Virus record (IMG/VR): IMGVR_UViG_3300047564_005519
Coordinates: 1-55,773 of that record
Reading direction: 5' to 3' (one strand)
Source: a virus
Taxonomy: Duplodnaviria > Caudoviricetes
DNA length: 55,773 nucleotides
Made by a program: the position numbers and the translations under genes
In this document: positions 1 to 55,773 of the stretch, one piece after another
How the letters are laid out: every line of letters starts with the position of its first letter
How positions within the stretch are numbered: the stretch's first letter is position 1
The notes under the pieces: model-generated
Told to the model about the DNA's origin: nothing
Databases searched by the model: none
The model's input: the letters and a program-made list of their open reading frames with translations, nothing else

Positions 1-1790
1 AACAAGGTTTAGGATCACTTGATGAAAGTGGCGTAGCTAAAGCTATTGCAGAAGTTTATAAAATAGCTGGCACTGGTGCAGATATAGATTTAGAAAAACT
101 CGGTAGAGCTCCAGTTGCAGCAATGGGTAGAATGATGGGGTTTACTAGAGCAATTGGATCTATGGATCAAGATACTATTTTAGGTCTTGATCAATTTCTC
201 TTAGAAGGAAAACTTAATAAACACGATGCAGAGCTAACTATTAGGGAAATGATTGCTGGCATGGAAGATGCTTTGAAAGGTGTTTCAGACGGACGTTTTT
301 CTGCAATTCGAGACAGAGCTGAAGTTGAAGCTGAATTAACAAAATTTAAGACAGCTTTAAATGATGGTGATGACGCAATTAGAAAAGCTTTATCAGATAG
401 TATAGCATTAAATAAAAATCATAAGTTTGCAACCCTATCAAAATTAAACGCAATTGCTGAAACTACTGATCTTAATTTAGGAATAATAGCAAAAGGTGGA
501 TATGGAAGAATGGCTTCCAATCCAATTCTTGCTACAGTGAGAACTTCATTGGAAGAAGATACCTTAGCTGATTTTATTGTCAAAAAACATGCTGACTCAT
601 TAGCTGAAGCAAATGCATTAACAGCTAAAATGATGAAAGAGCTTTCTGATCCGGATATTGCAAATCATGCTGCGAGGATGATGGCTATAGGTGAAGAGAT
701 TTTTGCTGATATCGACAGGGCTGCTCAGCTGAGGGGAGTAACCCGTAGAGGACTATTTGATGCGTTGGATCAACAGGGTGCAAAACTTGGATTCGATGTT
801 GCTTCGTTAAGATATGTGGCAAGTGCAGTTGGAGTTGACGAGATGAGCACTAAAGCTCACCAATTGCACAGGGAAATGATGGCAAATAGGCAATTAAGAA
901 GAATAAATTATTATACTTCTATGGATCAAAGTAATGCTAATAATATTTTTATGGGATCTCTTCAAGGAGATCCTGAATTCTATCAATATAATGATGATAT
1001 TTTAAGAAGTCAAGCTAGAGAAGCATTAGACTCAACATATGATACTACAGAAAGAAATATATTAAAAGTATTAGCTGATCAAAGTGAAGAAATTTCTGAT
1101 CCAGCAGAATTGAGATTCGCTAATCTGCAAGCAGATATTATTAGATCTAGAATTGAGCAAGCTAAACTTCAGGCAGAAGGATTCAGAGATGCTGGAGCTG
1201 GAACCGATATAACAGCGGATGAGATGAGAAATCTACTTGACACTGAAGGAGCAGTCGATAGCGTTGACAACATCGCTGGCACAGCTGATGACACTCGTGT
1301 TACAAGAGATATGTTACGTTCGATTACACCTGATGATGAAGGTAATCTTCCGTCAATATTTAATAAAGCAAATTATAAAAGATTTTCTAAAGATATGTTT
1401 AAAGATGGTGGTGACTTAGCTGATCTTGTCACTAACCCATTGGTCAGGAAAGGTGCTGCTGGTTTAGGGGCACTAGTAGTTGGCAGCTTTGCTTATTCGG
1501 CATTTAAAGATAGATCCAATGATGACGTAGAAGGTCCTCCATTGCTACCTGGTGGCTCATCTTATGAAGGTAATTTTCCTTCTAGGGCACCTGAAATTGG
1601 AGATTTTGCTGGACAAGGCTATTCTCCTGGTGTCAATTATAAGGTTTCATTATATGGTAATAGGAAGGCTGTCCAGCAGTTTACAAATGAGGCTGGCGGG
1701 CTTGTAAATGGTAATATTGATACTACTATGTATAACAGGATTTCAAGCATGAAGCAAGACCCATATTCTGCGTTAGCTTCTTCATATTAG
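1..1790 (+). CDS. 5'-truncated large virion protein (tape-measure-like or ejected internal protein), C-terminal part
   Basis: The frame of ORF 123..1790 is open back to position 3, so the gene starts outside the window. It is Ala/Asp/Leu-rich and looks helical, with one hydrophobic segment (GAAGLGALVVGSFAYSAF) near the C-terminus. It lies upstream of the baseplate genes. The function is inferred. Confidence 0.5.
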   Translation, partial: QGLGSLDESGVAKAIAEVYKIAGTGADIDLEKLGRAPVAAMGRMMGFTRAIGSMDQDTILGLDQFLLEGKLNKHDAELTIREMIAGMEDALKGVSDGRFSAIRDRAEVEAELTKFKTALNDGDDAIRKALSDSIALNKNHKFATLSKLNAIAETTDLNLGIIAKGGYGRMASNPILATVRTSLEEDTLADFIVKKHADSLAEANALTAKMMKELSDPDIANHAARMMAIGEEIFADIDRAAQLRGVTRRGLFDALDQQGAKLGFDVASLRYVASAVGVDEMSTKAHQLHREMMANRQLRRINYYTSMDQSNANNIFMGSLQGDPEFYQYNDDILRSQAREALDSTYDTTERNILKVLADQSEEISDPAELRFANLQADIIRSRIEQAKLQAEGFRDAGAGTDITADEMRNLLDTEGAVDSVDNIAGTADDTRVTRDMLRSITPDDEGNLPSIFNKANYKRFSKDMFKDGGDLADLVTNPLVRKGAAGLGALVVGSFAYSAFKDRSNDDVEGPPLLPGGSSYEGNFPSRAPEIGDFAGQGYSPGVNYKVSLYGNRKAVQQFTNEAGGLVNGNIDTTMYNRISSMKQDPYSALASSY

Positions 1791-1801
1791 GTTGGGATTA
1801 G

Positions 1802-2242
1802 ATGATTGGTAGTATTGTTCAGCAGAACAAATCTTTAAGCGACGCTGGAAAAACGCCAAAAGATACATCACCGAGATTAGATGCCGCAAAAAAGGCTTCA
1901 GCTAAAGTATCATCTGAAAAAGTTACAGCTAAAGAAGCCGTTGGCGATTCTCGTGGACAAGTTTCCAGAAGTACAAATAATAAAATGAAAGGTTCTTTCC
2001 AGGGTCTAAACACTAGCCCTGGAACAGTTCTTCAGTTTAAAAATACTGGTTATGATTCAAAGATTAATCAATTAAAAAGATATAATAAATCTTTCCAGTC
2101 TATTTCTAATGGAAATTTTGGTTCTAATTCTTTTACTTCTAATAAAAGTTATAGTATAATGAACAATTATAGTTCTGTGTCAGCTGAGAATTCTTCTAGT
2201 GACAGATTAGGTAAAATAGTTAAAAATAATATGATGTTTTAA
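1802..2242 (+). CDS. hypothetical basic Ser/Asn/Lys-rich protein
   Basis: 146-aa ORF that fills the gap between flanking genes. It is low complexity with no recognisable motif. Confidence 0.6.
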   Translation: MIGSIVQQNKSLSDAGKTPKDTSPRLDAAKKASAKVSSEKVTAKEAVGDSRGQVSRSTNNKMKGSFQGLNTSPGTVLQFKNTGYDSKINQLKRYNKSFQSISNGNFGSNSFTSNKSYSIMNNYSSVSAENSSSDRLGKIVKNNMMF

Positions 2243-2256
2243 GCGGAGCAATTTGA

Positions 2257-5200
2257 ATGCCAGCAAATAATGATACTACTCTCTATATTCTAAGTATGCT
2301 CTATACATATAATGCTTTTGGCGTTGAAGATGAGCAGTATATTAAACAAGTAATAGATATACTTGAGTTGAAAAATAACTATTTCTTCGATGTAGAAGCC
2401 GATAATGCTGGACTTAGAGCTAGAAGGAAAAGCTTTTTACAGGGAACCTATAGCCCACCATCTGAGGCGTCAGCTACCGCCGCTCCTGCGCTGTCAGAGA
2501 ATGGTTCTAAAATATTCTTTACAACGACAATGGAAGCCCCTAAAACTGATGAGTTTGCTAGATTTGCACTTAGTACAGTTATAACTAAATGGCTAGGATT
2601 AAGCACTCTTTTTAGTGAAGCAAATTTAGCTGAACTTGAAGATAAAACTGGTACAACTGGATCAGGATGGAATATAGATCAAGCCTTCCAAAACTTTATA
2701 TTTCAAGAATACTATTTATTAGATGAAAATATTGATTTATTTAGTTTATTATGTGTTAATAGATTAAAAATTTGGTTAGGAATTTGGCAACAAAATGGCA
2801 CGGTAAGTCCTGATCTAGCATTTGTAGAAGAATCAAAAACTATTAGTGAATTTACAGTAATAGAAGGAGAAGATGAACAATCTGATCCTACAGGTTCCAC
2901 TAATACTACAACCGCTAATAATCTTTCCTTTGATGGTTCTAATAATCTTATTTTTATATGGGATAAAGTATTTAGCACTCAAGTAACAGGTTATGAAGCT
3001 GGATTTGATAATATTCACAAAGTTTCTTTTATTAATAGATCTCCATCTTCAGATCAAAAAAATTCATTCTATCGTGTTTTTTCTAAGATAAGTTCTGATA
3101 TTTTAGATGAAAATCAACCAACAAAAGCAATGTTGTCTTCTTTTGGCGGAATTGTAAATAGACTTATTTCTTTTGGATTTTTTGAACTAGCTTCATATGC
3201 GTATGAAATTTCAGAATTCGCTAAGAAAAGATCTGCCAATGTATCCTCTGTCCAAAAGTCCGCTTTTGAATTTATAGATCCAGCAGTCGATCAAGTTTGG
3301 ATAGATAAACTTATTCAAGTTGAATATATAATAAGGAAAGATCCTGTTTTATTCTATAACATTATTAATTATTTCCCAAGTTTAGCAATATTCATATTAG
3401 ATGCACTCACTATAACATCAGACTACTCAAATGGTGGTTTAGGTGGTGGATCTGAAGATATCTTAAATGATCCTGAAGCATTCTTAGATTCTTTAGAAAA
3501 AGCTTTTGGAATGGAAAATGGTAAAGCAGTTTTTACATTAGCTAATCGTTTTACGAATACAGCTAAAAGGATTAAGGATGTCATTGAGAGTTCCCCATAT
3601 CGTGACAATACTCCTCCAGAAAATCCTGATATCTTTCATTTGCGTCTAGGTGCTGCTAACTTTTATGTTCCACCATTAACAATTGATATTAATTCTAGTT
3701 TTAAAGCTGGAAGTTTAATGGGAGCTGCATTACGTCAGAGGAGTAGCCCTAAGTTTAATTCTGGCTATAAAGAAACAACTATTAGAATGAAATTGTTTTT
3801 CCCTAATTATGAAGAGATATGGGGAATCACAATAGACGATGCTTCTAGTATAACTTTAAATGAAGATTTTAAAATTGATTTTAGAGCTAATGGCGATTCT
3901 GACGCAAAGATAGATAAGTTCTTGTCTTCTCTTCGTGGACTTGTAGCTGCTTTTAAGTATTCTCCATTCCTACCTATTAAGAATCACTACCTTAACAGTG
4001 TTCATGGGATTACGGCTGTTGGATTGTCATCAATGACAATTGCAACTATCCCGAATTTCCCATTTGCTCTTGCTGTTGATTTAGAGCTTGTAAACTTTAA
4101 TCATAAACCATTCTTGCCGATGATAACTGATTTTAATCAAGCAATTCATTGGGGTAAATATCGCCAATATATGGGTAAGGCAGCTGGGCATTTAAGTAAA
4201 TATGTTAGTGAAGAATTTTTGTTAAAAACAACCGATCTAAAAGAAACAGATGCTTTCCCATCTGAGGGAATACTAGACGGAAGTGCTATTGATCCAGATA
4301 ATCCTCCTGATTCTAATGATATTGTTATAACAGAAGCTGGTGAATATAGACCATTTCAGGCATTAGATAGCACTACACTAAAGGAGAGCTTGTTACTACC
4401 GGAACTTTTAGCTGCAGAAGCAGCTGGTGATGTATTGAAAACAAATATTCTTAGTGAATGGCGAAATGGTAATCACTTAACATTATTCTCTCCAGCTGAA
4501 GCACAAACTAAGATGTATTTGCCAAGCACTTCTTCTTTTAGAAATGAAGAAGAAAAGATTATGACTGATCTTGGTGAAAGTTTTTGGGATTCACTTTTAA
4601 AGAAGATTGGCATTGATGTTAATCAATCCGCATCATATGGAATTTCATTAGCAGAGACAGTAGATATTTCTAGGGAGAATGCGTACAATCCTTCTATTTT
4701 TAAAACTATTACAGATTTAAATCAAATATGGACTGCAGGTGCAAATCCAAATTCTCAACAAGATTCAATTTACGAATTTTTAACAACTACATTCATTCAA
4801 CAAAACTCTTCTACTTTTCCAAATACAGATGAAGGAAAAGCAGTTAAAGCATGGTTTAAGGATAGAAATAACCCGTACGACGCTGGCTATACGGAACAAC
4901 TTAGTTATATTTTCCAGGGTCAATATATCACAGCTTCCCTATACGCCGTTAAGAATGCTTTTGAGGAAACGGCTAATAATCCAAAGAGTATGCTAGATTT
5001 CTTGATTGATAATCATATAGCTAATATTGAAGGAACAACTGGTCAAGCACCAGACTACGATAAAGTGAAGCAAGAATTTTCTCGAGCTTTCAATGTTGTT
5101 ATGTATGAAAATTTCTTTAGGAGTGGCCCTGTACAAGCTTTGATGGAAGCTTCTAGACTTAAATCTGGACATATTCTTTTTAGAGAATGGGAAGTACCAA

Positions 5201-8200
5201 TGTTGCGGGTCGATTTAGACCCAAATTCAGTTATCATTAATGGTGTCACAGTTTCACTTGGTAATAGTTTAGTAAAACTTCAAGTCCAAATGTTAGATGA
5301 ACCAACTTATCAGCACATTGGCGGCAGAGATAGCTACATCAATATTTCAATGACGGTTATTGGTGAAAAAGAATTGGTTAAACTTAAAAAAGTTTTTGAT
5401 CATATTTCTGGATTAGCTAGATTAGAGCACAGTACTGGTGTTATTGGATTCTTAGGTATTAAAAATATTATTACGGCCTTAGCTGGAATTAAGTATGTGA
5501 TGCCGCTTAACTATAGTGTTAATACTCGACCCAACTTTCCGCATGTTTATGATGTTGAATTATCTTTAGTAGACTTTGATGTTTTCCAGCAAAAAAGAGA
5601 AGAATTAAGCTCGAAGCAGCAAAGAGATTTAGTTGATCATTTTGGCACAAAGAGAAATCCATTTTTAAGAATCAAACAGCTTTGGGGATCGTTTAATGCA
5701 TATCCCGATTTCCCTCTTTCAGTTGTAGATAATTCTGGAGAGATTGTTGGTCATTTAGATCCTGACTTCTATTTCAGAAGTTTCCAAATGTTTGATCAAG
5801 ATGTGGTAAATAATCTAAGCGGACAAATTCCTAAAATTCAGAACTACGCTTTTGAAGATCCAGTTAGTACTGCTGATATTGGATTTGTCGCAACTGCAAC
5901 TGAAAAAATCAAAGAATTCATGAGACTATATAACGATAATGTTAATGGTACAAATTCTCCAGAGGTAAAAAATTCTATTCTTGAAGATATTGTTTCATGG
6001 ATGGATGAAAATCAGGTTAATAAACAAAGATTTGTTAACATTTTTTATACTATAGTTAAATCTGAGGCAGCAGATTATGCTTCTCCAACTGTTAAATATC
6101 AGCTTTTAACAGATTTTATTTCTTTTGACAGTGGCATCAATGAAGACAATCCATATGGAATGCAAGAGTTACAAGGATCGCAATTCCAGGTTGGAGACTA
6201 TTCGCCCAATGATGCATCGATGCTTTCCTCTATCGAGGCTGCTTTAGAGGGTAAATATAATTTAGTTTATTACGATGAACAATTTGGCGCTTATAAGCAG
6301 GAAGACTTTGTTAGTTTCCATCCAGATGAAGTTGATTTTCATAAGCAAATTTTCTCTATTCCAGCTTCGGATCCAAAAGCAATTGAATCAGGCAAGATAC
6401 CTTCAATACTCCATACGGCAATAGGCGTTTACTACGGATACATTGATAAAAAGAATGGAAGATTCTATTTAACTATTGCTGGTAATAATGTTAAAATGGA
6501 TGAAAATAAAAATATCCAATTTGGAACTAACTATTTCTTAGATACTCAAACTCCAGATAAGGGAACAACTCAGCCACTTAGCGGAGTTAGTGGGGTATCT
6601 GCGCTTTCCGAGTACCAGAAGCCAAATAAGGGTGATGAACCTGGTCACTGGGAAACTATGATGGTTGATACCCAGTACCGTGATGTTTCTGGTCGGATGA
6701 TCAGAGCATTCCCAACGTATATGTTATGGCTGATTGATGAAGGCGGATATTTCGCGGGAGCTAAATTATTTGACAACTTCTACGGACTCCAGTCCATTAT
6801 AGATTTTTCTGTTGTCACATCTGAAGATTTATTAGGCGATACTCTTATCTTCAGGGTTTCTAACCTTTACTCCAAGTTAACAACTAAGCCTTCTACTGAG
6901 CTATTTTCTTCAGAAGATTATAGTGGAGATAATGGTCCATTGAATCTTTCTCAGGGCATGACTGGAATTTTGGATAGATCAATAAATATGGCACGCAATA
7001 TCGCGTCAGGTATGAATGACTATGTTCCAGATATCATGAACATAAGATTAAAGCCTGGAGTAAGAGTTCACCTTAGAATGGGCTATGGTGCCAACCCTAA
7101 TGCCCTGCAGACAGTTTTTAATGGAATTATTACCAATGTTGAGCAAGGTGAAATTGTTACAGTTACTGCACAGTCTGATGCAATAGAACTTGGAGCAGTT
7201 GTTAATTCAACTGATCAAAAAGGTAGTTCAGGGAAAATAGACGGCGGAGTAGATACTGGGATGTATCTTTCTGAGCCAAGAGATTTAATGGTAAGACTTT
7301 TGTCAATGGGGGCATCTCGAGTTCGAGAAGCATTTGCTCATGCAACTAGAGGAACAGTTTTTTCTCAGAACAAATTTGGCATTAGACATTTTGGATCCAT
7401 TCTATATGAACCTCTCTCAGAAGGCGAAGCAGCAAAGAGTGATGCCATTAGAGAAAGTATTACTGGAGCAATGGGATATCATTCCACCGAAAATGGAGGA
7501 AATACATCTGATCCATCATTAGGCGCTGCTGCCGGTTTTTCCTTTAATCTTAGAAGTGGACTAGTTCCTTTGATGTCTCAAATGTGGTCTAATTTTGCTT
7601 CTCAAACAGATCTAGAAATTTTCAAAAGAAATATTTATCCAGGAAACGGTTTAGGTGTAGCACAATTCCTTGGTGGAGATATCGATGATGGGTGGTCTAC
7701 TGTATCGTCAATTGTTGAAACACAAGAAGCTAATGATAGAACTTCTGGATATTTAGGTAGATTATCTGATCAATCTTATAACGAACTGCTAATCAGATAT
7801 CAGCAAGATGATAAGAGCGCCCAAGAAACAGTGGCAAATCTTACGGCTGGTAATGCCTTAAATACTGAAGGTCACTCCTTCATGAACTTTGCTGCAAAAG
7901 GTGTTGTAGGCGGTGCTGCAGTAGCTGGTGTTGCTGCACTTTTTGGTCCAATCAGTGGAGCTGTTGCAGGCGCTGGACTTCTCGGTGTTTTAAGTGGTCG
8001 TGGCGGAACTAATCTTTTTAGAACGATGGGAATTCTTTCTGCAAATCCAGATGATGATCTTCCTGGTTTTGATGAAATTTCATTCAGAGCTCAAACATAT
8101 ATGAGAACAGTCTGGGACCTATTCCAAACCTGTGCGCGTCTACTTCCTAATTATATTGTTGCGGTTAGACCTTTCGAAGATAGATCTACAGTCTTTTATG

Positions 8201-11200
8201 GTAAACCACACTGGCTTTATACATCTGGAGTTGTTCCAGTAACAACTGGTTATCCAACAAAAGAAAAAGCTGAGGAATTAGGTTTAACCAAAGGTCCAAA
8301 AGAAATCACTCCTAATGAAGTTTTAAATAAGATTTTGGATACAATTAACAGAGATACTAATCCGTTAAGTGACTACTCTGCATTTTTTGAGGCATTTGAG
8401 CCCAATGAAACTCTTAGCTCAATGGCTAATGATATAGTTAATTCAAGTGGCATTTATGCTCCTACCCAGTATCTTGCTGGTAAAGTTATTAACTTCATGT
8501 CTTATCAATGCAAGAATTATATATCAGATAACTATGAAAAGAATTCTGATTCACAGGAAGATGGTGTTGTTATCTATCCGGAAACAAGCCTAAGAGCACA
8601 GATGCCTTTGAATAAAGCTAAAGTATATATTGGTACTCACCTTCCAGTCATACCAAGGAAAGAAGCTAGAGAAGATTCTCAAGTATGGACAAAAGTTACG
8701 GATACAATTGAGTCTCAACGTTCACTTCATAAGCAAATACCAAATCTTACTCCAAGATATCAATTCCCATATTTCTCAACAACTGAAAAAACTTTTTTAC
8801 CAAGTGGTCCAGATCTTGTCCCATTAATTGGTGGTGTTTATTTGAAGGATTTTCTTGGTGATGTTGATTTAACTCAATCTGGAGATTATCTCAAATTATC
8901 AGTAATGGAATTAGAGGAATTTCAGATAAGTAAATTTTCGTTAGCACCTGGAATTGGTGGGGATAGTCCATCAATTCAGTTAGACGTTCCTTTGAATTTT
9001 TCTGATCTTAATCAGAAAATTGAAGGAGCTTTTCCAATTGACACAACATACGTAACGATGCCTATCCCACAAACTCAAATTGGTTTTGAATTAGCTAACG
9101 CTGCGACTATTGCTGATGGAACATATAATGATTTTGAATTTCAATCAGAAAACTTTGATTTAGATTATTCAGAATGGGGCGCTCCGGAAACTCCTGAAGA
9201 TGAACAGTTTTATATTGCGATGAGATGGCCTTATCAGCCATCTGGAGTTGATCAAGATACCTTGAATGTTTGGACTTCAACATATGGACTAGATCCAGCT
9301 GGACTGTATGGAACAGCTCAAGAATATAAGGATAGAAAAGTTTTAGTTTATAACCCAAAGAATGGAAGAGCTGTTGTTTGTAGACCAGCTTATTTCTTGT
9401 GGGGCAATAATACGGCAGCAATTGGAGGATATTTTAGCGGTACAGAAATGCAAATCCAAGCGTCAGAATATGACGCTTTAGTCTCACCCGATGCGGCGTA
9501 TTTCCTTGGTGTTATTACTTATAATACAATTGAAGAAATAACCGGTCAAGCACCAATGGCTGTAGAGGAGAGTGAGGTAGTTTCTGCTGCTAGAAGGTCT
9601 GGATATAGATTTGGTCCATCTATACAAGAATGCTATATGGGCTGGGTTCCAGATTATGTGCCTGTTGGGGTAGTGGCAACGGTAGTTGCTCCAGTTGAAA
9701 CATTTAAAGAAGTAGATCCAACTACTGGTGAAGAAAAAACATTGCAAACTACAATAACTGCGGATGGTAGAACAATAACTGCTCCTGGTGCAAATAAAGC
9801 TAAAGAATTAATGATAGGCTCTGCTCCATATATTATTGGATTTGGAGGATTTAGTTCAACATCAAACACTTCAGTAGAAGTAGAAGACACAGTTGCTACA
9901 CGTCTAGCAAAACAGGGGGGAACATCCCCAACTGAGCTAACCGTTATTCGTAATCCAATGTTGGGTGATGGAAGAGGCGGAATTTCAACAAATGACCCAT
10001 TTGCTGTTATGTCATTGTTTAATGTTGAGTATTATGATGTGCAAGAATTTTATGAGTATGCCGGTAATCCAGTTAATATAGGTGATCATAAAACTTTCTT
10101 TGATGCAGTTGTTCAGGCCGATTATGGGGTTATCTCAAAAGATAAATTAAATGAATTCAAATCTGAAGATATTAGTCTTAATGCAGATAAAAGAACTAAA
10201 TTCCTTAGTGTATGGAATGTTGCTGATCTGATCAGTGTACAGGCCCGTCAATACTATGATGAAGACTATGATCCTAATGTTTCGGTAATTGCTGGTAATG
10301 GAAGAACTCTGATGGAAGCTCAGGAAATTTGGGATCAATTTAGAGCAGAATATCACACTTATGAAAGTGTAAAAAAAATCTTTGCAGATATCTTTGGATT
10401 AAATCCTGACAGTGAAGAAGAGTTTCCTCAATTATTTAAAGCTATTATCACTGGTGATGACACTCGTGATACTGGGTTAAGTACTTTATATAATAGTAAA
10501 GATGGATTACAGGATGAATTTGGAATTCTACTTGGATCAGATTATGTAAGCGGACTTTCTGTTGGTAGTCCGACTTCTCACATTGAAAATGATTATCAAA
10601 ATCAATATCTTGAGGCATTAGATTTTATGGCCAGAAATTTAGTTGACGCACCATTAGATAAGGGTGGGTTAATTAAATATTATGAAAATATTATGAAAAC
10701 TAATTTCTTAAGAATTTATGAAAACTTTTTCTCTGGACAAAACATCGAAAATATTTTTGGGTTTAGTTTAGAAGCTGAAGATGGCGCCCTTAATGCTCCC
10801 GTTAATGCTAAAACTTTATTGCACGATAATATTAATAGTCCTAAGCAACTTTTCTTGTTGATGGTTGGTATCTTCCGTCAAAGAATGTGGGAAGATCCTT
10901 ATGCAAGAGCATGGCTAGTTTTGAAGCCAGACAGAATCAGTAGTTGGGCTCCATGGAGCGATGGTAACGGCTGGTCATTTAGACCTGTAGATAAGATTTT
11001 CAGAGCATTTATTGATCCTTATCAAGACTATGCTAAATCCAGTAAGAAGGCAAAGTTTTTGGAACTTCTCGTTAAAACAAGGGGTGAAGGAAATAGTTCT
11101 GGAACTGTATATGGTGAGGTTCTCAATGATGTTGGAACTTTTGTAAATAGAACAGTTGGACCATTAGTTGGTGCATTAGGCGGTGCTTTAGGCGGACTAT

Positions 11201-18554: not shown

Positions 18555-19757
18555 ATGACAAATAGTTATACTGTAGTTCAGCGTACTATTGTGCGAGCTC
18601 CAAATATGGCAGAAGCTAAAAAACTTTCTGAAGGAGCAGCTGGCGTAGGTGAAATCTTATCGAATGAATCTTCGATAGAAGAGTCTACTGATAGGGCTCA
18701 GAAAGCTCTTGCTTTAGAATTATGGGCAGACGAAATTGAGGAATCTAATCCAGTTATTGATGGATCTATTACTCTAGATTTCTTAAGAGCTGAAAATAAG
18801 AGATTAAGCAGACTAGCTGATAAGTATAAGAATGTTTCAAATGAAGCTACTGCAGCTGTTTATGGCGCTGCTTTTGACGCATTTAGCAGCTTTGAGCTAC
18901 CAAAGATTAAAAAGCCACTTTTTGCTAGAAGCTCAAAAGTTTCAGAAACTGCAGTAGCCGTTTTTGCCGACTGGCAATTAGGTAAGGTTACGCCAGATTA
19001 CAATTCTGAAGTAGCAGCAAAAAGAATTGAACAGTATACTGAAAAGCTATTAGAGATAACTGAGATTCAGCGAGCTCATCATCCAGTAAAAGACCTACAT
19101 GTTTGGCTACTTGGCGATATCGTTGAGGGTGAGGAAATCTTTCCGGGCCAAAGTCATCTAATTGATTCGGGACTATATCGTCAAGTTGGCGTAAATGGTC
19201 CTGATATTCTATGCAATTTCTTAGCTACAGCATTAGAAAATTTTGAACATGTTCATGTTACTGGCGTAATTGGAAACCATGGTTCAGTTGGTGGCAGAAA
19301 TCGTCGTCAGTATGATCCGGAAACCAATATGGATAGACTTCTATATAAGATTGTGAGCCTTGTCTTTAATAAAGAAGACAGAATTTCTTTTAATATTCCA
19401 GATGGTCGTGGTGAAAGAAATTGGTATGCAGTAGATGATATTGGAAACTATAGTACCTTACTAATACATGGTGATCAACTTCCACATCCTAGCTCGGTAT
19501 CTGGTTACTATAAAAGAGTATTGGGCTGGAAAGATGGTGCAATCCCAGAGCATTTTGATGATGTTTTTATGGGTCATTATCATCAGCAATTTAAGATTAC
19601 TATAGGTTCAACTGTTTTACGTGTTTCAGGATCTCCTGAAAGCTACAACACATATGCGCAAGAGTATTTTAATTCCATGAGCAGACCATGCCAACATCTA
19701 ATGTTTGTGCACCCTGATCAGGGAATTACATCAGAATATTCTATTTGGTTAGATTGA
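18555..19757 (+). CDS. calcineurin-like metallophosphoesterase with N-terminal accessory module and coiled coil
   Basis: All five motifs are visible: ADWQLG, GDIVEGE, GNHG, IHGDQ and GHYH. Confidence 0.85.
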   Translation: MTNSYTVVQRTIVRAPNMAEAKKLSEGAAGVGEILSNESSIEESTDRAQKALALELWADEIEESNPVIDGSITLDFLRAENKRLSRLADKYKNVSNEATAAVYGAAFDAFSSFELPKIKKPLFARSSKVSETAVAVFADWQLGKVTPDYNSEVAAKRIEQYTEKLLEITEIQRAHHPVKDLHVWLLGDIVEGEEIFPGQSHLIDSGLYRQVGVNGPDILCNFLATALENFEHVHVTGVIGNHGSVGGRNRRQYDPETNMDRLLYKIVSLVFNKEDRISFNIPDGRGERNWYAVDDIGNYSTLLIHGDQLPHPSSVSGYYKRVLGWKDGAIPEHFDDVFMGHYHQQFKITIGSTVLRVSGSPESYNTYAQEYFNSMSRPCQHLMFVHPDQGITSEYSIWLD

Positions 19758-19776
19758 TTAATAAGTTAGGATTATA

Positions 19777-22700
19777 ATGAAGCAATATCTATTACTTCTT
19801 AAAAGTTCAGATTTTAATAAAGTAGGAAATATCTGGACAAGTAATCCTATTAATCTTTATGTCAATAGCCAATACAATAATTATTCAAGCGTCAGGTCAA
19901 TTTACGGTTTAAATCTTATTGGTGACAGAACTTATGTTGGAGTGGAACAAACATCACCCTCACTAGTAGGTGATGAAAGCACTCCTTATTCGCAATATGC
20001 GACTTATGTCACCGATGCCGGTGAGGTTGTGTATGATCCAGCAACACCAGAAATTGTTAGATTTGTTGATACCACTTCTCGTATTGATATATTAAGCTAT
20101 CGACATGCGTTCACTAATCTTACTGGGAATATTGTACCAACTTTTAATTTAACGGTTTACGAATCTGATGAAGAAAATGGTCCTTGGATGATCTCATCCA
20201 TTTCTTCAGATTCTAATATTATTTTTATCCGTAATTCAAAACCATTCATTAAGATCGAGTTAGAGATCTTCGCTGATGAACTAGATCTAACAACAATTGG
20301 TCTTGTATTCTACCTGGAAATAGGTATATATGAAATAACTTCACCAGTTATTTCTAAGTCAGCTAAAAATATTTTAAAAAGATTTCCTTCATGGACCAGC
20401 ATATACGCTGACTCTGTTGATTCGACACCTTCTTTGCAAGTTCCAAATTCTGTCGGTGGAAAACTTATAACTTCACTCTTGCAAGAAAGTCTAGATGACA
20501 TCAATAGTGAAATTGAATTATATAATATAAATAATTTTATTGACAGCGCCAATGAAAGTCAAATAGCTTGGGCTTATGTATCATATAACGTTCCTCAAAA
20601 TGTAAACACAATTTTTGGGGATGGAGTTGAGCTTTCAAGAGTTAGTACCTTTAATGAGTTACTTGACTCAAGGATCACAGATTATATCTTCTACTATAGT
20701 CCATTTGATCGTCAATTATTTACGATTAGAAACTTTGGAATATTATTAGTTAATGGTAGCTCTTTTGAGCAGGAGCCTATTAATATCTTTAATGATTTTG
20801 ATGAGTTTGGAGCCAGAGTCGGCTTGCCACGACTTTATCTAGAATCTAATTCTAATTTTAAGAAGAGAATTTTTGACGTAACCGCTAATATCCCTGCTGC
20901 TAATTCTGAAGGATTTAAAAGAACTCTTAGAAGAGAGTTAGATTTATGGAGAGCCTATGGAGCTACTCCTGATTCAAACTATCTTGGAGCCACTCCAGAA
21001 GTTTTAGAGATTTCTGATCTTGAGTTGTCAACACCATATTTCAACGATGCCGGTGTTCCACAAAAAGAGTTTAAAACATTTGTTAAGAATTTGAATGAAA
21101 AATATCCATCAAATTGGGGCTACGTTAGTTGGGGTAATGGTATTTGGGACTACGCTGGCAAAATTGGAGACGGTGTTGCTCGTGTACCAGCTGTGTATGA
21201 TACTAATTTAGAAACACTTGGAGATCTTTATCAGCCAGGTGTTGGCGATTTTGATGACGCTAAGATAATGCTAGTTCCTTCAGAAGCAGCTACTGTATCT
21301 TTTGAAGGTAACGCAAAAATTGATGGATGGATTAGAACATCTCTTAAAGATGTTTATTCACCCATCTTAGTAGAATATTCTTGGTATGTGAACTATACGG
21401 CTATTGTTCCTGATTATGAGGCAAGTAAAACTGGTGTTGCTTTAGTTTATGAGGTGAGTCTTCCTCCTCATGGCAATTCTGCTACACCTAGTGTTTTTTA
21501 TTCAAATTTGAATTATCAAGACAGATCAGACTTTTATGTTGGTAATCATTTCTTTGACACCTCGACAGCTAGTCCTGAGGGGTCTTTTATAAGAATCTTT
21601 GATGATGAGGGAATGAGTTTAGACGAAATAGTCTTTAGAGATAAAGTTTACGATCAAGTATATCTCAACACCTCAACATCGCCATCGTATTCTAATATTA
21701 ACGTGTATGATGCGGCGTCTGTTAATTTAGTTTTTGGTAAGAAATGGAATGGATCAACATATGATGATGTTGTCTCTAATGACTATAGAGTATCTTTCTC
21801 GGATTATATTTTAGATTATCATCTAAATCCAATTGCAGGTAGTTCGATAGAACTTTCTTCTCCCAACATTAATAATCTAAATTCATCTATTGTTATAGGC
21901 TCAGATTTATATCCAACTACTCCACAAATTTTTTCTACCAATGTTTTGTCTTCAAGTTTTGTCATCAATGAGCTAAATGATTTAGGATTAAACGGTCGTT
22001 CTACACCAGTTATTTATCCTTCTAATCTTATTAATGGCATTATTATTCCTCACACTGGTGCTACTCCTCATAATCTATATCTTAATACAAAGATTCCAGT
22101 TGTTAGAGCATCAGAGAATACTCAAACAATGCTGCCAGGTGGCATAACTAAGGGTCCGAATGATGTATCTAATACCTTTATTCCATCTTCACCAAATATT
22201 AGGTGGGTTGGATACAATGTTTCTGATGTTGCGGTCACTTCAGAAGATTATTTTGATAGCGCAACAATTAACTATTCAGCTACTCCAGAATACATAAAGG
22301 TATATTCGTCTGATGGAGATCTATATCCACGTACGAGATACTTCTATACTCCATTTACAGCGCAAACAACTCCAAATTTATATAATGGATATATTGATGA
22401 AATTGGAAGAGTTTATAAGGATGAGGATGATTATCAAAATAGCGTTTACTTGATACAGGATAAATATTTAGAAACAATTTCTTTAAATAGGGAATCTTTT
22501 GGGTTATCTGCAGATGTGGACTATATTGTTAACTCATTGTATCTTTCCGCTACACCTGACTATATTATTCCAGAATTCGATAATTTAAACACCGCGTTGA
22601 CTTCTGTTAATGATGGCATATCTAACGATTCATCAAGTGATTTTGATGTATATGTTAATATAAATAACGAGAAAAAGAATCGATATGGTGTTGGAGTTCA

Positions 22701-24321
22701 TTCTGGTTGGATTTCAATTAAAGAAGAAGACGAATATATTTATGTGAACCCAGAAAGTGCAACTGTTAATGGTCAATTCTTTGAAATTGAATTAGATCAT
22801 GAACCAAGAATGTTTGCTCCGTTCATTGCAAAAGTTAATGATACACCTCTAAGAAAGGTTGTCTTTGAGGATTCTGCTACTCCCGGTAAAGCGTCATTCT
22901 GGAATACTGAACTAGTTGATGGTAATTTGAGTAATTCTCTTTATTTAGCTTATGAAAATTTGAGCAATATTTCCGTTAAAGATTCTTATACTGGATATAC
23001 TTTATTTAGTGGATTATCAACTTCAAGTAATATTGTGACACCCTTTAGTGAAGCTACGCCTTCTATTAGTGGACGTGAATATGAAGTAACATATTATGTC
23101 AATGACGCATTCTATGTAGATAAAGATGAGTACGATTCGATTAATGGCACATATTCGTCAAAGGTCTATTTTAGTTCTACTCCAAATATGGCCTCTAACT
23201 ATTATCTTACATATGAAAAAGATTATCAAAATGATTTCATTCCATCCGAACTTTTGATTAATCAAATTGATTTATCAATATATGAAGGATTTATCTATTT
23301 AACAAAAGATGAATTTAACTTTAATGCAGCTGAAGTACATGTAACACCTAAGTTAATATCAGATAATTTAGATGATCTATTATATGTTTCTATTATTTCG
23401 TATGATGAAAACGGAAACTTTAAACCATATCAAACCTTTAGGGTATACGGTGACAATATCACCGCTGAAGATGAATACTTAACTACTAATGTCAATGGTT
23501 TTGCTACAACTGTCGTTAGATATTCTGGCCCAATTCCAGCTGTGATAGACGATGACGTAATTTATGTTGAGGGAATTGGTTCGGCCACTCCTAATGGACA
23601 TGCCAATAGCATGTCTGCCGGATTCTGGAATACTACTAGTTACCAAATTCAAAAATCTAGATCTTTTGATCTTAAGCTTAGAGCAGTTCCTGGTACATTT
23701 AAGTCAGAAACTAATGATACTAATATCATAGGTTTCCAGGGAATAATTGAATGGAAAGATAAGCCATTCGCTCATCAGGTTAATATTTCTTGGTCTCAAG
23801 CAAGAACTCTTTATGATCTTTTTAATTCTCCAATGACAAACAATATTGTTTCTAATTCTGATGGAACTTTTGTTGTTAATGAAGATTTGTTAGCTCATTC
23901 CATTGAAGATCCTGGTCATTGGTTTGTTAGAATTGAAATTACAGATACAGCATCAACAATTTCTTCCATGCTAGCTCTTGATGGTGAGACAATTGATCCT
24001 ACAGATATTACTATTACAGGTGATATTATTTATTGGAATGAAAGATACGATAGTGTCGAGTTTGCTTCAGAAGATGTTCCTCTTCCATATACATTTGTTC
24101 ACGAAAAGCAAGCCAATTCTAATCTTATTGCCACTCCAAACTTTGTATATCAATATTATAATAATGATGGTCCAGTTTTTATTGATGCAACGCCAAATTG
24201 GGAGCCACCACAGTGGGTTCCCTTAAGAAAGTTTGATCAGTATCAAATGCAGATTTTAGGTACTACACCTAGCTATATAGTGGATTATGGAATAATTCAT
24301 CCTGATGGTGGAGAAGAATAA
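19777..24321 (+). CDS. large baseplate wedge / structural protein with recurrent Ala-Thr-Pro motifs
   Basis: FDEFGARVGLPRLYLESNSNFKKRI resembles the wedge (gpI-like) LD-G-GL-R-E-RI motif. The rest is beta-rich. Twelve ATP tripeptides counted by eye. Confidence 0.6.
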   Translation: MKQYLLLLKSSDFNKVGNIWTSNPINLYVNSQYNNYSSVRSIYGLNLIGDRTYVGVEQTSPSLVGDESTPYSQYATYVTDAGEVVYDPATPEIVRFVDTTSRIDILSYRHAFTNLTGNIVPTFNLTVYESDEENGPWMISSISSDSNIIFIRNSKPFIKIELEIFADELDLTTIGLVFYLEIGIYEITSPVISKSAKNILKRFPSWTSIYADSVDSTPSLQVPNSVGGKLITSLLQESLDDINSEIELYNINNFIDSANESQIAWAYVSYNVPQNVNTIFGDGVELSRVSTFNELLDSRITDYIFYYSPFDRQLFTIRNFGILLVNGSSFEQEPINIFNDFDEFGARVGLPRLYLESNSNFKKRIFDVTANIPAANSEGFKRTLRRELDLWRAYGATPDSNYLGATPEVLEISDLELSTPYFNDAGVPQKEFKTFVKNLNEKYPSNWGYVSWGNGIWDYAGKIGDGVARVPAVYDTNLETLGDLYQPGVGDFDDAKIMLVPSEAATVSFEGNAKIDGWIRTSLKDVYSPILVEYSWYVNYTAIVPDYEASKTGVALVYEVSLPPHGNSATPSVFYSNLNYQDRSDFYVGNHFFDTSTASPEGSFIRIFDDEGMSLDEIVFRDKVYDQVYLNTSTSPSYSNINVYDAASVNLVFGKKWNGSTYDDVVSNDYRVSFSDYILDYHLNPIAGSSIELSSPNINNLNSSIVIGSDLYPTTPQIFSTNVLSSSFVINELNDLGLNGRSTPVIYPSNLINGIIIPHTGATPHNLYLNTKIPVVRASENTQTMLPGGITKGPNDVSNTFIPSSPNIRWVGYNVSDVAVTSEDYFDSATINYSATPEYIKVYSSDGDLYPRTRYFYTPFTAQTTPNLYNGYIDEIGRVYKDEDDYQNSVYLIQDKYLETISLNRESFGLSADVDYIVNSLYLSATPDYIIPEFDNLNTALTSVNDGISNDSSSDFDVYVNINNEKKNRYGVGVHSGWISIKEEDEYIYVNPESATVNGQFFEIELDHEPRMFAPFIAKVNDTPLRKVVFEDSATPGKASFWNTELVDGNLSNSLYLAYENLSNISVKDSYTGYTLFSGLSTSSNIVTPFSEATPSISGREYEVTYYVNDAFYVDKDEYDSINGTYSSKVYFSSTPNMASNYYLTYEKDYQNDFIPSELLINQIDLSIYEGFIYLTKDEFNFNAAEVHVTPKLISDNLDDLLYVSIISYDENGNFKPYQTFRVYGDNITAEDEYLTTNVNGFATTVVRYSGPIPAVIDDDVIYVEGIGSATPNGHANSMSAGFWNTTSYQIQKSRSFDLKLRAVPGTFKSETNDTNIIGFQGIIEWKDKPFAHQVNISWSQARTLYDLFNSPMTNNIVSNSDGTFVVNEDLLAHSIEDPGHWFVRIEITDTASTISSMLALDGETIDPTDITITGDIIYWNERYDSVEFASEDVPLPYTFVHEKQANSNLIATPNFVYQYYNNDGPVFIDATPNWEPPQWVPLRKFDQYQMQILGTTPSYIVDYGIIHPDGGEE

Positions 24322-27300
24322 ATGAAGAAATTTGAAAATATTACTTTAGTAGGCAATGAAAAATCTATTAAAGTTGGGAAAAATGTTCCAAATGGATCAA
24401 TAGGTCTTGGACTTTTCTCTATGAAAGATATATCTCCATCTAATAATATTATAATGACTGATTTATCTCAGACTATTCCTGAAAATAAGATTGTTTTAGA
24501 TGGCATTTCTGATCAGGCTAAGATATACATGGCTGATGAACTTGGTTTTCTTCATGATAAAAATGGTAATTATAATTTTCCAACTAATGATTTAACTATT
24601 GGTGATTCTTTTATTAGCAAAAAAATGGAACCTTCAAAATACTTGATTGACGAGTTGATTCCTGAAGATTTTGCTCATCACTATTATATAAGTAGATATT
24701 TTATTCCTTGTCCACCAGCTTTTTCTCTTCTATCTTTGGATCAATGGATTAATACTGATAATTTACAGGGATTAAATTTGAAGGTATTAAATGAGAATGG
24801 ATTTGACTATATAGATCAAGTAACTAAGAGGAGAAAATATAGATTCTTATTGGAGCCATTTAATACGATATCAAATTCAGAAAAATCAGAAATTCCATAT
24901 CGTGTTATTATCCTATTTGATGCAGATAAGCCTTTGAATTTAAAGCTTGTTTACGATAAGGTTGAATGTGATGAAAATGGAGATATGTTTAATATCTTCC
25001 TTAACTATACCGAAACAATTAATTCTATTCCATTGTATACTTCTATTCCAGAGGAATCTTTTGTAATAGATGACAATTATCGAAATGATAAAATTTTTTC
25101 TGTCAAAAAGATTCAAGATAAGTATAACGAAATTGCCTTAAATAAAAATACAGATAGTGGATATCAAGTTGTTGTTCCTAAAAAAGCTTTAGATGATTAT
25201 AGAAGGTTTGAAGGTTTTAACTGGAGATATATTGCCAGAACACGTAAGTCTCTTAATTATCTGAGTATGGATAATTCTGATGAACTTGATTCTTCTATTA
25301 ATGGATTGGCTAAAACTATTAATGTTGGTATTTTGTACAGTAGTCTTTTATCTGATGATGATACAACTATTGGCGCGTATGCATTAAATAGATTAATGAA
25401 TTCTCCCTTTAACTTTGTTAACTACAATTTTGTTAATCCAATTTCTGAACAAAATATTTTAAATGGAACGTTAGACATTGATAAGAATTATAAAGAATAT
25501 TGGAAGTTAGACATAGATGATATTGATAATGATTTAAGTTTATTTGATGTGCTAGTGTGGGTTCCGTCAGCAGCAATTAATGATAATCAGGCCTCTAGAT
25601 TGAGTTCTTTTGTTCAAGCAAATGGAACGTTGATTTTAGATTTTTCTAAAATGTCTACTGGGACTGATGCCTTAGAGACACAAGTTGCAAGTGGAACATC
25701 GATCGATATGCAATTAGTTATAGGTGGAACTTTAACTGGTGAAATTTCAGAATTATCAACCACTTCTGTATTAACGGATTACACAAAGAATGGTGGTTGG
25801 AATTTAGCAACTACAGCTTTTGAAAAAGAATATTATGGAATCTTTGGTTCTAATAAAATTGAAGATGATAGGGCTTATAAGACATATCGCTATTTTGACG
25901 ACACAATAGTTACATCGGAAGAAAACATCTTTCTCAAGATGGGACCAGATACTGAATCTTTAAAGCCTGTTGGAGTAATCATTCCTTATAACTCTAATAC
26001 ATCTTCAGCTCTTGTTCGTGGAAATATTATTGCAACTACTTTCCCATTAATTGACTACTGTAACTCGATATATCAATTAAATAACTATGATAGAGTACAG
26101 GATATAAATAGTGGATTAGTTGATGGCTCAGCCGAAAATGCGGTATATTCCGGAGTCGTTGAAGGTCCAATGAAGTTCCTATTTAACTGCATAACATTCG
26201 CCGCCTACTGTCGTTTACAGGCAAGTTCTGAACTAAGGACTAATAGTAGTCTTTATAATTTTGTGTCAAACTGGAATTCAGGTTGGACATTAAATCAAAA
26301 TGTCTTATTAGACGAGGAAAGAGAAAAATATTTTCTCCCAGTGCCTGATTCAGATGGATTTGGATTTGATATTTTAAAGCAGGATAAACTATTTGATAGA
26401 TATCTTAAAGATATTGAAACTATTTTGCCAGATTATCAGCGTGACAGACTTTCTGATTTAAATTCAGATAATATTGAATTCTTTATTGAAATAACTAATC
26501 CTGATGTGTTTTTGTCCAACTGTATCAGAATAGATCCAAATTCTTTAACTGAAGAGTATAATATTCCAAGCGCATATGATATATATCAGGTTCAAAATCC
26601 AAATATAAAAATTTTAGCACAAACTTTATCAGATTCTCCCTCATTAGAAGTTCCATCTGGTTATGGTGCTTATGTAATTCATGAAAAATCTTTATTAGCA
26701 GCAGATAAAAATCCTCTTCAAAATAGAATGAATGTACTTAATTCATTTAAGGAGTATCCATATTCTTTTGCTACTAGTTATTCTGCTTATCAGGGAACAG
26801 ATAGACCATCTAGCTTCAGTGTAAATAGTACATTAACATATGATGTTGTTTTTAAAGGAACTCATGCTATAAAGACTATAGTATATGGTGCTCCTACTAC
26901 TGAAACTATAAAAGTAACTACTAATAAATTGTGTAAAAATTTTGTTTCTTCAGTTGACAGTGGAACTAAGGTATATGATTCAAGTAATCCATTGAATACA
27001 TTTATTTATACTGGTGACATTAATATACATAAGGATCCAAGAAGCTGGAAAACAACTGCTCCGCTAAAATCTCATGAGTATGTTAAATATATACAATTTA
27101 CTCTCAATAATGCTATTTCTTCTAAACTTGATGTTGATGGATATTATGGTCCAGCAACGACAGCCGCTGCGAAACAGTTTCAAACCTCTAATTCTTTAAG
27201 ATATAAAGATGGAAGCGTAGACAGTGAAACTAAATCTTATTTAGCGTGGTGGTGGAAAAATCTTAAGTCATCAGATTCGGCTAGATATACCAGTATTATA

Positions 27301-29868
27301 ACAGCCATTCAAAACGACGCTAATCTTTCTCCTATTGCCAAGTATATTCAGGCTGTAATTGACGCTGGTACTGCATCTGAAATAGGTAAAAAGACATATA
27401 AAAAATTGACATTCTCTGGATTCAGGGGACCAAGTCAAGCAACTGATATTCTATTTTTTGAAATATCAGATAGTTTTCTTAATTTAAATAGCATTATCAT
27501 TGAAGCTGGTGGTGATAAATCTTGGCAAAATTTCTCTGTTGATATTTATGGATATTCATCAACTCCAATCACTGATATATTTAAAACTACAAATAAACCT
27601 GGACCTGGAGCAGTTGTTGACGGAAAAATTGTTATTCCTTTTAATAAAATACAAGCATCTAAAGCGAAATATATTTGGATTCAGGTAACTGGTGGATCTT
27701 TATCTAATTTTGGATCAGATTATGGTCAAGCAGAAGGATTCGCAATCAAGTCAATTAAAGCTCGTGGGATTGTGAATGCCGATAAAGAAGTGCCTGGAGA
27801 TCCAATCGAGGTGCCTGACACTGAGGATGTGTGGTGTTTAGCTACGGTAGAAGCTCCTATCTATAATAGTGAAGTTTCTATTGATAGAGAGTGGATTAAA
27901 ACTTTTAGAAGAAGAACAATCCCAAGAATTGATTCATTAATTACAAGCTTAAAGATTGGGTGCGATAGCTCTGGCAGTTTTGAAAATGGAAGTCCTTTCC
28001 AAGATGGTCAACCATATATAGCAGACGTAAGTGCTGCGACATTATCCTTAGATCCATCCAGTGGTACATCAACGTTCTCTGAAAATGGTATTGAAATAGA
28101 TTTTAATAGAGTTCCAAGTTTTCTTACGCTTCAAAGTATAGTGGTTGATTCTGTCGATGAACGCGGTACACTCAGGTCAACGAATGTCATCGATGCATCC
28201 CTACTTAATAAAACTGTTACCTTGCAAACATCAGCAGTTGAATTTGCTGGATCTACCTTTATAAGAGAAATTGCTGATATCAATTCTGGTTTCTTTTTAA
28301 GAAAAGCATCTAGTCAACTTGATATTTATCAGAGGGTGCCAAATACAATAAATATTAATGATGGAATCTTACTTCTTTGCAATCAAGATGGATCACCATA
28401 TGGACTAATGGGTCAATTAAGTCAATATATCCAATCTGTTCAGTCCGATATGGATGGTGAGGACTTTGACGCTAGAGTGGGTAAAATATCTGTTACAAGT
28501 AAAATAGGTGAAATAGACGGTATGATATACGGTTTATATGACCTTAATAGCAGACAATTTATTGGCAAATCAATATCTTATTCAGATCTAGTTAGAAGAG
28601 GAATTGATAATATTTTCATTGGAATGGCAGCCTTTGATGCAGATGGAAATATTCATGACAATAATGAATTTTTTGGTCCAAAATCTGATCAAACTTTTTT
28701 CCCAGTTCAAGTTCCAAAAAAGGTAATTTCACCAATATATTCAGTTAAATTAAATAATTCTACATTTATTAAGGTTGGGCAGATAGATCCATTCATCTCT
28801 AAGTTTGAAGCTTGGACACTTCCAATATCTAGCGGTCAATTTAACAAATCTGTTAAAATATCAGATTCTATAAATTGGTCAACATGGCATGCAAATTATA
28901 TGGGGCAGACTCTCGACGCATACTATGACTCAGAAAATCAGGGAAGCGTTTATTGGTCAAAGATTCATGGAAGAGGATATTATGATGTTCTTGATGAATC
29001 TCCAATTATTGTGGACAATAGAACAATTCAGTTAAGAAGAGTTCCTATTCTTAATATTGCATATCCTACTGACAGAGCAAGTTTAGTTGGCGTTATTAAG
29101 CATGATCTATTTATCTACACTAGAGCTTCGGTTGACTCACCATGGGAACAGGTTCAAGAAAATATAATAAGAGATATTAATTCGGAAACCGGAACAATTC
29201 TATTTAATAATTTAATAGTTCCATCTAATCCAGATCTCATCAAAGTCTCTTATGTAGCCAAAGATAACTTTTCTCAACTTAAACAAATAGGTGGAAATCC
29301 AATTCCACTTAATCCTCTTTTAAATAAAAATAGTATTGATTTTGATTCTCCACTATATATTTACTTGATGCCGAAAGCAATATTCAAGAAAGTTAGCGGA
29401 ACCATTTCTAATTCTGGAGAGATAATTCCTTCTTCAGCTTCATATGCTTTGGTTACAGAATATTCAAACAGTAATCAAATCAATTTTACTTATGACAAGA
29501 CAATCTTTGATTCCAGATCAATATACTATGAACCATTTGCACTTCCTATCGCGATTATTCAAGTTATAAATAATCCATATAAAGATAAGCCAACATTGAC
29601 CGATGTTAGATTGCGTGGTGGTGGAGTAGTTAATGATAAGACTATTCTTGAGTTAGAAGAAGAGGCTAATGAGGTACTATCTTACTGGGATGTATACCCG
29701 CCAATGGGAGAAGCCTATACTAAGGGTGGATATGTTATAATTAGAATCCCAGAATCTGTTAAAGATCATTTCTTGGATGAAAAAGAAATATATCAGATTA
29801 TTTCTAATAATTTAACAGCTGGTATAGCATACGAATTGCAAGACATGGATGGAAATAGTTGGAACTAA
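24322..29868 (+). CDS. large virion structural protein with internal peptidoglycan-binding (PG_binding_1-like) domain
   Basis: YVKYIQFTLN...LDVDGYYGPATTAAAKQFQ...L..DGSVDSET at ~27080-27240. A GATase1-like stretch is possible (FDVLVWVP...LSSFVQANGTLILD). C-terminal DVRLRGGG motif. Confidence 0.65.
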   Translation: MKKFENITLVGNEKSIKVGKNVPNGSIGLGLFSMKDISPSNNIIMTDLSQTIPENKIVLDGISDQAKIYMADELGFLHDKNGNYNFPTNDLTIGDSFISKKMEPSKYLIDELIPEDFAHHYYISRYFIPCPPAFSLLSLDQWINTDNLQGLNLKVLNENGFDYIDQVTKRRKYRFLLEPFNTISNSEKSEIPYRVIILFDADKPLNLKLVYDKVECDENGDMFNIFLNYTETINSIPLYTSIPEESFVIDDNYRNDKIFSVKKIQDKYNEIALNKNTDSGYQVVVPKKALDDYRRFEGFNWRYIARTRKSLNYLSMDNSDELDSSINGLAKTINVGILYSSLLSDDDTTIGAYALNRLMNSPFNFVNYNFVNPISEQNILNGTLDIDKNYKEYWKLDIDDIDNDLSLFDVLVWVPSAAINDNQASRLSSFVQANGTLILDFSKMSTGTDALETQVASGTSIDMQLVIGGTLTGEISELSTTSVLTDYTKNGGWNLATTAFEKEYYGIFGSNKIEDDRAYKTYRYFDDTIVTSEENIFLKMGPDTESLKPVGVIIPYNSNTSSALVRGNIIATTFPLIDYCNSIYQLNNYDRVQDINSGLVDGSAENAVYSGVVEGPMKFLFNCITFAAYCRLQASSELRTNSSLYNFVSNWNSGWTLNQNVLLDEEREKYFLPVPDSDGFGFDILKQDKLFDRYLKDIETILPDYQRDRLSDLNSDNIEFFIEITNPDVFLSNCIRIDPNSLTEEYNIPSAYDIYQVQNPNIKILAQTLSDSPSLEVPSGYGAYVIHEKSLLAADKNPLQNRMNVLNSFKEYPYSFATSYSAYQGTDRPSSFSVNSTLTYDVVFKGTHAIKTIVYGAPTTETIKVTTNKLCKNFVSSVDSGTKVYDSSNPLNTFIYTGDINIHKDPRSWKTTAPLKSHEYVKYIQFTLNNAISSKLDVDGYYGPATTAAAKQFQTSNSLRYKDGSVDSETKSYLAWWWKNLKSSDSARYTSIITAIQNDANLSPIAKYIQAVIDAGTASEIGKKTYKKLTFSGFRGPSQATDILFFEISDSFLNLNSIIIEAGGDKSWQNFSVDIYGYSSTPITDIFKTTNKPGPGAVVDGKIVIPFNKIQASKAKYIWIQVTGGSLSNFGSDYGQAEGFAIKSIKARGIVNADKEVPGDPIEVPDTEDVWCLATVEAPIYNSEVSIDREWIKTFRRRTIPRIDSLITSLKIGCDSSGSFENGSPFQDGQPYIADVSAATLSLDPSSGTSTFSENGIEIDFNRVPSFLTLQSIVVDSVDERGTLRSTNVIDASLLNKTVTLQTSAVEFAGSTFIREIADINSGFFLRKASSQLDIYQRVPNTININDGILLLCNQDGSPYGLMGQLSQYIQSVQSDMDGEDFDARVGKISVTSKIGEIDGMIYGLYDLNSRQFIGKSISYSDLVRRGIDNIFIGMAAFDADGNIHDNNEFFGPKSDQTFFPVQVPKKVISPIYSVKLNNSTFIKVGQIDPFISKFEAWTLPISSGQFNKSVKISDSINWSTWHANYMGQTLDAYYDSENQGSVYWSKIHGRGYYDVLDESPIIVDNRTIQLRRVPILNIAYPTDRASLVGVIKHDLFIYTRASVDSPWEQVQENIIRDINSETGTILFNNLIVPSNPDLIKVSYVAKDNFSQLKQIGGNPIPLNPLLNKNSIDFDSPLYIYLMPKAIFKKVSGTISNSGEIIPSSASYALVTEYSNSNQINFTYDKTIFDSRSIYYEPFALPIAIIQVINNPYKDKPTLTDVRLRGGGVVNDKTILELEEEANEVLSYWDVYPPMGEAYTKGGYVIIRIPESVKDHFLDEKEIYQIISNNLTAGIAYELQDMDGNSWN

Positions 29869-29869
29869 T

Positions 29870-32470
29870 ATGCAAGATAAACTTTCAAGTTCTTTAGGTA
29901 CTTTTTCTCAATCTTCTAGAAAAACTGTTTCTAGTCTAATTAGAGATATGAAATTAGATAAAATAGATTTTAAATCTCTGTTAGATAAGCTGTCTTCTTC
30001 TGATATAATCAGCGAATTTCGTGTTGCGCAAATGCGAGAACTTTCTTTTCTTAATAGAGAAAACGTAATGGAGCTCTTTCGAAATTCTTCTCTAAAATTA
30101 GATCAGCTTTTTACATCAGCTAATGCAGCTGGAGTAATAATTGATTCAATGGTAAATATATTTTCTGCGGATATTGCCAAATTAGAAGAAGAATTAAAAA
30201 ATTTAGAGCTATTTATTAACAACTATGAGTTTTTAGCTGGTAAAGATGATTTATATAATGCAAACTATATAGAAAGATTTGATAACTCTAATAATGACTA
30301 TAGATTTGACAATTATAATTTTGCAATTCCAGATAGAAATAATGTTTCATTCCCTGATAGCGGAAATGCTTTTGTTGACTCTTCTACTGGTACGTTAAAG
30401 ATTGGATCAAGTCAAAGAGTAGTAAATATATTAGATAATATTAAATCTATTAAAAGAATGAGTAATTACGATAATTTTATCACCAGTCAAACTTCGTTTG
30501 ATGGAGTTTTTACTCAAATTCTAACTGATTCTTGGGCAACTACAATTAAATCTCCAACGATTCTAACGAGCGCCTTATCAGATTATGCCAAGTATATTCC
30601 ATATAATGATTCCTCATATAATGGAGCAAGAACTGCTGTTGAGGTAGAGCTTTTGGTTCCAATTAGTATGGATACAATTAAATTGACTCCAACTATTGGT
30701 AATGGACTAGCCTTAATGCAAGTAGTTATATTTAACTCCCCAATGAGTGACTCATCTGGCTCTAATCCATCTGAATCATATCAAACATTATTGTTAGAGC
30801 CTAAATATCTTTCTAAAGATTTAGAAATATCTTTTGAATCAACTTTTGTTTCTAAATTAATATTTATTTTCAATCAAACTTCTTATGTAAGATCTAAGTC
30901 TTTGCCGATTATATCTGAATTGAATTCTAAAGCTCTACAAAGTTATATTAATGATAGAATAACTGAAAATCGCACAACTTTTAGTGTCAATCAAGATATT
31001 GCCTATTTCTATTTTGCAAACAAATATTTGATTGAAGGAATTAAGAAAAATAAAAATCAAAATATGAACTATTATAGTTATAGATTCCCATTTGAAGCTT
31101 TTTCATATGATCGTATTATCGAAAACGAAATCTATAAGGCTTCTACAGTTGATTTGGGAGATCGTCCGGATTTTATTAATTCTCCTATTTTTACTAGTCT
31201 TGTTAGAAATATGTTATCAGCAATGAATGTCGATGATAAATTCTTTGAGGCCAATTTCTATATTCAGTCTGCCGGAAATTCTAAGTTTAATTTCTTAAAT
31301 TCTCCTGGATTTATGTCAGTCAAGCCAGTTAATGCTAATGATGATCACAAGAGTCAATTCTACAAGGATAATGTTGGTGTCGGCAACGCATCTATCGCTG
31401 TAAAAGATCTGCTTATCAATGAGCAAAAAGATATATATGAATATACTTTTTCTATTAAATCTATTAGCTTTATTGAGACAATAGAAGATTTTGCGGAGAG
31501 AGCTTGTTTTGTCAGTCGTAAAATTCCAGTTGATGGAGAAATTGCAGCGGTCAAGGCTAAGCTTGAGTCTTTGGATCAAAATATAACAGTAAGTTCGGAT
31601 GGATATGATTTAAAGGAATCTGTATCATTTGAATTATCTATATCAAACATTGATACCCCATCTTCTGAATCAGATTGGATACCTTTAAGTTTTAATAACA
31701 AAAGTACAGTTGATTCTGAGGTAGTCTTTTTTGATCCTAATTCATTTTTTGCTACTTTAAGATTTGTTCCAAAAGCTGATTCAATTATTCTTTATCAAAA
31801 TGGAAAAGTTGTTCATCCTGATTCCTATATTTTTAGAGTAAATTCTCAAAGACTAGAATTAACTGCTCCGATATTTTCTAGAACAGACATTTTTTGTGCG
31901 TCCTATGAAATTGACTCTTCTCTAATAAATCCTTTTGAATTAGATCTTATTAAGAATAATCAGTATAAAGAATCTACTAAGCAGTTTAAAACATCAAATG
32001 GTCTTGGTGAGCCGTTTAGTAGAACATCATCTAGTGCATCTATAACGCTTTCTGAGGTTCCTTATTTAAATAGATCTTTTGTTAGTTCGGCAAGATATGA
32101 TAAGTATTATGGAACTTTATTTTCTGGAGTTGGATATGGATATTCTCCAGTAAGAGTGAAATTGAATGATGGAACATATGCCGTGAACGTGACTAATTAT
32201 ACTCCTAAGGCTCAACAGGTTGAATTTCAGAATGGTAGTAGCACACAATTTATTCACAATGGAAAAAATATAGTTTTTAATAAAGTTATTGATAATGGTT
32301 TCACTGTCGAGTATGAATATATTCCTCATAATCTTAGATTTAGACTTGTAATGAGAAAAAATATTCCTGGTATCAGTATTCCAGCTAAAGCTGATTCAGT
32401 TATTTTAAAAATGAAAACTATGTTTTTTGATACTTATTATGATAAACTTAATAATATTTCTTTGAATTGA
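29870..32470 (+). CDS. virion structural protein (N-terminal coiled coil + beta domains)
   Basis: ATG 29870 follows the previous stop. Helical N-terminus, beta-rich remainder. Architecture similar to the following genes. Confidence 0.55.
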   Translation: MQDKLSSSLGTFSQSSRKTVSSLIRDMKLDKIDFKSLLDKLSSSDIISEFRVAQMRELSFLNRENVMELFRNSSLKLDQLFTSANAAGVIIDSMVNIFSADIAKLEEELKNLELFINNYEFLAGKDDLYNANYIERFDNSNNDYRFDNYNFAIPDRNNVSFPDSGNAFVDSSTGTLKIGSSQRVVNILDNIKSIKRMSNYDNFITSQTSFDGVFTQILTDSWATTIKSPTILTSALSDYAKYIPYNDSSYNGARTAVEVELLVPISMDTIKLTPTIGNGLALMQVVIFNSPMSDSSGSNPSESYQTLLLEPKYLSKDLEISFESTFVSKLIFIFNQTSYVRSKSLPIISELNSKALQSYINDRITENRTTFSVNQDIAYFYFANKYLIEGIKKNKNQNMNYYSYRFPFEAFSYDRIIENEIYKASTVDLGDRPDFINSPIFTSLVRNMLSAMNVDDKFFEANFYIQSAGNSKFNFLNSPGFMSVKPVNANDDHKSQFYKDNVGVGNASIAVKDLLINEQKDIYEYTFSIKSISFIETIEDFAERACFVSRKIPVDGEIAAVKAKLESLDQNITVSSDGYDLKESVSFELSISNIDTPSSESDWIPLSFNNKSTVDSEVVFFDPNSFFATLRFVPKADSIILYQNGKVVHPDSYIFRVNSQRLELTAPIFSRTDIFCASYEIDSSLINPFELDLIKNNQYKESTKQFKTSNGLGEPFSRTSSSASITLSEVPYLNRSFVSSARYDKYYGTLFSGVGYGYSPVRVKLNDGTYAVNVTNYTPKAQQVEFQNGSSTQFIHNGKNIVFNKVIDNGFTVEYEYIPHNLRFRLVMRKNIPGISIPAKADSVILKMKTMFFDTYYDKLNNISLN

Positions 32471-32482
32471 TAGGCAATAGCA

Positions 32483-34687
32483 ATGGCACAAGTTTCTTCT
32501 AATACTTTAACTTATGATCAAATTTTTATAAAGATTAAAGATTTCTATACTAAAAATTTGAGAAATGAATTTCCAACTAGTGATGATAAATTAAAAGCCT
32601 ATCAGTCACTTCTGTCAGATATTCAAACTAATATTTTAAAACCTACTGTCAAATTTGATCCAGTTATAAAAGGTGAACCACCTTCTGCTATCAAGATGAA
32701 TAAGTTTATTGATGGTCTAAGTAGTGATGTTTTAACTATATCTAAACAAATCGATTATTTAAGTGCTAAAGTTATTAATACTTTTAATCTATTTAACAGT
32801 GAAATCGGTGCAGAAAAGAAATATTTAGAAAGAATCGCTTCTAAAGCAAGAATTTTACAGATGTATTCTAAAGCACCTGCAGAAAATATTATTTATGTCG
32901 GTGATTCATTTGATAATGCTGATTTTGTTGAAGTGGAATCTATTCCAATCGGTCAAAATCCTCATATTGAAAATGGTGTTTTTACACTTCCTATCAATAA
33001 TTCTCGAGCATGGAATGCTAGAACTATTAGTATTGATACATTGAATTCTAACGGATTTATGGGCAATGATCATCAAGCAATAATTAATCCAGATCAAAAT
33101 ACCCAACAATCATATACGTATGTATATAAAAGTAATCCTAGCATTTCTTCGACTTCCGCAATCGCTGATTCAAATATTCTGACATATTTTGAATATGAAG
33201 GTTTAAATGTAGATTTAGATAGCAATCCGAATGTGGATAAATCTTTGCTATCTGAATTTGAGTTTTCATATTTGGCCAATAAAAAAATCGTTAATGATAA
33301 AACGACTGGAGATTTAGTAAACTGGTCAAAATTTGATTTAGACAAACCTTTGAAATTAGTTGTAAAGATAGAGTCCGCTGTTGAAAGCAATGCTAATACT
33401 TTAACAATAGTTCCATATTTTGGGTCATGTAAATTAGTTAAAGTAACATCCGTTAAAGCTATCAGGAGTAATGGCAGCATTACTGAGATATTGAGTAATC
33501 CAATTTATATTGGTTCATCTTTCGTTCCTACAAATGGGCAAATTATGAACCAATATTTTTATGATAAGGCTATTTTAAGATTTGCAGATATTAAGGTTGT
33601 AAGATTTGAGGTTTCTTTTGAGCAAGATTCCTATGAGCAAATCGATATAATGCATTCGTATTGGAAACCAATTTTTCCTTTAAATCCATCAGCTGAAGAT
33701 ATTTTAAATCCTTTTTATGGAAAAACCAGATTTAACCCTGACGCTCTGAGCTCGGACACATATGAGCTTATTGAGTACGATAAATATATTGTTACTCCTC
33801 TTATAACTACTCCTAATCAGTTTAAAAATTTGGATAGACCATCTAAACTAGTTAATGTTGCCCTTAAGCGTAGGCCATTGACACAGTCTGGTTATATCAT
33901 CACTGTTAAAGGATATAAAATAGATACAGATGATGAAGGTAATATAATACAGGAGTATCCAAATAATAAACATGAGATGTATTTTAAAAATTTTGATTTA
34001 AGTAATAATTTTATTTTCGATTATCCAAAATCTGTTATTTTTGAAGAACAAGGAAAAGTTTATGCTTCCGCCGAAGATGCCGCAGCTGACGTTCAAGCGA
34101 TACAAGATGTATTTACTGCAGATCCCAAGCAATATGTTGGTACTACTTTTTGTTATGTTTATGAGGTAGTTGCCGAATTTTCTACGGTGACTGTTCCGCA
34201 AAGAAAAAGATTTTATCCAGTTAGATTGGGTCTAGAATACGAAAGATATCAAGCGAAGAGAAAAGCAATTGGCATCAGAGATGTCAGCGCCTCTTATGAT
34301 CTATATACTCATAGTTCTACTTTGGTATCTAAAGTTTTTAATTTTGATTCTCAGATTGAAAGTTTAATGTTAGATGTTGACGCAACTATTGATAATCAAT
34401 ATTTAGATTCTATTGATATTCAGTATTTTGTATCTTTAAACGATTCTAGATGGATAAAACTTTCCCCGATTCAATCACCAACAAGTGGTGTAGCTGAGGT
34501 TTTGATCTTTAATAAAAATATTTCAAATGAATATAAAATTGCTGGTGTTGGATACTTGAATTATCCAGAAATTCCATCTACAATTAATTCTGTTAAAGTT
34601 AAAATTGAAATATCTAAAAGTAGGAATGTTAATTATACTCCTACTATTCGCTCTTTTAAACTTATTGCGGGGATTAAGCAAGTATGA
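32483..34687 (+). CDS. virion structural protein, paralog family
   Basis: N-terminal GEPPSAIKMN...D motif with coiled coil. C-terminal KVKIEI...TPTIRSFKL. Confidence 0.55.
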   Translation: MAQVSSNTLTYDQIFIKIKDFYTKNLRNEFPTSDDKLKAYQSLLSDIQTNILKPTVKFDPVIKGEPPSAIKMNKFIDGLSSDVLTISKQIDYLSAKVINTFNLFNSEIGAEKKYLERIASKARILQMYSKAPAENIIYVGDSFDNADFVEVESIPIGQNPHIENGVFTLPINNSRAWNARTISIDTLNSNGFMGNDHQAIINPDQNTQQSYTYVYKSNPSISSTSAIADSNILTYFEYEGLNVDLDSNPNVDKSLLSEFEFSYLANKKIVNDKTTGDLVNWSKFDLDKPLKLVVKIESAVESNANTLTIVPYFGSCKLVKVTSVKAIRSNGSITEILSNPIYIGSSFVPTNGQIMNQYFYDKAILRFADIKVVRFEVSFEQDSYEQIDIMHSYWKPIFPLNPSAEDILNPFYGKTRFNPDALSSDTYELIEYDKYIVTPLITTPNQFKNLDRPSKLVNVALKRRPLTQSGYIITVKGYKIDTDDEGNIIQEYPNNKHEMYFKNFDLSNNFIFDYPKSVIFEEQGKVYASAEDAAADVQAIQDVFTADPKQYVGTTFCYVYEVVAEFSTVTVPQRKRFYPVRLGLEYERYQAKRKAIGIRDVSASYDLYTHSSTLVSKVFNFDSQIESLMLDVDATIDNQYLDSIDIQYFVSLNDSRWIKLSPIQSPTSGVAEVLIFNKNISNEYKIAGVGYLNYPEIPSTINSVKVKIEISKSRNVNYTPTIRSFKLIAGIKQV

Positions 34688-36822
34688 ATATTTCAACAGT
34701 TCAAAAAAGAAAATTCTTGAATAATATATATAAATTATTTTATTCAACAGGCAAGACTCCTACCGAGTTTGAGGTAAGAAACGCTTTCAATCAGTATTTT
34801 CAAGTAAATAAACCAGGATATCCCGCTATTATTGACTATAATTCTTTGGCTACAGAGTCTATAGCTAATCCAGATACTATAAATGAATTGATGATCAATA
34901 CAATTCTTAATTTAGAGGTATTATTTGATTGTGTAACAGAAACTAATGAAGAAATCTTTAATGTTGTTCACACGATTAATGATAAGATAGAAAATCTTAG
35001 AGCTAGACGTAAAGAGCTAGAATCAAAAATAGATCAGTTAACTTTCGCTAATGCAAATAGTGATGGATTTTTCTATTCTTTCTTAGATAACTTTTCAACT
35101 CTTAATAATATAGATTTAAATATCACTAGTGCATTTGTTGATTTGGTAAATAATAATGTTAGTTTACCAAAGATCACATCGCTTTATTCTAACCAAAATA
35201 ATCTAAGCCAACTCTCTCTTGCCGGTATTACCAATACGGTAACTTTTGATGGCAGAGTAGTGGCAGAAAGGCAGAATGTAACAGATTTTGATGCCACTTT
35301 TGATGGATTAAACGATACTTATTGGAATTATGATCTTTCTACCGAGTCAATTGGAGTCGCGTCTATCACTCTGAGTATTCCAATAGGCGGAGTAATTGGA
35401 GTGTCAAAGGTGAGTGGTTCTTTGATGTCGAAAAGTCCTTGTTCAGTATATTTGAAGGCGATTCCTTCATCGGTATCTGAACAACCAGTAATAGTTACTA
35501 AGAATTCTACGGAAGATTATAATAGATTTAGTTTTATAATACCTTCACAAAATTATAGCAATATTCAATTAACAATTTATAAAACAGAGCCTGATTCAGT
35601 TATTAGAAGCGCAACTAAACCATATCTATATTCATTTGGCATTAGGGATCTTGTTATTGGTTCGGATTACCATGACACAGAAGCATCTATAGTTTCTAAA
35701 CCTATTGCTATACCCACTGCAGATAATAAATTATTAGCTATTTCTTCTGTTGCCCTTGACGTTAAGCAGCAAATAGTTAGTGGAACTAATATTACTTACT
35801 ATGTTGCAGCTGACAATCCTGATGGAGAAAATATTAATGACTTTGATTGGATACCTATCGAAGTTAATGAATTTGATAGTTCAGCTGAATCTAAATCTAT
35901 AAATTTAACTAGCTCACCATATAAAACAATTTATATTGATCGAGATTACTTTAATGATGGACTTAAATTAATACCCATCAATGAGAATGCAACTAATTCA
36001 AATGAACTCAATCCAATTGCGCTCCCGTATACGGGTCGCTCAGCCTACCGAGTAACTAGCGTTGGATCAACTAGGGAATATTTACAACCATATATTTTAA
36101 GTAGTCTCAATTGCTATCGTCACTACTCACTTTATAACGACAATGCTAAGGTTGATTTGCAACTGTATAAGTCATTAACTCAATGGTCATCTTACATAGC
36201 AGATACCACTAATCTGAGTATTAATAGAGATGTTTTATCTAATCTAGATAGCCTTATTAATATTACGATTAATAGTCCGTCAGTTGGATTCTTGGATACC
36301 AAAATCTTAGCCGAAGATATTAAAACTGGTTCTCACATTATCTCTAAAAGCAGAGATGACATCAATCTTTCAGTTTATTTAAATGGTGTTCTTATTGCCG
36401 ATATTCCAAGTGGGCAAAAAGACGCTAAAGTGGATTGGGAGTTTATTAAAGGAGTTAATAATCTTTCAATTCTATACGATAAGAATTTTGTTGGTTCTGT
36501 TTCAATTGATTTAATGCAGGGAGTGAAGCTATCAGATTATGGAATTATATTCTTAGATTATTTTAATTATTTAGATCCAATTGAATTCAGCATGAGAACG
36601 AGTTCCGACATCAATGCTTTTACAATTGATACTATTTTTGGAAGCAGGGAAGTTTTAGCTTCAAAAGAAATTTCTAATAAAAGTATTTTCAGGTACTATT
36701 CCAGTCAAAGTGAATTAATTACAGCAGTAAGATATCGCGCTGACTTATTAAGATTTAATAATCCTAATCAGACTCCGATTTTAGATGGAGTAAGGGTTAA
36801 GTTTAAGCATAGCGATATGTGA
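34684..36822 (+). CDS. virion structural protein, paralog family
   Basis: ATGA overlap with the previous gene. Coiled coil, then DNF..D...AFVD, and a C-terminal VRYRADL...TPILDGVRVKF. Confidence 0.55.
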   Translation: MNISTVQKRKFLNNIYKLFYSTGKTPTEFEVRNAFNQYFQVNKPGYPAIIDYNSLATESIANPDTINELMINTILNLEVLFDCVTETNEEIFNVVHTINDKIENLRARRKELESKIDQLTFANANSDGFFYSFLDNFSTLNNIDLNITSAFVDLVNNNVSLPKITSLYSNQNNLSQLSLAGITNTVTFDGRVVAERQNVTDFDATFDGLNDTYWNYDLSTESIGVASITLSIPIGGVIGVSKVSGSLMSKSPCSVYLKAIPSSVSEQPVIVTKNSTEDYNRFSFIIPSQNYSNIQLTIYKTEPDSVIRSATKPYLYSFGIRDLVIGSDYHDTEASIVSKPIAIPTADNKLLAISSVALDVKQQIVSGTNITYYVAADNPDGENINDFDWIPIEVNEFDSSAESKSINLTSSPYKTIYIDRDYFNDGLKLIPINENATNSNELNPIALPYTGRSAYRVTSVGSTREYLQPYILSSLNCYRHYSLYNDNAKVDLQLYKSLTQWSSYIADTTNLSINRDVLSNLDSLINITINSPSVGFLDTKILAEDIKTGSHIISKSRDDINLSVYLNGVLIADIPSGQKDAKVDWEFIKGVNNLSILYDKNFVGSVSIDLMQGVKLSDYGIIFLDYFNYLDPIEFSMRTSSDINAFTIDTIFGSREVLASKEISNKSIFRYYSSQSELITAVRYRADLLRFNNPNQTPILDGVRVKFKHSDM

Positions 36823-36836
36823 TTAGAGGGGCATTA

Positions 36837-37226
36837 ATGTCTAAAACATTTAAATTAAGTAACACATCCAGAATTAAAGAACCACTTTTTAGTAAAGATA
36901 GGACTAAATATAGGGCTCCACGAAATTCGGAAAAAGAAAACGCAGAAACCAATCTTTTAAAATTAGATTTATCTAGACTTTATAATCAAATGAACGCAAT
37001 CGATGCTAGTATCCTTGAGAATCTAAAATATGCAATTGGTGATATAGGGGATGTTGATACTTCTGTGCTTCTTGATGATGGTTTGTCTTATCTAATAGAT
37101 GGTGTGGAAATATATTTGGATGATATATCAGTTACTCAAGATGTTGAAATTGATACTATTAGTAAAATAAGTGGTAGATTATCCAGACTTTTAGCAAAAG
37201 TAAATAGATTGGAAATTGGTAATTAG
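36837..37226 (+). CDS. small coiled-coil structural protein, paralog family
   Basis: GAGGGG RBS before ATG 36837. YRAPRNSEKENAETN...DLSRLYN resembles the N-terminus of the next gene. Confidence 0.55.
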   Translation: MSKTFKLSNTSRIKEPLFSKDRTKYRAPRNSEKENAETNLLKLDLSRLYNQMNAIDASILENLKYAIGDIGDVDTSVLLDDGLSYLIDGVEIYLDDISVTQDVEIDTISKISGRLSRLLAKVNRLEIGN

Positions 37227-37227
37227 A

Positions 37228-38481
37228 ATGGTAGATATATTAAATACGAAAAAAAGAGATTATCAATACAACGGTCCTGTTGATAGTTCTGATTACAACT
37301 TAAGAATAGATGAAAACTACAGAGATCTTGTTTATCTATATAATAAAATTGGCGTAATTGACAATAAGTTATATCAGGCATTCGAAAGAGTTATCAAAGA
37401 GAATCAGTTTCTTATAGCTGCACTAGTTGATATGGAAGATAGAGTAAAGGCACTTGAATCTGCGAGTAACTTAGTTTCCATCCATTCCTACAATCAGTTG
37501 GATTACGCTTCGTTTACTGGAACATCTTTTGCTATTACAGCTAATGAATTACTTTCTTTTGATCCAGTATATAATGTGATTACCTTGCCAAAAGTATCAA
37601 CTAGCTCTTATTCTAAGCTTAAATTTTCTAACTCAGTTGCTGGTCAAATAGTTCCAGATTTTTTCAAAGCCAAGATTGTTAATAATTATAGTGGTGTAGA
37701 CACGACTGGAGCAGTACTTGATAGTACTCCAATTTATAACTGCATTCTAGATTCAATGGATAAAGTTTGGAAAAGAACTATAATTTCCGATATAGCCTCT
37801 CCTGCTGGAGCTCAAATGATGGTATATATTAAGGTACCAGCTGAGGCAGCCGGATCTTTAAAGGCTAATTTCTTTAAAATTAATCCATATCCAGCTTTTG
37901 GTACAGATGTTCTGTCTATAGAATATACTACCAATATCAATCCAACTCTGTCCGATTCAGATGGTTGGACTCCACTTAATAGGTTTGGATATTATAATAA
38001 TACATCTGAGGCAATAGGTAAAGTTCCACCAGGTGGTTGGACCACAATTGCCGCTGATGCTATCCGTAATTCTGGTCCACTAGCTTTCGTTTTCCCAGAT
38101 ACTGATATCACTGCTTTCAGAGTAAAGTTGGTTCAAAGAAATTATTTTATGGAATCCGGCAAATATATTTATACCTATGGGCTATCTGATCTTGATATAA
38201 GATATGATAAATTTATGCCTAATGGCAGAATGATGATAAAATATACTCCTCCAAATGGAGATACGATTTCTGATGTTCTTAATGTAACACCTAAGATTTA
38301 TAATGTTCCCTTAAGCTCATTGTCAGAAGCATTTAGTTATAGAGTGATATATGATGACGCTGGAACTTATACTTTATCTAATCCTGGCATTTCTACAAGC
38401 GTGTGGATTGAAGTTACTCTCAATATGCTTTCGGACAAAACTGCACCAGTTTTGAGTGATTTAATTATTGAATATATATAG
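37228..38481 (+). CDS. virion structural protein, paralog family
   Basis: YNGPVDSSDYN...DLVYLYN, then a coiled coil, a beta domain and a C-terminal APVLSDLIIEY. Confidence 0.55.
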   Translation: MVDILNTKKRDYQYNGPVDSSDYNLRIDENYRDLVYLYNKIGVIDNKLYQAFERVIKENQFLIAALVDMEDRVKALESASNLVSIHSYNQLDYASFTGTSFAITANELLSFDPVYNVITLPKVSTSSYSKLKFSNSVAGQIVPDFFKAKIVNNYSGVDTTGAVLDSTPIYNCILDSMDKVWKRTIISDIASPAGAQMMVYIKVPAEAAGSLKANFFKINPYPAFGTDVLSIEYTTNINPTLSDSDGWTPLNRFGYYNNTSEAIGKVPPGGWTTIAADAIRNSGPLAFVFPDTDITAFRVKLVQRNYFMESGKYIYTYGLSDLDIRYDKFMPNGRMMIKYTPPNGDTISDVLNVTPKIYNVPLSSLSEAFSYRVIYDDAGTYTLSNPGISTSVWIEVTLNMLSDKTAPVLSDLIIEYI

Positions 38482-38500
38482 TTTATTAGTTTATTTTCGC

Positions 38501-38509
38501 TGCTACTAT
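38501..38509 (+). promoter_or_regulatory. putative extended -10 promoter (TGCTACTAT)
   Basis: Lies in one of the few real intergenic gaps, upstream of the AAGGAG RBS and ATG 38539. Confidence 0.45.
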
Positions 38510-38538
38510 AAAGATAGTTTTTTTATTAAGGAGAAAAA

Positions 38539-39159
38539 ATGACTACCTTTTACGTAGGCCCTCGGCCTGTTCTCAAGGGCCAGAACTCAAATGAGATGGT
38601 CAACACATATAAAGGCACAGCTGGTACTTACTCTTTCTATCCACTGTTTAGTACTAGTCATGTTTTAGATGGTGCACCAGATAATCATTTTAATCCTGGT
38701 ACTGGTGATTTCCCTGGAAATAGATTCCTTTCACAAATTTTCAATGGCTCAACCCTCTATGTACATCCTCTTTCTGGCACTTTTGCTGATGGCGCTGGAT
38801 ATGATGGTGCAAGATTCAAGCCAAAAGAGTTCAAAGGTCTAGCTGGCGCAGCAGCCTTCCCCTCTAACTTTGGTCACGCATACAATAGAGGCAATGACTA
38901 CGAATACTATGATAACTGGCTTTTTGATGGCGTACCTTCAGCCAATGTGATGACTAACCTTGGCCATGGCCAGAGAACAGAAGCTCAAGGTGCCCCAAGC
39001 TCCTTCGGATATTTTGCCCCTACAGAATTCAATGGCGTTACCAGCACCACTGTATTTACATCTGGATACGGTCAGGCTTATCCAACAGGCTATGATAACG
39101 AATATGGCAAAAACAGAGTTCAAGAGTTCAGAGGTGTCCCTTCTGCAAAAGCTCTATGA
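38539..39159 (+). CDS. Gly/aromatic-rich repeat protein, probably an abundant virion component
   Basis: Strong RBS. Codons are more C/G-ending (ttc, aac, tac, aag) than in neighbouring genes. Four imperfect FxG(V/L) repeats. Confidence 0.6.
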   Translation: MTTFYVGPRPVLKGQNSNEMVNTYKGTAGTYSFYPLFSTSHVLDGAPDNHFNPGTGDFPGNRFLSQIFNGSTLYVHPLSGTFADGAGYDGARFKPKEFKGLAGAAAFPSNFGHAYNRGNDYEYYDNWLFDGVPSANVMTNLGHGQRTEAQGAPSSFGYFAPTEFNGVTSTTVFTSGYGQAYPTGYDNEYGKNRVQEFRGVPSAKAL

Positions 39160-39424
39160 TTTTACGATAAAACCACCAGTTCTTGATAAAGATAGAACTA
39201 GTGGTTTTGTCGCATGGGCTAGTTTAGCAGCTGGGATAGTCGCATATGAAGTATATGCGATTAGGTCCAAAAAGATCGAAACTTTAACAAGAGCTTTTTG
39301 GAGAATTACAGACAAAAAAATTCACGGAAGCATATTCACTGGAGCGTGGTTAGGTTTAACCTTTCATCTTCTTATAGAGAAGTCATTTCGAAGATTTATT
39401 TCAGGAAAAAAGGATGCAATATGA
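39134..39424 (+). CDS. two-TM membrane protein of a type common in actinobacteriophages
   Basis: AWASLAAGIVAYEVYA...ETLT...AWLGLTFHLL. The start is uncertain; GTG 39134 was chosen over the ORF-track TTG at 38960, which overlaps the previous gene heavily. Confidence 0.55.
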   Translation: MSLLQKLYDFTIKPPVLDKDRTSGFVAWASLAAGIVAYEVYAIRSKKIETLTRAFWRITDKKIHGSIFTGAWLGLTFHLLIEKSFRRFISGKKDAI

Positions 39425-39621
39425 GTAAATTAACTAAAGATATTATCGAAAGAGCACTTTGGACAGCCGTTCAATCCTTCTTAGCCGTTTGGGTAATCGG
39501 CGATGTAGCGTCACTAAAGTCCGCAGCTGTTGCCGCTGGTGCAGCAGTCATCTCAGTGGTCAAGGGCGTCGCTGCCTCTAAGGTTGGAGATCCAGAAAGT
39601 GCAGCTACTTTAAAAGCCTAA
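39421..39621 (+). CDS. holin, r1t-like family
   Basis: 66 aa from ATG 39421. KDIIERALWTAVQSFLAV...AAVAAGAAVISVVK is the r1t-holin ERA.kT..Q signature. Confidence 0.8.
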   Translation: MSKLTKDIIERALWTAVQSFLAVWVIGDVASLKSAAVAAGAAVISVVKGVAASKVGDPESAATLKA

Positions 39622-39648
39622 ATAATTAGACATTGTTCTTCTTCTTCA

Positions 39649-39657
39649 TGGTATAAT
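39649..39657 (+). promoter_or_regulatory. putative extended -10 promoter (TGGTATAAT) inside an imperfect inverted repeat
   Basis: Perfect TGnTATAAT in the intergenic gap after the holin, with TAGACA at 39627-39632. Confidence 0.5.
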
Positions 39658-39679
39658 TACCAAGAAGGTGAACTCCAAG

Positions 39680-39712
39680 AAGTCCCGCCTTTTTGGCGGG
39701 ACTTTCTTTTTT
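39680..39712 (+). terminator. Rho-independent terminator
   Basis: Stem AAGTCCCGCC, loop TTTTT, stem GGCGGGACTT, followed by TCTTTTTT. It sits at the boundary between the structural/lysis module and the metabolism module. Confidence 0.85.
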
Positions 39713-39734
39713 CAGCAATAGGAAAGTTGGAATA

Positions 39735-40442
39735 ATGTCTATCGAAGACATCAAAAAAGCAGTAGCCGATAAGTCTCTTCCAATGGAAGTCGCAGAAAAG
39801 TATTTAAAACTTTATGTTGCAGATATTGAGTGGCAACAGCATATCACTAGATTGTGGAATAATTCTTTAAACAAACTTAAAGACATAGATCACACTAAAC
39901 AGCATCTGAAAAATGCTATCGCATGCACTACTATATTACCCCTGGTGGAAAAAACGCCAATCCCTGATCCACCACAAAACCTATTATTTTGGTGTCCTGG
40001 ATGGCATCAATTTAAAGAACAGGATTGGTTTGAATCTCTTATGGAAATTATGAGAGAAGATATAATAATTTCCGAAAATAGAAATAAAATAATTAAAGTT
40101 GGAGTTATAGATCCCATTGATGTTAGTCCAGTTACTCGTCAAGCATACAATTGGCTTTACGATAAGGTTCTCGCAACTGAAAACATAGACTCTTTAAATA
40201 AAAAGGATTTAGAACTAAAACTAGCTAATCTAGTTCGAGCATATGGTGGATCTGTTATTTGCAGTATGTTTATGAACTATAAGCTTAATGTAGATAAAGT
40301 ATTAAATTGGCGAAGTGGTTATTTTTTTGAAAAGCAGATCTATAAGGTATATAATATAGATCAAATCTTAAAGATCAAAACCACTGAATTAAATAAAACA
40401 AATCAAAAGTATATTAAAAAAATTGGAGCTAATAATGGTTGA
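39735..40442 (+). CDS. hypothetical protein
   Basis: Likely start ATG 39735 (MSIEDIKK), because the ORF-track start lies inside the terminator. No motif recognised. Confidence 0.7.
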   Translation: MSIEDIKKAVADKSLPMEVAEKYLKLYVADIEWQQHITRLWNNSLNKLKDIDHTKQHLKNAIACTTILPLVEKTPIPDPPQNLLFWCPGWHQFKEQDWFESLMEIMREDIIISENRNKIIKVGVIDPIDVSPVTRQAYNWLYDKVLATENIDSLNKKDLELKLANLVRAYGGSVICSMFMNYKLNVDKVLNWRSGYFFEKQIYKVYNIDQILKIKTTELNKTNQKYIKKIGANNG

Positions 40443-42537
40443 ATCGATTCTTCTCAACAGTGATACAAATAATTCTAAGGTATCAACTTTTCTATTTAAA
40501 TTAAGTGAAGAATTTGTTGATTCATATAGAAGTAAACCCAGTCCATTTGGTTATCGGGACGCAGTTGGTAACTCTGTTGGAGAGATAACTTTTCTCAGAA
40601 CATATTCTAGAATAAAAGAAGATGGAACAAAAGAGACCTGGGTAGATGTCTGCGAGAGAGTTATTAATGGAATGTACTCTCTCCAAAAAGAGCACTGTAA
40701 AAAGAATAGATTACCATGGAACGATTTAAAGGCTCAGGCATCAGCTAAGGAAGCTTTCGATAGATTATTTAACCTTAAGTGGACACCTCCTGGGCGTGGT
40801 CTTTGGGTCATGGGAACTCCAATCGTAATGGTTCAAAAGAACTCAGCAGCTCTTCAGAACTGCGCGTTTGTTAGCACTGGAGAGATGACTAAGAATAATC
40901 CCGCAAAGCCCTTCGGCTTCCTCATGGAGGCCTCGATGCTGGGTGTCGGTGTAGGATTCGATGACAAAGGCGCTGATAAAGATTTTACTATCTACGAGCC
41001 AAATAGACCTACAATTGTTGAGAATATTGAAGACTCACGTGAAGGCTGGGTTAACTCAACGACACAGCTCATTAATTCATATTTAAAGCCAGATCAGAAT
41101 CCAATTGAATTTGACTATAGCTCGATCAGACCTGCTGGCACTCCTATTAAAACCTTTGGTGGCACTGCAGCTGGTGCTGATCCATTGATCAAGCTTCATA
41201 AGCATATTCGCAGAATGTTCGATGGCCGCAATGGAGAAAAGCTCACTAGAGTAGACATTGCTGACATTGGCAATACAATCGGCGTATGTGTAGTATCTGG
41301 CAATGTTCGTAGATCCGCAGAACTTCTTATCGGAAGAATTGATGATGACAATTTCTTAAATCTAAAGAATGCGGAGCGTTTTCCTGAGAGAAACTCTTAT
41401 GATTCTTCCGCTCCTGGGTGGGGATGGATGTCAAATAACTCAGTAGAAGTTTCGGTTGGTACCGATCTATCTTCTATTGTCGATGGCATTTCTAGAAACG
41501 GTGAACCAGGAGTTATCTGGATGGATATGTCACGTAAATATGGTCGCCTCGCAGATGCCCCAAACAATAAGGATTGGCGAGTCGCTGGGTATAATCCATG
41601 CGCTGAGCAGTCACTCGAGTCATACGAATGCTGCACGCTTGTGGAGACCTATCTCAATAGACATGATTCTTTAGATGATTTTAAGCGCACATTAAAGTTT
41701 GCTTATCTTTACGCTAAGACTGTCACATTACTTCCAACTCACTGGGAAGAGACTAATGCTATCATGCAAAGAAATAGAAGAATTGGAACTTCTGTTTCTG
41801 GTGTCGCTAACTTTGCAGACAGACTTGGTATGCCTACATTAAGAGAGTGGTTAAATGATGGCTATTTAACAGTTCAGCGTTATGACAATATTTATTCAGA
41901 ATGGCTTGGCATTAGAGAGTCTATTAAGACAACTACTGTAAAGCCTTCTGGTACGGTATCAATCCTTGCTGGAGAATCTCCTGGCGTTCACTGGACTCCT
42001 GGTGGCAAGTATTTTATGCGAGCTATCCGATTCTCAAATGATGATCCAATGCTACCATTATTTAGAATGGCAAACTATAGAGTAGAGCCAGCTTCAGAGT
42101 CACCAGATACCACGTCTGTAGTATTTTTCCCAATCAAGTCTGACGCTTCTAGATCTGAAAAAGATGTTACCATATTCGAGAAAATGTCTCTTGCTGCTGT
42201 GGCTCAAAGATATTGGTCAGACAATTCAGTTTCTGTTACAATTTCCTTTGATTCAGAAAAAGAAAAAGATCATGTTGGAACTGTTCTTCATATGTATGAT
42301 GGACAGCTAAAGACTGTTTCTTTCCTTCCACAAGGTAATTTCACATATCCCCAGATGCCATATACTCAGATTAGTGAGGAAGAATATACAGAAAGTTCTC
42401 TCAATCTGTTGCCAATTGATCTATCTGGTGTATACTCTGGTCTGGCAGCAGATGCGATAGGCGAAAACTACTGTACAACATCAGCATGTGAGGTCAAATT
42501 TATAATAGATAATCAAAAACCTCTCAATGAAAAGTAG
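40435..42537 (+). CDS. nrdJ: class II (adenosylcobalamin-dependent) ribonucleotide reductase, monomeric RTPR type
   Basis: TFLRTYSR, PPGRGLW, LQNCAF, VVSGNVRRSAE, NPCAEQ.L...ECCTLVE and TTVKPSGT, plus the C-terminal redox pair YCTTSAC. GGAG RBS before ATG 40435. Confidence 0.93.
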   Translation: MVESILLNSDTNNSKVSTFLFKLSEEFVDSYRSKPSPFGYRDAVGNSVGEITFLRTYSRIKEDGTKETWVDVCERVINGMYSLQKEHCKKNRLPWNDLKAQASAKEAFDRLFNLKWTPPGRGLWVMGTPIVMVQKNSAALQNCAFVSTGEMTKNNPAKPFGFLMEASMLGVGVGFDDKGADKDFTIYEPNRPTIVENIEDSREGWVNSTTQLINSYLKPDQNPIEFDYSSIRPAGTPIKTFGGTAAGADPLIKLHKHIRRMFDGRNGEKLTRVDIADIGNTIGVCVVSGNVRRSAELLIGRIDDDNFLNLKNAERFPERNSYDSSAPGWGWMSNNSVEVSVGTDLSSIVDGISRNGEPGVIWMDMSRKYGRLADAPNNKDWRVAGYNPCAEQSLESYECCTLVETYLNRHDSLDDFKRTLKFAYLYAKTVTLLPTHWEETNAIMQRNRRIGTSVSGVANFADRLGMPTLREWLNDGYLTVQRYDNIYSEWLGIRESIKTTTVKPSGTVSILAGESPGVHWTPGGKYFMRAIRFSNDDPMLPLFRMANYRVEPASESPDTTSVVFFPIKSDASRSEKDVTIFEKMSLAAVAQRYWSDNSVSVTISFDSEKEKDHVGTVLHMYDGQLKTVSFLPQGNFTYPQMPYTQISEEEYTESSLNLLPIDLSGVYSGLAADAIGENYCTTSACEVKFIIDNQKPLNEK

Positions 42538-43020
42538 TTTTTACTTTTTGTTGTGTTACTAAATTCATATGAAAAATAAAACAACAACCAGATTATGTCG
42601 TCAATGCAAAATAGATAAACCATTACAAGACTTCTATGAAGATAGTCGTGTCAAAAAAGATGGACGTCGATCCAAATGTAAAGAGTGCCTAACTAATGGT
42701 AAGCCACCTGGCCCAGTGCCAATGAATCCTCTTACTCGCTATGAGGTTGATCAAAAAGGATGCTGGATCTGGAAAGGCGCAGTACATGCTACTGGCTATG
42801 GACAAATTAAATGGAAAGGGCAGTCTACCGTTGCTCATCGTGTTGTCTATGAGTTAACTAAGGGAGCAATACCTAAGGGTCTCTATTTGGATCATTTATG
42901 TAGTGTTAAGCTTTGCGTTAATCCGGAACATCTTGAACCGGTGACTCAAAAAGTAAATATTCAACGAGCATGGAATCGCAACCACTGTGCCACATGTACC
43001 TGTTTTTTAGAGGAAAAATG
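42475..43020 (+). mobile_element. homing-endonuclease cassette inserted into the nrdJ 3' end, carrying a replacement RNR C-terminus
   Basis: ACAACA occurs at 42475-42480 and again at 43021-43026. The two copies begin TTSACEVKFI and TTDSCEVKFI respectively, with the HNH gene between them. Confidence 0.75.
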
Positions 43021-43021
43021 A
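42569..43021 (+). CDS. HNH homing endonuclease with N-terminal Zn-binding module
   Basis: CRQC...CKEC, then GCWIWKG...GYGQI...AHRVVYE...DHLC...CVNPEHLEPVT...N. Confidence 0.92.
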   Translation: MKNKTTTRLCRQCKIDKPLQDFYEDSRVKKDGRRSKCKECLTNGKPPGPVPMNPLTRYEVDQKGCWIWKGAVHATGYGQIKWKGQSTVAHRVVYELTKGAIPKGLYLDHLCSVKLCVNPEHLEPVTQKVNIQRAWNRNHCATCTCFLEEK

Positions 43022-43071
43022 CAACAGACAGCTGTGAAGTAAAGTTCATCAAGGAAAACGTTAAAGGATAA
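43018..43071 (+). pseudogene. displaced ancestral nrdJ C-terminal fragment / 17-aa mini-ORF MTTDSCEVKFIKENVKG
   Basis: Translated directly from the sequence. Its ATG overlaps the HNH stop (ATGA), AGAGGA lies just upstream, and TAA ends 1 nt before the ATG at 43073. Confidence 0.75.
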
Positions 43072-43072
43072 A

Positions 43073-43435
43073 ATGTCAGACGAAAATAATGACCACGATT
43101 TTGACAAAGTTTTTGAAGAAATTGTGAATTCAGATGATTTGAAGCAGATCAAGGAAAATTATGACACAGATGTTCGTCATGGTGTTAAAGAGTTGATATT
43201 AATTCAGCAATCTTTGGCTGACGTTTCTGGTCATATTTCTGAGATTCTTCTTCGTTCATTGTCCGAAAATACTATGGTTTTTGGTGACGATAATGTTTAT
43301 CATAATTTATTATCTTCGATTTATAAAATCTCTGAAGATTTTAACGAATATATGGTAGATTATTATATTGTGATCGATGACGATATGGACATAGATCTTT
43401 TTGATGAAGATGAAGATGGAGGCGAAGATGAGTGA
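43073..43435 (+). CDS. hypothetical very acidic protein
   Basis: 120 aa, Asp/Glu-rich, with the tail DDDMDIDLFDEDEDGGEDE. Confidence 0.7.
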   Translation: MSDENNDHDFDKVFEEIVNSDDLKQIKENYDTDVRHGVKELILIQQSLADVSGHISEILLRSLSENTMVFGDDNVYHNLLSSIYKISEDFNEYMVDYYIVIDDDMDIDLFDEDEDGGEDE

Positions 43436-44108
43436 GATCATTAATGTACTAGATAATGGGTATGTCAGATTAGTTGATATCATGGGCAATGATCTTTCTG
43501 TTGCCAATGCCGCCAGAGCATCATTCGCTAAAGAATCGACAGAATTAACACCTGGAGATGAAAGACTAATTAATTTCTTGGTTAGAGAAAATCATATGTC
43601 ACCATTCCGACATGCCTTTATGACATTTGAGTTTAAGGCTCCACTCATGGTCGCTCGCCAACATTGGAAGTATATTGTTGGCAGTGACCATACAATGGAT
43701 GGTTGGAATGAATCTAGTCGTCGGTACGTAACATCGGATCCAGAGTTTTATACGCCTAGTATATGGCGTTCTGCTCCAGAAAATAAAAAGCAGGGATCTG
43801 GTGCTCCAGTTGATCAGGTAATTGCAAATCAATTAACACTAGATTTAGTTAAGTATTATTCTGAAGGAATACATCTTTACGAACAGGCTATGGAAAATGG
43901 TGTTGCTGCAGAACAAGCTAGACTGTTCCTCCCTGCGTATGGGATGTATGTTAATTACAGATGGTCATGCAGTCTTCAATCCGTGATGCTATTCCTCAAT
44001 CAACGCTTAGCTGAGGATTCTCAAGTTGAAATTCAAGAATATGCAAAAGCAGTTAAAGATTTAATCGAAGATAAGTTTCCTATTTCTATTTCTCTTTTAG
44101 TTGGTTAA
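43428..44108 (+). CDS. thyX: flavin-dependent thymidylate synthase
   Basis: GYVRLVD.MG.DLSVANAARAS, HMSPF, APLMVARQHWKY, WNESSRRY, EQARLFLP and QVEIQEYA. GGAGG RBS. Confidence 0.92.
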   Translation: MSEIINVLDNGYVRLVDIMGNDLSVANAARASFAKESTELTPGDERLINFLVRENHMSPFRHAFMTFEFKAPLMVARQHWKYIVGSDHTMDGWNESSRRYVTSDPEFYTPSIWRSAPENKKQGSGAPVDQVIANQLTLDLVKYYSEGIHLYEQAMENGVAAEQARLFLPAYGMYVNYRWSCSLQSVMLFLNQRLAEDSQVEIQEYAKAVKDLIEDKFPISISLLVG

Positions 44109-44109
44109 T

Positions 44110-44271
44110 ATGGAATTCCTTATTAAATTAATTCTTTTTATCATTTTTGGTAATTGGTGGATAGCTATGAATATATTCATTACCAATTCTGAAACTAAAA
44201 GAATCAAGTATATTGCGCTAGCTTGGGCAATAGCTTTTTCTGTAATAGTAGGATTCATAGTTATTCCATGA
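44110..44271 (+). CDS. small two-TM membrane protein (53 aa, not in ORF track)
   Basis: MEFLIKLILFIIFGNWWIAMNIFITNSETKRIKYIALAWAIAFSVIVGFIVIP. It fills the gap after thyX exactly and overlaps the next gene by ATGA. Confidence 0.7.
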   Translation: MEFLIKLILFIIFGNWWIAMNIFITNSETKRIKYIALAWAIAFSVIVGFIVIP

Positions 44272-44726
44272 TTTCAAGAAAAGATATTCAATTTATGCGC
44301 ACATGTGTAGCAATGTCTGGTATTTTTGCTACTTGTGCCAAACGACAGTACGCAGCTATATTGACTGATAATTTGGGTCATATCGTTGGCACCGGATATA
44401 ATGGTGGGCCTAGAGGCGCAAAACATTGTATCGATGGAGGATGTCCAAGATTGATTGAGAATTCTCCACATGGAAGCAACTACGATAATTGTATAGCAAT
44501 CCATGCAGAAGCTAATGCCTTCTTGCATTCAGACTATAGTTCTAGACCTACTAAAATTTATGTCAATGGACCACCATGTTTTTCTTGCGCTAAACTAATT
44601 GCAAATTCAACAGTCACTGATGTATACTATCTAGCAGATACTGCATATCTAGATTGGGATAATGTTAATGCATTTCTTACTAACTCAAACATTGCGACTT
44701 GGGAGATAGATCGTGCCAGCATCTAA
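44268..44726 (+). CDS. dCMP deaminase (ComEB-like)
   Basis: TCAKRQ...GTGYNG...HC..GGC...IHAEANA...PCFSCAKLI. Confidence 0.9.
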   Translation: MISRKDIQFMRTCVAMSGIFATCAKRQYAAILTDNLGHIVGTGYNGGPRGAKHCIDGGCPRLIENSPHGSNYDNCIAIHAEANAFLHSDYSSRPTKIYVNGPPCFSCAKLIANSTVTDVYYLADTAYLDWDNVNAFLTNSNIATWEIDRASI

Positions 44727-44934
44727 ATTAAACTATTTGGTAGTTTACAAAAACCATAGTCAAGTTTATGGTTCAGCATCAAAGAAAATAGCTGAAGATA
44801 GTCCTCCGCCAGAGGGCTTTACATCAGATGATAAAAACATTTTTTTTGTAACGTTTGAACCAGACTCAGATAATATTTGTTTATATAAAGTAACCGATCA
44901 GGAACAGGAAGATGACCAAGAAGCAGATGAATAA
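44713..44934 (+). CDS. hypothetical protein
   Basis: GTG start with GGGAG RBS. Acidic tail. Confidence 0.65.
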   Translation: MPASKLNYLVVYKNHSQVYGSASKKIAEDSPPPEGFTSDDKNIFFVTFEPDSDNICLYKVTDQEQEDDQEADE

Positions 44935-45148
44935 GAAGAAGATTAGCCTCAAATTAAACGAAGGCGAATCAGCTTTAGTATTGCATTATGATAATTTAAT
45001 GCACATAGCAGAAAGCTATGACTACTTTGCCTCACAAGAAAAAGATCCAGATACTGGAAATTGGTATAGAGAATTGGCAGACTCAATTAGATATCAAGCT
45101 GGTATAAATCATTTTGAAGGTCCGGATGAAGAATACGACTGGTACTAA
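44912..45148 (+). CDS. hypothetical protein
   Basis: 78-aa ORF in an overlapping operon arrangement. Confidence 0.6.
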   Translation: MTKKQMNKKKISLKLNEGESALVLHYDNLMHIAESYDYFASQEKDPDTGNWYRELADSIRYQAGINHFEGPDEEYDWY

Positions 45149-45380
45149 ACTAGCTTTTTTAGGGTTAGCATGTACAATTCTTTATTTCAGATATAGGTCT
45201 TCTTTTATGTTAGATAGGTATAACTCAAAACCTGAAATTCGTCATTATTTAAATAGACTTATTGAGTTCTATGATTTGTCTGTTTTGGATAATGTGCGGC
45301 AATCTTTTTTCGAAATGCTTGATTATGGCCTCGATGCAGACCAAGCATTTCATCTTTTAATATCAAAGGTAACGAAATGA
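45126..45380 (+). CDS. hypothetical protein with N-terminal hydrophobic segment
   Basis: LAFLGLACTILYF. ATGA overlap with the glycosyltransferase gene. Confidence 0.6.
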   Translation: MKNTTGTKLAFLGLACTILYFRYRSSFMLDRYNSKPEIRHYLNRLIEFYDLSVLDNVRQSFFEMLDYGLDADQAFHLLISKVTK

Positions 45381-46180
45381 TTGATTTATGTATCATCAAC
45401 TATAATACTAGGGACAAGTTAGAAAGACTTATTAATATTTTACATTCAGATGTAAATGGAAAAAATAAGAAATGGTGTCTATATGTGGCTGATAATGGTT
45501 CGCAAGATGACTCTCTTGAATATCTTCAAAGCGTTGCTAGTCGGACTCTTATTAACAAGATTTTTGTTAATCCAAATATTGGATATTCTGCAGCATGCAA
45601 CCAGTTAGCTGCTTTTGGAACCGGTGAAGTTATTGCATTACTCAATGCAGATGTATGGTTCACTAGTGAAGATATTTTAAATATTCATAATATCTTCGAA
45701 AATAATCCAGATATACACATTCTAGGACCAAAGCAGCGTGATGAGAATGGATTTATCACACATGCTGGAATAATTGGAACCAATACTGCACCTAGACATC
45801 GTGGTTGGAGAGAATATGATCCTAGTGATGTAATGTATAGAGATAGAATTGAATGCGTTACAGTTTCTGGATCAGCCTATTTTATTAGGCGTGAAGTCTG
45901 GAATGCATTATGGAACGATCCCCAGTATCGGGAGCTAGTTCCAGATGCTACAGGAGCATTCTTGCCAACACCTCATTATTATGAGGAAACATGGTGTTCA
46001 TATTTTGCTAGACATCGTGGATACAACATTGTTTATGATGGATCTGTATCAATTGGGCACAGCTGGCACGCATCATCACCTAAACCTGGAGAAGGATTTA
46101 GTGAAGCTGACTCTAAGTTTCCTATCAGTAGAGAAATTTTTAGAAAAGCATGCGATTTTATAGGGATAGAAAGAGACTGA
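45377..46180 (+). CDS. glycosyltransferase family 2 (WbbL/rhamnosyltransferase-like)
   Basis: IINYNT, VADNGSQDDS, NIGYSAACN, LLNADV, VSGSAYFIRR, YYEETWCS and GH..HAS. Confidence 0.9.
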   Translation: MIDLCIINYNTRDKLERLINILHSDVNGKNKKWCLYVADNGSQDDSLEYLQSVASRTLINKIFVNPNIGYSAACNQLAAFGTGEVIALLNADVWFTSEDILNIHNIFENNPDIHILGPKQRDENGFITHAGIIGTNTAPRHRGWREYDPSDVMYRDRIECVTVSGSAYFIRREVWNALWNDPQYRELVPDATGAFLPTPHYYEETWCSYFARHRGYNIVYDGSVSIGHSWHASSPKPGEGFSEADSKFPISREIFRKACDFIGIERD

Positions 46181-46181
46181 T

Positions 46182-46544
46182 ATGGAATTATATTGGTATA
46201 GGGGATCTGTTGTAAAAATTATAGATGGAGATACTCTTGATATAGATATCGATCTGGGTTTCGATATCTGGCACTCTATTAGAGTTCGTCTTAATGGCTT
46301 AAATGCACCAGAAACAAGAACTTCTTCACTTGAAGAAAAAGAGGCTGGTCTACGGTCTAAAGAATTTGTTAAAAGTTGGCTCGATAATAGAGGATATAAG
46401 GTTCTTTTACACACTATAAAAGATGGTACTGAGAAGTATGGAAGAATTTTAGCCGAAGTCTATGATTCAACCGGATACGATAATCTAAATAACGATCTAA
46501 TAAAAGAAGGGTTTGCTGTTCCATATAATGGTGGACACAAATAA
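46182..46544 (+). CDS. thermonuclease (SNase-like)
   Basis: VVKIIDGDTLD.DIDLGF...RVRLNGLNAPE...EKYGRILAEV...LIKEGFAVPYNGG. Confidence 0.9.
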   Translation: MELYWYRGSVVKIIDGDTLDIDIDLGFDIWHSIRVRLNGLNAPETRTSSLEEKEAGLRSKEFVKSWLDNRGYKVLLHTIKDGTEKYGRILAEVYDSTGYDNLNNDLIKEGFAVPYNGGHK

Positions 46545-46547
46545 TAT

Positions 46548-46952
46548 ATGGGACTAAAAATTTTTTTATCAGGAGCCATGGAAGATGTTGGCGACTACAG
46601 TTTAAATTGGAGAAAAACAGCCACTCATCAATTAACTGCGATGGGATATACCGTCTTAGATCCAACATTAATACCTGATGTTGGATTCGAGACCCCTGAA
46701 GAAATCGTTCAAAAAAATCTTTTCTTACAGAAGAAAGCTGATCTTCTTTTAGTTGAATACATGCTGCCAGGGCGTGCATATATTGGTACCGATTTTGAGC
46801 TAGCATGGGCAAAATTTCATGGTCAGCCAACAATAGTATTTTGTTCTGAAAAACACAAACATCGTGTTTATCTGAAATATATGGCAACTAAGCTTGCATC
46901 TAGTATGACTGATGCGCTAGAATATCTAGCGACAACTTATCCAACTAATTGA
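46548..46952 (+). CDS. nucleoside 2-deoxyribosyltransferase / dNMP glycosidase family protein
   Basis: KIFLSGAM...WR...VLDP...ADLLLV...IGTDFELAWA...P. Confidence 0.8.
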   Translation: MGLKIFLSGAMEDVGDYSLNWRKTATHQLTAMGYTVLDPTLIPDVGFETPEEIVQKNLFLQKKADLLLVEYMLPGRAYIGTDFELAWAKFHGQPTIVFCSEKHKHRVYLKYMATKLASSMTDALEYLATTYPTN

Positions 46953-46965
46953 CGAGAAAGGTCAA

Positions 46966-47166
46966 ATGATGTCAAACAACAAGTTCAAGTATTTTGCAGT
47001 CACCACCACTACTGTAGTTAAGGCTAAGAACAAGGCTGATGCAGAGAAGATTGCAATGAGCACCAAGCGTACAGCTAACCTTAATCAGATTGGTGAGCTC
47101 CTTTTCAAGGATGTCGAGGTAGAGCGTATCACTGCTCTGCAGGCTCACGAGCAGACCGCTGTCTGA
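46966..47166 (+). CDS. small basic protein, probably highly expressed
   Basis: GAAAGG RBS. Strong aag/gag/cgt/acc codon bias. Followed by a strong terminator. Confidence 0.75.
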   Translation: MMSNNKFKYFAVTTTTVVKAKNKADAEKIAMSTKRTANLNQIGELLFKDVEVERITALQAHEQTAV

Positions 47167-47182
47167 TTAGTCATATTGGATT

Positions 47183-47224
47183 GGAACTGGGGAAGGATAT
47201 TAACCTTCCCCAGTTCCTATTTTT
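47183..47224 (+). terminator. Rho-independent terminator
   Basis: Perfect 14-bp stem GGAACTGGGGAAGG / CCTTCCCCAGTTCC with a 7-nt loop, then TATTTTT. Confidence 0.9.
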
Positions 47225-47239
47225 AAATAGGAGTATATT

Positions 47240-47932
47240 ATGATATACGCTCAAATGATTGGACGTAATGAGTCTAGTCGATTTCTAGAAGAAGTACTAC
47301 AAAGATTATCAACTCAAGTTGACAAAATCATTTTTACAGATGACTGTTCTGATGATAATACTCCAGAAATTGCAGCTAAGTACGCTGAAGTTTTTAGAAC
47401 AGATAAGCCAACATTTACCGAGCATGAGGGACAATTAAGAGCCTTTGCTTGGGGCAATATGGAGAAATTTGCAAGTGTTGGCGATTGGATTATTGCAATT
47501 GATTGCGATGAAATGTTATTTCATGTAGATGATCTTGATATTAGATCAGTCTTGGCAAAGTCTCCATTTGACGTTGTCAACGTCAGATTCTATCATATGT
47601 GGAATGAGACACAGTATCGTGTAGATAAGTTATGGGCACCGAATAATAGCTCACGCATTTTCCGTTATGTTAGCAATGGTGGTTTTGCTAATCGTAGATT
47701 GGCCTGTGGTTCAGAACCTACTTATGTGGGAGAGTGGATTTCTAAGCGTAATTTTTGGTTAGATTCTGGACTAGTTATGCAGCATCTTGGCTATATTAGA
47801 GATGAAGATAAGAAGGCTAAGTTTGAAAGATATTCTCATTTAGATGGTGGAGAATTTCACAATCTAAATCATATTAATTCTATTGTTGACGATAATCCAG
47901 TTCTTATTAACTGGGGAACTTTTGGTATCTGA
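47240..47932 (+). CDS. glycosyltransferase family 2
   Basis: GRNES..FLEE.L, IIFTDDCSDDNT, DWIIAIDCDE and MQHLGY. Confidence 0.85.
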   Translation: MIYAQMIGRNESSRFLEEVLQRLSTQVDKIIFTDDCSDDNTPEIAAKYAEVFRTDKPTFTEHEGQLRAFAWGNMEKFASVGDWIIAIDCDEMLFHVDDLDIRSVLAKSPFDVVNVRFYHMWNETQYRVDKLWAPNNSSRIFRYVSNGGFANRRLACGSEPTYVGEWISKRNFWLDSGLVMQHLGYIRDEDKKAKFERYSHLDGGEFHNLNHINSIVDDNPVLINWGTFGI

Positions 47933-47941
47933 GGAGATAAA

Positions 47942-48568
47942 ATGTCTTTTTTAAATCAAACTGAATCTATTATTAAGCTAACGAAAGCGATGCAAGGCAA
48001 TGAGAAGTTTAGTTATATTAATGTTCCAAAGTCTGCTATTGTGGGACTAAGCAAAAATAGTGAAAATGCGTTCCCTGCCAATTTTGCTCGTAACGTTATC
48101 AATTCGTTAAAGAACGCAGATAAAAATGTGATGAAGGCTATTTCTCATACTTTGGTATCTGATGTTGAGGCAGGAAAGCATTTTAAGATAGGTCTTAATA
48201 AGCATTCGGAATATTATTATTCAAATGTATTTGAGTATTATTACATGAACAACAGAGATCTTTATAATACAATCCTAGATTTCTTTATTAAGAATACTAA
48301 AACAGTAACTGTTTCTTTCCATGATAAGAAATTAGTTCAAAAACATCTGGGATATAATACTCATGTTATCAATGTGCCGTTTATGTCGCAGTATGATAAG
48401 CTTGATAGCGTTTACGCACAGCTAAGCGAATTTGAGGGTGGAGTTGATTACTGCATTATGGACTGTGGAGTTTTTGGTTTAGCATTGATGTCTAAGATGT
48501 GGAATGACTCTAAGATGTCAATTATTGACCTTGGTAAGACTATAAACATGGTGAAAGCTTCGACGTGA
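47942..48568 (+). CDS. GT-D fold-like protein, apparently lacking the canonical R..DGE motif
   Basis: The C-terminal DYCIMDCGVFGLALMSKMW...IIDLGK resembles the GT-D (DUF1792) end. The N-terminal EKFSYINVPK replaces the expected FS..RFGDGE. Adjacent to a GT2 gene. Confidence 0.5.
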   Translation: MSFLNQTESIIKLTKAMQGNEKFSYINVPKSAIVGLSKNSENAFPANFARNVINSLKNADKNVMKAISHTLVSDVEAGKHFKIGLNKHSEYYYSNVFEYYYMNNRDLYNTILDFFIKNTKTVTVSFHDKKLVQKHLGYNTHVINVPFMSQYDKLDSVYAQLSEFEGGVDYCIMDCGVFGLALMSKMWNDSKMSIIDLGKTINMVKAST

Positions 48569-48572
48569 TAGA

Positions 48573-49199
48573 ATGAAAAATCGTAAAAAGATAGAAGATG
48601 ATGATGTTGAATTTCTAACAGATCTTTTGTTTGATACGAATCTTTCACTATCAGATATAGCTAAAGAGTTAAATACTGATATTTCTGAAGTAAATAAGAA
48701 GATTAATTTACTTGGATTAAATTGGCTGAAGACCTCTAGACGAAAAATGTCTAGAGGTCAAACAGCTTTAACTCTGCTGTTGAAAAAACTTATTCCAGGT
48801 GAAGAAATTGTTAACGAATATCATATTGGCGATAAATTAAAGCTAGACATTTATTGTCCAAGTTATAAGTTGGCAATTGAATTTCATGGTCGTCAACATT
48901 TCTATTACACTAGTAGATTTTTTGAATCTAAATATGAGTTTGAAGAAGCACAAAAGCGTGATATCAAAAAAGCAGACTGGTGCAAAGAGAATGATATTGC
49001 ACTAGTTGTGTTTCGATATAATGATTCGTTAACAGAGCAAAATGTTTGTGATAGAATATTGGATGCGATTAGAAATAGTCCGACTCCAAAAACTGATAAA
49101 CAGGGGAAGTCGATCACTTCATCTGATTTTTATCAGAGTATGAAGAAGAAGAATTCGCAATACAGAAAAGATCTATATAGGAAAATGAAGGGTAAATAA
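48573..49199 (+). CDS. HTH + DUF559/Vsr-like endonuclease domain protein
   Basis: HTH: LSLSDIAKELN.DISEVNKKI. Nuclease: KLDIYCPSYKLAIEFHGRQH...RDIKK..WCKENDIALVVFRY. Confidence 0.75.
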   Translation: MKNRKKIEDDDVEFLTDLLFDTNLSLSDIAKELNTDISEVNKKINLLGLNWLKTSRRKMSRGQTALTLLLKKLIPGEEIVNEYHIGDKLKLDIYCPSYKLAIEFHGRQHFYYTSRFFESKYEFEEAQKRDIKKADWCKENDIALVVFRYNDSLTEQNVCDRILDAIRNSPTPKTDKQGKSITSSDFYQSMKKKNSQYRKDLYRKMKGK

Positions 49200-49200
49200 A

Positions 49201-50664
49201 TTGATCATTCTAGATGAGATGGAAGAGACTAAAGAGATTCCATTAGAATATCAGATTTTTGCTTTAGCTTTAAAAGAGCCAGGAGCTATCGCCTATTTCA
49301 ATGACAATCTTCCTCAGGACATTGTTGGAATAATCCATGGAGAAAAGGGTATTCATGAGTTCTATGGTGCCCTTCTAGGCTTCTATCGTGGCACTAATTT
49401 AGATCATGTTGATCCTGTAGCCTTTAAGTCTTGGTTGAGTTCTGAGACTGACATCTATGATGCTCTTGGTGGTCAATCCGGTGTGTCAATCATGCTGGAT
49501 TTGATCACTAAGGTAGAGGTTTCTAATAAAGAATCTGTCACTGAGTTAGTTAAGCATAAAGCAAATAAGCGTAAGCAAATCAATTATCTTCAGGAGCTAC
49601 AACTTCTTATTAATAAGAAGGGACTTAAATCCGAAGAAGATGTAAATAGAATTAATATTCTTACATCTCATATTAAAGATCTAGAAAATCAAATTAAGTA
49701 TGATCCTTTTTCCAAGATCACTACTGGTTTAGATATTATCTCTCACGCATCTAATCTGTTAGAGATTCCAGACTTTATTCCAACTCAATTTAAGGCTTTA
49801 AATAGAGCTATGGGATATACCGATGAGGGCGGATTTTTCCGTGGAGCAGTTCATGCTGTAATTGCACCATCTGGTAAGGGTAAAAGCACTTTTGCCAAAT
49901 GCTTAGCTAATCATTGGTTGGATACTGGTTACCGCGTCCTTTATGTTAACTTTGAGGAAGCATTAGGTCACTGGGAACGCATTCTAATGACTCAAATTAT
50001 AGGTAAAAATGTTTACTCTGAAGCTGATAAATGGTCCGCATCAGAAAAGGATTTTTATCTTAAAAAGTTCAAGGAAAGACTTGAACAGTGGGGCGATAGA
50101 TTGATGGTTCGCCATGATCCCGAAACTCCATATTTTGAGGATCTTGAATTCTGGTTACGTGATTTAATCGGTCACAATGAGAAGATTCCGGACATTGTGA
50201 TTATTGATACCATTCAGTCAATGTTTACTCGCGGAAGCGGTAAGGGTAAGCCACGATGGGGTGAATTTGAGGAAATGATGGTCAAGTTAGAGAAACTTGC
50301 CCGTGACATGAACTGTGCATTGATCATTACTGCTCAAGAAAACTCTAATAGAATGAAGGAAAAGCGAGAAGTTGTACAACAGTCTGATACGGGTGGTTCG
50401 TTAGCTATTCAGCAGAAGTGTGCAGTAACTATTTTCATTACTGAAAAGAAGTTAGCAACAAATGACGAGACAGAAGATGATAATGTCATGCAGTTGCAAA
50501 TACCGAAAAACAGAATCACTGGATCAGCTTTTACATATGATCCTCCGCTAGTTAGATATGTTGATTCTAAGAAAATTTATGAAGAGTATGAGGTTGTGAA
50601 TTCTGATTCATATTTAGAGTCATCAGAATTAAACGATCTATTAAATGGAGAGGGATTTGACTGA
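49201..50664 (+). CDS. dnaB: DnaB-like (SF4) replicative helicase
   Basis: IPTQFKALN, Walker A APSGKGKST, VLYVNFEE, Walker B IVIIDTIQ, LIITAQEN and KNR. The start may be TTG 49201 or ATG 49219. Confidence 0.85.
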   Translation: MIILDEMEETKEIPLEYQIFALALKEPGAIAYFNDNLPQDIVGIIHGEKGIHEFYGALLGFYRGTNLDHVDPVAFKSWLSSETDIYDALGGQSGVSIMLDLITKVEVSNKESVTELVKHKANKRKQINYLQELQLLINKKGLKSEEDVNRINILTSHIKDLENQIKYDPFSKITTGLDIISHASNLLEIPDFIPTQFKALNRAMGYTDEGGFFRGAVHAVIAPSGKGKSTFAKCLANHWLDTGYRVLYVNFEEALGHWERILMTQIIGKNVYSEADKWSASEKDFYLKKFKERLEQWGDRLMVRHDPETPYFEDLEFWLRDLIGHNEKIPDIVIIDTIQSMFTRGSGKGKPRWGEFEEMMVKLEKLARDMNCALIITAQENSNRMKEKREVVQQSDTGGSLAIQQKCAVTIFITEKKLATNDETEDDNVMQLQIPKNRITGSAFTYDPPLVRYVDSKKIYEEYEVVNSDSYLESSELNDLLNGEGFD

Positions 50665-51440
50665 TGCTAAATCTTACAGTTAATTCTATTAAGGACTTTC
50701 AGCTTTGTGAAAGATTATATGACTATCGTCATAATGAAAAACTTCCGGAAAAAATATATTCTAGAGATATCTATTCCGCAAAATTTGAATCAACCATAAA
50801 AAATATATTGTATTTCTTTTGGTATAAGAAGCAGGGTGGAATTACTCCATCGTATAATTCGCTATTAAATAGATGGGAGAAACTTTGGTTTCCCAAAGAT
50901 GTTGACTCATATGATTTAATAACTGAACAGCATGAAAGTGTTTATGGAAATATGTCTAGTTTAACAACTAAGGCAGCATCAATACTTTTGGAGTTTTATG
51001 AAAAGTACTCTGAGATAGATTTAATTCCACTAGCTATTAGTGATGACTATGTCGCAATTGTTAACAAAAATATTAAGATAGAAGATCGATTCGATCTAAT
51101 TTATCGACATGATGATAAAAATTATGTTGTCAAATTTATGTTTAACTATAAGACAAATTATAGTTATATGTATCAAATTGATTTTTCAACTATGTACTTA
51201 GGTTTTAAATTGCGCCATCCTTCTAGAATGCGAAATACAGTATTCGGATACATTGACTTACTGAGTAACAATATGAAATTTGTTGAGTATGAAATTAATC
51301 AAGAAGACCTTGATGCTCTAGAGTACTGGTGTGATACAATAGAGTCCAAAGAAGTGCTTGTTCCGAAAAGAGGAATGACACTGCACTGTAAAAAATGTCA
51401 GTTTGATGATATTTGTTCAAAATGGAAATTCCCAACTTAG
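50664..51440 (+). CDS. Cas4/RecB-like PD-(D/E)XK fold protein with Fe-S cysteines, degenerate active site
   Basis: N-terminal SIKDFQLCER and C-terminal HCKKCQFDDIC. RFDLI is present, but motif III reads VVKFMF instead of D/E-x-K. Confidence 0.65.
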   Translation: MLNLTVNSIKDFQLCERLYDYRHNEKLPEKIYSRDIYSAKFESTIKNILYFFWYKKQGGITPSYNSLLNRWEKLWFPKDVDSYDLITEQHESVYGNMSSLTTKAASILLEFYEKYSEIDLIPLAISDDYVAIVNKNIKIEDRFDLIYRHDDKNYVVKFMFNYKTNYSYMYQIDFSTMYLGFKLRHPSRMRNTVFGYIDLLSNNMKFVEYEINQEDLDALEYWCDTIESKEVLVPKRGMTLHCKKCQFDDICSKWKFPT

Positions 51441-51449
51441 GAAGTAGAA

Positions 51450-52100
51450 ATGACTAAAAAAAGTTTATTAGATGATATCTTAGTTGACAACAAGGGCTCC
51501 TCTATCAATGAGGAGAATCAGATTCTACAGCCTCTATTGGATGAGATTAATCTGATTGTTGATGAGGGAGTTAGATCATTTGTTAGATCAGTTTTATTAA
51601 AGGCTGATCTTTTTTGGATTATTCCATCAGCATTTGCTAGCAATCATCATCCTAAAGATGAACATAATCAGGGTGGCAATGTTTTGCACACTAAGCGAGT
51701 TGCTAGAATAGCTGATACGATTAGTGAATCATATTCGCTGTCTTCTGATGAGCGAGATCTAGTTATCGCTGCCGCCCTTATTCATGATATTACCAAGGGT
51801 ATTCCGACTGAAGATAACGTTTCTTTTCAGTTTGACCCAATGCATGCGTATACAGTTAATAGTTTTGTGATCGAATGTCAAAAATATGACAAAGAATTTG
51901 GTAATGATGGACTATCTTCTTCTCTGTTTATCACAGAAGATGCAATGCAAACAATACTAAGACTTGTTCGATGCCATCTTGGGCCATGGTCTCCCGTTCC
52001 TGAAACATTTCCGATTACATATTTAGACTATATTCTGCATGTTGCAGATAATATCGCAGCAAATCTTCACAACTTTACTGGATTAAGTATTGATGGATGA
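51450..52100 (+). CDS. HD-domain phosphohydrolase
   Basis: HHP....GGNVLHTKRV, AALIHDITKG, RCHLGPW and LHVAD. Confidence 0.85.
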   Translation: MTKKSLLDDILVDNKGSSINEENQILQPLLDEINLIVDEGVRSFVRSVLLKADLFWIIPSAFASNHHPKDEHNQGGNVLHTKRVARIADTISESYSLSSDERDLVIAAALIHDITKGIPTEDNVSFQFDPMHAYTVNSFVIECQKYDKEFGNDGLSSSLFITEDAMQTILRLVRCHLGPWSPVPETFPITYLDYILHVADNIAANLHNFTGLSIDG

Positions 52101-52260
52101 TGTTCCCGCAAAAATTAGTAAACGTCTTTTAATATCCTCTAGATTAGAAGATATTTTGAAAGAATCAATCTACCATCGTACCCATTCGATCAACTTTGGG
52201 TGTGATAAAATAGTTATTGGCAACATCAAAAGCAAAGAGTTAAAAGTCAAATTATTATGA
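52093..52260 (+). CDS. hypothetical protein (55 aa, not in ORF track)
   Basis: MDDVPAKISKRLLISSRLEDILKESIYHRTHSINFGCDKIVIGNIKSKELKVKLL. It fills the gap and overlaps the primase gene by ATGA. Confidence 0.6.
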   Translation: MDDVPAKISKRLLISSRLEDILKESIYHRTHSINFGCDKIVIGNIKSKELKVKLL

Positions 52261-53465
52261 AGACCGTTTCTGATCCAAATAAATATCTATACAAATGGAG
52301 ATATGTTGAGTTAGCCAAATATATTCCTTCTCTAGATAAAGTCAGTAGAATTAAAAAGGACGGAAATACTGTTCTTATTGATTTAGATGACATTGATAAA
52401 TTTCGATCAGACAATAATAATGTTGGACTTTATACGTCAATCTGGTTGTACGATTCCTTAGATATTGACACCGCTGTAAGATTTGGTCCTCTATATTTTG
52501 ATATAGATAGTTCAGATATTTCGATTGCATATGAAGAGTGCTTGAAGCTTTATAGATATCTTCTTAAGAATATTCCTGACGAGGCTATCTCTGTCTTCTT
52601 TACTGGTAAAAAAGGATTCCATATTGAATGTGATCCTATTGCTATTGGCATTAATCCATCGAATAATCTTCCAAACATCTATCGGTTTATTGCTAATACA
52701 ATTGCAAAAAATCTGAATCTAAATTGCGTGGATTTTAGTGTCTACGATGCAAGAAGAATGTGGAGACTTGAAGGTAGTCAGCATCAGTCAACTGGTTTGT
52801 TTAAGAATGAGATTCCAAAAGAAATCTTCATCGATGGTGTTGAGAATATTGTTTCTTTTTGTAAAGAAAGAGTAGTAAGCGAGAGAACTGATCCAGCTTT
52901 CAATGCGAAAGCTAATGAATGGTTTAGAAATTTCACATATGAATTAGAAATTGAAAAAGAACGTTCTAAAGATTTTATTGGCTACTTCAATAAGTTTGGT
53001 TCTTCTGTTTTTAAGAATCTAGAAGAAAAAGACAAGAAGTTCACCAAAGACAAACTGCTAAATGGATGTCCAGCCATTGCCGAGTTGCATAAGCAAGCTA
53101 TTGAAAAGAAATGGTTAGATCATGAAGCTAGACTTTTTCTATGTTCAATTCTGACTTATACAGATGAAGCTATTGAATATCTGCATGAGATTCTTTCAAA
53201 TTGTGAAGATTACAATGTAGAAAAGAGTACTAGTCATATTAATGATTGGATCAATAGACGTCGACTTGGTATTGGTGGAAGACCATATACTTGCGAAAGA
53301 GCTAATGCGGCAGGTGTAGGTTGCGGTGAATGCCATCTGGACAAGAGAAAGAAATGGATTCAAATAGGCAATAGGTATGTCGAATCTGATGAGCTGTCAT
53401 CTCCTTCTGCTATCCGTTTTGCGTATACGAGCATAAATAAAGGAGGTGAAGATGCCAGCTATTGA
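52257..53465 (+). CDS. archaeo-eukaryotic primase (AEP) catalytic domain fused to a PriL-like Fe-S C-terminal domain
   Basis: AEP motifs LYFDID, FTGKKGFHI and DFSVYD.RRMWRL.GS.H..TG. C-terminal GCPAI...HEARLFL...PYTCE...CGEC. Confidence 0.8.
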   Translation: MKTVSDPNKYLYKWRYVELAKYIPSLDKVSRIKKDGNTVLIDLDDIDKFRSDNNNVGLYTSIWLYDSLDIDTAVRFGPLYFDIDSSDISIAYEECLKLYRYLLKNIPDEAISVFFTGKKGFHIECDPIAIGINPSNNLPNIYRFIANTIAKNLNLNCVDFSVYDARRMWRLEGSQHQSTGLFKNEIPKEIFIDGVENIVSFCKERVVSERTDPAFNAKANEWFRNFTYELEIEKERSKDFIGYFNKFGSSVFKNLEEKDKKFTKDKLLNGCPAIAELHKQAIEKKWLDHEARLFLCSILTYTDEAIEYLHEILSNCEDYNVEKSTSHINDWINRRRLGIGGRPYTCERANAAGVGCGECHLDKRKKWIQIGNRYVESDELSSPSAIRFAYTSINKGGEDASY

Positions 53466-53658
53466 CGATCCCGATGATGTAATTGGTGTTTGTTCAGAAT
53501 GTAAATCTGATCAACCAGATTCTTATATGGAGAAAAGTCCTTTTGCGCAAGCAGGGTCTCCCGTCCCATGTAAGTTCTGTGGTGGAGTAGTAATTATTGC
53601 GTATAGAGAGCAGAGAGATCAGGTACTTAAAGGTTCTGATCGTTCGAGAGGTATTTGA
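53452..53658 (+). CDS. small zinc-ribbon protein
   Basis: CSEC...CKFCGG. Perfect AGGAGGT RBS. Confidence 0.7.
   Translation: MPAIDDPDDVIGVCSECKSDQPDSYMEKSPFAQAGSPVPCKFCGGVVIIAYREQRDQVLKGSDRSRGI

Positions 53659-55773: not shown

Follow-up and report, generated by a model that had tools for sequence, protein, structure and literature searches.

Why does a viral nrdJ gene end twice, once ahead of and once behind a gene for an HNH endonuclease? We examined this in the window, i.e., the whole 55,773-nt stretch of DNA analyzed here, a metagenome-derived viral record that is ~26% complete. A first-pass annotation had proposed an intron-less, intein-less cassette that sits in tail-coding sequence and brings its own tail. 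Our results agree with this proposal: the HNH gene is a separate ORF after the nrdJ stop, alleles with an empty site are found, and no Rfam family is detected at E ≤ 1 across 42300-43250 on both strands. Overall, with a probability of roughly 0.78, we read 42475-43020 as a free-standing homing cassette, made up of a substitute tail, a promoter-like spacer, and an HNH_3 gene, within the final 16 codons of nrdJ.

The nrdJ locus and its two gene ends

The interrupted gene encodes a monomeric class II ribonucleotide reductase (RNR), with matches to PF17975 (4.2e-30), PF21995 (1e-12), and 1L1L, the L. leichmannii RTPR (7.6e-93). Its listed ORF opens at a TTG at 40423, the ATG at 40435 being the likelier start, and stops at 42537, the protein ending ..GENYC followed by TTSACEVKFIIDNQKPLNEK. 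In monomeric NrdJ, a C-terminal cysteine pair is described as mediating re-reduction (PMC5704485); the substitute tail (..YC|TTSAC..) is in frame with the nrdJ core and preserves the C-x4-C arrangement. The parts of the locus are as follows.

40435-42474, plus strand: nrdJ body (monomeric class II RNR), through the first tail cysteine codon, TGT at 42472-42474 (ORF call and Pfam)
42475-42537, plus strand: putatively cassette-borne substitute tail, TTSACEVKFIIDNQKPLNEK and stop, in frame with nrdJ, C-x4-C pair retained
42475-42480, plus strand: ACAACA, left member of the 6-nt direct repeat bounding the insert (read from the sequence)
42538-42568, plus strand: spacer from the nrdJ stop to the HNH ATG, with a degenerate copy of the promoter-like motif of the HNH family inside
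42569-43021, plus strand: free-standing HNH_3 endonuclease gene, 150 aa (ORF, Pfam, and PHROG)
43021-43071, plus strand: displaced native tail (remnant), TTDSCEVKFIKENVKG and stop, 51 nt, without the first Cys (sequence and shuffle test)
43021-43026, plus strand: ACAACA, right copy, at the start of the remnant
43073-43435, plus strand: downstream gene for a 120-aa acidic protein, its ATG 1 nt past the remnant; directly after nrdJ in empty alleles
43401-44108, plus strand: thyX (PF02511, 5.5e-31), context only, outside the cassette

The layout described in the first pass (nrdJ tail, HNH gene, second tail, 1-nt gap) was recovered base for base, including the ACAACA that starts both tails. The HNH stop codon (TGA) and the remnant overlap by one base, and deleting 42475-43020 (546 nt) restores an nrdJ gene ending ..YC TTDSCEVKFIKENVKG. 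The protein encoded downstream had no Pfam or PHROG match, and homologous starts of its gene come after nrdJ in loci L002-L005. Separately, the remnant carries an ATG that overlaps the HNH stop, with GAGGA ahead of it; a reading of the remnant as a mini-ORF was dropped and the ATG is treated as incidental, because L086, L153, and L154 have no ATG at that place.

The HNH protein matches Pfam HNH_3 (PF13392) over residues 89-130, scoring 44.5 bits where the cut-off is 24.8, and phrog_826, “HNH endonuclease” (5e-33). From the N- to the C-terminus, it has a CxxC..CxxC zinc ribbon, a predicted His-Me finger, and a terminal HCxTCxC. Alignment of 11 homologues yielded 69 invariant columns, among them D108, H109, C111, C116, N118, H121, N130, and the cysteines of HCxTCxC; the catalytic roles of the conserved residues are those that we presume from the His-Me fold. 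An AlphaFold2 model built from 11 sequences only reached a mean pLDDT of 45, and a profile search against PDB chains gave no match at E ≤ 0.01. As judged from the aligned genes (dN 0.11–0.26, dS saturated), the HNH is under purifying selection. The spacers of the family share a motif, ..ACAACTAaT..TTGyGAtA.., with TGnTATAAT-like forms in L085, L153, L158, and L164, while a scan for the sigma-70 consensus found none in the window spacer (total sites 4, shuffle mean 3.2).

The remnant resembles native nrdJ tails beyond chance in local alignment, scoring 51 against 50 native tails, where the best of 30 shuffles reached 25. Its mean and maximum identities to native tails are 0.72 and 0.85, those of the inserted tail 0.67 and 0.77. 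The two window copies are 62% identical over 39 nt, within the lowest 3.7% of 1176 native-tail pairs, and differ at the wobble position of each of the five codons that follow the second Cys (GAG/GAA, GTC/GTA, AAA/AAG, TTT/TTC, ATA/ATC), just as the first-pass annotation had pointed out. Native alleles are polymorphic at these same positions, however, and a random native pair would differ at all five in ~4% of cases (a rough product of column frequencies). The wobble pattern by itself is thus weak evidence, and differences that fit natural polymorphism do not tie the recoding of the substitute tail to adaptation. The consistent differences between cassette and native tails are instead in amino acids: D4S and K12I/V in the cassette clade of the window, and T2V or T2S in others. 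Over 45 nt, the remnant shares 38 positions with L067 (whose tail, like those of L069 and L077, ends TTDSCEIKFIKENVKG and stop), 37 with L002, and 36 with L003; with matches as close as these (38/45 to L067 against 36–37/45 to L002/L003), the remnant may have been resident or brought by the donor.

Empty and occupied alleles

If the insert is a homing cassette, relatives with an empty site should carry the second tail rather than the first. For this comparison, HNH-less sets were taken from the 80 best nrdJ matches to two queries. As the first-pass annotation had predicted, HNH-less relatives end in a TTDSC-type tail with the downstream gene directly behind it: 78/81 tails start with TTD[SA]C, and the next ORF begins ≤150 nt from the nrdJ stop in 77/80 of the HNH-less loci scored, while tblastn found the HNH in 0/84 of such loci. 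By these sequence comparisons, the second window tail (43021-43071) is the native one. For the window, L086, and L153 alike, there is a close relative whose site is empty. The window nrdJ is closest to the HNH-less L002, L003, and L004 right up to the Cys1 codon; in L153, the first 26 nt of the remnant match the L054 native tail without a difference, and synteny is seen in the DNA downstream.

Empty and occupied alleles coexist in one sample. Run X9, from another study, contains a contig that joins 42474 directly to 43021, skipping 546 nt, with 72 letters on its shorter side; 5 letters at the joint fit either side, and the joint, marked “between: not known”, rests on a single Logan contig. The depth of this contig was 9.9, and that of HNH-bearing contigs from the same run ~3.8–4.6 (these are contig depths rather than allele frequencies). 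The occupied allele was itself recovered from runs X5 and X7, whose contigs span both of its junctions: one 2385-nt contig with 29 differences in X5, and records covering 42427-42621 and 42640-43242 in X7.

Occupied alleles are rare among close relatives, the HNH being present in 2/84 rows of the nrdJ clade of the window and 2/80 of a second clade; in the latter, both HNH-bearing alleles have tails starting VTD and 77/78 HNH-less alleles start TTD. The first-pass annotation held that HNH-less relatives with the cassette tail would speak against it. Here the evidence is divided: a few HNH-less alleles do end in cassette-like tails, namely L004/L134 (TTSACEVKFIMENAK and stop), L196 (TTSSCEIKFIKENIKG and stop), and L211 (VTDACEVKLILENNKETNN and stop), but none has the full IIDNQKPLNEK ending. 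These tails would fit loss footprints or immune alleles; their occurrence also means that variant tails could be ordinary alleles of donor lineages.

Distribution of the HNH family and alternative readings

The HNH family is tied to one site. It lies directly 3' of nrdJ in 17/17 close homologues in IMG/VR and in 23/25 metagenome homologues, the two exceptions being a hit at the end of a contig and a partial one in a different context; in all, it adjoins nrdJ at 41 loci. Yet the HNH and nrdJ trees are incongruent, and tree comparison shows horizontal spread. The HNHs of the window, L156, L086, and L153 form one clade (support 98/88), and tails of the type TTS[SA]CE..I[IV][ED]N are found in the window and in these sister loci, while their nrdJ genes belong to separate lineages with HNH-less nearest relatives and their downstream genes differ. 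An AU test rejected a clade of window and L086 nrdJ (p 0.01, for a group picked after the trees were seen). L196, with a long branch of 0.93 in the nrdJ tree and probably the wrong segment extracted, was left out of tree-based claims.

The first-pass annotation also called for a search for other HNH genes flanked by duplicated host-gene C-termini, and more turned up within the nrdJ-linked family: a displaced tail scores above shuffles in 9/42 loci scored (7 distinct sequences), i.e., the window, L086, L153, L154, L156, L167-169, and L172. The junction falls just after Cys1 in the window, L086, L153, and L154, with Cys1 in L167-169, and after Cys2 in L156 and L172. HNH endings of the form KDNQ-stop (L160/161/163/165/176) were considered as short remnants and left uncounted because they are not above shuffles (25–27 against shuffle maxima of 25–33). 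A 13-residue tail consensus is found in 0/40 occupied alleles (33 distinct tails) against 67/79 empty ones, a contrast that is confounded by phylogeny and locus sampling. Sliding identity of the window nrdJ against 11 loci revealed no donor-like co-conversion tract upstream of the tail, and L003 compared with L004 has no clear identity dip at the tail (73–82% vs ~85% overall, with other windows as low).

Among the alternatives, the one that survives best holds that the duplication is only a repair scar. An ordinary intergenic homing endonuclease gene (HEG), perhaps cutting elsewhere in or near nrdJ, would have left the duplicated tail as a by-product of repair without right-hand homology; the upstream tail would be the donor allele, acquired by co-conversion, and neither recoding nor remnant would have a role. 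This would accommodate the 33/42 scored occupied loci at which no remnant was detected and the HNH is hard to tell from an ordinary free-standing HEG between genes. It would likewise accommodate the varying junction position, wobble differences that lie within natural polymorphism, the full cassette-type tail without HNH in L211, and the cutting away from their own insertion site that is described for T4-type free-standing HEGs (PMC2988022). We nevertheless consider it unlikely. One HNH clade retains the same junction (within 1–2 nt) and the same TTS-type tail across differing nrdJ lineages and downstream genes, which means that the composite structure has itself spread. Moreover, the two boundaries of foreign DNA in the window are ≤6 nt apart in native coordinates, and the remnants are still open and consensus-like, which fits recent events.

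Alternatively, the HNH might be a domesticated partner, retained for some service to nrdJ or the phage (regulation, DNA processing) and inherited vertically with many losses. Strict adjacency to nrdJ, long-term purifying selection, and a conserved promoter-like spacer are what such a partner would display. The distribution of the gene makes this improbable: only 2/84 and 2/80 close nrdJ relatives have it, each occupied locus has empty alleles as its nearest relatives, both allele types occur together in one sample, the HNH tree conflicts with the nrdJ tree, and no HNH relatives were found in the 185,579 prokaryote genomes searched.

A splicing element is far less probable still, even though introns and inteins are described as frequent in phage RNR genes (PMC3653736) and the window sequence would offer a T as last base of the upstream exon and a G as last base of the insert, the pattern of group I splice sites. 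This terminal-G rule is broken in L153 and L154; besides the empty Rfam search, the fold of 42460-42580 is unremarkable (z = -1.03), and the HNH ORF takes up all but ~94 nt of the insert, 63 of which encode a homologous version of the tail, stop codon included. Against an intein, the HNH is a separate ORF, 31 nt past the nrdJ stop, rather than an in-frame insertion. Finally, a chimera of two strain variants, conceivable for an incomplete metagenome-derived record, can hardly explain the duplication, since contigs from independent runs (X5, X7) bridge both junctions and the same layout recurs in the unrelated contigs L086, L153, L154, and L167-169 (three records).

Proposed homing cycle and known systems

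For the homing cassette, we propose the following cycle. During co-infection, the HNH would nick or cut consensus tail DNA (..TAY TGY ACN ACN GAY..), probably near the point where the Cys1 codon meets the codon after it. Recombinational repair would then copy the cassette from the occupied genome, with the nrdJ body as the left homology arm and the remnant or downstream DNA as the right one, and the resident tail would be displaced downstream as an untranslated remnant. The occupied allele would presumably be spared, its site being split and its tail carrying critical changes (D4S and K12I in the window, T2V/S in other lineages). More tentatively, and with the odds somewhat against it, the displaced tail may serve as a portable right-hand homology arm, allowing invasion of any phage with a consensus nrdJ tail regardless of its downstream gene.

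On this more tentative reading, the position in conserved tail-coding sequence and the spare tail would place a free-standing endonuclease gene between two conserved flanks, like an intron or intein, and would act as a DNA-level substitute for splicing that may be common in phages. A full natural homing cycle would then be laid out in one freshwater phage gene pool, its states being the empty consensus, the intact remnant, trimmed or fused remnants, occupied sites without remnant, and HNH-less alleles with cassette-type tails. For further study, ~40 natural alleles in various states are available, with both empty and occupied forms present in one sample, and the target spans 16 codons that include one for a redox cysteine. 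It also carries two warnings: short duplicated gene ends beside phage HNH genes should be taken by default neither for small ORFs nor for assembly errors, and the C-termini of phage RNRs can be mosaic and mislead marker-gene phylogenies.

The architecture is not new in kind, since C-terminal replacement by mORFs is known from fungal mitochondria, with “gene hybrids” described for Allomyces macrogynus atp6, Glomus sp. atp6, atp9, cox2, and nad3, Rhizopus atp9, and Mortierella cox2 (PMC3630166). As in the cases described there, a host core is followed by an in-frame foreign C-terminus, an endonuclease ORF, and the native C-terminus left downstream; the native copy is nearer to the tails of relatives than the inserted copy, relatives have empty sites, and the two C-terminal copies are only ~60–80% identical (PMC3630166). 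The setting differs, i.e., a dsDNA phage, an nrdJ target, and an HNH_3 nuclease, whereas the fungal nucleases described are LAGLIDADG or GIY-YIG (PMC3630166). Compared with these accounts, the piece replaced here is very short (16–20 codons) and includes a cysteine of the catalytic cycle, and the window nuclease, instead of being fused in frame, is a stop-separated ORF with a promoter-like spacer. With an HNH_3 nuclease in a viral record, the cassette would thus work like an mORF outside those element families. A phage-directed literature search found no description of a C-terminal-replacing endonuclease cassette in a phage.

Among phage systems, related elements are the free-standing HEGs of T4-like phages (SegF, SegG, MobA, MobE), described under “intronless homing” (PMC2988022). 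Their nuclease genes, too, are reported beside or within essential genes including RNR, sporadically among relatives, and are presumed to spread when breaks are repaired, with flanking markers co-converted; the HNH-type Mob enzymes nick one strand (PMC2988022). In the same account, however, these enzymes typically cut some way off from the gene that encodes them, and no duplicated gene end is left (PMC2988022), whereas here both boundaries of foreign DNA coincide with one target point, as for intron- and intein-borne enzymes, and a substitute gene end accompanies the nuclease. The mobE insertion in nrdA of Aeromonas phage Aeh1 is likewise described as a free-standing HNH-type HEG within phage RNR coding sequence with neither intron nor intein, the RNR still being functional, but there nrdA is split into two polypeptides that reassemble (“genes in pieces”), with no duplication or replacement in that description (PMC3653736). 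In our reading, the new end supplied by the cassette is what keeps nrdJ a single gene. The original paper on the Aeh1 mobE insertion that splits nrdA is reportedly that of Friedrich et al. (2007).

Intron- and intein-borne endonucleases in phage RNR genes, e.g., I-TevIII in nrdB and those of Twort nrdE and SPbeta bnrdE/F, are described as targeting conserved critical codons, with the recognition site split and both flanks in conserved coding sequence (PMC3653736), a description that resembles the locus studied here. Compared to these, no splicing element was found here, and the gene would be rescued at the DNA level by the spare tail. Taken together, this suggests a third rescue route for a homing endonuclease within an essential phage gene, neither intron nor intein, but a spare gene end.

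Layout of the nrdJ 3′ end

The gene at the insertion, nrdJ, encodes a monomeric class II RNR (PF17975, 4.2e-30; PF21995, 1e-12) and matches the L. leichmannii enzyme RTPR (1L1L, 7.6e-93). Its start was placed by the ORF finder at TTG 40423; ATG 40435 (MVESILL..) is the likelier one, because relatives align from residue ~13–20. Its end is followed by a compact series of features:

nrdJ, ORF ending at 42537, + strand: monomeric class II RNR gene, whose first tail cysteine codon (Cys1, TGT) lies at 42472–42474
42538–42568, + strand: spacer from the nrdJ stop to the HNH ATG, with a promoter-like motif (..ACAACTAaT..TTGyGAtA..) conserved in HNH-family spacers
42569–43021, + strand: HNH_3 endonuclease ORF, 150 codons, 31 bases after the nrdJ stop
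43021–43071, + strand: remnant, i.e., a second tail copy, reading TTDSCEVKFIKENVKG and a stop

The window nrdJ ends in ..GENYC, then TTSACEVKFIIDNQKPLNEK and a stop. The HNH ORF (Pfam HNH_3, 44.5 bits for a cut-off of 24.8; phrog_826, 5e-33) has a TGA stop whose final base is base 1 of the remnant, and the remnant stop is separated by 1 nt from the ATG of the downstream gene (43073). Both tail copies open with ACAACA, and in silico removal of 42475–43020 (546 nt, i.e., the cassette of substitute tail, spacer and HNH gene) yields an uninterrupted gene ending in ..YC and TTDSCEVKFIKENVKG. In monomeric NrdJ, a C-terminal Cys pair on a flexible tail serves re-reduction by thioredoxin or glutaredoxin (PMC5704485). 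The C-x4-C arrangement is kept in the upstream, substitute copy, and the remnant retains the second Cys only. The first-pass annotation had described an nrdJ gene followed by an HNH gene and a second tail, and every element was recovered exactly so.

The remnant also forms a 17-codon mini-ORF (window 43010–43071), whose ATG at 43018–43020 follows a GAGGA and shares bases with the HNH stop (ATGA). This mini-ORF could relay translational coupling to the next gene, but it is probably incidental, since three other occupied (HNH-bearing) loci, L086, L153 and L154, have no ATG at that position.

Resident, displaced and empty tails

The window derives from an IMG/VR viral record that is ~26% complete. 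Its nearest isolate, Actinomycetia phage DSL-LC01 (78.5% nrdJ protein identity), carries an nrdJ without HNH that ends in TTDSCEIKFVKENVKKV. When DSL-LC01 was combined with the best 80 of 592 IMG/VR nrdJ relatives, 78 of the 81 loci displayed a TTD[SA]C tail start, the exceptions being L004 (TTSAC..), L046 (STDSC..) and L060 (ETDAC..), and three loci (L067, L069 and L077) end in TTDSCEIKFIKENVKG, one residue off the window remnant. No HNH was detected by tblastn (E ≤ 1e-3) in any of 84 HNH-less loci, and the next ORF starts ≤150 nt past the nrdJ stop in 77 of the 80 that were scored. HNH-less relatives with a TTDSC-type tail and a downstream gene close behind, as anticipated from the window alone, are thus common. 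The body of the window nrdJ shares 94% protein identity with HNH-less L002, L003 and L004, which are also its closest DNA as far as the Cys1 codon and whose downstream gene can be aligned with that of the window. From this tail type and this kinship on both sides, we infer that the window remnant is the resident tail and that the upstream tail, from about codon 4 on, is of foreign origin.

The reverse combination, i.e., a cassette-type tail in an HNH-less relative, had been named in advance as evidence against this reading. It is foreign to the 78 TTD[SA]C loci but does occur in a few alleles: L004 and L134 end in TTSACEVKFIMENAK, L196 ends in TTSSCEIKFIKENIKG with cassette-like codons 4–5 followed by native-like wobbles, and in L211 native downstream DNA comes immediately after a full VTDACEVKLILENNKETNN tail and its stop. 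Such alleles may have arisen by loss of HNH, may be resistant, or may carry the tail of a donor lineage. To turn GAY into TCN at codon 4 takes at least two base changes, which would favor exchange over point mutation. L133, paired with L004, is another HNH-less allele with a wholly or partly cassette-type tail.

The empty allele predicted from the window would show a joint of 42474 to 43021. The stretch is present in freshwater metagenome runs of 16 studies, and four runs were compared with it. One run (X5) contains a 2385-nt contig that includes HNH and differs from the window at 29 positions, and contigs of another (X7) bridge both junctions of the occupied allele. In X9, a run from another study, a contig joins 42474 to 43021 and skips 546 nt; the shorter side spans 72 letters, and 5 letters fit either side. 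We read this single Logan contig, annotated ‘between: not known’, as the predicted empty site beside the occupied allele, with depths of 9.9 for the joint and ~3.8–4.6 for the HNH-bearing contigs, these being contig depths rather than allele frequencies.

Duplicated host-gene C-termini, which the first-pass annotation had proposed to look for beside other HNH genes, extend beyond the window: a native-type tail piece scoring above shuffles directly follows HNH in 9 of 42 scored loci, window included (7 distinct sequences).

Table. Local alignment of remnants to native tails
Locus: score; shuffle maximum
Window (50 native tails): 51; 25
L086: 54; 27
L153: 62; 32
L154: 36; 25
L156: 68; 28
L167–169: 49; 23–27
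L172: 42; 26

Remnants of the window, L086, L153 and L154 start within 1–2 nt of the base that follows the Cys1 codon, while those of L167–169 include this codon. In L156, the remnant continues the HNH reading frame as a fusion (..EIKFIKDNQG, stop) and opens with the Glu codon that follows Cys2; that of L172 starts one to two codons later still. Within each of the five long-remnant loci, the two tail copies are 62–64% identical, i.e., in the lowest 4–7% of 1176 native tail pairs (mean 76%), and their longest common runs are 6–9 nt. For L153, whose nearest HNH-less relative is L054, the first 26 nt of the remnant equal the native L054 tail, and the two loci are syntenic downstream. Separately, the HNH ORFs of L160, L161, L163, L165 and L176 end in ..CTC[NY]KDNQ, the last four residues being those of many native nrdJ tails; these ends do not score above shuffles and may represent extremely trimmed in-frame remnants.

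Distribution of the HNH gene and its tail

Overall, the HNH family is tied to one site. Twelve IMG/VR loci encode HNHs 67–78% identical to that of the window, a profile scan added five, and HNH lies directly 3′ of nrdJ in all 17. In a metagenome scan, an nrdJ tail was found directly upstream of HNH for 23 of 25 loci; of the remaining two, one begins at the edge of its contig, and the other is a partial match of 45 residues with different surroundings. Carriers amount to 2/84 rows of the window nrdJ clade and 2/80 best relatives of the L092 nrdJ (second clade), and no relative was found in prokaryotes among 185,579 species, one genome each. The protein is under strong purifying selection (dN 0.11–0.26 with saturated dS; 69 invariant columns across 11 sequences).

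In the HNH tree (40 rows), the window, L156, L086 and L153 form a clade (support 98/88), and all four carry TTS[SA]CE[IV]K.[IV][IV][ED]N tails. Their nrdJ genes, in contrast, belong to separate lineages whose nearest relatives are each HNH-less, and a single clade of window and L086 nrdJ was rejected by an AU test (delta lnL 54.5, p 0.01) on a group chosen after the trees were viewed. Their downstream genes differ as well (acidic ORF, thyX, others). Given this discordance, tail and HNH seem to have moved between lineages together, by horizontal transfer of the whole composite.

Tail type also differs between occupied and empty loci, in a comparison confounded by phylogeny and sampling: the 13-residue consensus TTD[SA]CE[IV][KR][FLM][IV]K[DE]N matches 0/40 functional tails of occupied loci (33 distinct) versus 67/79 HNH-less ones, and second-clade tails start with VTD in both HNH-bearing alleles versus TTD in 77/78 HNH-less alleles. 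Remnants match the consensus over their retained parts, with two exceptions: L154 has a deviating R, and L086 differs at the junction residue. Though confounded, this contrast is what immunity of the carrier allele would predict. The proposed recoding of shared codons holds as a description; its adaptive value does not follow, since native alleles vary at those same wobble positions.

The spacer motif was traced in the window, L082–L093 and L145–L172. The window copy is degenerate, and a promoter consensus scan flagged no site in the window spacer. Near-perfect extended −10 forms close to the HNH ATG in L085, L153, L158 and L164 suggest that HNH may have its own promoter, perhaps with a leaderless mRNA. 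The ACAAC portion of the motif is similar to the ACAACA at the insertion point. I-TevI has an autoregulatory operator, and by analogy one in the HNH spacer is conceivable.

Neighboring genes vary. In the window, 43073–43435 encodes a very acidic 120-aa protein without Pfam or PHROG family and extends beyond the TTG listed as the thyX start; homologous starts (MS.EN.. or MSDE..) occur after nrdJ in L002–L005 and after HNH in L089–L091 and L171. Other genes directly after HNH include L083 3451–4026, which is putatively cob(I)alamin adenosyltransferase-like and would then fit a B12-dependent RNR, and L084 3456–3683, a small CxxC redoxin-like ORF, presumably NrdH-like. Past the nrdJ stop, the DNA of L198, L209 and L211 (second nrdJ clade) contains short repeats in a tandem-like arrangement (GGTATGGCTTCT-like units).

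Proposed mechanism and known systems

A single point in the part of nrdJ that encodes the tail is occupied by the HNH gene with a substitute tail and its own spacer; alleles without this element also exist. The element keeps to one site, occurs sporadically and is distributed horizontally. At the sequence level, layout, empty alleles, site link and horizontal spread support the core of the first-pass interpretation as a homing cassette. Close to the boundary of the Cys1 and Thr2 codons, HNH would nick or cut tail DNA of the consensus type. Repair would then copy the cassette from an occupied genome by way of two arms, the nrdJ body on one side and, on the other, either the remnant or the DNA downstream. 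The occupied allele would be immune because its site is split and its substitute tail differs at amino-acid-changing positions, and remnants would be trimmed or lost afterwards.

Alternatively, though this is unlikely, HNH may be an ordinary intergenic HEG and the second tail purely a scar of repair. That HNH is a domesticated partner of nrdJ, the reading that its position directly 3′ of nrdJ might invite, is highly improbable given its sporadic distribution. In practice, the data exclude a group I intron or intein (no Rfam match at E ≤ 1, only ~94 nt of insert outside the HNH ORF, fold z-score of −1.03), and independent contigs showing the same layout exclude an assembly artefact.

Phages offer three related cases: free-standing HEGs and intronless homing (PMC2988022), HEG clusters near RNR genes (PMC10448857), and Aeh1 nrdA, which is split by mobE (PMC3653736). 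No phage case of tail replacement was found in the largely open-access literature searched. The main value of the present case lies in its rich allele series and co-existing empty and occupied forms. The same layout is described for mORF ‘gene hybrids’ of fungal mitochondria, in which an endonuclease ORF separates an inserted foreign C-terminus from the native C*-terminus, left downstream (PMC3630166); the nucleases reported there are LAGLIDADG or GIY-YIG, whereas that of the window is HNH_3.
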